Below are positions 1 to 64,000 of a stretch of DNA of 64,000 nt, one piece after another (the first letter of the stretch is position 1; each line of letters begins with the position of its first letter). The stretch lies in the NCBI GenBank assembly GCA_965112155.1, contig OZ218103.1. One strand, given 5' to 3'. The notes below the pieces were generated by a model. The model searched no databases, was not told the origin of the DNA, and saw only the letters and a program-made list of their open reading frames with translations. The position numbers and the translations under genes were made by a program. The DNA comes from Podarcis liolepis. Taxonomy: Eukaryota.

Positions 1-95
1 AGACCAACACGGCTACCTATCTACTACTACTTCCAACTTCGTCCGCCCCAGTCTCGCAGAATCCCACTGCTTAGCTGAGATTCACTATTTTTCCC

Positions 96-114
96 CCGCC
101 ACCAGGGGGTGCAG
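96..114 (+). promoter_or_regulatory. CTCF-like motif
   Basis: CGCCACCAGGGGGTGCAG, close to the CTCF core CCACCAGGGGGCGC. Confidence 0.55.
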
Positions 115-533
115 TAGGCAGAGACTCGCCACACTGCAAGAACTACAACTCCCATGAGCACCCCTCGGCCAATGTATCTCTCGCTTCCGGAGCTGGGAAC
201 TACAACTCCCATGATCCTTCCGCCACAAGCTTGGTCCTCAGCGGGAAGCGGCTGTTCTTGGCGCCTGACTGGAAGCGAGCGAGCGAGCTGGCAAGAGGGC
301 TTTTGGCGTGGACAACCCGGCAGCGCGTGAGGCCCTCCCTTCCTCCGCTCTCACTGGGTGCCCCACTGGGTGCCCGGCCCAACTGCCAGTCAATTAGTCC
401 GACTGAGTGGCCAGGGAGGCGTCTCGGCGGCGGTGGCGGCAGCAGCGGTTGCCGCCTCAGGCAGATAGAGCGACCCTCCTCGGGGGGCGTTGAGCGGGAG
501 GGGCCGGGCGAGTACGAGACCGGCAGACGCCCT

Positions 534-561
534 TCTGTCTGTCTGTCTGTCTGTCTGTCTG
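534..561 (+). repeat. (TCTG)7 microsatellite in the IPO13 promoter/5' UTR
   Basis: Read directly from the sequence. Confidence 0.9.
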
Positions 562-1137
562 TGGCGGGTGATAGGCAGGCACCTCCTCCGCCATTAAGGG
601 CAGAAGGACAGATTCCCCGCTTCCCCAGGAAATTTGCGTCAGTTTATCAAGCCTTTTCTGTGCTCCCTCCCTCCCAATAATCCCACTCAAGGCGGGGCGC
701 AGATAGTCCGTGCGCTTTACCGGGGCGGAGGCAGGTAGCTTCCATTCACTCTGAATCTTGTTGGGAACAGGCGGGAGATTCTCCCCTTATTTCCCTGCTG
801 AGAGTCCCGTCCCCCCCACATCGCCCTGTGGGGGGCAGCTAGGCATGTATCCCTCTTGCAGAGAAGAATATTGGGAAATAATCCGGCAGCCCCCACCCCT
901 TTTTTAAAAAAAACCCCTCCCATTGACAGGCTGAGCACACGTAGCACTCCCCTTTCCTTCGGGCAAGACACAGGCAGAGAGAATTGCCCTTTCACTCTCG
1001 GTTGGGGGGCTGCTCTTCTCTTCTTTCTCCCGTCCTTCCACCCCAAGATGCTGCCGCCGCTGTCGCCGCCGCCGCCTACCCCCCTGTAGCTGAGCCCCAG
1101 CGCAGGGCGAGGCTCGGACCGTCGGCGTGCCGGCGCC

Positions 1138-1212
1138 ATGGAGCGCCGAGGGGAGGCTGCCTCCGCTGCCCTCCCGCAGACCCTGGACTTCACCGTGGAG
1201 AACGTGGAGAAG
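1138..1212 (+). CDS. IPO13: IPO13 exon 1, coding part ([25 protein letters not shown])
   Basis: gccATGG Kozak context; donor AAG|gtgaga. Confidence 0.95.
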
Positions 1213-4200
1213 GTGAGAGGTGGGCAGGAGGGGCCGCTTTAGGGTACCTGTGTTGTGGTTGCGGGGTGGCTTGGGTGGAAGTACCTTATCCTACACCCCG
1301 GTTAATTTCCGTACACGGGATTAGGAGCTTTCAATGTGCTCAGGCTTTCAGTGTGCATTTGTCTCAGGCAATGCTGTCTTGAGTTCCAGTAGTTTTGTAC
1401 TTCACCTATTCGGTGGGCATAGCTGCTCCCATCTTGATCTTCTTCAGGGGATTGAGAGTGCCCTTGGCATGTTATTGGTCTCTGACATTGGCTTCACGGT
1501 TTAGTTTGCACTACTGTAGCCTCTGAATCCCATTGAGTCGCACACACACACTCACTTTGGAGTGGCAGTAATATTGGTCCTTATGTTATGATCTGGGAAC
1601 CTTTCCTCTGCTTACCTCCTTCTGAGAGCGTATCATGATGAGCCTGGCGGGGGGGGGGGGAGGGTGACACTACTGCTGCTGGCTTGAGGGGGCATTTGCA
1701 GAAGTGATGCTCTGCCCTGACAGCATACCCAGGGGGCATCCTGTTACTCATTGAATCCTTAGCATGTCATAGTCATGGCACTTTGGGCTATCTCCTTTAG
1801 CTTCACTCCTCAGGAGATACCCTGTAGTTGTAGAAAGCAAAGTGGCCTTTAGAAACACACCTGGAAGATGAACTGTTGTCTGGTGACTGCTTTATTCTTT
1901 TGGCAGTTGTGTAATCACCTGCCTCTGTTCTCTTTTAGATGTTGGTATAAATGTTCCCTAATTCACAGGAGTTATTTAAATGGTATTGTAATACTGGCTA
2001 TGACTCCTGGCATCTCCATGTAAAAGGTTCTGATGGCAGGTGATGGGAAAGACCTCTGTCTCAGACCCTGGAGAGCTCCTTCCTCTTAGAATAGTCTGTC
2101 CTAGTATAAGGCAGCTTCCTATATTTACATGAATTTTGTAATGAGAGTAACCTTTTATTTTGAGGGCCTCATTCCCTTAGCAGTCGTTTGTCGGGGATTG
2201 CATGCTGATCATGGGTGGGGCTGCCACCAGCTTTCCTTTCTCTTTTCTGCCACTCCTTACTTCTCTCTCTCTTTCTTTCTTTCTCTCCCTCTCTCCTCCT
2301 TCTCCTCCTCCTCCCTGGCCAGCAGGCTGGGGGCAGGGGGAAATCACTCTCGCCAGAGATGGCTTGCTGAGGGTTTTTAAAAATTGGTTAGCAGGTGGCC
2401 CACCTCTGCTATAGGCATACCACAACTTCACTGGCAAATATGCTACACTAGAGTGAGTGCCACCACTTGGTTCAAGGATAAAGAGGATCTTACCTATGTA
2501 ATTGTTCCACATTCCTTCACTGTAATGCTTTTGCAACTATTTATCAAAATTCTTTGTGGTGGCCTTGTGGAAGGCAGGCTGCTAATTAAAATACAATTGT
2601 GCTTCAGATTTATACAATGCATTTTTGAAAGATCAGAAACAACCATATACTGTAGACAAGTATTTTTGTCCCCATGTTGCAGATTGAATATTGAAGCTGA
2701 TGAATAGTAGCTTATTCAAGACTATCTAGTGAGTTTATGTGTGGATTGAAGAGGGACTTCCCAGTCAAAGCTCACACTCATAGTCACTACGGTATATTGC
2801 AGTAAAACAGCTCTTTATCTGTATCCAGGTAAACTATCCCTGTCTCTGGACTGTGATGTGCTGTATAATGGACATTAACAAGGAGAAGCAAGAAGAATGG
2901 ATGCTGTGGTACTAGTTACTGAAAGGGCACCATATTTCTTAAGGCTCCATCTTAAGTTGTGGGGCAGTCTGTGTTATGATAATAGTGAAGATTTCACTTT
3001 GCCAAGTGATTGGTTTCTTAACTGTTGCTGCCTGTTTGTAAGAATAAAATTCTACACTTACAAGATAGAAAAGCATGAGCTTGGAGCTGTTTTTGAGAGG
3101 TTATTAAGGAATGATACTTAGAAATATCTATAGCTATGTGTTTTTGGAGATTTCACTCAAGTGTAAGTAGAACTCCAATCTGCTCCCGTTTCCCACATTG
3201 GGCATATGTATAATTCATTATAATTGATTATGATGAATATAATTTATCTTTAAATGAAAAGGAACATTTCTAGCCTCCAGGTTTTTGAAGGTGGGCTTGA
3301 AAATGTGTGAACAATATCTGATGAAATATTGAAAGCCAAGGATACCTTGTAAGTTTCCTAGGGGCCATGGAACTGGAGCTCTGTGGCCTGCATAGCTCCA
3401 TGTCTAGGAAAAGCAGAAAAGGTGCACTCACTTTGAATAAGTTATACATACTGCAGAAATTTTCTTTTCCTGGTTGAAACTGGGATACTTTGGCCTGAAA
3501 GAAATTAAAAGGCAGTTTAGGGTTAGTCCTGAACAGTTTATTTTTCTCCCTTTCTGATGAGTAAAGTTCTGCAGGATGGAAATTGTTATTTCTGTTAAAC
3601 AACACACATCTTCCATTGTGGCTTTGTAGAGTGCTCTGTTGTGGAGCTGTCACTATTCAGGCAGCTTTAACCTGCCTTTGCTGCCCATTGTATTTTCCGA
3701 AGCACTGGAGCAGCCACTCCCTATTGCACCCTGAATTCTGTCATTCTGCTCGTGTTAAATTGTCACACAGGTTCCAGGCAGCTCACTAGTAGGGATTATG
3801 ACATCTAGCCCTCTTCCTAGCAAAGCCCAGATAGTGACAACTCACCAGGGTATATCTTTAGCTGGATATGGAACCTGACTTGCTTCCCTTTCTTTGTTTA
3901 TTAGATCCATAGCCAGGAATGGCAGACTCCTAGTCCAAGGCTTTAGGCCATGATGTTAAAAACCTCCCACTTTCACAGTGCATATGGAATAAGGGTTTGT
4001 GCTTTCTGCAAAGTTATATAGCAGCACTAGCTTTTGTGGCCTAATCTGTTACTGGGTAATGCTGCTTTATAATTCCCTCTGGAAGGAACGCACAGGCAGC
4101 TTCTTTGTGCGAGCTGACAATAGAGCAAATGTTGACATCAAGAAAGGTCAGTACACCCCAGGTGGTGATTAGCTCAGCAAGTGCTGGGGTAGAAGTTGGA

Positions 4201-7200
4201 GCCATCAGGGGTGTGCCAGAATGGCTCCCACACTGGCTGGGAAGGGCTGTAGCAGGCTCTCAAAGATGCTTCGCCCCCCCCCCCCCTGTCTCAAACCTTC
4301 TTTGCTTCGCTGCCTAGCACTGCTTGCATCAAGCTTTCCCGTAAGATACAACTGTTATGCTATAACAGTGGAGATTGGTTGGCTGACTGAGGAGGAAGGG
4401 TGTAAGCAGGCGATTGTGCCATAATAGTCTGTATTTAGTGCCAGTTCATGCTGCAGGAAGCATTGACTATTGGGGTCAAGATACAGGTTTTTGAGTAGGG
4501 TCAAATCTGCCATGCATTTGCCTCATCAGCCCAAGGCTTTTTTTTTTCCCCTGCAAGTGACAGAAATTGGTACTTTGCCAGGGTAGATTCAGACTGCTTT
4601 CTTAAACACGTGGTGTTTTTTTGTTTTTTTTTTTGTAATAACAATCCTCTCTGGTCTTGAGGCTGCCTCTTCATGGCAGGTGCCACAGATCCAGGGAGTC
4701 AGCATCTAGCCAAACCAATATGCTCATGCTCCAGTTCCAGAAGTGACTGAGTAGGCTAACCAGCTTTTGCAGGAGCTCATAGATTTGGTTTGTAGTTATC
4801 ACTGTAGCAGACATTTAGACCAAAGTAGTTAATGACATCTGGCTGTCACAGGCAGGGGTTGAACTAATACTAGGCACTTCTTTCATGTTCAGTGCAGAGC
4901 TACCCAACCTCACACATTAGTTTATGAATGAAGAAGCTTAATTGGTTCTGAATGTTTGAATTATCCAGTTCAAAACTTCAGTGAGCAGGGGAAGCTTGGG
5001 AAAAGCAACACAAAGAAAAAGGAAGTTAAAATAGTTATACCAATTAAAGTGCAGCTTAGATTTTAACCTTAAGGAACAAGGCATTATATATTTATGGTAC
5101 AGTGTTCAAAACATTGGGGGGTTTTTGGTGTGTGTTTTTTTTGGGGGGGGGGGAGATCTTTCTTACTCTTAGCCAGAGAGCAAACCAGGTGGCTTTTCTG
5201 TTTCTTAGCCTAGACAAGCTAGTTTTTCACACAGCAGTACAGACAGGATGCAAGAAACTCCAATGAAACCAGAGACATGCCCTTACATCTGAAGCCTTTT
5301 TGGTCTTGTGATAACACAGGCCCATTTGGCTTAGAGCGAAGTATTCTGGTTGCATTTCACATTGGATAAAGGCTTCAGGTCAGAGGCAAGTGTGTAAGTT
5401 GCCATTTTGCGCTTTTTATTGGGTGACTCTTAGGAGGTGACTTATCTCCCAGCAGAAGCCAAGGGATGTGAAAATGTATAGAGGAATTATCTTATGCTGT
5501 GTGTAATGCAACAATTGTTTGGGGTACAGGAAAAAATGGTTGCACTTTCAATAAGAGATGTGTAAAAAATGCATATTTCTCTGGCTTCAACAGGTTGGTA
5601 AAAATAGAAAAAATGAATCTGAAGATGGGAACACCTTGGAAACACCACATTTCCACCACTGGAAGACATTGGGTTGAATCTGTACACACATGCACTCCAC
5701 TCTTCCTATAGCCATCTTGATGGTACTTTAGGCAGCAGTTCCTGTTAACTTTATGGCTTCAACATAAATGCATAACCTTTCTGCATTTGTGTGATTGTGT
5801 TTGTTCTCAATCCAGTGTGTTTTAATGGTTAAAGTGTTGGGCTATGACTTGGGAGACCAGAATTCGAATCTCTAGTCAGCCATGAAGCTCACTGAGTGAC
5901 CTTGGATTTCTCAGCCAAACTACCTCACAGGGTTGATGTGGGGATAAACTGGGGAGGGGAGAGCCATGTAGACCACACTGAGGTCCTCGAAGGAAAAGGT
6001 GATATATAAATGAAATTAATAAATCAAATCCTCCCACGTCCCCTGCTATTCCCCTTTTCTTGTCGGCATGTGTGTGTATTTGAGGTGAGGGCTGTATCAT
6101 CTAGGCTCTCTCCCTGGATAAAAAGGTTTTGGTTTCCATCACTTCTAATTTGAGGTGGTGAGCCGCCAGCCTGTGTGATGTGACAGCTGAGACAGCTGCC
6201 TTCAGACCAAGATATTGGGGAATAGAAATACAAGTGAATCTGCCTCTTTGACTCTTTAAAAATGCTGTTGCTGATTTACTGCTGTCAAAGTAGTCTGAAG
6301 ATCCCCTTCCTTGTATGCAACTGGGAGTAGCTTTCCTGACCTTTTCCAGTAAATTTCCATAGTACTGTTGAGGATTTCATTGGACTTTCAGGGTATAGTA
6401 GCATTTCATTTCAAATGGAAGTCTGCAGAATGATAATGGTCGCGAGTGCAAGCCTTAGCTCAAGTTTCACTGGCTGGCCTTGTTTAGTTAGAATCATAGA
6501 GTGGATTCTGCATAGAGAATCATAGAATTGTAGAGTTGGATGGGACCCTTAGGGTCATCGCTAGTCTAACACCCTCTAATGCAGAAATCTCAACTAAAGC
6601 ATTAATGACAGATGGCTATACAACTTCTGCATGAAAACTTCCAGTGAAGGAGAATCCACCACCTTCCGATGGAGTCTGTTCCAGTTGTCAAGCAGCTCTT
6701 ACTGTCAAAAAGTTCTTCCTAATGTTTAATTGGAATCTCATTTCTTGTGACTTGAATCCATTGGTTTGGGTCCTAGCCTCCAAAGCAGGAGAAAACAAGC
6801 TTGCTGCATCTTCCATGTGACAGCCCTTTAGATATTTAAAGATGGTTGTCTTTCTCATCTTTACATACCCAGCTCCTTCAACCATTCCTCATAAGACTGG
6901 GTTTCTAGACCTTTGATCATTTGGTTGCCTTCCTATGCACATGTTCCAGCTTGCCATTATCTTTCTTAAACTGTGCCCAGAACTGGACACAGTATTTTAG
7001 ATGTGGTCTTACCAAGCAGAATAAAGTGGTAATATTGCTTCCCTTGATCTGGACACTATACTTCTGCTGATAACTGGGTTATTTTGTCTTATGCCTGGTC
7101 TTATGAATCATAGTACCAGCACATGGCCTCTCCACTTGCACAGAGCTAGCCCTGGAAGTGCTGCTGTTGAGAGCAGCAAAGCAACAGGTCCAAGAACACA

Positions 7201-10200
7201 CCATCTTTAGCTCTAGTTTAGTTTCGGTTGCCTGGCACAACCTTGTGCTGGCATCAGCTAAAAGTGACTTCCCCAAGGACATTCCTCTGCTTGATTTCCA
7301 GGGATAGGATGCTGGAGTATTTGGAACAGAGCAAACCACTACCTGTGCATATTGTGGATTCTTAGGTTTGCTTTACACTGTTCATTATGAATTGTGTTGC
7401 AGAAGGTATTGGTGCTGTGCTTGTTAGAAAGAAGTTTTTTGTTCCTGCGGTACAAGATGTCATTGCTCATAGACAATGGGGCTTCTGTTTTTTAAGGGTA
7501 TGTTTGAATTTGCTTACAAAGGATATTGTGTAGCCTGCGGTATTGTGTCGCCTGGTTTCATGGTTGCAACTGTCATCAATGCTGGTCTCTTGTGCCAAGC
7601 AAAGAGTCAACCATATATTCTGATGTTCTTGAATACCTCCTAGTTAACAGCAAGTAATAGGTGTTTCCTTCATGACGACAGATGGCCAATCATGCTAGCC
7701 CTTGTCTAAAGCCCATTTTAGAAAGTAAGTGAAAGAGGCAGTGTGTGATGTTTCAGTTTGAGAGTTTATTTTTTAAAGCAATTTGCTAGCAAGAAGCAAT
7801 CTCTGACATGGACTGCATATTTCTGTGACTTTTGTAGTCTTGATTCTTTTGTAGGGTTAGCATTAACTGGGCATATGATCACCTTCTTCTTGTAAATTTT
7901 GTGTGTGTGTGTACACCCACACCAAGTGTCTGCAGTACTTTCCTCTTGTAAAGAAGCAGACTCTAATGTACTAGAGGTGAAGAATGTGAATCCTTTTGTG
8001 TTCCTTTGTCTGGAACTTCAACTGCTGCTCTAACTGTAGGCTTTCTTTCTCCCAGAATCTGCATTCTTTGAACACTCTTCTGTTCTGAAGATCAGCCCTG
8101 GGTCATCACTCTTCTTCTGTCACTCCTAAATGTCAAGCTTCAACCACGTTGCAGCCTGAGCCCTAGAACTCATGCCCCTTCCCTAGTTCTAGTCAGTAGT
8201 AGTGGCATACTCACTGTAGCAAGAGCTATTGCTAGAAGCTGCTCTTTTGTTACTGAATTAGCTTTTTTTAATAAACTTGTTTTCTGTCTTGTTTTAGTTG
8301 ATTGTACTGTATGTAAGCTGTTCTGCAAGCCTTTTCTGTGAAGACTGGGTACAAACATTCTAAATAACACCATCACTACCATCTAGTCTTCTTAAGCTGT
8401 TGGTGCTGAAGGCTGGCCCATCTTCCTCTCTTATGTACTTTACTGTCTTTGGGGTGACAGTATGTTGCATACTGTGGGGGTTGAAGGCAGTGGGTAATGC
8501 CAGCAATGTTTTCGACGTGTTGAAGGATGTCATTGGCTGCTGGCAAACATGTCTGGCGGCTTGGTTGGCACAGATCTCTATAATATGGGCCCATCAATAT
8601 TTGGCTCAAGTGGGTGGGAGGAAAATGCCTGTTATGTTCACGCCTGTATTGTGGCAGAACTGAGACTGTGGTTGCAGCTGACTGCGCTCAGTACTGCAGA
8701 ACCAGGGCAATGCTCAGCAACCTTTCCGCCTTCTATGTAGATTGCCTGTGCCCTCTACGCCATAGTGGAGAGGGCTAGGTCTTTGCTTGAATGAACAGAT
8801 GATGCTCTGGTTGCTATGGTTCCTGTTGCTTGGTGGCAATTGGCTGTGCTGTTCAGGAGATCAAGATATTGGGTGCTTTGGACAGGACTGAAAGGAAAGC
8901 AACCCAGAATGCCTTCCAGGAGGTGAGGAGTGGTAGTCACTGCAGAGTCAGCAGCCATACAGTCCCTCTTTGGCCCATTGGGGTAGGTCATTGGATTATG
9001 AGGCCATATCCTGAGTGTGCACAGTGTCATCATGTTGGTCTCCATTCACTTCAGTTTGATGGAGCAAGAAGTATGTCTCAAACAACTGCATCTCCTGCAA
9101 TTCCAGGGAGAGAGATTGTATAGGAACACGGGATGGGGTTCGTGTGTTCACTAACCTGTAGTGGCCTCATGTACTCATGCTATCTTTAATTGTTGATATC
9201 TGCTGGAACTCCTCTTCTCACTTAGTCTCTGGGACTTTGAGAATTCAGCTTGCTGTTATTTACATAGTGCTGTCAAGGAGACAAACTGCTATTTTCTTAC
9301 ACTTCAAAAGCTCAGAGGAGGCCTGGAAGGAGGAAGCACTGCACCAGGGACTCTGAGCTTGTGGCAGTTGCTGCTGCTACTTAAGCATCAAAACCTGATA
9401 TGTCACATTTTCATTCATGCTCCTTTAATAAAGCAAACCCAGTGCCAATCTGCTTGAGAGGTCAGAGAAAAGAAGTGAATCCTGTTTTGGGTCTCTGGTT
9501 AAGGCTTAGGGTGTCAATAGTGTTGTCTCATCAGTTGAACTACATTAGTATACCATGTGCTGTGGTGTTCATTAGGCGAGTTCTTTCCCAACAGTGATCC
9601 TTTGCTGGCGAGACCTCACTCTGTTGCACTGAAAGTGCCGTGCATGCTGGGCTGCTTACAAGATATAATGTTACAAACCTTGCCATTTCTATTGGCCCAA
9701 GAATAGCACAGTATTTCAGGCTTTCTTACGACACTCCATTCTGCATCCATTTCTTTAGTCGCTGGATTGGACGCTGTATGCCAACTCCTTATGGTGCTGA
9801 ACCCATAAAGCTGGTCTGAGGCTTCAGAAACCGTTATTGCCACTCTCGTTTGAAAGATCCCTACAATGCCCTTGCCTCCATTGTCTAGAGGAAGGGGCAT
9901 ATGCATGCTGTTACTTTAAGATGCATTATCTGGAGCAGGGGTCAGCAACCTTTTTCGGCCATGGGCCCGTCCACTGTCCCTCAGACCATGTGGTGTGCTG
10001 GACTATATTTTTTTGGGGAGAAATGAACGAATTCTTATGCCCTACAAATAACCCAGAGATGCATTTTAAATAAAAGGACACATTCTACTCATGTAAAAAC
10101 ATGCTGATTCCTGGACTGTCTGTGGGCTGGATTGAGAAGGCGATTGGGTCGCGTCTGGCCTTAGTTTGCCTACCCCTGATCTGGAGGTTTTGAAGTCTCA

Positions 10201-13200
10201 GCAGGTCAAGTCTTGAGACACTTGCGTAGGGAGATTGTAATATGGTTTAGTTTATGCAGCAATTGAGCTCCTGCGTGTTTCTGTGACTGTGTTAGTTATG
10301 TGCTGACTACATACAGTAAGTGTGTGAGCTAACTTAAAGCCCGAGTGGTGTAATGTTTATTCATGTACTTATTAATGTTGGATTTCAGCTGCCATTTTGT
10401 TGCCAATTCATCCAGCTAGGGACAGCATTCTGGAGCTCTTCAGTCTTGCTGAGATTTCACCATCCTGAATAATTTGGCACCATCTGCAAATTTGGTTGTC
10501 TGTCAGTTTGCATCTTACTCCAGACCACAATGGACAAATTATATAGCACCAATACAAATACAAATGGGCATGGTTTACTGTCCTTCTTCATGAAAGCTGT
10601 CAAACTCTGCTTTCTGTTTTGGTGTTGGAGGCTCCTAAGAAACTTCCAGTTACCTAATGATAATCGTTGCTCAAAAATATACCGTATTTTTCGCTCTATA
10701 ACATGCACCCAACCATAACTCGCACATAGTTTTTAGAGGAGGAAAATCCGTAGGCATGCCACCCGTAGGCATTCCCTCCATAACACGCACAGACATTTCC
10801 CCTTACTTTCTAGGAGGAAAAAAGTGAGTGTTATGGTGCAAAAAATACGGTAAATAATTTTAACCCTTATATTTCAATAGATTCTGGCTGCATGGGAACC
10901 TACTATAAAGTTCAGTAGTTAATAGGAATTTTATGTGTGTGTGTAGTCTGCTACAGATTTGTACAAGGACCAAGTGCAGTCTGTGCCACATCTAGAGAAA
11001 TATCATTGATTGCTCTAAAATTTGTGGAGAACCTGACACAAAGTCAGACCATGGCTGCACAATGCACTTGTTGATCAGCAGCCTGATACTTTTCTTTGTA
11101 GACACTGCTTAAAACATCTGGAGCTATATGACTTCATATTGTATTTTTTCCTTTGCTACACCTACCCATTAAAATATTTGCATTTATGTTTAAAGAGATT
11201 TCTTGTTTTTACATTTGATAAAACTAATCAGTTTTGTGGTCTCTGTTTTTCAACGTTTTGCTTTGTTCAAAACAATGGTTCCCAATCTTTTTAGTATGAT
11301 GATCCACTATTTATTTGGTATGGTGATCCACTGAATTAGTGTCACATGAGTTTCGTACTTTAGGTCTTCAACAGCTGTCGATTTCATGCATTTTAACTGC
11401 ACATTTGCCTATTTTGTAACCATTATTTGAGGCATCCAAGCAAAAATTTACTTAATGCCCCTATTAATATGGAACTTGTTGAAATATTTGTAATACTTAC
11501 AGAGATACTCAGTTTTTTGTGGGAATGTAACCACCAATCACTTGATTACAGAATATTGCTTCATGAACTATTAAAAATATTTTAAAAACATGCTATTACA
11601 CGAGCAGTGTTAGATATTTTGAACTATGAATATTTTAAATACTTTATTCACAATAAAGTCCATTTTGGCAAGTATAAGTGGGATGGCTGAGCTTGCACTT
11701 CGCTAATGAGTAGATCAATGTGGGGATTGATGGTTGTCAAACATAGTCTCATATCGTTATTGATACATAGCTGGCTACTATATTTATAGTATTTATACTG
11801 TATTTATACTATCTTCATAGTAGTTATTGCTGAAAAACCTGTCTCGCAAATATATGCACTATCAAATGGCAGCAGCACAGATTTTGCTTCATTGGCAAAC
11901 TCAGGATATTCAATAGTAGCTGAGTAATTTTGGTAACCTGAACCCAAAATTCAGATAGCCTCACTTCCAAAAATGTATCTTTGAGGGCCCAATGAGTTGT
12001 TCCTTTTGCACAAAGACAGGTTTGTGACATGAGTTGCAAATAGGTTTTTCACCCATTCAAACTTCTCTGTTTCTTCAGCAGAAAAGTAGTGGAGAAATCA
12101 AACCACCCTTGGCTTCACTTTTAACTTACTGGCAGTCTGCCACAAGGTACAGGGAGTTTTTTTGAGTGACTGCTATAGCTCGCCTCTGATGGGCAGGTGC
12201 ACAGCTTTTCTGAGTGAGAGACAGAAAAGAATTTACTAGCTATGTAGGGAAGAATTTACTGTCTATGTAAAGAAAGTGAATTTCAGGGCTCGTTCACACT
12301 TCCATTTGCCCCTCTGCTTCCTATGGGGAAACTACATTGGAGCAGATGTCAGTTGAGTTTTCTGCAGACTGACGTTTGCTCCGACTCAGCAGTGAAGAGT
12401 GGGTTTTCCCAGAGAAAGTGGTAGGGCAAATGCAAAACCGCCTGGACACATGCTTAGAAAGCATGGGACAAGGTGAAAACCTTTCAGACCTGTGCTTTCT
12501 AGGCATTGGACAAGTGTGGAGTAGCCCTTAGCTATAACTCAATATATCCAGGAAACAGCCACTACCAAGATGGACCAGACTGTTATTCCCATATGTAAAA
12601 TACAGAAATAAAAGGGTTTGCTTGGTGGGGAAAATTGCATTGTGTGTTCAGCAAAGTGGCACTGAAAACTGGGTTCACCTAGATGTGACAGCACCATGAT
12701 GAATAGATATTAAGCATGGGGTGGGGTGGAGGTGATTGTAATGTATTATAGAAACAGGTAATAGAAAGGGGGTTATGAATCTTCTGTTTCAGAATTGCCA
12801 CCCAAATACTTTTCTCTCGTCATGTTTTGGAACCCAACTTAAAAATAAGCAGCTAGGGCTGAGGAAGTGTTCAGCAACTTCTTCCATTTCCCTGCTTTCC
12901 TCATTAAATTGCTGCTCCCTTATATTTGTTCTCTACCATTCCTAGTTCTAAAACATGAGGCTGCTGCTTTCACATCTAGTTAGCTCTTCATTGTGGAAGG
13001 ATATTATTACAGCACTAAAGGTTTGAAATACAGTCATACCTCGGGTTGAAGTAGCTTCGGGGTAAGTATTTTCGGGTTGCACCCTGCGACGACCCGGAAG
13101 TAACGGAGCATGTTCCTTCTGGGTTTCACAGCTTGTGCATGCGCAGACGATCAAAATGACATCACGCGCATGCGCAGAAGTGACGAATCGCCACATGCGC

Positions 13201-16200
13201 AGATGCGGATTGCATTCGCTTCTGGATGCGAACAGGGCTCTGGAATGGATCCCGTTCACATTCAGAGGTACCACTGTAGTAATTAACACTTTCTGTTCAC
13301 TGACTTAGAATACTCTTATCCTGAATTTCTTCTGTTGAGGGCAATTGAGACTTTTACCAGTCCCCAACTGCTGTGTTGTACTTGATTGCATGGTTATCTG
13401 TAGTATCGTCCCCACTCAACCATATCTGCCCTCTTCTGATCTAAAGAACCGGAGAGCAGGGTGTTACTCTTTTTTGTAATATGGAGAGAGTTAACATTTC
13501 ATGAACCAGGTACCCAACAGTAAGGGATCTGGATTTGGCTTTTTACTGTCTTACAAGCATATATAAAATAGTGGCTAAGTTGCTATTTTCTACCTTCTAG
13601 GCACTCCACCAGTTGTATTATGACCCCAATATTGAAAACAAGAATCTGGCTCAGAAATGGTTGATGCAAGCTCAAGTCTCACCACAAGCCTGGCACTTCA
13701 GTTGGCTACTTCTCGATATGGACAAGGTGCCTGAGATCCAGTACTTTGGGGCCAGCGCCCTCCACATCAAGATTTCACGCTACTGGAATGACATCCCAGC
13801 TGACCAGTATGAAAGCCTCAAGTCACAGCTCTTCAGCCAAATAACCCGTTTTGCTAGTGGTTCCAAGATTGTGCTGACCCGGCTTTGTGTGGCACTGGCT
13901 TCATTAGCACTAAACATGATGCCAGAGGCCTGGCCATGTGCTGTTGCTGACATGGTGCGCATGTTTCAGGCAGAGGACTCTAATGTTGATGGGCGAGCAC
14001 GCTGCCTGGCACTCTTAGAGCTGCTGACTGTTCTGCCTGAGGAGTTCCAAACCAGCCGCCTGCCTCAGTACCGTAAGGGGCAGGTGCGTAGTGTCTTGGC
14101 ACAGGAGTGCAGTTCTGTCTTCCCCCTGCTAGAGCAATTACTACAGCAACAAGACTCTCCCAGCTTCATTAAGCAGAAGGTGTTGAAGTGTTTTTCGAGC
14201 TGGGTGCAGTTAGAGATTCCCCTGATGGAGTGTGAGAACTTGATCCAGGCAGCCTTCACCTCTTTGCGCGATCCAGAACTCTTTGATACAGCTGTGGAGG
14301 CCATTGTCAATGCCATTTCCCAGCCTGATGCTCAGAGGTAAGTGTTGTTTCCAAATTGTGGGTCAGTTGTGGTTACAGTTGTGCAGCCTCCCCTGTAAGC
14401 TGACTGTTTCCACATGCAGCAATCAAGGGGAGAACCTGTATTGACAGAACTTTCAATCAGCTTTCTCAACCACACTCTGATTCCAACAAAGAGGTTATAG
14501 AGTGCGCTTGTTTAGAGTTTCATATCCATGGACAGTACATAAATTCCGCAGGTCTTCTTGAAGATGGGGGGCAAGGGAGGAGATTGAGGAACTCTTGAAT
14601 TGGCGCAACCATTGGCAAGCAAGCATCCACCTTTTGTGGACTTTTTTAGTTACTACGTATCAGCCAATAAAAACAGAATTACCTAGTGCTGAAATTAAGC
14701 TAAAACCAACCAATAAGAACAGAATTACCAGAACTGAAATTAAGCTAAAACTAGTATTATTAACTTTTAAATAATCGCGTGGTTGATTCTTGTGAGACAG
14801 AATTCTACCAAGCTTCAAAACAAACATTCTGTAGCCACAGCCAATCTACAAGAGCATCTGTTGGTTCTGTTATGATTTCAACTAGGGGAGGATCTCGTAA
14901 GCTTCAGGAGAGTTCATGGAGTGGCCAGACAGCTCAGCTTTGGGCCCCTACCCATTAGAGTCTTGCATTGTGTCTTCATCCAGGTCTTAAATCACCTCTC
15001 TGTTAATTCATTTGCTGTGGCTGTTGGTTGTAGTTCTTTGTCTTGTGTGATATGAAAGGTAGTAATGAATGGAGGAATTCACCTTTTTTCTGTAGAGGTT
15101 CACTGGTGTGCATTAATTCAGTAACCCCTCTGAGCACAGTATGGAATCTAAGTGAGTAGGGGAGTTGTCCAGGACTATTGGTCTGTTTCAAAATCTGTTA
15201 ATGACTAGCAGAGCTAGAATCTGTTGTGACTACATTGGTGTGGTTCTGGGTGCAAACATAATTGGGAAGTTTCTCTCAGCAGACAGGGCCTGTAATATAG
15301 TTTGCTTCCTATCTCCTTTCATCTCCTGTCTTTCCTTCCCTACTCCCAACACCTCTCCTTCCCTGACTGTATTTGTTCATAGTACAGATTACATCCTTGA
15401 TGTCTGGGAGCTAGAGGCCTTGCCCACAGGCTCGTCAATAAAGCTAGGGTTTTTTTTGTTTTGTTTTTAAGGAAATGAGTGCTGTGGTTCTTCAGGTGGC
15501 AGAACTATTCATGACAACAGATATTATAGGCTTGGAAATGTATAACATACTCAATTTAGATAAAAGAAAATTATAGGGAACATGATACCAGTGTTCAAAT
15601 ATCTAAAAGGATGGCAGAGTAAACCACTATTTACCAGTGCTGCTGGAAAAAAGAGAAACATTGGCCTTAAGTGGTAATAGAATAGACTTGGGTTAGATTT
15701 CAAAAATACATTTTTCATAAGAATAAAGGTGCAATAGAACAAACTCCTCAGGGTTGAAGTAGAGCAGGAGCCGGGACCTTAAACACGGAGGCCAAATGAG
15801 ACCCTCCAGGTCTCTTTCTGGCCCTCAAGATGCTGCCCAGGCCAGGCCCCTTCCCCAGGCCACACCTCTCATCAGCTGTACGCCACTCCTTCCTCAAGTG
15901 CTTTTTTGGGGCTGAAATGTGTCCTTGAACTGTGATTGATAATGTCTCTTACCTGGATGGGGAATGGAGAAATAGGTATGGATGTGTAAAAACCTGACTT
16001 TTGCTTAGCTGGAATGTGGTCTATTATACCAAGTCACAGCTGTTGCTTTGTTCTCTTTTGCCTCTGACCCTATTTACTACTGGCATGCAACCCCTAGAAG
16101 GTTGCCCATGAGAGATATGGCCTTTGGGCTGAAGAGGTTTTCCCATCCCTGCTGTAATGTCTCATTCTATGCAGTTCTTATGAGAGAGTTGGATGAGCAT

Positions 16201-19200
16201 TGGCTGTGTGTGCATGAGTTTAGATCTTAGAATGGTGATCCAATTTAGCCATACTCTTAATAGACCAATTGACATCAGTGGACAAGCCCATTGATATCAG
16301 TGGATTTACTCAAATGAGTATGGCTTACATTGGATAATCACCTTTATAGTCTCTTGCATGTTCTTAGTGGTTGCCAAATTAGAATTATAAGGTCAGGTGT
16401 ATAGTAAAGTAATTATTTCACTTGTATTCAAGTGTGTTGTGACACTGGGCCATATACAATTAAACTGTTGCTCCAGCAGGAGCCAGTGCAATGAGCACAA
16501 TGGGATTTCTCCCTTCTCCCCCCCCCCAATCATATACCCCTGGGCCATCCCCAGATCTACTCCAAAGGGTTAGAGGAACCCCCACAACGGGGCGGGGGAG
16601 AGGAGATGGTTTGTCAGACAAGCATAAATGCTTGTGCTGATGGAACAATTCCCTTAGCACTAAGTTGATTGCAACCTATTCAAAGGGGACCAGAAAGGGA
16701 ATTTGTTAATCCTCTTTAGCAGTAATATTAAATTCTGAATTATGCTTACTGCTACAACCCACCATTTATTTAAACTCAATCTGCTGAATGACTCAAAAAC
16801 CACTAGCAAGGACTAATTTAGATGTGGCAAGGAATCTATGTGCTAGTTACATGACTTGAGGTGGTTCAGCCACTACTAGCTACACCAAAGTGGTACATAC
16901 AGAAAGACAAATACCCCCAACAACCTTATGCTTACCATGAGGAACCAGCAATGTCTTGCTGGTCCTGATTATGGAGATCACACATACACAGATGTAGTTG
17001 CTGTGTAATGACAACAGGGAGCATTCTTTAGTACCAGGAAAAATATACAAGGTAGTCATACCACTCTCATTTCATTGAAATCACTTAGGAGGTATCTACA
17101 CATTTTGCTCACAGAGTCTAGGGCACCTGCCCAGTGGCACCACTGGAAGCCTTCATAGGTGCCATGTTGCCTGTAGCAACCACTACATGAGAGAGGATCT
17201 TTTTGTGGTGGCTCTGCACTTCTGGAATATTTCCTTGTCATGGTTCATAAATCATCAACCCTATAAGCAATTAGGAGAGCACTAAAAGTCAATCTGTTCT
17301 CTCTGGCCTTTGCTTAAGACTGTGTTTTGCTTCATGCTATAGCTGGTGATTTTAGACTGTATTTTATGATTTCATAGAATCATACAAGTGTAGAGTTAGA
17401 AGGCACCCTGAAGATCATCTAGTCCAACCCCTGCAATCCAGGAATCTCAGCTGAAGCATCCATGACATATGACCATCCAGCTTCTGCTTAAAAACTTCAG
17501 TGAAGGAAAGTCTACCGCCTTCCAAGGGAGTCTGTTTAGCTTTGGGTTGGCTGAATATTCATTATTTTTTAACTAGACTGGCTTTTCTGAAGCATTCTTA
17601 TCATGGTTGCATTGTGCCTTGAGAGGGTTTTTGTCCTTAAAAGTGGCCTAAAAATATTATAATTCTCCCTGTCACCCGCCCCCCAAATAAGAGCTTAAGC
17701 AAGGTCAAAAGAAACTTAAAACACATCACTAGCAAATACACCATAACTATGCATTTCAGGAATCAGAATACAGGCCACGGAATAGCACTGGCACTCACTC
17801 TCGGTCAGTCTTTAATGTTTTAACCATAGGTTACAACAGAAGCACTCTCTACCTTAGGGAATAAGTAAGCTTGTGTGTAGAAGCCCAAAATGATAAACAC
17901 TGGGTGCCATTAGGTGGCCACAAGGAAAAATGTGACATGAAAGACTAGTTTGAGAGTGGGTGACAGCAGGGCAAGATAGTGGTTGTATAAGCTTTGTAGG
18001 GAGGGAGCAACAAGGGTTGTGTGTGTGCATGCAGTGCCATTGTTTTCACTAGAGATCAGTGAGGAATGAGAGGAAGTTGAATAGCAATATGATTCTGGCT
18101 GGATCAACAGGATTAAGCTCTGTTTCTCCTTTCAGTCTCTGTTGCTCTTAAGAATCTCCCTTGACCTCTCTGAGTGTGCTGCTGCCCCCTCCCCCCCAAT
18201 GCATTGTCTGTGGATGCTTGCTGGCAGCCTTGATGCACATGCTTTTCTGTTGTCGGCAACCACTGGAGCTGGCGCACTTCCCCTCCTCCATCCACTTCAG
18301 TTTTTGCACACAGCAATGCAGAACTGGATTCATTTGAGTTGCCCCTCAGGGCATAAATGCTTCCTTCTTCCTCACCTCCTTCCTACGTTTGCAGCTTATT
18401 GAGCAGCCTGATCTCTCTACCCCTGGCTTCTAAACACCAGTGACGTGACCACATACTTTTCCCTTTGCAGGATATTATATGCCTAGTGACTGTGGGCAGA
18501 TGGGCATCTGTCTACTCGCTTAGGCTGCTTTCAAACCAAGACCTGGCATTCTGTGATATGTCCCAAGTAAATTGATATGACGGTGGTCCTAATTGTCCTG
18601 AGAACTTAAAAAAATGATAGAGGAATTGGGTCTCCAGTGCAGAACTCAGCCTTGAAGGTGATGTTAGCATATGGATGGCCTTTGAACTGTTTAGTGCTGC
18701 ATGCATGCACATTGGTGTGTTCTTCCACCTGTATCTATGAGCTGCATGTGCGGTGGGGGCAGGCATGCGAGTGCAGAATAGCTGTGTCTCCAGATAATAT
18801 GCCTCAGTAGCCAGGTAACTGACAGCTGGCCGATTAGCCGCCAGCACAGCCTCTCTCTGGGGGCCATCCTTTGCTCTTCCCCTCCATTTCCTCTGTGCTT
18901 GTTGTCATGGTTACAATCACTTATTGGCAGCAGCAGGGAGATTGACAGGCATGAAATTGCTTATATGGTGCTGGAATGCTGCTGTGCACAGGGAGGCAGT
19001 AGCTGCCTGGATGCCCCCAGGAGACCACTGTATGAGCATTGTACTTTTGATTTTAGGAAATGGATATTCAAGGGTCTTGACTCTTTCAGCCTCCCGCCTC
19101 CCCTTTACCAACAGATTCTTGAGATGGAATAAATTCTGTGAATGGCATACAGCTTTAGATTTGTATTCCATTTCAGAATATGTTTCATCCTGAATGCATG

Positions 19201-22200
19201 AAAATGTTGTGAAATGTTGTGGGGTAATGGAACTATACAGAAGGAAGGACAAGCACCAAGCATTGTGAGTAGACGAGGGAAGCCAGAACAGGGAAACCAT
19301 ATCCAGATTATTTTTCCCTGAAGTTTGAGCAGAACACACTCATCCTTGAAATCTGAGTTCAGATTTTAAATTCACCTGTAGCTGGTAAATTCCAGAAGAG
19401 TAGTGATGTTGAGTTTTTGCAGCAAAAACAAAAGTCTTTTACATTTATGTATTGGTTGAGGTTTAAGGGCCATATCTCAGTGGCAGAGCATCTGCCTTGC
19501 ATAAGAAGGAGATAGAGAGCTACAGAACTTTTAAAAGACATCTGAAGGCAGCCCTGTATTGGGAAGTTTTTAATGTTTAATGTTTTACAATATTTTATAT
19601 GTGCTGGAAGCCGCCCAGTGGCTGGGGTATAAATAATGACATTATTGTTGTTATCAAGAAGGTCCCAGGTTCAATCCCTGACATTTCCAGCTAGAGCCAG
19701 AACTGTGTCCTTGCTCAAACCTTCGAGAGCTGCTGCCAGTCAGTGTAGACAGTACTGAGCTAGATGGGCCAGTGGTCTGACTCAGTATAAGGCAGTTTCC
19801 TATGTTCCTGCCTGTGCAATTGGGCCTGTGCATGTATGGGCACCTACCTCATATATTAAGTGGTGTGTGTGGTGAGAGGGAAATGCACAGCTGCATCTCC
19901 ACCAGAGTTTTTTGATCCTGGTATTTAGTATGTGCTCATTATTTTAAGTGTTTGGATAACCCTCACAAAGCAGTTTGTATAAATCATTTAAAATAACATG
20001 CTTCAATTAAAGTACAATGACAATGAACATAAACAGCAAGGGAAAAACAAAAGCCAGATAAAACCATCATTTGAGACTAAAAGACACTAAAGTGTATGGC
20101 TGAATGAAAAGATCCTCATTTGGTATGGAAAGTAAGTAGAATTAGCACCAGGCAGATCTCCTGGGGGGAGAGCATTGCAGAGACAGGGCATCACAGTAGA
20201 AAAAGCCCCATTGTACATCACCATCCATCTTGCTTCGGATGGGGGAGGGCACAAAAAGCCTCAGAGGATCTTAAAACCCTGGCTGGTTCATGTGGGAGGA
20301 AGTAGTTACTGAGGTATCTTCATCCCAAGCTGTTTAGATCTTTAAATAGCACAGTGAATTTGCTCTGGAAATCAATGCAGGAGCCAGTGCAGTTGTTTTA
20401 AGACTGGCAAGATGTGTTCCATATATCTCATCCCAAATAGTGCAAAGTATGGCAACTAGGTTACTAACTGACTTCCAAACTCTTCAAGGTCAGCCCCATA
20501 TACAATACATTGCAACAATCTGAATGGGATTTTCCTGGAGCATGATTAATTGTGGTTAGCTTGGTTGTACCAGCCTAGAGTAGTAAAAGGTATTTTGTAC
20601 CACTGAGGTTTCTTGGGCATCCAGAAGTAAGGCTAGATCTCATAGCACCTCCAGACTGTGTATCCAATCTACTAAGGCAGGCAAACCACCTATCAATAGA
20701 ACTTGTCATGACTGAGCTTCAGGACATTGGTCCTCATGCAGCCGATTACGGGTTCCAGGCACCAATTCAGCACTTTTAAAGGCCACAGCACCAGCTGAAT
20801 TAGAAGGAAAAATGATAGAGGTGGGTGTCAAGTGCGCCCTAAATTCTCAAATCTCACTCAGTAGTTTCATGTAGATCAGGGATAGAGAACACATGACCCT
20901 CCTGATGTTGGTGGACTCCCAACTCCCATCAGTCCCAGCCAGTGTGTGTAATAATCAGGGATGATGGGAGCTGTACTTCAACATCTGGAGAACCACTGGT
21001 TCCCCATTCCCAAATAGATGTTGGTATAACATAGGAAGGGCAGACTAGAGTTGTGTGGAACAACATGGCATGACTGTCATGGGTCACAGCAACAGTCCAG
21101 CACCATGACCTTCTAGAACTGATGATTCATGTTGGTATGGGATCGCCAAAGTGTGGTTCCCCTGTTCTCCCCCAGTGCAGCCAATCTAGAAGGATAGCAA
21201 TGTCAATAGTATTGAAAGTCATGAGGTGTATAGTTGAATTAGCAGGGTCTCATTCCCGTGGCATAGATCACTCATAAGGGAGACTAAGACAGTTTCAGTT
21301 CCAAAACCAAGCTGGAAACTAATCTGAAATGGCCTCAGAAAATTAATGTTGCTCTGGGGAGCTCCAGCCCTTTTCAGCACCCTATTTTCTAGGTTTTAGC
21401 ATGTGTCCTAAACAGTTACTCTTCTAGCATGCAGTATAATCATCATCATAATCATCATCACCAGAATCATGCTAGAACGTAACAAAGTAGACTGAGTTCT
21501 GAAGCCTACCTCTCACAACATTGTTATCAAGGCCTCTTTCACTTGTTCAACCTCCATGAGGTATGTTCTGTCATCTGCCTACAAATCTGTATCTGTTATC
21601 CTATGTAGAACATAGCAGAGGATTCTTAATATGGCTAGGACATGATGTTTGTTAGCGAATTTTACACTTTACATTATCTTTTGGTATGAAAAGGGATTGT
21701 TGATGGCTACCTCACTGCATCCCATGAAGTGTTACAACCATGGTTTCATCTTGCACAGACAGGACACAACTTAGTGTGAGCTGGTTCCTTTGGCATTCAT
21801 CTGGGGAAAAGAATGCATCTAACTGGGTTATATGTTCATCTGCGCTCAGCAGATATTACTGCACTTAGGCTTTATTGGGACCAGGATATGTTATATTTTG
21901 TTGTCTTGGCCTTACTGTAAAATACTTTCTCTTCCATGGTGTATACAAACCTTCTTCCTATTTGAGGTATTTCATGTAGGCTCATGTCATGAGTTACAGT
22001 GGTACCTCAGGTTAAGAACTTAATTTGTTCTGGAGGTCTATTCTTAACTTGAAACTGTTCTTAACCTGAGGTACCACTTTAGCTAATGGGGCCTCCTGCT
22101 GCCGCTGCGCTGCCACCACATGATTTCTGTTCTCATCCTGAAGCAAAGTTCTTAACCTGAGGTACTATTTCTGGGTTAGTGGAGTCTGTAACCTGAAGCG

Positions 22201-25200
22201 TCTGTAACCTGAAGCATCTGTAATCCAAGGTACCACTGTATTAGTCTTTAAAGTGCTACAGGACTCTTCATCATGAAAGTTCTAGGTATGTTCTCTCAGC
22301 AGTGTTTGTTAGCTTACAAGACCTGTAGATCAGGAATTTTGAAAGGTTTGTTGTGGAAGAGAAGGCCATTTAATGTAAGTTATCAATATTCTGTGCCAGG
22401 AAGAATCATTTAAGAGGTATAGCAAATCTCATATCTGAAAAATTTCACTTCCAAGAGGCAAAATGGGTATTCATGTGTTGGTTAATGTGACAGTAGTTTG
22501 CATGCGACAAGCCTAGAGATAACAAAATACACTCTTTACAGTTGGCTTGGGTTTCCTGACTGACGTAGGCACCTTCAGAGTTGTGGAGGAGAGGTCTGTG
22601 TAAGATGCCCTTGGTGTTTGGGGCTTTTATATTTAGATAAAAGACAAGAAGAGGATGATAGAACTTCAAAAAAATCATGAGTTGTGTGGTGGAGAATTTT
22701 TTTCTTACTCCCAACACTCAGGGTCACTCACTATTGATTGGCAAATTGAGGATAGACAAAAAGAAAATAGTTCTTCACACAGTGCACAACTAACTTGTGG
22801 AATTCACTGGTGCAAGAGATAAGCCACCTTCATGGGGGGAAATGGTCTATGAAAGGTCAGTAGCAATAGTATTTAACAGAAACTCCAGGCTCACAGATTA
22901 TATAACTCCCGAGTACAGTTGCTGCAGAGCAAATTGTAGGACAGGACTGTTACCTTCATCCCTTGCTTACGAGCTTCCTGAAGCATCTGGTTGGGCAACA
23001 TGGGAAATGGAAGGCTGGGCAAAACTGCTATCTGGCTTGATTCAGCAGGAGTCATCTTACATTTGTGATTGAAGGTTCATTATTTTAGGAGGCTATATAG
23101 GCATAAAGCCTCCCATATCCTCTCTCCCTTGGCAGGTATGTGAATACTCTTCTGAAGCTCATCCCACCTGTACTGGGACTCCAGGAACAACTACGTCAAG
23201 CAGTTCAGAGCAGGGATATGGAGACATCTCATGGGATCTGCCGCATTGCTGTTGCCCTGGGGGAGAATCATTCCCGGTGAGGAGCATGGTGATGGAATCT
23301 GATAGCAATGATCAGTAGAAAGTGGAGCTATTTTGGGGAGTGTTCCCTCTGCCCTACCATAGCTGTCAACTGTCTCTTATTTGGCGGGAAAGTCCCTTAT
23401 CCCAGCATCTTGTCCCACTGCTGTCCCTTATTGATGATGTCCCTTAAATTTCCTGGGTTTCAAAGGATGCAGCTCATCTCCCTGCCGACCAGGGAGGAGG
23501 GAGGCTCCAACTGTGTTGCTTGGCTGCGTTGCTCACCCAGTAAGGAGTCTAAGAATGACTGGGGGGGCGGAGCTTGCATGCCTTGTGCTGCGTTGCCTGG
23601 GGACTCACCTTTGCTCAGTGCTTCCCAGCGGAGAGGTGACGGTGGTTTTCCTGGCTGCATCCCCTTTGCCAGGTTGCTGCGCTGTGGGAACCACCTCTTG
23701 AGGCTTCATTTGGCTGTTGGCTGGGCTTTCTGCCTTTGGTTCAGAAGCGGTCAGAAGATGAACATACCTGTTCTGGGAAAATCCCTTATTTTGGCTGCTG
23801 ATCCCTTATTTTTGAGGCTGCTGGTCCCTTATTTTCAAATCTGTAAGTTGACAGCTATGTGCCCTACTAGGTTTCTTTGTAGCTAAGCAGCCCATAAGTC
23901 TCCCAAACCTCATTCTAAAGCAGCTCAAAGATCCAAAGGGTCATATGGATGCTAATGTATCTGTGCATGATAGTAGAGATACTATACCAGGCATGGCCAG
24001 AGTTGGCCCACCAGCTGTTTTGGGACTATAGTTCCCATCATCCCTGACCACTGGTCCTGTTAGCTAGGGATGATGGGAGTTGGAGTCCCAAAACAGCTGG
24101 AGGGCGAAATTTGGCCATGCCTGGACTATACGGAACCCCTTTCCACTTGCTTGAGTTGGCCGAATCCCTTTCAGTTTGCTTTCTAGCCCTTTTCCTGTAG
24201 AGCAGGCATCCCCAAACTCGGTCCTCCAGCTGCTTTGGGACTACAATTCCCATCATCCCTGACCACTGGTCCTGTTAGCTAGGGATAATGGGAGTTGTAG
24301 TCCTAAAACAGCTGGAAGGCTGAGTTTGGGGATGCCTGCTGTAGAGGGTATAGTGCACTAATGTACTGTACTGTATTATCCCAAATGTGGGGTGACTGCT
24401 GTTTCTATGCACCTGCAATGGCAGAGCCAATTCCTGATGCAGTGTGCCTACTATCTCCCACAGAGCTCTCTTGGACCAAGTGGACCACTGGCAGAGCTTC
24501 CTAGCACTGGTTAACATGATCATGTTCTGCACTGGGATCCCAGGACACTATCCTGTCAATGAGACCACGAGTTCACTTACACTCACTTTCTGGTATACAC
24601 TTCAGGTAAGTGTTAGCCACCTTCATGAAGTGGACTTCTTCAGTGCCATCTTTATAGGTTTGTTCTCTGGCTTGTACTTTGGTTGGTGCCAGGCATGTGC
24701 TTGTACTAGCGGTTCTGCATGCCTCTACATGAAAGAGTTGGCAAGGCTAATAGCTAGCACATTAAAGTTGTTTATGACGATTACACTAATTGTTCTGCAA
24801 TTGTTCTGCACTTGTCATGTAGATTGTATAGATATTGGCTCTGGATTGAGTATAATGGAATGTTCTGGAATTGTCCACTAGAAGCTTTGAGGCCAAACTT
24901 GATGTATGCTCTGTGCTTAATGGAGTGGAAATTCTTGCATTCTTGCATGCATATATTGAAGGCCAGAGTGAGTGACAAGGATGTATAGTAATTCTGCTCA
25001 CTGTATAAACATGGTGTATAAACATAGTTGTGTTCCAGTAATATGTTCTGTGGCAACAGAGAAGATGCTCAGATATACCTGTGAGCCTTAAACTCCTTTT
25101 AGGTCCTGCAGGTATTTATTTGCAGCTCAGACTCCACCTTCTTCAAGAAGTGTGTAAACTAAACACTTCATTACATGAATCAAATTATTCGCTATGAGGT

Positions 25201-28156
25201 AGATTTATCATCTTCCTCTCTTTCTGCTAGAGAACAACTTGACTGTGAGTACCCTGTTTTGACAGGAAGAGAGCTCCATTTAGTTTGCTGTCTAGTGGTG
25301 GCAAGGTATTTCTTTACTAGAGTAACCCATAGTGCATCAGTGGCCTTATTGGAAGAGCCTTACAGATAATAGCTCTTTTCAGCTATGGAAGAAGACCAAG
25401 TTTGTTCTCTGTCTTGACAGGCAAAGTGCTGCTATTCCCAGTTCCAAGCACAATTAATGCAGATGCAGATTTGTCTCTTGTGGTGTATGTGTGCTGCTAT
25501 GCTGAGACACAGTCCTCGAAGCAGTGCAGCCTGGTCTGACTTGCCCTCCCCACCCCCACACTTCCTTGGAGCCCAGAAGCTTCATTAGCATGGCAAATTA
25601 GCCTGACATACTCCTGCACTGCCCAAGAGCAAGGCTAGCTGTTGAGCTGCTGCTTCTCTGGGTGCCAGCTTGAAATGAGATGAGGTCATGCATTGTCTCA
25701 GTGTGTGACTGGCGCAGTACTTGAGTCCACAGGCACATCGTTCCTAATGAAGGGAACAAAACTGAAGCAGCATCTTTTATAGGCTGCTCAAGAGCAGAGA
25801 GACAGCAGAAGACTTTTTCTGCATGGTCTAACCCACACCAGTACACACCTTTGCAGTTTCCTATGGGTTCCCAAAACCTTTGGTAATTTTGTGCCAGACA
25901 GCCCAGGATCAGCCTTTTCTATTTCCTTCATAAGCTCTGCCTAGTGGAAGAATCTTAAATCAGAGGTTTAGTGAAGCCTCCAGGATTGTATTCACTGACC
26001 CAGAATCCCTTCTTACTTTTCTTTTCTATACATCTGTTTTTGCATCAGCCTAGTTTATAAGGTAACCTTGTCCATGCCAGCCTTGAGCAGCATAGGAATA
26101 CCCAGCTTTCTTCTTGGAGCAGACATTGCTATACTGTAGGGGACGGATTTATTCCTTAACTGGCTAAAACTGTCTCTAAAGGAAAGAACCAAGGTGTTGG
26201 TCACTAAAAGTAGAAGAAAGCAGACATGGTCAGCTGCTTTACCAGCCTGTGATGGCTTCTGTACTTGTCTAGTTGGTGTCAATGTATTGAGAAGGAATGA
26301 TACTACAGAGAGAGTGACCTGACAAAATATGTAGAACTCCTCCTAAAAGCTAGGAAGGATCTTTGATGCATTAAGGAGAATATTTGAGTGGAGTAACTTG
26401 ACTCTAAAATGTCATTTCTGAGTTTCCCATATAGAGATTCAACAGCAATGAGAGGTGATTCCCCCCCACCCCCAATCACATCAAAATGCTTGGGGGACTG
26501 ATTGTGTTAACATCAACATGATTGCTGGAGTTCAGGGCTGATTTTTACAACCTCCACTTGTTGAATGATCTTTTTCTTTGCAGGATGACATCCTCTCTTT
26601 TGATCCAGAAAAGCAGGCCATGTATCAGCAGGTATATCGGCCTGTCTATTTCCAGCTGGTGGATGTGCTCCTGCACAAGGCACAGTTTCCCTCTGATGAA
26701 GAGTACAGCTGCTGGTCCTCTGATGAAAAGGAGCAATTTCGGATATACCGGTATGACCTTTTGCCTAATCATATCCCTTAGCATTCAGTTGGTGTGCAGT
26801 GCTTATAATCTGCAGAAGAGGAAGTTGATCATGCTTCATTAATGGGAGTAAACATTGAACTTGCCCTGATTTGGCTATGGGCTATAACTGTTTCAGCAAT
26901 TTAGCTGCTATTTAGTAATGTGGGAGTGTTTTGTAACTCTTTTTTTCTATTGCTCATTTGCTCATTTCCTTAGAGTGGACATCTCTGACACCTTGATGTA
27001 TGTGTATGAAATGCTTGGAGCAGAGCTGTTGAGCAGCTTATATGACAAACTAGGTCGCCTCTTGACCAACACAGAGCAGCCATCCTCATGGCAGGTGAGT
27101 GGAGAGCTCCACCCTCAAATGGAACACAAGCTAGAGGAATGCAGCAAGCACAGAGGCTGAAGATGCTGCAAATTTTTAAGAAAGGATGGTACTAGTCCTT
27201 GTTAGACCTGGGGCGAGAGCATTGTGGAAGAGAGGTGCCTAAGGTAAAGTGAAGGTGCAGAGTGTCTTGATCAGAAGAGCCATCTGTTAAATCTCACAGC
27301 AGTATGTGTAGAAGGGCAATCCAAAGTCACAAAACTCCAAAAAGTTGTTAGAATTGTTGAGTGGGTCTGAAATGTGTCAACCTCTTCCTTGTAGTGTACA
27401 TCTGAGTTGGTTACTTACAAAATTGGGACTGAAGGATTGCTTTTATGCCCCAACTTTCAGCTTGCTGATTTGTCTCCTAGTGTTAGACACTGCTGGTGGT
27501 TTTTGCAAGCATTCTGGCACACCTCCCATCACTGTGTGGCAGCCACCAAATTACCGTATTTTTCGCTCTATAACACGCACCTGACCATAACACGCACGTA
27601 GTTTTTAGAGGAGGAAAACAAGAAAAAAATATTCTAAACAAAACAGTGGATGTATGATTTTTGTGGTTCATGCTGTGGCCACAGACATGTGATCTGACGG
27701 TGAGTTTGGGGTAGCCCAATGCAAAAATCCTGAGGATCCATGTGGGTCCATGCTTTGTAACCACGTTTTTGCCCCATTGCGGCCCCATGAAACAGTGGGT
27801 GCGTGTGTGTTTCTTGTGCAGGCTGTAGCCATGGACATGCTATGTGATCTGATGGTGAATTTGGGGTGACCCAGTGCAAAAATCCTGAGGATCCATGTGG
27901 ATCCGTGCTTTGTAACCACGTTTTAAGTGGGGAGGGAAGGAAAAGCACTCAAGGGACAAGGAGCACACGTGGGGGGTGTGGAGAAGGGTGCTGCTAATAA
28001 TGCAGGAGAGGCTCCTCTCCGGCTTTGCTCCTTTAGAACAAGCAGGCTCTGCATCTCTCCCTCCTCCCCAGCAAGGAAACCACGATAGTAACCACTCTGA
28101 GACAAATCAAGAAAAAGTGCGACCAACACTCTCCCCCAACAAGCACAGTGAGGTCA

Positions 28157-28205
<49 letters not shown>

Positions 28206-31200
28206 TGGCCCTAAAGTTGCAGGGCGCTGGAAGTCGAAGGGGCGCTGGGGGAGTGAATGGGAAGCAAGAGGAAAAGGAGCCCTCACACACAGAGAGACAC
28301 ACAGTGTGGATTCTAAAATCGCAGGAAGAGTGAATGGGAAGCAAATCACACACAGAGAGACACACAGAGTGTGGATTCTAACGTGGGGAGAGTGAAGGGG
28401 AAGCAAGAGGAGAAGCAGCCCTCACGCACACACAGACACACAGAGTGTGGATTCTAACGTGGGGAGAGTGAAGGGGAAGCAAGAGGAGAAGCAGCCCTCG
28501 CGCACACACAGACACACAGAGTGTGGATTCTAACGTGGGGAGAGTGAAGGGGAAGCAAGAGGAGAAGCAGCCCTCACGCACACACAGACACACAGAGTGT
28601 GGATTCTAACGTGGGGAGAGTGAAGGGGAAGCAAGAGGAGAAGCAGCCCTCGCGCACACACAGACACACAGAGTGTGGATTCTAACGTGGGGAGAGTGAA
28701 GGGGAAGCAAGAGGAGAAGCAGCCCTCACGCACACACAGACACACAGAGTGTGGATTCTAACGTGGGGAGAGTGAAGGGGAAGCAAGAGGAGGAGAAGGA
28801 TAGCTCAAGCACACGCACACACACACACACACACACACAGCCCCTACAGTGCCTAATCCAAAATCGGACAGCAAAAAACTGCAGGCAGGGACAGAGAGCA
28901 CGGGGTTGTTTTAAAGCAGCCAACTCCCGCTCTGCTTTTCTCCCTCCTCCCCGGCTCCGCTAGCTGACAGGAGCCGCTTACACCCGCTTTGCTGTTTCAA
29001 AGCGAGCCACGGACTGCTCACGACTGCAGCAGATTCCCCCGCCATCTGTAGGCATTCGCTCCATAACACGCACAGACATTTCCCCTTACTTTCTAGGAGG
29101 AAAAATCTGCGTGTTATGGAGCGAAATTTACGGTATGCAAGATATCTGACAGCAGGATGCATGCTCAATTATATCTATTTTTCCTTACCATAGGGTTTGT
29201 GTTACCACATGTTTTTATATAGTCTACAAGTTAGGTTTCTGTACTGGGAAAATTGAGGAGTGTTGTTGTCCTACTACCTCCAGTGTTACAAAGAAAATCT
29301 GCCTTTACAGTTTGCTGAAAGATGCTGAAAGATTCTTAGATATGTCTCCTGTGCCATGATGGGTGGTAATGCCAGGTTAGAGGTTTCTGTGTAGCAGCTA
29401 ATCAGAATGTATCTGTTCACCTTGGCATGTTGACAGTGTGTTACTGGCACAGCAAACAGTGATGGGCGTCAAGGACCAGTGACCGCTGGGGCTCCTCGTT
29501 CATCAATGTGACAGCCAAGCAAAAACCCAGCCTAGCCATGATTTACAGTCCACGCACCTGGAAGCCTTAAGACAGTAGCAAACATACCAGCACTCCAGCA
29601 TACTAAGTATGCAGCCTCAGCAGTCCATATCTTGCTAGAATAGCCCATGGTGAGAGGGAGCATGGATGCAGGGGTATCCTGCCTCCTCTTGCAGGTGCAG
29701 GAAGGGGAGAGACTACACAATGAGCTCATCCACATTTGCCCCGCCCCTTTCCCCCCAGGAAACCCACTTTTTACTGCTGAATCAGAGCAAACGCCAATCA
29801 ATTTTTCTGCAGATTGGTGTTTGTTCCCATGGAAAGTGGTGAGACAAACAGGACAAGTGGAAAACCTCTTGGATCCATGCTTTCAAGGCATGGGACAAGT
29901 GGAAGTGTGGGTGAGCCCTGTGTGTTATATAGCCCAGCGCTTTCAGGATGTCTGGTTGGGGTTGCACTGAAGGATAGCAGGTGCTTTATGTTGCTGGGGA
30001 AAGGGGCTCCTTGACCTGAAGAATTTGACTAACTGGATACGATGCCCCTGCAAAAAGCTTACTGGTGAAACAATTATTATTGTGCTACTAAGTGTAAAGG
30101 ATCAACAACTCATCATAACTTTCTATGGAAGTTAGCCCTGCATATTTTTTGTAAAAATGAAATCTAGGTTGGGGACTTTTTCAACATACTGTGTCTCTGC
30201 CTTCATTGCCTTCAAGTTTGATTAAATAAATTTAAAATATTTATATATCACTGTTCATTTGGGTAGTGGTGTTTGAACCACCCTTTGTAAAATTCAGCAC
30301 CAACGCTGAGTCCATGTTGCAAATCGGATGAACAGAGGTATATGCATTTAATAAATAAATAAAAAACAAATATCTATGTGGGGCATTAGAGTTCGGCCTG
30401 GGCTCAAGAATGAAATCTTTTTTCTCTGGCAGCACACAGAAGCTTTGCTTTATGGGTTCCAGTCCATTGCAGAAACAATAGATGTAAACTACTCGGATGT
30501 AGTGCCTGGCCTCATTGGGCTCATTCCTCACATCAGCATCAGCAATGTGCAGCTTGCAGATACGGTTATGTTCACTATTGGTAAGAAGACTGGGTATGGG
30601 GAGGGAATGGGTGCTGAAAGGGAAGGTTAACCCAAAGAACCTCAGGCTGTTGAGTTCTTACAACACTATGGAACCAGCAGTGCATAGGCTGGATGTGGCC
30701 TGTGGGGCCTCTTCATCCAGTCCACAGTACCCTCTCCTTGCCCAAGCCTGTGCTACAATTAGGCTGCAAAAAGCCTTGCATTGTCTCTGCTATGTGTATA
30801 TGTGTGCCAGGTTTGAGTGTGGCCAAAACAGAATGGGGCAATTTATTTTTTTTACTCCCCCACCAGCATGTAGCTCCCTGAAGGTTGGCAGTGAGGAAAT
30901 GTGGCCCTTGGACTGAAAAGATTCCTAATGCCTGAAATTGGTGTGTGTTACAGTAGTCCATGTAGAGCTTCCTTGAGATGGTTTGGAAGCTATATCTGGC
31001 GGAGAATGTTACAGCCAGTTTTTTGAATGGAGCACCTTGACGTGCACATAGTGCACCTGTGCTGAGGGAACTGCACTAGCTGTTTTTATGATCCTGTTTA
31101 TGGCTGTATTTTTGTACGTTGCTTAGACCTTTAATGAAGTGGTTTAGTAATGCTTTTAAATAACTAAATACTGATGGGGTGCTTCTTTGCTTTTTGTGGG

Positions 31201-34200
31201 CTGTACTGATAGCATTTGGCACATTAAACAGAGCAGCTCATGACTCTGCATTTTCTATCTTTCTAGGAGCACTTTCAGAGTGGCTGGCTGACCACCCTGT
31301 CATGATCAACAATGTCTTACCCCTGGTGCTACAGGCTCTGGGCAATCCTGAGTTGTCCATCTCTAGTGTCTCAACCCTTAAGAAAATCTGCCGTGAGTGC
31401 AAGTATGACTTGCCTCCCTATGCTGCCAACATAGTTGCTGTCTCTCAGGTAACTGAAATAATGGTCTAAAGATACATGGTTCTATGAGAACATGGAAGTT
31501 TAAGTCACTGACTAGTTTTGAGCTGTATGTAAAGCAGAGATCATTCAACAGGGCTTAGAGCAGTAGGAACATTCTGAGAAGGATATCTACGTGTGTATGT
31601 GAGATTTAGTGGAGTAAATATTTATTGCACATTGTCAGAATGGGAATTCTGACTGCATCTATCAGTTAAAATAACTTCAATCTTATCAGTTTGAAGATAT
31701 GTGTTCATCTGTTTTGGCAGCTGGCAAGGTGGATTGACTTTGAGCTACTTCTGCAGTGGAAATTTGGTCAAGATTCAGCTCAGCTTTCTGCTAAACTAAA
31801 TGCAGTCTTTGGTTTCCCCTTCACATTTCCTTCTAGAAGAGGAAAAATTATGCTTGCAGGGTGTGTGGAGGAAGCAGAACTGTTGACCCTTGCTGCTGAC
31901 ATTATGGAGCTTGGGAGACAAGCTGTATGAAACCACTGCCTATAATGAATCACTGATGACTACTTATCCATTATGAAGCATCCTTGAGAAGGGTTGGCTT
32001 TCACTGTAGGAGGGAGAGGGTGCTTATTGATTATTTATTCAGATATTTATAAGCTGCATTTTAAGATCAAGCCCTCACCGGTATGTAAAAAGATTGATGC
32101 AAGATGACAATGGGTACATCAGACAGGTGTACAACCACTATGAGAAAGCTGCTCTGAATCATACAAGTCTTTAACACTCTTCAGGAAAAGCAGTAGAGAG
32201 CTTTTCAAGGCCCTCTTAAAAGCATGTATGGAAGGGGCCAAGCTTAAGTTAATCAGAAGGGAGTTAGCCTTCTCTTGCTTATCCACTTGAAATGTCACAG
32301 CGCCCATGCTCCAGATCAGTGTTTGTCTCCCAGAGTTGTTAGTTGATATTGTGGTTGGAGCATTGTTAAACGTTTCTGCTGTGGGGCGAGTACTCACTTT
32401 CTCACATCTTTCCTTCTGTAGGATGTGCTAATGAAGCAGATTCACAAGGTAAGATACTTATACTCCTCCCTGGTGCAGAGGGTCAAAGAGTGTACAGAAT
32501 ATATGGTTACCTATCAGGTTATTATTTCCGAAGTATTGAGCATTCCAGTCAATGAGAGGAGGATTAGAGGGATTGGTGAAATTGCATGCATGTCTCCCAA
32601 ACAGTTTTGATCAGGAGTGGGGAATCTGTGACCCTCCAGAAGTTCCTGGCCATTGGCTTTGCAGGCAAGAAATGTTGGGAGTTGGAATCCAAAAGCATCT
32701 GTAGAGTCACACATTTTTCTTTCCTGGTTTAGATAGACATCCGTTATGTTTCCAGGCATTCCAAAGCTGCATGAAAGAGTCTTATTTGTGTTTATCTGTG
32801 ACTCAGGGCTCTGACAATGGCTATTTTGGTGCTAAGTTCTGGCACTAAACACAGGTTTCTGTGTTGAGACTTCCAGAAGGCATAGCTAAGACTTAAGCAT
32901 TAGAGTTGACGAAAAATAGACGGAGAATAAACTCCAACTGAGATGTAGTGTAGCATGACTTTCTGAGGATAATAGGAGAAACTAAGAATGTTGTCCATCT
33001 TGTTCTGCCCCCAGACAAGTCAGTGCATGTGGCTGATGCAAGCTCTGGGCTTCTTGCTGTCTGCCCTCCAAGTGGAGGAGATTTTGAAGAATCTGCACTC
33101 ACTGATTACTCCTTACATCCAGCAGCTGGAGAAGCTGGCTGATGAAACGGTGAGCTACTCCCCTTTCTTGGTGGTGGCTGTTTGCCAACCTTCTTTTAAG
33201 AAAGAATAGAGCCTGTTGTGTGTAAAACTCTACTCTTCTTGTTGCAAGTTGTGCCTTGTTTTAACCATACCTCTCTGGTCTTGCAAGCCTCTCATTTCTT
33301 ATCTCTGTCCTCTGGTTTTTAAATTCCTTCCCCCTGCCCTGTTTTCCATTATGCTTCTGAAGTCAAGAACGGAGTGGGTGAGAATTGGCTGGGGGGGGGG
33401 GGAATCAATCACTAGACTATGCTTCACAGTTGTGCTGTCCATTCTTGCTGCCAGTCTGGGACATCTGATGTGAGTGGCCCATATCCTGGATCTACTGTAA
33501 CTGCTATAGTGATGCCTTGCCTTGCAGCCAAACCCCTCCAACAAGTTGGCCATCATCCACATTCTGGGCTTGCTCTCCAACCTCTTCACCACATTGGACA
33601 TCAGTCATCATGATGATGATCATGAGAGCTCAGAGGTCAAGAAGCTGCCGGTGCCTCAGGGCCCCAATCCGGTGGGTGTTACATGTGTCTGAGTAGTTCT
33701 TTTTATACATTAGGGCATACAACTCCATGTTTATTTGGCTGTGCCTCTTCCCTGCCATGTAACTGTAGGCAGCTTCTTCTAACTCTTGATGGGCAGTAGC
33801 ATAGAATGGTTGAAGGGTTGTGAAAATAGGTGGTGTACAACATAGCACTGTGTGTGTGTGTTACTTTAACTATTGGAATGAGCCTGCATAGATTAGCCAC
33901 TTCCTCACTGCAGATTGTGAGCTGTTTGACGTGACTACTGAGTGATCAGAAGAGAGCTCAGAATGTCCCTTCAATTGTGTATATTTTCTTTTTAAAAAGA
34001 AGTGAGGGCAGCTACACATCTGGTATTGTGAGACTTTTGAAAACTACTCTGGCATAATATGAGTTGTGGAGCAATCTCTAGAGAGGCCTCTAATACCATC
34101 TTTTCATCCCTGGATCTGAATGGTTTTGAGCTCTCTCCTCCTCCTCCTCCTCCTCCTCCTCCTCCTCCTCCTCAAACTGTGGGAGACGAAGCCAGTTTCG

Positions 34201-37200
34201 TAATTCTCTTCTATCTTCTTCCTCTAGGTGGTGATGGTGCTGCAGCAAGTCTTCCAGCTTATCCAGAAAGTGCTCAGCAAGTGGCTGAATGATGCCCAGG
34301 TTGTGGAGGTAATGCATGTTCTAGGTTAAAAAACAAGCAACACTTTGCCCACATATCTATAGTTAGATAGGAGATTCCCAGGTTGGCACTGGTGGTTGTT
34401 GACAGAACTTGAAGAAGGTATGTTTGTGATGTTGGATAAGTCTCTCTTTTCAGTTGATTCCCACATTCTGTTCAATTTGGTATTCTACTTTTAGGCTTAG
34501 GAGTTTGGCCGACCAAGCCAAACTTACCTCACAGAACTGAATTGGTGGTGGGTGGAGGAAACTATATATGGCACCTCAGGCTTCTTTGAGGAAAGGTGAA
34601 GTACAGAATCAGTAGATATTTAGCTAAGGAACAAGTTATTTAACCAGTCCTCCCTTGACGCAGCCCTTCCTCTTCCCACAGTCTGTGTGCTCCATTTTTG
34701 AAAAGTCTGTGAAGACCCTCCTGGATGACTTTGCACCCATGGTGCCTCAACTGTGTGAGATGCTGGGCCAGATGTATAGCACCATTCCTCAGGCATCTGC
34801 AATTGATCTCACTCGACAGGTAAGTCTAAGTACTAGAATTCCTGGAAGCTACTAAGTTTACAATGGAGGCTGATAATCTGTTGAGTAATTCCTACCCTCT
34901 GTACTGTTCCTATGCCAGCTGGTCTCTGTCTCCTTTGTTGTGTTAGCAGCAAGGATCTTGTTGATGTTTTCAGACAGAGAACAGGCAGGTAGACTTACAC
35001 GGGGGATAGCTAGGGGCTACAAATATGGGATGGAATGGGTCATACCGGACTGCTCTGGCTTCAATGCCCTTTGTATTTTATATCCCCAGCTGGTTCACAT
35101 CTTTGCCCATGAGCCTGCCCATTTCCCACCTATCAAGGCGCTCTTTCTGCTCGTCACATCAGTTACGCTAACACTGTTTCAGCAAGGTACGTGTGCTTGG
35201 GCACCTTCAGTCTTGTGAGGCTGCCACGTTGAAAACTGCTGTTCCTGGTTTCAGCTGTTCAGACTCGACTATAAGGTGTGTGCAGGTGGGGGGAGGGAAC
35301 ACCTTCCTCAGGTCATGGCCGTGCTCGTTCAGTTCCAAAAGCTTTTAGCTGGTACAGATGAAGATGAAAAGCTCTTGCTGAGGTGGACTCTCTGGCATGC
35401 TTCTCCTCAGGTATCAGTGCCTGAGTGGACAGTAGTGCTGCCATTTCCCCCTCTTCTCCTGTCCTTCATGACTGGAAATCTGCCCTCCCCGTGTCAGATT
35501 CCAGGGTTAGAGCCCCAAGAGGAAGATGAAGCGAGCAGTCGGCTCTGAGTAGAAAGCAAGAATCACTCAGGAGTGCGTTGTAATGTCTTTCAGTTAACCC
35601 CATCACTGCTCTTTATGGAGTCGACCATATTCATCAGGGTTTTTTTTCCCCTGTGGCCTAAATAAAACATTTGTCATGTGGACTCTGTATCCTATCTCCC
35701 TGGTTCTCCAGCTCAAGGGATTCCTTTTACAGCTTTGTGAAATTCCCAGCAAGTGTTTGGACTTGCCTTTGCATGGAACTGCCATATTGACTCCATGTTG
35801 ACCCCAGCTGAGATGAAAAGCTTGGAATACATGTACAGATCCAGTCAGCATGGTTGGTGGGGTATCTGCTTCCTTCTCCAGGTCCTTGTTTGAACTCAGA
35901 ATTGATGGGGAGCAACTAGTGCTTGGAGTGATGCCCTGTTACTGCCTGACTGGGTCAGGCATAGCCAACATGGAGGAAGAGAATTCTCAGATCCAGGAAA
36001 GCTTATGTGATAATAAATTTGCTAAATTTATAATGCCACAAGGCTTTCTCTTTTGTGGAATGGAAGTATGCTTACCAGCAACCACGCTGGCCTTTCCCTG
36101 CAGAAAATGCCAGAAAGTTGGGTTCTTCCCAACTAGGTAGGCATGTGGACATGGATGTTAGGAAAATACTGTGCTGGGACTGTCCATCCGGCACTCTAGT
36201 GGATTTCCAAGACTTTGTGCCTACTCCATGTCAATACTGGATTTGTTGTTTGACTCTGGAGTTGTCTTTCAGGACCAAGTAAATCATGATAACATGTATC
36301 CAGTTCAAATGTGCTCGTTCTCCACATGAAGCTGGTGTCCAGTTAGCTCCTGCTTCTCTCTTCCCCTGCTAGGGTGCAATGAGCTCTCCCCTTCCTATCC
36401 TTGGTGCTTGGCAGGGGACTCTGGGCACAGGCCTATTCCTTTGCACTTTCTTTCTGTTCTTGGGTTTCCAAGCTCCATGATTTTTGTATGTTTTGTTTCT
36501 TTAACTTGCTTCAAGCTGCTCATGTGCCTTCCCTCCTCAACCCACCCCCTTGCACCCTCCCCTTCCCTTACTCCTGTTTTCACTTGTAAATTCTTTCTGT
36601 ATCACATAACTATATGATGTTGAGTTGCTGTTTGTATGATTTTTCTCTTCAGTTACATCTTTATTATATTTTTAGGGCCCAGGGATCATCCTGATATTGT
36701 TGATTCATTTATGCAACTCCTGGCACAGGTGTGTTTTAGTTTCTTATTCATTCACTTTCTGTTCTCTCTCTTTCTCTTTTTTAATTCAATTTAAACCTAT
36801 TTTTAGCTTTCTGTTGACAACGTTTTTTCCTTTTAGTTGAATATCGAGTTTCTCCATCTGTTTCCGTGGAAGTTGAAAACAAAACATTCTCCTTTTTCAT
36901 AGGTGTGAGTTTGCCCTTTTCATTCCCCAAGGGGCAATACCTAGTGATGCAACAAGGCTTGTAGGTTGGGTTTGTTTTCAGGTCATGTGGTGTGGCCTTG
37001 CCCAGGAGGGGGCTGCTGAAAAATGTTAATGTAGTTCAAGAGCTCTGGCAGCAGCATTCCAGTCCTGGTATAGATCTGCGTGCTTTTCTGAAGTGACTCT
37101 GACTTCTTTACAAATGCTGGCAAGTCCATAGTTTCTGTTTATTAGGTAGGAGTGATGTATTCAGTAACTTGGTGGATCTGGGAGGGGCAGCTGATCTAAT

Positions 37201-40200
37201 GGGCAAGGATAGCAGATGAGCCTTGTCTCCCGTGTTTGACCCCAAAACCCTTCTGCACTCCAGCATTTCTGCCAAGGCTTCCTGTGTCTGGTGTTTTGTC
37301 CCCCCCCCCCAAGATTGTGCATCTTCCATAGAGCTCTGTCTCTAATGCTGTAATGACATCATGCACAGGGCAGGGCAAAGCAGTGGTGGTGGAATACAAA
37401 CAGAGGCTGGTGGGTATCATTCCCTGGAGTAAGTGAAGGATGAAGCACCCCCAGCAAGTGGATTAGAATGAGCAATCCCTAGACTGAAAATAAGCTGCAG
37501 CACTAAGAACTGATGGAGCAGAATTGGGTGGGATCTTATATATTGATCTCCTGACTGTAATAAGATGCTCTCTCGTTGGCTCTGGTTTATTGTTGCCTAA
37601 TGGGGTTTCTGTATACTGCGATGGGGGAAGTGTCTGAGTGCTTAGCTCCCCCTTGTGGCAGTTAATACAGATGCAAATATGGGAGGCAATGTTGCTAATA
37701 GGTAAAGGTAAAGGGACCCCTGACCATCAGCTAATACGTTACTGTAAATCTCGCACTTCTCTTCAGTAACACAGTAACGAACTTCCAGAAAATTCTGAAA
37801 TTTGACAACAGCAAATCGCAAAATTAAAATGCCACCCTTTAGAGTTCTTATTCTTGTTTTGTCATCATGTTAAGGAGATGTCAGCTAACAGTGTACAGTT
37901 AAATATCAAATACTGAGATCAGTTATAATTATATAGGTGGAGCCCTATGGTGGATCCATGTTCTCAGGAAAGGGTTGGAACAATCTCATCCTAGGAGGGG
38001 GATAGGGAGTAGCTTTAGCCAGATGAAGGAAAAGGCAGTTGGAATGGGAGATGTGAAGAGAGGGGACTAGGAGAAGCCCCTGGGACATCCAGACACAGTT
38101 GAAAGCCCCACAGTAGCTCATGCGGTTCGACATGGAACAACTTGGGACCCCAGATCTTCTGACTGACTGCATCCAGATGAGACCTAATCACCAGCCAATA
38201 TTCATCCTGAAGAGTTAAAAAATGCAGCACTGTGTCTGGGACAGTGGGTGTCATAGTTTGGCCCATGCTGGAAATTAAAGCAGTAGTGTTTCAGTGGACT
38301 CAAAACAATGCTATTAATACTTTTTTATATTGTATGTCTTCCTCTCTTGCATATATATATATATACACACACACTTTCCTCCCTTGGTTGAATAAATATT
38401 GTTTGTTTGCCTCCATATACTTTGAGAGAAGCTCAAATTAGAAGTTGCCTGGGTTTGGGCTGATTTAGCTACTAGTGCCCAGTATGTTTTGTTCACCACT
38501 TCTTTTGGAGATGTGAAAGCTGGTGGTCTGGAGACACTGCACCCTCCATCTTGGGGTCACTGGCGTTCTCATTGTCTCTTATTCTACTTCATCTGTGAGC
38601 CTAAGTCCCATTGCACTTTTGCTATCTCTCAGCATTCACATTAAAACTTAACACACACCCCAAAAGAGGAGAGAGAGGCAGCTGATATACTGGTTCTTCC
38701 CCATATTGTCATTAGCACTTTCATTCTTTCTTTGAGTAAAAAATAAAATACTACCTCCTGGTCCGCCAGTCCCACAAAACAGCTTACAATAAGATACAAT
38801 AAAATTCTGAAGCAATATTTGAAACACTTGTAACTAAAAGATTAATTACAGTAGTCCAGCATTTGAAACTCTTCATCTTCCAACTGCCTTGCTAAAAAGA
38901 TGTTTGGGCCATGCACCAAAATGCATCTTAGCAGACTCTCTAGAGAGATACTTCCAAGGGCAGGCTGCCATCACCCAAAGAGTCATGCTCTTTGTGGCTA
39001 CCAGCCTACATATACCTGTAGTACCTGGAGCAAGAACTCAACTAAAACAAAAGAGGCAGAGTGGATTCATATGGGAGAATATGACCCTTGAGGTAACATG
39101 GTTCCAAACTACGCATGGTTCTGGATTCTGTATGAGGCAAGGAGGACTGGGTTGCATTTGAAAGTGCAGCTTCTGCAGTCTGCCAGTTTCCTATAATTTG
39201 CTGACATTGTCTCATTGGCAGAATGTCACCTATACCCTTCTCTCTTGGAGTAAGCCTAAATTGGCAATGCCCTAGAAGACTTACGTTAACATATGCTGTT
39301 TGTTTAACTTGCCCAACTGGTGGCCCATGCCCAGGCTTGTTCTGTCCCAACAACCAAGTTAAAAGACACTGGATATAGGAATATGTGAGAAATCTGAAAT
39401 TCGAGGGGAATGTTCTCTCCTCATGCTTAGTGTGGAGACAAATCAGTAGGAAAATTCTTCACAGCATCAGCATCTGGCATGCACTTCCTTTGGAGCCATC
39501 TAGTGAGACTAGAATACAGGCCTAGCAGAAGGGTCAGTTTGCTAAAATGAGAAGACCATTGAGTATGTAACAACACTGCTTGTCCATTCAAGTGGACTGG
39601 TACATTGTGAAACATAAATGTTGTGTCTGTGGGCAGAATTATGCAAGAATATATACCATTTTCCTTTCTTTGTTCAAAAATCAAATAATCTTGATTTGCA
39701 AGTATTGCCCCACTAATGCCTATATTATCCCTAAATCAGAAGACCAGCAGCCTTGGCTTAAATATACATTTGAACTTTCCTGAAATTGTGTGTGTGTACT
39801 GCCATGTAGAAGAAAAAAAGAAGTGAAGAGGAAAGGGAGACGCAAAAGAATGATCTTTTGTTGGAACAATTTTAATTGCTTAAAATGTCAGAACACTAGA
39901 GTCATTCCTTTAGCATAGGTGTTTAGATGAAAATTTTAAGTTTGTTCTTAGAGGTCCTAGTTTTAGCGCACCACCATAAGGTTGCTTTGATACAAAGGTA
40001 GTTGTTGAGAGAGACAAAGGGTTAGTGTCAAGTCATGAGCATATTGCGAGCTAGCACTGAGGTTCCTTTAACTGGCTGTCATTATGTGGTATATTGGCTA
40101 AATTGTTTATTGAAACCTGTATAGGTATTAATATAATTTATTCTGCATGGTTTAATTTGCATCACTTTGGATATGAGCAAATGTTTCAGTAATGGAATAC

Positions 40201-43200
40201 AAAGATGTGTGGGCTCAGACATTTGATTTAATTGGCCTTTTTATCTATTTCTATACTGGTGGCTCACAATGCACTGTGTACTAAGCAAATCTGTTTCCAC
40301 TTAGTTGGCTGTAACACATTGTGGGAGGAATTCAACATAGCACTATTGCAATCATTCTGTCAAAGCAAGCGCTTCATCTTGCCATATGGAATGATGCCCC
40401 CTTTCTTCCTCCTGCAGGCTGTTTTGGGGGGGGGGGTCTCGTGGCCCTTCTCCAGCCCATTTGGGTGCAGGGAGAGGGAAGAGGGGAAGCCCCATTGCTG
40501 TAGTTCCGCTAGTGGGGCTCATTAGTTGAAACTGGCCCTCAATATGTAAAACAGTACTTGGAGGGATGCAAACAAACAAAACATTCTTTACTAGGGTGAT
40601 GGAATAAAAATCATTTTTAAAACTTTAGAGTATTAGCAATATTCCGTAGCAGTTTTAACAGTAGCATTTGCAATACAAGAACCATCGAAAACCCTGCAGA
40701 TTAGCACCAAGCAGATATTTACCATTGCATGACAGAAAAGGACATAACATTGGATCATAGGAAGATGCCTTACACCAGGTCAAACCATTGGTCCATCTAG
40801 CTCAGTATTGTCTACACTGATTGGTAGTGACTCTAACAGGTTTCAGGCAGGGGACATCCCCAGCCCTACCTGCAGATGTCGGAAATTGTACCTGAGAGCT
40901 TCAGTGTGCAAGGCAGATGCTCTGCCACTGAATTACAGCCCTTCCCTTAACTCTCTTTGTTCCTTCCACCTGGGTGATGAACAAGTGGACAATCAAGGCA
41001 TGTAGAGTGGAAACTGAGAATACAAAGCTTTGGAAGCTAGTCATTGCAGCGATTGGTATACAGTTGCAGGTACAACAAGCAATACTTCTGCAGCCCCGGA
41101 AGATCGTGCTTCATTGAAAAAGCACATACTTCACATAGCTATATAGGAGTATAAGTTGTTTAGGGCCCTGTTTGTTAATAGGTCTCACCTTGTTTTGTGA
41201 ATGCCATGGTGGAGCAGATGTTTAGGTCCTTCAGGAATGGAAGTAACAGTGGGGACTGCTGTCCAAGGTGCTGAAATGGATAGGCTTGCAGAATTCTTGC
41301 CTGTGCTTGCTGTCTATGGTGCTGAAATAAGCTGCGAGGCAGCAATATTTATATTAAGTCACAAGTAAAATCAGCCTTTTTGTAGTTTAACAGGAATACT
41401 GAAACTAGATGAGCCCCCTTTCCTGGTGGTGTAGAAAAGAATTCCCACATCTCTAGATTTCTTCATTTGTAGCAAAGTAGGAATCCTAGTAGGTTGTTTC
41501 TAGGTAATGTTTCAATTACATGTGTCTTCAGAGGCTCTTAATTACCTGGAGTCCTTGATGCCCTTGACTTCAGAAGTGTCCTACTTATGTTCTTTCCCTT
41601 CCTGCCATATCTGACTTACTGTGCACCATGGCTGATGGCCAGGTAAGTGCACATGGGGGTCTTGGCCAGGGAGCTATTCTGTGGCACTTTTTTGCCTCTG
41701 GCTTGCCAGAGCTGTGTTTATTGTCTGTGTATGTGTGTGTACCTTGCAGGCACTCAAACGGAAACCTGACCTGTTCCTGTGTAGCAGCCTGGATGTCAAA
41801 GCAGTATTCCATTGTGGTGAGTAGGCAGGCCCCGTAAGACTAAGCTATCCAAAAATTGAGCTCCCTTGATGCAATTGGGAAAGCTGATATAGCCAAATGA
41901 GGCAGTGTTTCTTAAAGGTTCAGATATATGACAGCAGCCTGCATGTTTGATGTAGAAACACCCCTCAAATCAGACCAGCTGAAGCTCCATATAAAGTCCT
42001 TGTGCTTGGAGAAGGGAAGGCTCCTTTCCTTCCCCACTCTTGTGGAAAGCTTTGAATTGTGTTAGCTGAGTCCTGAAGTGTTGCTTTCCCTCTAGGTGTG
42101 ATCTCCTTGAAGTTCCCTGAAGCACCAACTGTCAAAGCTGCCTGTGGCTTTTTTGTGAGTGTTTTGCTTTTGCTAGATCTGCCATTGGCCAATGGTACAG
42201 GCAGAGTTGCGTTTCAGCCAAGTGGCTTGGAAGCACTTGTGCTGGGACAGGATGGAGAAGCACCCAGAACTGGTGAGAGGGAGCCGCCTCGAAATTCCAG
42301 AAGGGAGCTTCTCCTTTCATAAGTTGCCATTTGGGCCTTTTTATTTTCTTTTGCAGTTGGGATTTTTTGTATGGAGGCATTTTCTCCTAACTGTATATGC
42401 CTCCACTCTGTTTGGACATGTATACAGGAATGTTCTCGTCTCCCACATGGGAGATGGCTATATATCTGAGTTATAGCAATATAGTTTGCATCAACTCCTT
42501 CTCACTGTTTCTTACAGACTGAGTTATTGCCACGTTGTGGGGAGATTCCACCGGTGGGACAAGTGGTACATGAGAATGGCAAAATGCTGCTGCAGGCTGT
42601 GCTTGAGGTAAGGAGTGGGGCTTTTCAAGCTAAGTCAGGGACAATTAGAAGGAATAACTGGAAGGAGCCATGCTCACAGATAAGCTGCACTTATTCCAGT
42701 ATCTTTTATTAATTCAGCTCCCTTCTAACCAGAATATCCCTGAATGATTTGCAGCCTGATCTAGTATTTAATGTCTTTCTTGGAAGCGTGTTCCACTAAG
42801 TTCAGTGGTGCTTACTCCCAAGCAAGTGTGCCACCTTGGCCACTTCCTTTTTAAAAACATTTCCTTGATGCAATCTGCTGGAGCCTTCTTAGGTTTGTAA
42901 TGTAATGCTTCCTTCAGTGCAGTCTCCTGGGAGGATTATTGTCTGGTGTTAACTGGATTTGCTCCATCTGCAGGGTGTAGGTGGCCAGGCTGCACGCAAC
43001 TTGATGGATCACTTTGCTGAGATCCTCTTTGCTCTCAACAAGCACTGCTTCAGTTACTTGAGTGTCTGGATCAAGGAAGTGATGCAGCAGGATGGTTTTC
43101 CATCAGCCCGTGTCAGCCCTGAACAAAAGGAAATCTTCAGCCAGCAAATTCTCAGGTGAACTTTCTCTTGAAGACTTTTCTGGAAGACTGAGTTGGGGAA

Positions 43201-44035
43201 GATGTGTGAAGGGGTTTCTTGGCTCTTCAGCTTTCTGTCTATGCCCCCAAATTGTCATGAGTGATCATGATAGATACTGAACATTTCCCCAGGTTCAACA
43301 GTCCTCCCCAGAATCTTCTACAATAAAGAGCTTGTTTATTTTTTTTAGTAAATTAATTAAGATGTTCAGAAAGGTTCAAGGTATTTATATAAAGTAGAGG
43401 TAAATAGAAAAGGGTAGCATGGAAACTAAACATGAACTTGAGTTTTTATCCTTGTAGAGACATGCTACCTATCTTGGTGTTGCTTTGGTTTCTCCTTTAA
43501 GCCCCTGCTACTCCATGTAAAAACCCATGAATTCACCAGCATTTAATAATTATAACAGGAACATAAGCAGAGCCTGCTGTATCGGGCCATTGGCTTGTTC
43601 TGGCAGGCTCTTTTTGTATTCTTATGGCTGGAAGAGTAGGATTCACTAGATTAATCCAGCCACCGAGGAACTGAGATGCATTGGTGAACGAAAATTTGCA
43701 GAACAGGAACATGAGTTATTTGAAAGAGGATGTCTTAATGGAGGGCAGCAATGATTATAGTAGCTGTGTGGAGCACGTCTGCAGTGCCCAGCTCTCAGTG
43801 CTGGGGATTCCATGGGTTTGGCACTGGGTGGTGCCCTTGCGTATGGGAACATCCGACTCAGCTCTAGCTGGTTTTTTAAGTGATTTATTCACCATTCTTA
43901 TATATCAGACTTTCATCATTCTTTTTCTGTGTTAGCAGAGAGCGTGTGAACAAACGGCGTGTGAAGGAGATGGTAAAGGAGTTCACGCTGCTGTGCCGAG
44001 GACTGCATGGTACCGAATACACAGCAGACTACTGA
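1138..44035 (+). CDS. IPO13: Importin-13, complete 20-exon CDS: join(1138..1212,13601..14337,23136..23276,24464..24605,26584..26750,26974..27094,30433..30580,31267..31448,32422..32448,33015..33149,33528..33671,34228..34308,34682..34819,35090..35186,36676..36728,41750..41816,42096..42154,42518..42607,42974..43155,43939..44035); 960 aa
   Basis: All introns are GT-AG with consistent phases, and the exon lengths sum to 2883 nt. The translation MERRGE...[30 protein letters not shown]...[31 protein letters not shown] matches vertebrate importin-13. Confidence 0.97.
5812..6025 (+). mobile_element. tRNA-derived SINE (another copy on - at ~48905-49115)
   Basis: A/B-box-like head, CTACCTCACAGGGTTG core, AT-rich tail. 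Confidence 0.65.
6490..7075 (-). mobile_element. CR1 LINE 3' fragment
   Basis: Reverse-complement CR1 tail (CATAGAAT repeats); minus-strand translation [12 protein letters not shown]...RTQTNGFK...[14 protein letters not shown] resembles the CR1 ORF2 C-terminus. Confidence 0.85.
9936..10178. mobile_element. hAT non-autonomous DNA transposon
   Basis: Termini CAGGGGT...ACCCCTG flanked by an exact 8-bp TSD ATCTGGAG. Confidence 0.9.
10680..10852. mobile_element. Tc1/mariner (pogo-like) MITE, short form
   Basis: TA|CCGTATTTTT...AAAAATACGG|TA; both arms shared with the element at 27552-29135. Confidence 0.85.
13029..13278. mobile_element. Tc1/mariner (Tigger-like) MITE
   Basis: TA|CAGTCATACCTC...GAGGTACCACTG|TA. 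Confidence 0.85.
13601..14337 (+). CDS. IPO13: IPO13 exon 2 (importin-beta N-terminal/Xpo1 region)
   Basis: ttctag|GCA...CAG AG|gtaagt; ORF track 13613..14341. Confidence 0.97.
14664..14751 (+). repeat. 46-bp tandem duplication
   Basis: CCAATAARAACAGAATTACC...CTGAAATTAAGCTAAAAC at 14664 and 14710. Confidence 0.85.
17372..17535 (-). mobile_element. CR1 LINE 3' end fragment
   Basis: Similar to 6515-6680. Confidence 0.75.
19466..19810 (+). mobile_element. tRNA-derived SINE interrupted by a nested insertion (19510-19655)
   Basis: Head AGGGCCATATCTCAGTGGCAGAGCA, B-box GGTTCAATCCC; the insert is flanked by AAGAAGG repeats. Confidence 0.8.
20877..21011. mobile_element. Degenerate related hAT MITE
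   Basis: Same ACTCCCATCA...GATGATGGGAG core as the 135-bp family. Confidence 0.6.
21995..22240. mobile_element. Tc1/mariner (Tigger-like) MITE
   Basis: TA|CAGTGGTACCTC...AGGTACCACTG|TA; internal TTCTTAACCTGAGGTAC repeats. Confidence 0.88.
23136..23276 (+). CDS. IPO13: IPO13 exon 3 ([24 protein letters not shown]...GENHS)
   Basis: ggcag|G TAT...TCC CG|gtgagg. Confidence 0.95.
23358..23859. mobile_element. hAT non-autonomous element, 502 bp
   Basis: 14-bp TIR CATAGCTGTCAACT/AGTTGACAGCTATG; exact 8-bp TSD TGCCCTAC; subterminal TCCCTTA(T) repeats. Confidence 0.92.
23988..24123. mobile_element. Palindromic ~135-bp hAT MITE
   Basis: CAGGCATGGCCA...TGGCCATGCCTG; TSD TACTATAC/GACTATAC. Confidence 0.9.
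24203..24338. mobile_element. Palindromic ~135-bp hAT MITE (same family)
   Basis: CAGGCATCCCCAAACTC...GAGTTTGGGGATGCCTG; exact TSD CTGTAGAG. Confidence 0.92.
24464..24605 (+). CDS. IPO13: IPO13 exon 4 ([12 protein letters not shown]...FWYTLQ)
   Basis: ccacag|A...CAG|gtaagt. Confidence 0.95.
26584..26750 (+). CDS. IPO13: IPO13 exon 5 ([10 protein letters not shown]...EQFRIY)
   Basis: ttgcag|GAT...CG|gtatga. Confidence 0.95.
26974..27094 (+). CDS. IPO13: IPO13 exon 6 ([15 protein letters not shown]...SSWQ)
   Basis: ccttag|A...CAG|gtgagt. Confidence 0.95.
28158..28203 (+). repeat. (CA)n(GA)n microsatellite
   Basis: Read directly from the sequence. Confidence 0.9.
28369..28795 (+). repeat. 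76-bp minisatellite, ~5.5 copies
   Basis: Unit GTGTGGATTCTAACGTGGGGAGAGTGAAGGGGAAGCAAGAGGAGAAGCAGCCCTCRCGCACACACAGACACACAGA starting at 28369, 28445, 28521, 28597, 28673 and 28749 (partial). Confidence 0.95.
30433..30580 (+). CDS. IPO13: IPO13 exon 7 ([14 protein letters not shown]...VMFTI)
   Basis: ggcag|CAC...G|gtaaga. Confidence 0.95.
31267..31448 (+). CDS. IPO13: IPO13 exon 8 ([12 protein letters not shown]...IVAVSQ)
   Basis: ttctag|GA...CAG|gtaact. Confidence 0.95.
32422..32448 (+). CDS. IPO13: IPO13 exon 9, 27-nt microexon (DVLMKQIHK)
   Basis: ctgtag|GAT...AAG|gtaaga; supplies the known importin-13 sequence between exons 8 and 10. Confidence 0.92.
33015..33149 (+). CDS. IPO13: IPO13 exon 10 ([12 protein letters not shown]...LADET)
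   Basis: ccccag|ACA...ACG|gtgagc. Confidence 0.95.
33528..33671 (+). CDS. IPO13: IPO13 exon 11 ([14 protein letters not shown]...QGPNP)
   Basis: ttgcag|CCA...CCG|gtgggt. Confidence 0.95.
34135..34173 (+). repeat. (CTC)13 microsatellite
   Basis: Read directly from the sequence. Confidence 0.9.
34228..34308 (+). CDS. IPO13: IPO13 exon 12 ([27 protein letters not shown])
   Basis: ctctag|GTG...GAG|gtaatg. Confidence 0.95.
34682..34819 (+). CDS. IPO13: IPO13 exon 13 ([11 protein letters not shown]...DLTRQ)
   Basis: ccacag|TCT...CAG|gtaagt. Confidence 0.95.
35090..35186 (+). CDS. IPO13: IPO13 exon 14 ([14 protein letters not shown]...LFQQ)
   Basis: ccccag|CTG...G|gtacgt. Confidence 0.95.
36676..36728 (+). 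CDS. IPO13: IPO13 exon 15 ([18 protein letters not shown])
   Basis: ttttag|GG...CAG|gtgtgt. Confidence 0.93.
37643..37661 (-). promoter_or_regulatory. CTCF-like motif in IPO13 intron 15
   Basis: Minus strand CTGCCACAAGGGGGAGCTA. Confidence 0.55.
37701..37729 (-). mobile_element. Severely 5'-truncated Sauria-SINE-type insertion
   Basis: GGTAAAGGTAAAGGGACCCCTGACCA is the reverse complement of an (ACCTTT)n tail; 7-bp TSD GCTAATA. Confidence 0.7.
40757..40945 (-). mobile_element. tRNA-derived SINE (same family as 19466)
   Basis: Reverse-complement similarity to 19466-19810. Confidence 0.75.
41255..41275 (-). promoter_or_regulatory. RE1/NRSE (REST binding site) 1
   Basis: TTCAGCACCttGGACAGCagt against consensus TTCAGCACCACGGACAGCGCC; both half-sites match exactly with the canonical 2-nt spacer. 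Confidence 0.8.
41306..41326 (-). promoter_or_regulatory. RE1/NRSE (REST binding site) 2
   Basis: TTCAGCACCatAGACAGCaag; exact left half, one mismatch in the right half. Confidence 0.65.
41750..41816 (+). CDS. IPO13: IPO13 exon 16 ([22 protein letters not shown])
   Basis: ttgcag|GCA...G|gtgagt. Confidence 0.95.
42096..42154 (+). CDS. IPO13: IPO13 exon 17 ([19 protein letters not shown])
   Basis: ctctag|GT...TTT|gtgagt. Confidence 0.95.
42518..42607 (+). CDS. IPO13: IPO13 exon 18 ([14 protein letters not shown]...AVLE)
   Basis: ttacag|ACT...GAG|gtaagg. Confidence 0.95.
42974..43155 (+). CDS. IPO13: IPO13 exon 19 ([14 protein letters not shown]...SQQIL)
   Basis: ctgcag|GGT...AG|gtgaac. Confidence 0.95.
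43939..44035 (+). CDS. IPO13: IPO13 exon 20, terminal coding part (RERVNKRR...YTADY*)
   Basis: tagcag|A GAG...TAC TGA; NAGNAG acceptor. Confidence 0.95.
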
Positions 44036-44538
44036 GGGGCCATGTAGCAAAACAGGAGCATGAACAGATCTGCTGGCTACCTGCCACTGCCTAACGCTGC
44101 TATTGAACCAGCTCATAGGACGATAACCACAACTAACCTGCTGAGGCTGCTCCTCTCAAGAATGAGCTGTTTGTCCATCCCTCCTGCATGTTCAGAGGCA
44201 GCAGGCTACAAGGACTTGGAGCACAGGCTGGAGCTGAGGATATTTCCTCCCCCTGCTAGACTGGTGCAATGATTGCCCCTTGTTTTCCCGGCACACTCCT
44301 GTAGACATATCTGTGGTATTGTCTGTTCCTAAAGAGTCTGCCTTTGCCCTGCATGAGGCAGCTTGTGTCTGACTGAAGTGGAAGGCCCTGCAGCCTTGAA
44401 TTATATTAAGGCTATTTCTAAGCTGTGGTGTTTGGTGAATTGGGGGAAGAGATGTAACTTCTGGACAATATTGGGCAGGGGAGGGTAAAAAGCTGTAGCA
44501 GCTGCAGTTGCACTTATAGCTGCCCTAGCCTAACGGGT

Positions 44539-44544
44539 AATAAA
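44539..44544 (+). terminator. Candidate IPO13 poly(A) signal (second candidate at 45374-45379)
   Basis: AATAAA hexamers downstream of the stop; usage not demonstrated. Confidence 0.35.
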
Positions 44545-46945
44545 GAAGAGTATGATGTCGTTTTGGACAAAGAAGAAATCCAAATTCTGCAACAAAGTAT
44601 TGGAAAGAATCAAAGTTAGCTTCTCAGAAGGAAGCATACCTGCCAGCCTTTGCATTTCTTGGTGTGCTGGCAAAGTTGCATAACCAGTTCAAATTTACTT
44701 TTTGCAGGCAACAATCTATAGGAGCATCCCGTGGAAGGCATATTATCATACTAGCCTGTAATATGAATGATAGTTTCTAGGTTCATTTAAAAGGGTTGCC
44801 GCCACCTTTACGCGCTCTGATGAAAAATGTCCCTGGTTGCTTCTGCAGCTGAAGATCAAGATGTGACAATGGATCTGAGGGTGTGCTACTGTTTATGGTG
44901 GAAGGATGGAAGAGGAGCAAATCATTTTCATATGGGGGACTGTTGGTATTGCAGGTTTGGAGACTAACCAGGTTGAGCAAATGTGCAATTCAGAATGACT
45001 CCAGGGCCAGTTTCAGTCTCCCCATACAACATGAGTTAGGTTCCTAACTTGGGACTTGCTGTAATGTTTCCTATCCCTCGGTAGCGAAGCTCAGTTTACA
45101 TAAAAGCAGGTTGGGATGGCTTGAACCTTAGTCAATCCTTTCTATTTAACAAGAGCTTACCAAAGTAACAACTGAACCATCTAAATAACAATAGCAGATA
45201 CCAGTGTGGTAAGTACTGGAGCAGTTCTCAAACACATTTGCAGGCTCCATTGAGGTGGTTTGTGGAGTGGTCAAAAGTATCTGTACTTGGCCCTGCACTT
45301 TATATTTTCTGATGATGGAGATGGACTTCACAGAACGTTGCTCACAAAAAACAGGCATATCCATCGCATTAGAAATAAAAGACTGCAGTTATTTAGAGTA
45401 TGAGTTATAAAACAAAAAAGTAGCTGGCTGAGCCCTGCACCATCCACAGCATTTTCCAAGTGGTCCATGGAAAAAGTGGTTTGAGAACTGCTGTACTAGA
45501 GGTTAATGTAGACATCAGCTGGAGCTTCTGCATTTCCAAGGCAAAACATGTTCTTCAGGAAGAATATGCTTATGGGACAACAGAAGCTGAAACAAAATCA
45601 GGCATCTTAAGTAAATGCAAAAAGTAGCATACTGACAATGCACTGTTCTAGGTCAAGTCTTGAAAAGTGAATAGGTATACCGTATATTTTTCCAAGTAAG
45701 GGTTGTTCCAGTTCAGGCAGATGAAGTACTTTGAATCTGGAAACAAGATAAGCATTTTGTGTAATCTTGGCTTGTTAAGTAACTGGTTAAAAAAGTCAAA
45801 TTACATCAGAAATCTTCACATCAAATGTGGACTTAATGTTTAACTAATCAGTGCAACTAAGTAGTTTATGTGTTTTGATCAGAAATTGGAGTAATGATCT
45901 GTAATTAAGTAATCTATAAGGTGGCTTGGTGGCTTATCTTGAATAGCTATAAAACCTTCACAATGCACATGGAAAGAACAAAGTATAGTTGGCTATATTA
46001 GGGAAAAAGCAGTACTCTGGTATTTCTATAGCAGTGGCCATGATTACACCCCAGTAAAGAGAAGTATCTACATTAATGCACAAAACAAGCAGTACTTGGC
46101 AGAGAATGTGCCTTCTAGGTTTGGGCATGTGGTACATTGCTGCACCTTCTCTCTTTCCGCTGATTTCAGTGTTTCTGTTTGGTGTTCTTTGCACTGAAAC
46201 ATTCCTTTAAAAAGTAGCATTTTGAGGCTGTGTGCTATACCTTTCAGTTATTTATTTGAAGCTCTTACTTCCATGCTGCTTATCTAAGCACTCCACACTT
46301 TGCCTTATTAGGAAAGGTATTGATCACTGGTGTGGTCATGGGCTGCTACAGGGCTTAGCATATGATGTTGCTGCTTTCCGGATCCTGATACCTATGCAAC
46401 TACTGCCCAGGACCTTGACTGATGAGCTTGCATTGCAAACAGCACTTGACCCATGTCTTCGTAGGTGGTATAAGTAGAATAGAAGGTACAAGCAAGAGAC
46501 TGTAAGAGGCCATGGAGCTGAATCTTACTTTGCAGCATGGAGCAAAAAGCAACATAATCATTACTAGCTTGTGCAAAAGACTGCCTGTTAAACCTTTCTT
46601 GTGCTTTTTTTTTTGTCTGGCATGGCATGGCAGTTGGCGAATGGAATGTGGAGGTGATGTTCTGAAAATAATGTTCAGAGGAAACAAACTTACGGAGATT
46701 AGGAGCAGTGCTAATGTCTAAACACGGCTTCTTCACAGTTATGCTGCATTTTGTAGTATGGCTTATGGAGTTGCATACTTCCTTGGTTATTAAGTATTCT
46801 TGTTTGCCCCACTCTTGTCTATCTTAGCCTTTCTGTCTATAACTCTTAAGCTATTGCTATGTGGTGGTCTCTTTCTTCACTTTTTGGACCATGTGTGAAG
46901 GGTAGAGGTGTGTGACTTCTCTACATCGCGGGTGGCCGTGTAAAA

Positions 46946-47072
46946 CAGGTATAGCCAATGTGGTGCCCTCCTAATTATGATGGGCTACCATTACACCTAA
47001 TGGCTATGGTGGCTGGGGCTTGTGAGAATTGTAGTTCAACAACATCTGAAAGGCCAATGGTTAGCCACCCTG
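46946..47072. mobile_element. Older related hAT MITE
   Basis: CAGG...CCCTG termini; exact TSD GTGTAAAA. Confidence 0.75.
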
Positions 47073-47885
47073 GTGTAAAATAACTCACCTGACCGCTTCT
47101 AGGGCCTTGGCCTGCTACAGGATGCCCCTCTCACTTCAGCAAACTATTATAACAGCAGCAGAAGGTGAGCAGGAGACCAGGAAAGCAGCTATGACATGGT
47201 GTAAGCAGTGTTATAAACAGAAATATGAAAGCTAGGAGCTAAATGGCACCTTAAACTTAGGGTATGGGCGCAACAATGGAATGTCTAGGCACACTTTTTT
47301 GTAACAAGAATGCAAAGCTGAAAATGAATGAACTGCAGCTAAAATATTATGTTCATTTTTCACATGGTTTAGTCCTTCCACTGCCCACCCCACTAATATT
47401 CTTGAGCTCTGGAAGTGAAGAGGCAGAAAAAGGTCCTTTCCTTCCACTCTGCAGTTTTAATCTGAAATTTTAGGCGCAGTACTGCACCCAGAGCTCAGAA
47501 GCTACTTGCGCTAATGGAATTCCCTGTCGAAAATGTGCCTAGAACAATGGAAGTTTAGAACACTGGGTATATACTTCTCTGTACTACCCTGTGCTATTTT
47601 ATGCTGTGCTCATTTCTGGAGGTTCCCATTCTACCAGTTACTATCTCTCCCACTCCCATGACTTTTCTTTTTTGCTGGTATGTATCACAATCCCCCACCC
47701 CAGGGATCATACATACGCAGCCAGATACTAAGAGCATTGGCCAGATGGGCTGTAATGTGCATAGCATACAGTGGCCCTCCTATTATCTGATAAACAATTA
47801 TGAAGTTGATTTGGGTGTATTAATGCTTCAGAAAAGTTGCCCAAATAAGGAGAAAGGAAGGATGCCAATGAATTTAAAATAGAAC

Positions 47886-47938
47886 TTTATTTGGCATAGC
47901 AAGGTATACAAGTAGTGTTTAAAAATGGTTTTTTTATT
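47886..47938 (-). terminator. Candidate DPH2 poly(A) signals
   Basis: Two minus-strand AATAAA (plus-strand TTTATT at 47886 and 47933) about 2 kb past the stop. Confidence 0.35.
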
Positions 47939-48263
47939 GGCAAATTATTCTAAGTCTTAAAAATGTTACTAGCTTTAACTGAAGTAGGTTCTTGACTTAA
48001 GGGATGTATATATCCCTTACCTGGTACATCTTGTACCTTGTGCTCAATGCTGTTTTGATTCCTGATTGGATGGCAGATGTTTACACAACACAGTGCCAGA
48101 TGTGTTATATTTTTATTCTCTATTAGGATATGGAATGATGTTTCTCCTTTCTGTTTGATAGGCATGTTCAACAGAAATAACTTTGAGCATTATATTGGAT
48201 GGTACACATCTAAGGATGTCAGTGACTTATGCTTGTGGGTCAGAAATGACGAGTGGATAAACA

Positions 48264-48586
48264 TACAGTGGTGCCTCGCAAGACAAAAAGAATCCGTTCT
48301 GTGATTCTCTTCGTCTAGCGGTTTTTTTCGTCTTGCAAAGCAAGCCCATTGAAGGATTAGCGGATTAGCGCTATTAGCGGCTTATCTGCTGATCGGATCA
48401 GCTGACAAGCGGCTTAGCAGCTTAGAAAAAGGGGGGGGGGAACCAGCAGGAACTCGCAAGACATTGTTGTCTTGCGAAGCAAGCCCATAGGAAATTCGTT
48501 TTGCGAAGCACCTCCAAAACGGAAAACCCTTTCGTCTAGCGAGTTTTCCGTCTTGCGAGGCATTCGTCTTGCAGGGCACCACTGTA
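48264..48586. mobile_element. Tc1/mariner (Tigger-like) MITE
   Basis: TA|CAGTGGTGCCTCGCAAGAC...GTCTTGCAGGGCACCACTG|TA; CpG-rich, so probably young. Confidence 0.88.
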
Positions 48587-49890
48587 CCCTATCCTGCTAC
48601 TGGGAGGAAAGATGCTAGTACACAACTCTTTAACACAGATCAACAGCCACCCCTTTCTTCAGTCTGTGCTTTTAAACTCCAAAGAGCTGCAAAATATGTA
48701 ACCTCCACCTGAGCAGACAATGCATATTTTGTAGGAGCATAACTGTATGGAGAACTATAGGACTCCATTTCTACTTGTTTCTATAGGATGCCATTGCCTC
48801 TCATGTTCTTGTGTGCTTCCCATAGGTGTAGGTATGTGGTTGCCCACTGTGGGAAACAGGATCCTAGACAAGATGGGCCTTTGGTTTAATGCAGCAAGAC
48901 TGTTCTTATTTATTTACTACATTTGTATCCTGCCTTTCCTCCAAAGAGATATCAAGGAGATATATATACTTCTCCCCATTTTACCTTCAACCCACCTTAC
49001 AGGGTTGTAGTGAGTTGAGTGGCCCAAGATCACCCAGTGAGCTTCATGGCTGAGTGGGCATATGAACCCTGGTCTCCAAAGTCCTGTTCAGCACTCTACC
49101 CACTATACTGGCTCTTTATCATAGGATTCTTATACACCAGCTATTCAAAGCCTGGTTCTTGCTTCTGAGTCCTAAAATTCAATTCCTCATGCTATCAGCA
49201 AATTAACTCCTCGAGGATACAAAATCCTAGCCTCAATAGGAAAACTTTTCTCGACTTCTAGTTACGCCTTTAACACTGGGTGGTGTGGATTAGCTCAAGG
49301 TTCAACCAGAGTATAGAAACCTGCACTCCCTCCTCAATCGCACTCTGACCTCCTTTTTCCCATGTATGAGAATATGGCAGAGGTTGAGCCTGGGCATGTA
49401 GGAGCACGATTGGCTTCCAAGAGTGCCCTAAGTTATAGCTAACTATAACTTCCACTTGCCAGTGGAAGCTGGATAAATGGGGATCTGTGGTATAATTTCA
49501 CATGTGAATTAAGCTGCAATGCTACACACCCCTGTTACCCCAACAGAACCCCAAGTCTACTGTGCTGCCACTCTTAGCCCAGGGCTGCTTTATGTGCACA
49601 GATAAATACCAGCACAATTGAGAGCACAGTGAGAAGAATAGGTTTACTTAGCTTCTTAACATAAAAAACACCATTTGGCAGAACTACTGTATTGTAGATG
49701 TCAGCCAGTTAAAATGTTGATCTGTCCATCCACCAAGAGGAATGTCCAGGCCAGGGAAAGTGATATTCCTTGCCTTATACATGTGTCTAGTTGTGGGTAG
49801 GAGGAAGAAGGTTGTGATAAAAACCATGTTTGGTTATCTAGATGCAGAAAAGGAAGGCAACTTTTTCTCAGCATGGCCCGGCTGGTACTG

Positions 49891-50015
49891 TCATCCAGAA
49901 GGCTCATCTTCATATGCAATGGCAATCCCCCGTCGTCCAGCCACAGCTTTTGTGACTGCTGACTGCCCCAGCTGCTGCTCCAGCCCCCGCCAGCTTCGTG
50001 ACTCCAAAAATGAGG
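49891..50015 (-). CDS. DPH2: DPH2 terminal coding exon ([12 protein letters not shown]...YEDEPSG*)
   Basis: tcttag|CC...GGA TGA. Confidence 0.95.
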
Positions 50016-53000
50016 CTAAGACCAAAACAACAACAACAATCAAACAAGAACAATGATCATGGCATAAATGATTTCCCCAAGCTGAATTCCAGACACCACT
50101 CTGGAAGAGAACAGAGCTTACAGTATATTCAAGATTATGGATGAAAGAGCCCACGGGGCCCACTGCCCCACTCGTTACTGCAACTGTAAATGGAGGAAGG
50201 CGACTAGGCTGCTAATTGCTATTCTGACACTAGCATAAACCTTTGAAACATTCACCACATAACAGACTTCAAAACAGCCATTTTCATCTCCCAGGAACAA
50301 CCATTAGTCACAAGAAAGGTCCTAACAGATGAGATTTGCCACCATTTGTGTGGACCATTAACATAATCCATTCCCGACCCCTCGGACACATACCTGCTGG
50401 GCTACTCTCAGCCATATGCATATAGCTGCGGCAGGTCACAGAAGTGCCAGAGCTTGGCTCTGGGTCTGGTGCTGTAGAAAGACAAGTTGAGCGTAGCTCG
50501 CCGGTGATGAGTGAAATGCTGGGTTCACTGTCCACCTCTGAAACCTTGTCTGGGAAAGGGGTGTGCGCACATGCTCCTGCAGGCAACAGCAAGGGAAAGA
50601 GTAACAGCTAAGCTTGGCCCATCCAGAATCATGCCCTACTTTTACCCACCTAAGGATGATCAAGACGTGCAGAATTAGCACATGGAAAAACAGCAGTGGG
50701 TGGGGTTGGCATTACTCGCCTGGCTTCCCAACATTCCCAACTTGATAAGAGCATAGCTACTCTGATGCTTCCTTTCCTGCACCTACACCACACTGAGCTC
50801 CCCACTGCCTTGCCCTCCATTGACCACCATTTCATATGGCAAATGTGGAGAGGACTATGGGAGGTAAGCATAGCCCAATTATATTTGCTTGCACAATGGA
50901 ACTTCCCCACTTCCTCCTTTCCCAAACCAGCTCTGAAGGGTTAGGGGAACCCCTAGAATAGATTCAGGGCAAGAGGAGGGGGGAGTTTCATTGCGCGAGT
51001 GAAAGTCTTTGCACTGACAGGACATGTTACTATTTTGGATACAACCCTGTGTATTTGAATTATCCCCAATGTAGAAATTGTTCCCTGCCGCTGGTCTTTG
51101 TGTGGGTGTAGGGAACTTTATGGTCATTGCTGCTGCAGCAGACTATGCCTTCAGGGCAGGCCCAAGAGCATTGGTAGAGCTGTGCAGCTTTTATGAGTCT
51201 GAAATTGCAATTCATCGTGAAACTCAAGTTATTATAATAAACAACTTTCAAACCCTTATGCCTGCAGAGAGAATTTTGGAAGTGTGTGACCAAACATAAT
51301 TTCCAGAGTCTGGTGTGAAAGGAGCTCACTGGTTGTTGCCTCTACTCATTTCTCCAGTTACGAAGCCTACTATTACCTGGTAGGAGGTGGCGGAAATCTG
51401 TGACATAGCTGCCTGTCCAGGTCCGTGCTGGATTGCATGCCATCTCCAGCTCGTAGGGTGTGACCACAGGCCGGTAGAAGTCAGCTGAATCAAGCAAAGA
51501 GTTCTGTGGGCAGGCTACCAACACAAAAATGTCCACCTCTAGAAAGTTTGCCAGCTTTGCAGGGTTGGGTTTACCCACAGCCAAGGTATAGGCCCGTTTG
51601 CCTGCCCGCTGAATGATGCCACGCAGATGCTCCAGAACAGACAAGTAGTCTGCCACACCAAGAGTGCCCACCACAATGCCCACTACTTGGGCATCCCGTG
51701 CCCGCTCCACTAGATAGAGGCGTCGCCTCAGGGCCCGGTTCACATCCAATGTTTCCCGTCGGCCTTGTCCTGTCTGAGGATTAAAGGAGCTGAAGGGACA
51801 CCGGTTCCAGCTCAGCATGAAGTTTGTGAGTTCTGGGCCTTCACAACCCACGTAGAACATGGCGTAGTTGTCAAGACCATGCTGACTGTCTACTACAAAG
51901 TTCCGCCCAAATTTCTGCACCAGCCCGGGAACTGGCTGAAGTTCCTTGTTATCCAGTTGAGAGAAAACTACATTGGGATAAATGGGGTGCAGCTGAGAGG
52001 CCAGGTTATCTGAGGGGAAGAGAAATGAAAAGTCATTCAATTTAGAGACAATAACTGTCACATCTCACTGTTCCAAATACTCAGCAGGCCTCTTCCATGG
52101 ACAGGGAAGGGCCCTTGTGCTAGACACTAGGTTTAAAGCTGTGATGGGGAACTCCTATCAGCCTCATGCAGCATAGCCAGTGGTCAGGGATGATGAGAGT
52201 TCTAGTCCAACAACATCTGGAGAGCAATAGGTTCCCCATCCCTGATTTAAAGGATGTAAACAGAGGGGAGTTAACTGAAAGCTAATATTACAAGGAAATA
52301 TTACTTCTGTGGTCCTTTAAAAGAGAACAACCCCCTACAGCCGCCAAATCAGAAATATAAATTGGAACATTGACAGGAGTACTGTTTTGACTTTTCTCAT
52401 TTTCATAGAATCATAGAACTTATAAAAGCCTCTTCGGCAGGTATCTGTGCATTAACTGACCACATTCCTAGTTCATTCAAACTACAAAGGAGTAAACTGA
52501 ACTGATTAATTTATGTGGTTTTGCCTTTGAACATTAGCATGCAGGTCTATTAGCTTTGCTCTGAAGAATGTTATTGTTGAGGAAACTGCAAACTAGTATC
52601 CTAGTGGCAAATGAGGTGGGGAGCACAGAGAGAAATAGGCATTTCCTGGTTAATCTAGCCCTGAGGATAGTAGAGAGGGTTAAAAGCTGGGACTGAGTAA
52701 CATTGGAAGGCAGATAAGACATAAAGGGCAGGACTGGCAAGGAGAGCACTGTTTGCGGTTAGAGGATGCCCACTAGCTTTTTCCCATCCTGGCCTGATGT
52801 ATCTTTTGAATACCACCCACCTCCAACATTGTGATCCCCATGGTCTCACCTAGAGAATGAAAATAGGCCACTTCATTCAGCACAACCACATGAGCTAGGG
52901 GGTCTGGATACAACTCCCGGAAGACTTCTGTGCAGCGCGCCACGTCTAGTTGTTTGCGGCCAAACACATGGAGCACGGGCAGCTTGCGGCAGGGACTCAA

Positions 53001-54961
53001 GCAGGCAGGGCCGTAGTGCACCACAGCCTCAGCGCCCACATGCTCTGCTGCCACTTCATCCACGCAACAGCTAAAGAAAAGCAACAGCATTAGCTATAGA
53101 GGGCAGCTTTCCTCAAAACACCTACCACCTCTAGCACACACAAAAAATGCTTCCTTTGTAGTAAATGGGTTGCCATTGTAGAGACTGGATTTCCCCTGTC
53201 ACCAGCTCACTCAGCATGCATGGAGCCCCAGGCCTGACAGCAGATGATAAAAATACTCTGTTACCAACACCAAAGATGCAGGAACTGGGGAGCAACTAAT
53301 GATCCCAAAGTCCTACTCTCTTGTCATAAATAGTCCCCCCACCCCAGCAGAGGCAGTCAAGAGACTGCTGAACATCCAGAGGCTGACATATTACTATAGA
53401 ACCCCTTGAAAATGCAAGCCTGCACTATAGTCCTATGCACGTTCTTAGCACTAAGTTCCATGTTTTCAATGAGGCTTACTCCCAAGTGTCTATAGGACTA
53501 TGGGCCTGAGCTTCTATCATGTGTTTATGTGGAAGGAGGTTCCTGCTGTGACCTCACCTGCCGTATGATGTGTCCCCCAGAATGTACATTTTGGCGCCAG
53601 TTGCTGCTTCCATCTTCCTAGCAATGCTTGCTGAATCTGGCAAGAGTTCATCGGGAAACTGAAGAGCAACCTACAAAACAAACCCAAGATAATTATTCAG
53701 GACATGTCCACTGTACACAGCTATCAGTACTGTGGGTTTCCTGGGGAATTAGGTTTTGAAGGAAAAGGTCCCATCCACACGGACAGGATTTTTTCTTGTA
53801 AGTCTAATTGCCATGAGGGGAGGGGTTTGAAGGGTAAGGGTGGCAGCACTGGGGAGAGGGTTAATTTACCCCTCCATCTGCATTGTGACTCCCTCAAAAA
53901 CCTGCATACTGAGTGAAATAAATTTCCTCTAAGCTTAATTGCAGCAGGGAAGGGCAAAGAGAAAAGCAAAAAAAAAAAGAGGAGGAAGAATGGGTGGGGA
54001 GAGAGAATAGAATGGATGGACATACATGTGTAAGCAGTGATGTGGGTTTGCCAGTCAATTCTGAACTGGAAAAAAATCCTTTGAAAATTAGGATAGTGTG
54101 AACAGGGCAATATGTGATGCCCTAGAACACTGGCCTTCAACAGGTGGACTTGGACCCACTGCTGGGTCACGGCCTGATCCAAGATGGGTCACAACAGGAG
54201 CATTACCACCATGCAAATATATGATAAAAGATTAAGAAATGGGTTTCCATAGTATGTTGGGGTTAAAAGTGGGTCCTGGGTCTGAAAAGGTTGAAGAATA
54301 CCTGCCTTAGAGAATGGTCTAATTTGTTTTTTTTATTTTACTTGCATTTAGCAAACAAGAGCTAAAAACTTGAAACTGCCAAGTTTGCCTAATGCTGTAT
54401 TTGCAGCTGGCATCCATTCATTGTTGCTCATGACCTTATGAAACATATTTTTTCCTTGTGGAAAAATAAAGCACCAAAAAGCACCTCACATCACTGGTGA
54501 AAAGGAAAAGGTGGGGGGAGAAGAGATGTGCCTTGGGCAGCCTCAGCTCTCCCATCGCTGGCATGTTCCCCCTGGGAGATGTGGCCCTTGGGGGAGGATT
54601 CCACATCTCAACCTTAAATACTGTAGTGTGTGAGCTGTTTCTACATATTTATTTGTTTGACATACTTGGTAAACAAAACCTTTTTAAAGTCCCCCATATT
54701 TAGTGCCCCAATACTTGATTATTTGGGGCGGGGATGTCCACTAACTCTAGGGGAAGAACTGACATTCATGCCTGTAGCTTTCTGGCGAAGGGCAAACTAC
54801 TGTCTCACCTTAGTGAAGCCATTATCAGATACAAATGCAGCTGCTCTCTCCAGTTCATAGAACTCTTCCAGCCTGGTGGTTGGGGGACATCCACTTGCTT
54901 CTGCAGGAATCACGGTCCGCTGCATAACCTCAGCACCATCACTGCTGAATGCTGTTGCCAT
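49891..54961 (-). CDS. DPH2: Diphthamide biosynthesis protein 2, complete CDS: complement(join(49891..50015,50394..50576,51377..52009,52850..53070,53558..53670,54809..54961)); 475 aa
   Basis: GCCACCATGG start; GT-AG introns with consistent phases; total 1428 nt. Motifs [47 protein letters not shown] and the C-terminal SWRGLE...[12 protein letters not shown] are typical of DPH2. Confidence 0.96.
50394..50576 (-). CDS. DPH2: DPH2 coding exon 5 (ACAHTPFPD...[10 protein letters not shown]...SSPA)
   Basis: ctgcag|GA...G|gtatgt. Confidence 0.93.
51377..52009 (-). CDS. DPH2: DPH2 coding exon 4
   Basis: cctcag|AT...G|gtaata; ORF track 51342..52061. Confidence 0.96.
52850..53070 (-). CDS. DPH2: DPH2 coding exon 3 ([10 protein letters not shown]...YFHSL)
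   Basis: ctttag|C...G|gtgaga; ORF track 52773..53090. Confidence 0.95.
53558..53670 (-). CDS. DPH2: DPH2 coding exon 2 ([10 protein letters not shown]...GDTSYG)
   Basis: tgtag|GTT...AG|gtgagg. Confidence 0.95.
54809..54961 (-). CDS. DPH2: DPH2 coding exon 1 ([15 protein letters not shown]...[18 protein letters not shown])
   Basis: Consensus Kozak; donor AAG|gtgaga; upstream acceptor tttgtag| at 54978. Confidence 0.93.
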
Positions 54962-55288
54962 GGTGGCCTATATCCAAACTACAAAAATACAAAGTGATGC
55001 CCATCCGCATTGCAATATCCCACTACTAGCAAGATGCTGGATGAGAATGGTCCTGAGCTTCAGTTCTCCAAGGTCACATTTACAGGATCAGATTCTGTAT
55101 GAATCAGTAGGGAACCGACATAGCTAAAACCCTTTGTATCCATGCTTCTAATCACTAACACTGATTAGAATGCCTCCTTCGTTCAGAAACATGCACTGAA
55201 ATAGGAGAGAGACAAGAAAAGGGCACTGAAGCGGCCTGGGAAACAGCAGAAGGCTCCTTACACAGACAGACCACCGGTCTCTCTAGTT

Positions 55289-55423
55289 CAGGCATAGGCA
55301 AACTCTGCCCTCCAGAAGTTTTGAGACTACAATTCCCATCATCCCTGACCACTGGTCCTGTTAGCTAGGGATGGTGGTGGTTGTAGTCCCAAAAATCTGG
55401 AGGGCCGAGTTTGCCTATGCCTG
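55289..55423. mobile_element. Palindromic ~135-bp hAT MITE (same family)
   Basis: CAGGCATAGGCAAACTC...GAGTTTGCCTATGCCTG; exact TSD CTCTAGTT. Confidence 0.92.
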
Positions 55424-55611
55424 CTCTAGTTCTATGTTGTCAAGAAGACTGACTGGCATTTCGGGCAGAAGCATTTCTCAACCTTACCTGGAAATGCCAG
55501 GAATTTAATCTGGAACCCTTTGCACACAAAACAAATGTATCCCCCCGCCCGCGCGCCCGCCCGACATAAGAAACATCAACTACTGCGCCCCATTACTGTC
55601 ACTCTACTCAC

Positions 55612-55740
55612 CTAGAGGAACCCCCAACATCCACCACATGGCCACCAATACACTTCCTGGGTGGGATTAAAGGCACCCAATGAGAACGCCGCGCTCCTTT
55701 CCCTATCGGAACGCGTCTTTTTTCTATCGCTACGCTTCTC
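55612..55740 (-). other. DPH2: Probable non-coding first exon of DPH2 (upper boundary approximate)
   Basis: Strong donor TAG|GTGAGT at 55612/55611 inside the CpG island; the ATG exon has an acceptor at 54978, so an upstream exon is implied. Confidence 0.65.
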
Positions 55741-56019
55741 TTTCTCTCTCCTACGTCATTAGCAGGGAGCTTTGCAGCCAATAAAAGATCCCGACACAGC
55801 AAGGCCCTCGGAAAAGTAGAATAAACGGGAAGCCTATCAGCGCGGTGCATTGTGGGGGCTGGAGTTTCGCTCTCTTCCGATCCGACCAATCATCCCAGCC
55901 GGCGAGAGGCGTCAGATAAACTTGGTCTGGTCACGTGGAGCGTGGTTCCCGTCATTCTGTGGGTCAGGTGATTCCCGGTCGCGTTCAGTCCGTTCTGAGG
56001 ACTCGCCGCCGCCGCCGCC

Positions 56020-56086
56020 ATGTCCGGGCTCGCGCTGCTGTATTCGGGGCTGGGGCTGACCGCGGCCGCCACCATCACCGGCATCG
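56020..56086 (+). CDS. ATP6V0B: V-type proton ATPase 21 kDa proteolipid subunit c'' exon 1 (MSGLALLYSGLGLTAAATITGIG); no further exon recognised in the window
   Basis: (GCC)5 ATG; 67-nt phase-1 exon with donor G|gttagt; resembles human MTGLALLYSG...; fits the IPO13-DPH2-ATP6V0B synteny. Confidence 0.88.
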
Positions 56087-59000
56087 GTTAGTGCTTTGAA
56101 CGGGGAGCTGGGAGCGCCGCTGCGAGGGCCGACGCAGCTTTGCCAAAGTCCTCCTCTCCCCTCCCTTCGCCGGGGCTGTGTGCGGATATACGCAAAGGAA
56201 ATGGCTTGTCGTGGGCGGGCGGGGGGGGCGCAGGGCGGAAGGGAGCCCACCTGTGGCGGGATGCCGCCCTCCAGGCTTAGCGAATGTTTTTAGGTGCTTC
56301 TTGATCCGCGGTGCTGCCTTGCCCTACCCTAGTTGGCCCGTCAGGCTGTTCTCGGGGCTGGGGGGCGAGGCGACATCCCTGCAGAGGGGAGACTCGCATC
56401 CTCCTGCTTGCGCGGGGAGAGCCGTTTTGTCTTCAGGGGTTGGTCTGGAAGATACTGTACTTGGTTCTCCTTGTCCATGACCTTCTCATTGGGAAGGTTT
56501 CCGGAGGGGCCCTCGCATGTGGGTTTCCCACGGCAGGCCCACTTCTTGTCGTTCTCCACATCCTTGGTCTCAAAAATAAAAATAGTTTAAGAGACGACTC
56601 CAGATTTCCACCATATTGGGCTCTGTGGTGCTCAGTTTGCTTCCTCATCTGTGAAAGCAGCGAAAAGGCGAGGGGTGGGGAAAGGCTTTCTTAATGGCTG
56701 CTCAGTGCTAGTTGTGAATTTTGATGCTGTGCACACCAATGGCATTTTGATGTCTGAAAGCAGATCAAAAGAAGTGTATTTGGAGGAACTTTCTAAAAGT
56801 GCAGTGTCGTTTCCTTTTCTTGTCTGGTGAAATTTGAGCAAGGGCTAGAGTGTGTAGCCTTGCAACCAGGGGACCTGTGGCAGAGTCTGAAGCTGCTGTC
56901 CCTTGGTTATCTTTGGTATCAAAGCAATTGCACTTTAATGAACTCCTGACTAGCTACGTAACTGTTTATACATTGACAGGATTACTGGGTCTTAATGTTG
57001 ATATATATCTTTTCCTTCACCACCAAACATTGGTTTCATTGTTCATCATGGTTTCGATGTTAATCATCCTAGCATTGGTAAGAAGTTCTGCATGTGCAGA
57101 TCTATGAAGGAGACTTGGCTCACCAATAGCCTGGATTCATTCTTGCTGGAGAGATCTTTACATTTTCTGGTAGTCTCTACATTTGTTCAGGTGATAATTT
57201 GTTCTTGGTGAGCCCATGCAGGTATGCTGTGTCCTTATTCTAAACAAGGAACAATTTAGAAAGTCCTCCATCATGAGTTGAATGACATATTTGTTCTTGT
57301 GTTGTGTGGTTGCAATTTATTGGGAACCAAAAAAGCGTTAACACTGTTGGGGGAAATGTGATGAACCATGCAAAAGGTGCACAGTGGACTCTCCCCGCAT
57401 CCTTGGGTTTGTTTTGTCAACAAGCTTTGGAGCAGTTGTCCTACAACAGTCCTGTCCCAGCTCTCTGGGAGCTGTTGGTGGCTTCAACTGGATTAGCCCA
57501 GCTGATTTGGTTAAGACTTCACCAGTCAGGGTTGAGGAATGACAAACAGGAAACTAAGCTCTGACCTTCTGATTCAAACTCAGTTCCTTTAAGGTCATTT
57601 TACCAATTGGACACAGACCTTGCTTAGAAGCAGAGAGTTTCTTACTGGTTCCTGTTGGGACTAAGCAGTCTGCTCACGTATACCACTCTACTCAAACAGT
57701 ACTCCATTTCCTTTTCTCCTTCTTCCTTATATCTTATTTGCAGCTAGGGTTCTTCTGCCCCTCCTCTTTTTGCTACTTTTCCAGTGGTAAGTGTGACTCT
57801 TAGTTCCTCTTTCAGATCAGCATGGATGGGAAGAACAGAACTTCTCCTTTTCTAGCCATGATTACTAAAGCTGTACCAGGGAGGAAGTTAACATTTTCCT
57901 TTCTTTTCAGTAGGATGTGAGCATAGATGCCTCATGGTGGGTCTCTTAGTATCGGCCTGTCTTGGCTTCTGTGGACCCTGCCCAAGCATGATTCTGTTAT
58001 TACTTTGGGACATTCATTCACCTGAGCTAGGGTTTGTCAGACGGGTGGCTGGGGACTGTGGGCGGGAAGGAATGTGCTCCAAGTCATAAAACATCTGTCC
58101 CATAATGTGAGAAGCTATTTGACCTATAGATGGGCTACAGAGGTAGAAATACCTTACCCCATCCCAATATATATCTGGAAGGGACAGTGAAGATCTCTTT
58201 CCTACAACAGTACTTCAGTGTTCTGCCTTATGACTAAACTTATTGGAGAGGAAGCAGAGCAGAGCACCACTTGAGTGAATAAATGATGTATGTAACCGTA
58301 CTGGGGGGGTGGGGTAGCCTGTCATTTGACCTTGCTACTATAGCGAAGAAGCAGTGTGATGAATGGAGGTTTATTCACTGTGCTGTCTCTTCTTTTTTAT
58401 GGTAGCTTTGGGCAACTGTTGTTGCAAAACAGTGACTTAACTTCTCAGATGTGATTGAATGATTAATAACTTTGAAGAGTCTTAAAGGTTTTGGATCTTA
58501 ACCCTTAGGATCACAATCTTTAATGTGAAGGATTTACTGAAAAATTATTCTCTCTAGGTTTTATGCTCGAAACACTGTGACATTTTTATTTTTTAATCAT
58601 TGTTAAACAATTAATAAGAACAGTTGTACAGGCCAATTTTCAAAGCATCAGCAGAATCATGGCTTTACTGGTCAGTTTGCTGTTGTGCCAACTCTACTTT
58701 GTGTAATAAACTACACTTAACTTGGTTTTCCATAGTGTCCACTAACAATTTTGGGACTTTGTCTGGGTGGGGGAGTTAATTTCCCCCAAGAATTATTGTT
58801 GCTTTAAAACTTTTTAAATGCACTGCATACAGGGGTGTCACTCATGTCTTCTGGCAGGATGATGAACCATTTGGTCTTGGACTTAGAGGTAGGATAGGTT
58901 TGTGTCACTTTTTATACTATCTGGCCCAAATTTTAAGAGGGCTCCTGTACCTCTAGGAGTTTTACAGAAAGTAGTGTATTTTCATCAATTGCTTCAGCAC

Positions 59001-60129
59001 TGCATTGGGTAAAAGAACTCTGAAAAAATGCTACCTGTATCCTGAAATAACGCATTCCAAAATAGGATTGGGCCTGAAAGTGGTAGTTTGCTTCCTTTCT
59101 TTGCAATTGCATATTCCATCCTTGCTATGTGTTATATGCTTGTAATAGAAATCAAGGAGGGGAAAAGTGAATGACTACTACCGCAAGGGTAAAAAACATT
59201 AATTGTGACACTTCAAGCAAGAGACAAAAATCTGGAGCTGGTCCTATTGGAAGTAACATATCAAGATCATCATTGTGGATCTGAAAAGTAGAGACCAGAC
59301 CTCTGGGTGGCAATCTTTAGCCCACTTCCTGTTAGGCCTCACAGGGTGCCATGGAATTTTCTCCCCTTCTGAAAGTATAGAAAGAGACTCTCCAGTCTAC
59401 TGAGTGTATTCTCTACTGCTTATAGTACAAATTGATTTGCAATATAGAGAGGGATTGTACTAGCCAGTATCCACTGAGAAAGCAGTGAACAAATCCACAT
59501 AAGGACAGGAAGCTTCTTTTGCCAGCTTGCTTCACACTTTTCTTGTGAAGAAAAGTAGAGGTGTCCTTAGGGTTCATTTTTGGCCCTTGGGTTCTCCTGC
59601 AGTATGTAAAGAAGATCCTTCAAGCAGTGTCAGTAAACTACCATTCAGCTGTGCTTTGTCTTATTATGCCTTTCCATTCCTGTATTCCTCCATTGTTGGG
59701 ATGCCTTCAGATACCTGATTGCTGACTTCAGTTCACATTGTCTACTGTTTCTGAATGATGCTGTTGTAGTACGCGAGGGTAGCTAGAATTACTGATATGT
59801 TTTCCTACCATGTTGTAAAGACTTGGGATGGATTACAAGAACCCCTCTTTTTTTAGTAGGGTTTTTGCACTCAGTGGGTTATGCCAAGGTTGACCACCAT
59901 CCCTAGGATGTTTTAATTAATGCTGCTTACCATGAAGCCATTGGTAAGGAGAATTTTGAGCTAATATTTGCCAGATTTAAAATTTACTTGTAAATCAGTA
60001 TGCATTAAAATATAGCTTTGTTATAATATAATAAAAATATAACTATATTTTATGCAATAAATTATTATAACCAGAGAAAAAACTTAAATTTATGCTAGTT
60101 GATCTAATTTTCTACATTAGAAAGGGGGA

Positions 60130-60585
60130 CCATAAGTTCTCAAATTGTCCCATTTCTTTCTCTACTTTTGCTTAATTGTACTATTTCTCTTTAATTTCGT
60201 TACTGTAGCAAGATACCAAATTCTATCAAACCATTCTCATTCTGTTAAAATGATTGGAATATACCATTTCACTTCCAAAATATATATTTTGGCAGCAGCT
60301 AATAAAACTCAAATAAATTTCCATGTTCTGATCTCACATCTTCATTAGGATATTCCAGAAAAATTACTAGCAGATTTATAAGTATGTGATATGCAATTAT
60401 AATTATATAAATGCATCTAGTGGTCTTTCCCACCAAATTCCAAATTTTGTCTCATGTCCATCAGACATTAATATAACCCGCAACTGTTTCCCCACATTTC
60501 CATTATATTCCACTAACACCTTGTTGTGTCTTTGGTTATATGTTTGGTGAATATTCGAATATAATTTGATGTTCGTGGTATCATT

Positions 60586-60590
<5 letters not shown>
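60130..60590 (-). mobile_element. Degenerate L1-type LINE ORF2 3' fragment
   Basis: Minus-strand translation VLLAAAKIYIL...EWFDRIWYLA...KKWDNLRTY, with stops. Confidence 0.6.

Positions 60591-60631
<41 letters not shown>
60591..60631 (+). repeat. (AT)n microsatellite
   Basis: Read directly from the sequence. Confidence 0.9.
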
Positions 60632-60636
<5 letters not shown>

Positions 60637-63279
60637 CTGAATATAATCTGGAACTTTGGGCAGTGATATTATTGACATAACACCAAGCTGTATATGTTGT
60701 TAACTAAATGAACAGGTACTACTATTTTGGTTTTAGTTAATATTGACACATTTTGATGGAGTGGATGGTTAAACAAACTAGATTTGAATTTAGGCAAGAT
60801 GAAGATAGTTCTGGTAGATAGTTCTGGACTGGTAGCAGCCCTACCTCTATTAGACAGAAGTGACAGTCTCCGCATCAAACTAGTTAGGTGTCTAGAAGTA
60901 CCCTTAAACCCTGTCTTATTTTTTGACAGGCAGGTTTGGGGGTTTCCAGGAGACCTTTAATCAACTGCATCTATTGTGTAGCTGTGTAGCTTTCTGGAGA
61001 GGAAGGCTCTAGCTATGCTTTTTGATATTTTGTAACCAGTACTGTAGTGTGGATCTTCCAAAAAAAATTGAATTAGATACCTTTCTGGGAAACTTTCTTA
61101 TGCTATTAGGCTAATTTACACTGTAGATAATTCAGTTTGTGTTGGCAACTTTTATTACACTCCCAAATTAGCATGTTCATTTTTCTAATATTTTGTAAAC
61201 AAAGCAAAACAACTTGGGCATTGGCAAGCTTGCCTGTGTTTGCAGTTGGCATCCAACTTACAAAATGGGGGGGGGGGATTCCACAGCAAAATAAATCACT
61301 GGTAAATTTTCCATTCCACATCTTGGTTTGTAACTACCGGGTTTGACCACTTTTTGTAAGGAAGACTGCAAAGTGCAGTTAATACAAAATGGCATCAGAT
61401 TATATCTTATGCTAACTCTCTCAGTGTTGGTGGCATGGCTTGGCAAGGAAGGATGCTATGCCACACTCCCCTCTTCTCCATCCTTCACCTGGGTTGCTCC
61501 AAAAGAACACTTTGCCTTCATGGGGCCCCGTTCTCCCCTTGTGCATAGACTATTAACCTGCACAGCATACAAGTTTGAATAGATTCTGCTCCTAGTTCTT
61601 ACCTAAATGTCAGGAAGAGTGTAGCTCTCCCTGGGTGTATATGCCCATTATATCTCTCTCTCTCTCTCTCGCCAGTGTTGCTTTCAAAGCCTGCGTGTGC
61701 AGGGAAAGGCAGCAGGCTGTCGGCTCCTGAGATCAGAGTCTGCTGCTGCTGAGTGAAGGGTCTGGAGTTGGCAGTGCCTGGGGCTTAAAGCTGTCGCTTG
61801 GAGCAGGCTGCACACCTGTGAGCAGATAGGCTTCTGCTCACGGGGATGTGAATATGACCCTGATGAGCTCTGAGCCATTGAATAGAGTCTCCAGTTTCCT
61901 GACCCACTTTCTTCTGCTTCCCCATACATGGTTAATTCTACCAGACTTGTTTTTGGTGTGGTATATTATATCTACAATGTCTACTGATAGGGACTTCACA
62001 CCCTCTGTTGAACTGCCTTGTTGTCTAACACTTCCTAATGTCAATGCTATTTTTTAAAAATAGATCAAAGGGTCACCCTACTTGCATTCTCTCTTTAGTT
62101 ATTCTCCATGGGAGCCAATCTATCCTTTCTTCCCCAGTTCTGTGGCTCATTTGTTCTCTATCCTGCCCCATGATGCTCTGTTTCTGCAGCCTTGCTCTTT
62201 CTTTTTCAGCTCCTTCCCACCTCTGTGTCTGTCTGTGTCTTTTTTCACATTGTCAGGCTCACAGGAGGATAGTTCTGCCTGGACCTTGCAAGTGGAACAT
62301 TTGCATCCTGTGACTGTCCCATCATATTCTATTCATATATCCCGAAATACAGTTCCCATCATCATGTCATTGACTCATCTTCTTCCACTCTGCTTCCCAG
62401 TCTGAGGTTGTGGGGTGATTTTCCCTTCCTGTCTGCAGTATGTGATACTGCTAACTTTTTCACAGCTGGTTTTCTTCCCCATGCATGTTCTTCATCCAGC
62501 CCTTTAAAAGGAGAAAATGGTTTATGGATGAAAAAAGGCCCCTAGAGCCAAGAATGCTGTGGATGTGAAGGTACAGCATTCTTGCTTATCTAAGAATGAA
62601 AGCTGCTGGGGATCCTTTTGGTATTGTTAATAACAATAATAACATTTATCAGTCACTTTATGCAATAAAAAGTCTCAAAGCAACTTGACAAATTAAATTA
62701 CAACACCATTTAAAGCCAGAAAAGTTTAAAACAGCGAGAATGTATAGTACATAAAATGCACGTTCATCAACGAATTAATAAGGACCAAGTCCTACCCACC
62801 CCACTAAAAGATGGGCACCACCATAGGAGGCAACATTAATTAACCAAAGGTCTTGGCTTGCTGCACCTAAAAATTGACAAAGATGGTGACAGGCACATCT
62901 CCCTAAATAGAGCATTCCACAGGTGAGGCGGTTGGGAACATCACAGAAAAGAATGACTGATTATAAAAAGACTTCATGAATAACTTTGCTTATTTGGGTT
63001 GGTCGCGAGTAGTGTCACAGATGGATGTGCTTCAGACTGCAGCAGTTAGATAACATTTTTCATAGCAATGCCCATTAGGGCTGCCGCAAAGGGGCCGTGC
63101 CCTTCCAGTTAGCTGTGTGAACATGGGGATTTTATTTTTTATACATAAACATAATATTTCAATGAATATTAAACTAAGAAAGATTTTCATTTATACGTAC
63201 AGAAAAAATGGGGCGGGGGCAGAAAAGCGTTTCCATTACTGCACACAGTAAAATCAGCAAATCTATAGACATAGATTCA

Positions 63280-64000
63280 TTAAGCATTATATTAAATCAC
63301 CCTGCTCCATATTTATTTTAGGAATTGCAGTACATCATTTCTCCTGAAAGCCGACATTTTGGCTAGATAAGATGATTCCGAGACTGTCACTGATCCTTCC
63401 CTGATGATATAGATTGTCCTTCCCATTGTTTGGCATAAATCAACTTTGCAGCAACCAATAAATTTGAAATCAGCTCATGCAATCTTTCGCATATTCTTCT
63501 GTTACATAATTCAAAAGAGGGAGGATCAAATGGCAGCTACATTTCATTTTATCAGTCCCACTAGCATTTCCCAAATTCTCTAGTTCTTATACAATTCCAC
63601 TACCTGCAGAGAAAATGTTTTTCCCCCTGATGCTAAAAAGGTACCCAGTATCTGGTTTACACATTTCTGTGGCATAAGATGTCACTGAATTGCCATGTTA
63701 TAGCAGTTTCCCCTTAAATTCAAGCACAATGAAAACATTGACCTTTCCGTAAATAAAAATGTCTGCACTTCCACAGAATTTTTGTAAGTTTCTTGTTCAG
63801 TTTGTCATAAAAGAATTTGACCATATGCACTAATGGAAGATGAAACAAGGGTGGTTGGTGGTTTTTTTGACCGGAGTTCATAGCCATTATCTCTCTGAAC
63901 ATTGCATTTTCTTTTTGTAGAGTCAAATTATGAATATAGGGATAAAAGGCCATATTCTCTGCCTCCAAGATACCTGTGACTTCTTTATAGGCGATCATAG
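63280..64000 (-). mobile_element. Degenerate L1-type LINE ORF2 3' fragment
   Basis: Minus-strand translation HELISNLLVAAKLIYAKQWE resembles L1 ORF2 C-termini; frameshifted. Confidence 0.6.

What the first reader, a model, noticed from the sequence alone, without database searches (positions are those of the whole stretch)
41255..41326. Tandem REST/RE1 silencer pair deep inside a housekeeping importin gene
Seen: two co-oriented 21-bp RE1 matches, 51 bp apart, in IPO13 intron 15 (TTCAGCACCttGGACAGC and TTCAGCACCatAGACAGC on the minus strand). They are not inside any repeat I could recognise. Known: RE1 is a long, information-rich motif bound by REST, which silences neuronal transcription units in non-neuronal cells. 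Inference: a double site about 40 kb from the IPO13 promoter points to a nearby REST-controlled internal promoter or enhancer, or to long-range control of a neighbouring gene.
Basis: partly seen in the sequence, partly recalled or inferred. Interest (0 to 1): 0.8.

Follow-up and report, generated by a model that had tools for sequence, protein, structure and literature searches.

The report
Tandem REST-binding motifs in lizard IPO13
Two strong, same-direction binding motifs for the neuronal-gene silencer REST sit 51 bases apart in the last big intron of a lizard importin-13 gene. This is a known kind of double site at a locus where mouse REST also binds, and what it does here could not be tested.

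Summary
Two co-oriented RE1/NRSE 21-mers lie on the minus strand at 41275..41255 (core 16/16) and 41326..41306 (core 15/16). Both fit the published 17-nt RE1 expression and are the only such matches in 64 kb (0.02-0.05 expected). They sit in IPO13 intron 15, 424-495 nt upstream of exon 16. I found no repeat, transposon protein remnant or known RNA over them.

Mouse ChIP data list almost the same 21-mers as REST-bound, including the A-at-position-12 variant. Head-to-tail RE1 pairs within 100 bp are a described architecture (27 in human; SNAP25, L1CAM, KCNN4). Mouse also has a REST-occupied RE1 about 0.9 kb downstream of Ipo13, and IPO13 is developmentally regulated and neural-enriched, not plainly housekeeping.

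The likeliest reading is a real REST-binding double site acting on IPO13 itself. It may act on a candidate in-frame exon 250-370 nt downstream.

This is a new member of a known kind, of modest interest.

The parts
41255..41275 (-). RE1/NRSE site 1, TTCAGCACCTTGGACAGCAGT: full canonical core, left half TCAGCACC, 2-nt linker, right half GGACAGC
   Evidence: It is 20/21 identical to the mouse 21-mer TTCAGCACCTTGGACAGCACT (PWM 0.9546), which is REST-bound in ES and neural stem cells.
41306..41326 (-). RE1/NRSE site 2, TTCAGCACCATAGACAGCAAG: core with A instead of G at motif position 12, which the published expression allows as R
   Evidence: Its first 18 nt are identical to the mouse ES-cell ChIP-PET motif TTCAGCACCATAGACAGCGCC. 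GTCAGCACCATAGACAGCTCC (PWM 0.9386) is enriched 3.3, 2.5 and 2.0-fold at FDR 0 in three mouse cell types.
41276..41305 (.). 30-nt spacer between the two motifs, with no similarity to the 30 nt that follow site 1
   Evidence: 7/30 identical; local alignment score 5.0 against a shuffle mean of 5.15.
36729..41749 (+). IPO13 intron 15 (5,021 nt), which holds the pair 4.5 kb in and 424-495 nt before exon 16
   Evidence: tblastn of lacertid importin-13 P0392 and other orthologues on the window; acceptor cag| at 41747-41749; mini-exon 9.
41750..41816 (+). IPO13 exon 16 ([22 protein letters not shown]..)
41574..41642 (+). Candidate extra exon (69 nt, 23 codons, no stop) with acceptor ttcag|A, donor CAG|gtaagt and an internal caccATGG at 41628. 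It is in frame with exon 16 both as a cassette and as a first coding exon. No RNA evidence.
   Evidence: This is sister finding s1-847458.
40750..40945 (-). tRNA-derived SINE, the nearest recognisable repeat. Its 5' end lies about 310 nt from the pair, so the pair is outside it.
   Evidence: A 74-89% identical copy lies at 19465-19808; the tRNA-like head is readable.

Best explanation
The element is a genuine head-to-tail tandem RE1 module, that is, two REST-binding sites. In cells that express REST (non-neuronal cells, stem and progenitor cells), the zinc-finger domain would occupy one or both motifs. Through REST's known partners (Sin3-HDAC at the N terminus, CoREST/HDAC/LSD1 at the C terminus) it would set up a local patch of repressive chromatin in IPO13 intron 15. 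The most probable target is IPO13 itself. The effect would be either mild damping of a gene whose expression is highest in neural lineages, or silencing of an alternative exon or start lying 250-370 nt downstream. This would be the lizard counterpart, at a different position, of the REST-occupied RE1 about 0.9 kb downstream of mouse Ipo13. Shown here: the motifs, their non-chance pairing, their place in the gene, and that near-identical motifs are REST-bound in mouse. Inferred: binding in the lizard, the repressive outcome and the target.
For: Motif quality and rarity come: two matches, 0.02-0.05 expected per 64 kb, both on one strand 51 bp apart. At those rates I calculate about 0.015-0.1 chance same-strand pairs within 100 bp in a whole genome of about 1.5 Gb. 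The 1.5 Gb size is my assumption; the rates are. Mouse in-vivo data list near-identical 21-mers as bound, including the position-12 A variant; AGACAGC occurs 30 times against 900 for GGACAGC in the ES-cell canonical list. Tandem head-to-tail pairs within 100 bp number 27 in human against 0 in random sets, all head to tail (P = 7e-9). The pairs in SNAP25 and L1CAM recruit REST better than single sites (PMC1557810). The same RE1 expression was built from human, rodent and chicken sites and works in Xenopus, so squamates are bracketed. At the mouse Ipo13/Dph2 locus, RE1 mus8253:15 shows ChIP-chip enrichment of 5.2, 2.5 and 3.5 (FDR 0) in ES cells, neural stem cells and fibroblasts. It has 9 and 6 ChIP-PET tags, and Ipo13 rises 1.22-fold with dominant-negative REST in neural stem cells. 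IPO13 is developmentally regulated and neural-enriched. No repeat, transposon domain or known RNA explains the sequence.
Against: There is no binding, chromatin or expression data for this lizard. Conservation beyond near-identical relatives is unknown: six coded organisms hold the stretch at 0.72-0.84 of words, too close to be informative. Many predicted RE1s are not occupied; 521 of 1,166 were commonly bound in the mouse ChIP-chip. Only a small share of bound genes respond to loss of REST, and the mouse Ipo13 response is small. The 3' tails (AGT, AAG) lack the favoured GCC. The region is CpG-poor (GC 0.41). The frog RE1 list has no ipo13 entry. Without a repeat library or the whole genome, a transposon origin is not excluded.
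Confidence: 0.55

Rival explanations
1. The pair gates a REST-controlled internal promoter or regulated exon. It would silence, outside neurons or germ cells, a transcript that starts or splices in at 41574-41642. That transcript would encode either an N-terminally truncated importin-13 (MADGQ followed by exons 16-20) or a 23-residue insert.
For: The candidate exon has a good acceptor, a consensus donor CAG|gtaagt, a caccATGG start context and an open frame matching exon 16. The pair lies 250-370 nt upstream, a typical promoter-proximal distance. A truncated inhibitory IPO13 isoform is cited for mammals (those papers were not read in full).
Against: There is no CpG island. Several upstream ATGs lie between the pair and 41628. 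The exact ORFs are not in the protein collection. No fetched IPO13 model carries this insert.
Confidence: 0.15
2. The pair is a neutral by-product: an old local duplication or chance motif pair with no regulatory effect, whether or not REST touches it.
For: RE1 turnover is frequent and many RE1-like sites are unbound or without effect. The pair sits in a CpG-poor, 5-kb intron that also holds a SINE. Similarity at motif positions is circular, since both sites were found by motif matching.
Against: Two matches this good, 51 bp apart on one strand, are expected about 0.015-0.1 times per genome by chance (my calculation from the rates, assuming about 1.5 Gb). A neutral duplication old enough to erase the spacer (7/30) should also have eroded the 14 specified motif positions, of which 13 are identical.
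Confidence: 0.2
3. The pair is transposon-borne: it belongs to a squamate repeat family that carries RE1-like sequence, as LINE2 does in mammals, so its position in IPO13 is accidental.
For: About one in seven human RE1s overlaps or flanks a LINE2, and RE1s occur in the LINE2 coding sequence. From general knowledge, L2/CR1 LINEs are abundant in lizards. A SINE lies 310 nt away.
Against: There is no second copy in 64 kb, although the SINE has one. No reverse-transcriptase or endonuclease remnant appears in any frame. No terminal repeats or tandem array were seen. Only one other RE1 note exists among 718 annotated windows of this genome, which is weak evidence.
Confidence: 0.1

Closest known systems
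Tandem head-to-tail RE1 pairs (human SNAP25, L1CAM, KCNN4; 27 pairs within 100 bp in the human genome; Johnson et al. 2006, PMC1557810)
   Same: Two canonical RE1s lie less than 100 bp apart in the same orientation, one stronger and one slightly weaker. No fixed spacing is required.
   Different: The host gene is a nuclear transport receptor, not a classical synaptic or ion-channel gene. The location is deep in an intron of a lizard gene. Binding is untested. The spacer shows no trace of a duplication.
Mouse RE1 mus8253:15 between Ipo13 and Dph2 (Johnson et al. 2008, PMC2573930, Datasets S1, S4, S5)
   Same: This is the same locus, at the 3' part of IPO13. It is occupied by REST in ES cells, neural stem cells and fibroblasts, and Ipo13 rises slightly with dominant-negative REST.
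   Different: The mouse site is single, has a different sequence (GTCAGGACCACGGACAGCGCA) and lies about 0.9 kb beyond the gene end, upstream of Dph2. The lizard window has no RE1-like match there, and its DPH2-like gene is on the opposite strand. Orthology of the sites is therefore unlikely; positional turnover is an inference.
Transposon-derived RE1s (LINE2, Alu, LINE1; Johnson et al. 2006)
   Same: These are RE1 motifs placed in introns of genes with no neuronal role.
   Different: No repeat or transposon signature was found around this pair with the tools at hand.

Membership tests
RE1/NRSE (REST binding site) | Bipartite 21-bp motif: left half TCAGCACC, 2-nt linker, right half GGACAG(C); fits NTYAGMRCCNNRGMSAG | tested here: met
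   Both sites fit. Site 1 has 0 and site 2 has 1 mismatch to the 16-nt core. The expression was confirmed in PMC4430910.
RE1/NRSE (REST binding site) | Position-weight score above the validated cutoff (0.91 in Johnson 2006) | tested here: inconclusive
   The matrix itself was not available. Mouse 21-mers differing only in the last 1-3 tail positions or at position 1 score 0.9546 and 0.9386 and are bound.
RE1/NRSE (REST binding site) | Occupied by REST in vivo or in vitro (ChIP, EMSA) | not testable with these tools
   No lizard ChIP data. The reads tool was lost.
RE1/NRSE (REST binding site) | Represses a linked transcription unit in REST-expressing cells | not testable with these tools
   This needs a reporter or a perturbation experiment.
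RE1/NRSE (REST binding site) | Motif conserved in related species beyond neutral expectation | not tested
Only near-identical relatives hold the stretch. There is no ipo13 entry in the frog list.
Tandem RE1 cluster | Two or more RE1s within 100 bp | tested here: met
   51 bp start to start, with a 30-nt spacer.
Tandem RE1 cluster | Head-to-tail (same-strand) orientation | tested here: met
   Both are on the minus strand.
Transposon-derived RE1 | Motif lies inside an identifiable repeat copy | tested here: inconclusive
   There is no second copy in the window and no transposon protein domain. No repeat library or whole genome could be searched.
REST-regulated alternative promoter | Transcript 5' ends or a first exon spliced to downstream exons near the RE1 | not testable with these tools
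Only sequence-level exon signals exist.
REST-regulated alternative promoter | CpG-island or other core-promoter signature | tested here: not met
   GC is 0.41 around the pair. Window-wide CpG observed/expected is 0.22.

The most novel reading that the evidence does not exclude
The tandem RE1 acts as a switch for an intragenic start or cassette exon (41574-41642). Where REST is absent (neurons, perhaps germ cells), the locus would also produce a Ran-binding-deficient C-terminal importin-13 (MADGQ followed by exons 16-20) or a 23-residue insert variant. This would be a REST-gated inhibitory isoform of a transport receptor, maintained in squamates by a binding site that has moved relative to the mammalian one.
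Probability: 0.12. Interest if true: 0.6.

Novelty: new member of a known kind. Interest (0 to 1): 0.3.

Why it matters
If REST binds here, IPO13 would be a REST-associated locus in both mammals and squamates, with sites at different positions and in different numbers. That would be a concrete case of binding-site turnover at a conserved target. It would also offer a tractable test of whether tandem sites arise by selection rather than duplication, since the spacer shows no duplication trace. It would tie a neural-enriched nuclear transport receptor to the main neuronal-gene silencer. If the neighbouring candidate exon is real, the pair would also show REST controlling isoform choice inside a gene. 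If none of this holds, it is one more predicted RE1 in an intron.

Tried and rejected
- **RNA and cross-species reads.** Runs were found.
- **Exact look-up of ORFs** over the pair and the candidate exon: not in the collection. I therefore did not spend the last word search on them, because a blank would say nothing.
- **Chance.** Rejected on the counts.
- **Recent tandem duplication of a 51-bp unit.** Rejected.
- **Part of the neighbouring SINE.** Rejected.
- **LINE coding remnant.** No Pfam hit in any frame.
- **Nearby microRNA or other known RNA as target.** None found.
- **Literature link of IPO13 with RE1/REST in main text.** None. The link appears only in the supplementary tables of PMC2573930.
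- **Identity pattern between the two sites as evidence of constraint.** Rejected as circular.
- **Spliced gene model.** It was not joined or searched as one protein; exons were handled by reference only.
- **Human contigs.** No contig that I took for human was handled.

Full report
**What is there.** On the minus strand the window reads TTCAGCACCTTGGACAGCAGT at 41275..41255 and TTCAGCACCATAGACAGCAAG at 41326..41306. Against the RE1 core TCAGCACCNNGGACAG they have 0 and 1 mismatch. They are the only places in 64 kb within 2 mismatches. With up to 1 mismatch, 0.03 matches are expected and no shuffle gave two. Both fit NTYAGMRCCNNRGMSAG, the expression built from 32 proven sites in human, rodents and chicken and used for genome-wide searches (PMC4430910). 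That expression is expected 0.02 times per 64 kb from composition and 0.05 times in Markov simulations. At those rates I calculate 0.015-0.1 chance same-strand pairs within 100 bp in a whole genome of about 1.5 Gb (an assumed size). The pairing is therefore not chance.

**Where it is.** The gene is importin-13 on the + strand. Exon 2 carries the IBN_N and Xpo1 domains and exon 19 carries an importin-13 repeat. A lacertid importin-13 (P0392, Lacerta agilis / Podarcis muralis) matches the exons at 98-100%, so the window comes from a lacertid or a very close relative. Counting the 27-nt mini-exon at 32422-32448 gives 20 coding exons. It is 40.1 kb from the start codon and 424-495 nt upstream of exon 16 (41750-41816). 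A diphthamide-synthesis gene (DPH2 by position) lies on the opposite strand from about 52.8 kb.

**Is it a repeat?** The two copies agree at 17 of 21 motif positions but at only 7 of 30 spacer positions, no better than shuffled sequence. Tandem Repeats Finder reports nothing. A recent 51-bp duplication is therefore excluded. Agreement at motif positions is circular, because both sites were found by motif matching, and I give it no weight. A tRNA-derived SINE lies at 40750-40945 on the minus strand with a second copy at 19465-19808, but it ends about 310 nt from the pair. The region around the pair has no other copy in the window. It has no transposon protein remnant in any frame and no Rfam match. 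Without a repeat library or the rest of the genome, a low- or middle-copy repeat cannot be excluded.

**Would REST bind?** I could not obtain a weight matrix, so I calibrated against mouse in-vivo data in the supplements of Johnson et al. 2008 (PMC2573930).
- TTCAGCACCTTGGACAGCACT is 20/21 identical to site 1. It has a PWM score of 0.9546 and appears in the ES-cell and neural-stem-cell ChIP-PET motif lists.
- TTCAGCACCATAGACAGCGCC shares its first 18 nt with site 2 and is in the ES-cell list.
- GTCAGCACCATAGACAGCTCC (0.9386) is enriched 3.3, 2.5 and 2.0-fold at FDR 0 in ES cells, neural stem cells and fibroblasts.

A at motif position 12 is thus tolerated, though uncommon: AGACAGC occurs 30 times against 900 for GGACAGC. 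The motif is shared from frog to mammals, which brackets squamates.

**What is known about such pairs.** Johnson et al. 2006 (PMC1557810) found 27 human RE1 pairs within 100 bp against none in random sets, all head to tail (P = 7e-9). [quoted passage not shown] They also noted that spacing is not fixed, and they proposed tandem duplication as the origin. The present pair fits that architecture, except that its spacer shows no duplication trace.

**The locus in mouse.** The same 2008 data set lists an RE1 (mus8253:15, PWM 0.9345) annotated 3'-proximal to Ipo13 and 5'-proximal to Dph2 and Atp6v0b. ChIP-chip enrichment is 5.2, 2.5 and 3.5 (FDR 0) in ES cells, neural stem cells and fibroblasts. 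ChIP-PET clusters of 9 and 6 tags lie 0.85-0.95 kb beyond Ipo13. Ipo13 is 1.22-fold up with dominant-negative REST in neural stem cells. No main text links IPO13 with REST. IPO13 is not plainly housekeeping. Its expression is developmentally regulated in brain, and it is the most expressed importin in ES-cell-derived neural ectoderm. The lizard window has no RE1-like match downstream of IPO13, and its DPH2-like gene is inverted relative to mouse. The two sites are therefore unlikely to be orthologous. Turnover of site position at a shared target is my inference.

**Mechanism proposed.** In REST-expressing cells one or both motifs would be occupied. The known REST corepressors would deacetylate and demethylate local chromatin. 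The nearest plausible targets are IPO13 as a whole (mild damping, as in mouse) or a candidate exon at 41574-41642. That exon has an acceptor ttcag|A, a donor CAG|gtaagt and an internal caccATGG at 41628. Its 23 open codons are in frame with exon 16, either as a cassette or as a first coding exon. This is the sister finding s1-847458. There is no CpG island, and several upstream ATGs precede 41628. The promoter version rests on sequence signals only.

**What could not be done.**
Those places were sent to no search tool afterwards.
- The stretch is held by six coded organisms at 0.72-0.84 of words, too close to test conservation.
- The frog RE1 list has no ipo13 entry.
- The spliced gene model was never joined.

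**Verdict.** The feature is a new member of a known kind (a tandem RE1). The locus already appears as REST-bound in mouse data. Function in the lizard is inferred, not shown.
- Probability that REST binds: about 0.7.
- Probability that it binds and acts on IPO13: about 0.55.
- Probability that it gates the neighbouring candidate exon: about 0.12-0.15.
- Interest: 0.3.

Noticed in passing
window 41574-41642 (+): Candidate 69-nt exon with 23 open codons, good acceptor, consensus donor and an internal caccATGG at 41628. It is in frame with exon 16 as a cassette or as a first coding exon. This is sister finding s1-847458.
   Followed up: partly
window 36845-36895 (+): About 120-170 nt into intron 15, the sequence translates to [17 protein letters not shown]. 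This is 12/17 identical to part of a 37-residue insertion at the same exon junction in a hamster importin-13 model (P0294). It may be an old conserved alternative exon.
   Followed up: partly
window 32422-32448 (+): 27-nt mini-exon (DVLMKQIHK) that tblastn missed. It brings IPO13 to 20 coding exons.
   Followed up: yes
window 40750-40945 (-) and 19465-19808 (+): Two copies of a tRNA-derived SINE, 74-89% identical, in IPO13 introns.
   Followed up: partly
window 40950-42350 (runs X15-X20): Six small runs (about 100 million letters each, from three studies) of one coded organism hold 56-60% of the sampled words of this mostly intronic stretch. They may be capture, open-chromatin or RNA libraries. 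They were never laid.
   Followed up: no
window 52776-53093 (-): A DPH2-like diphthamide-synthesis gene lies tail to tail with IPO13, whereas the mouse tables place Dph2 downstream in the same direction. A GC-rich promoter-like region lies near 55.9-56.5 kb.
   Followed up: partly
protein P0303 (Chloebia gouldiae model): A 94-residue insertion at the exon 15/16 junction ends in read-through of the exon-16 acceptor. It holds no translated RE1 in any frame. This is weak evidence that the finch lacks the pair.
   Followed up: partly
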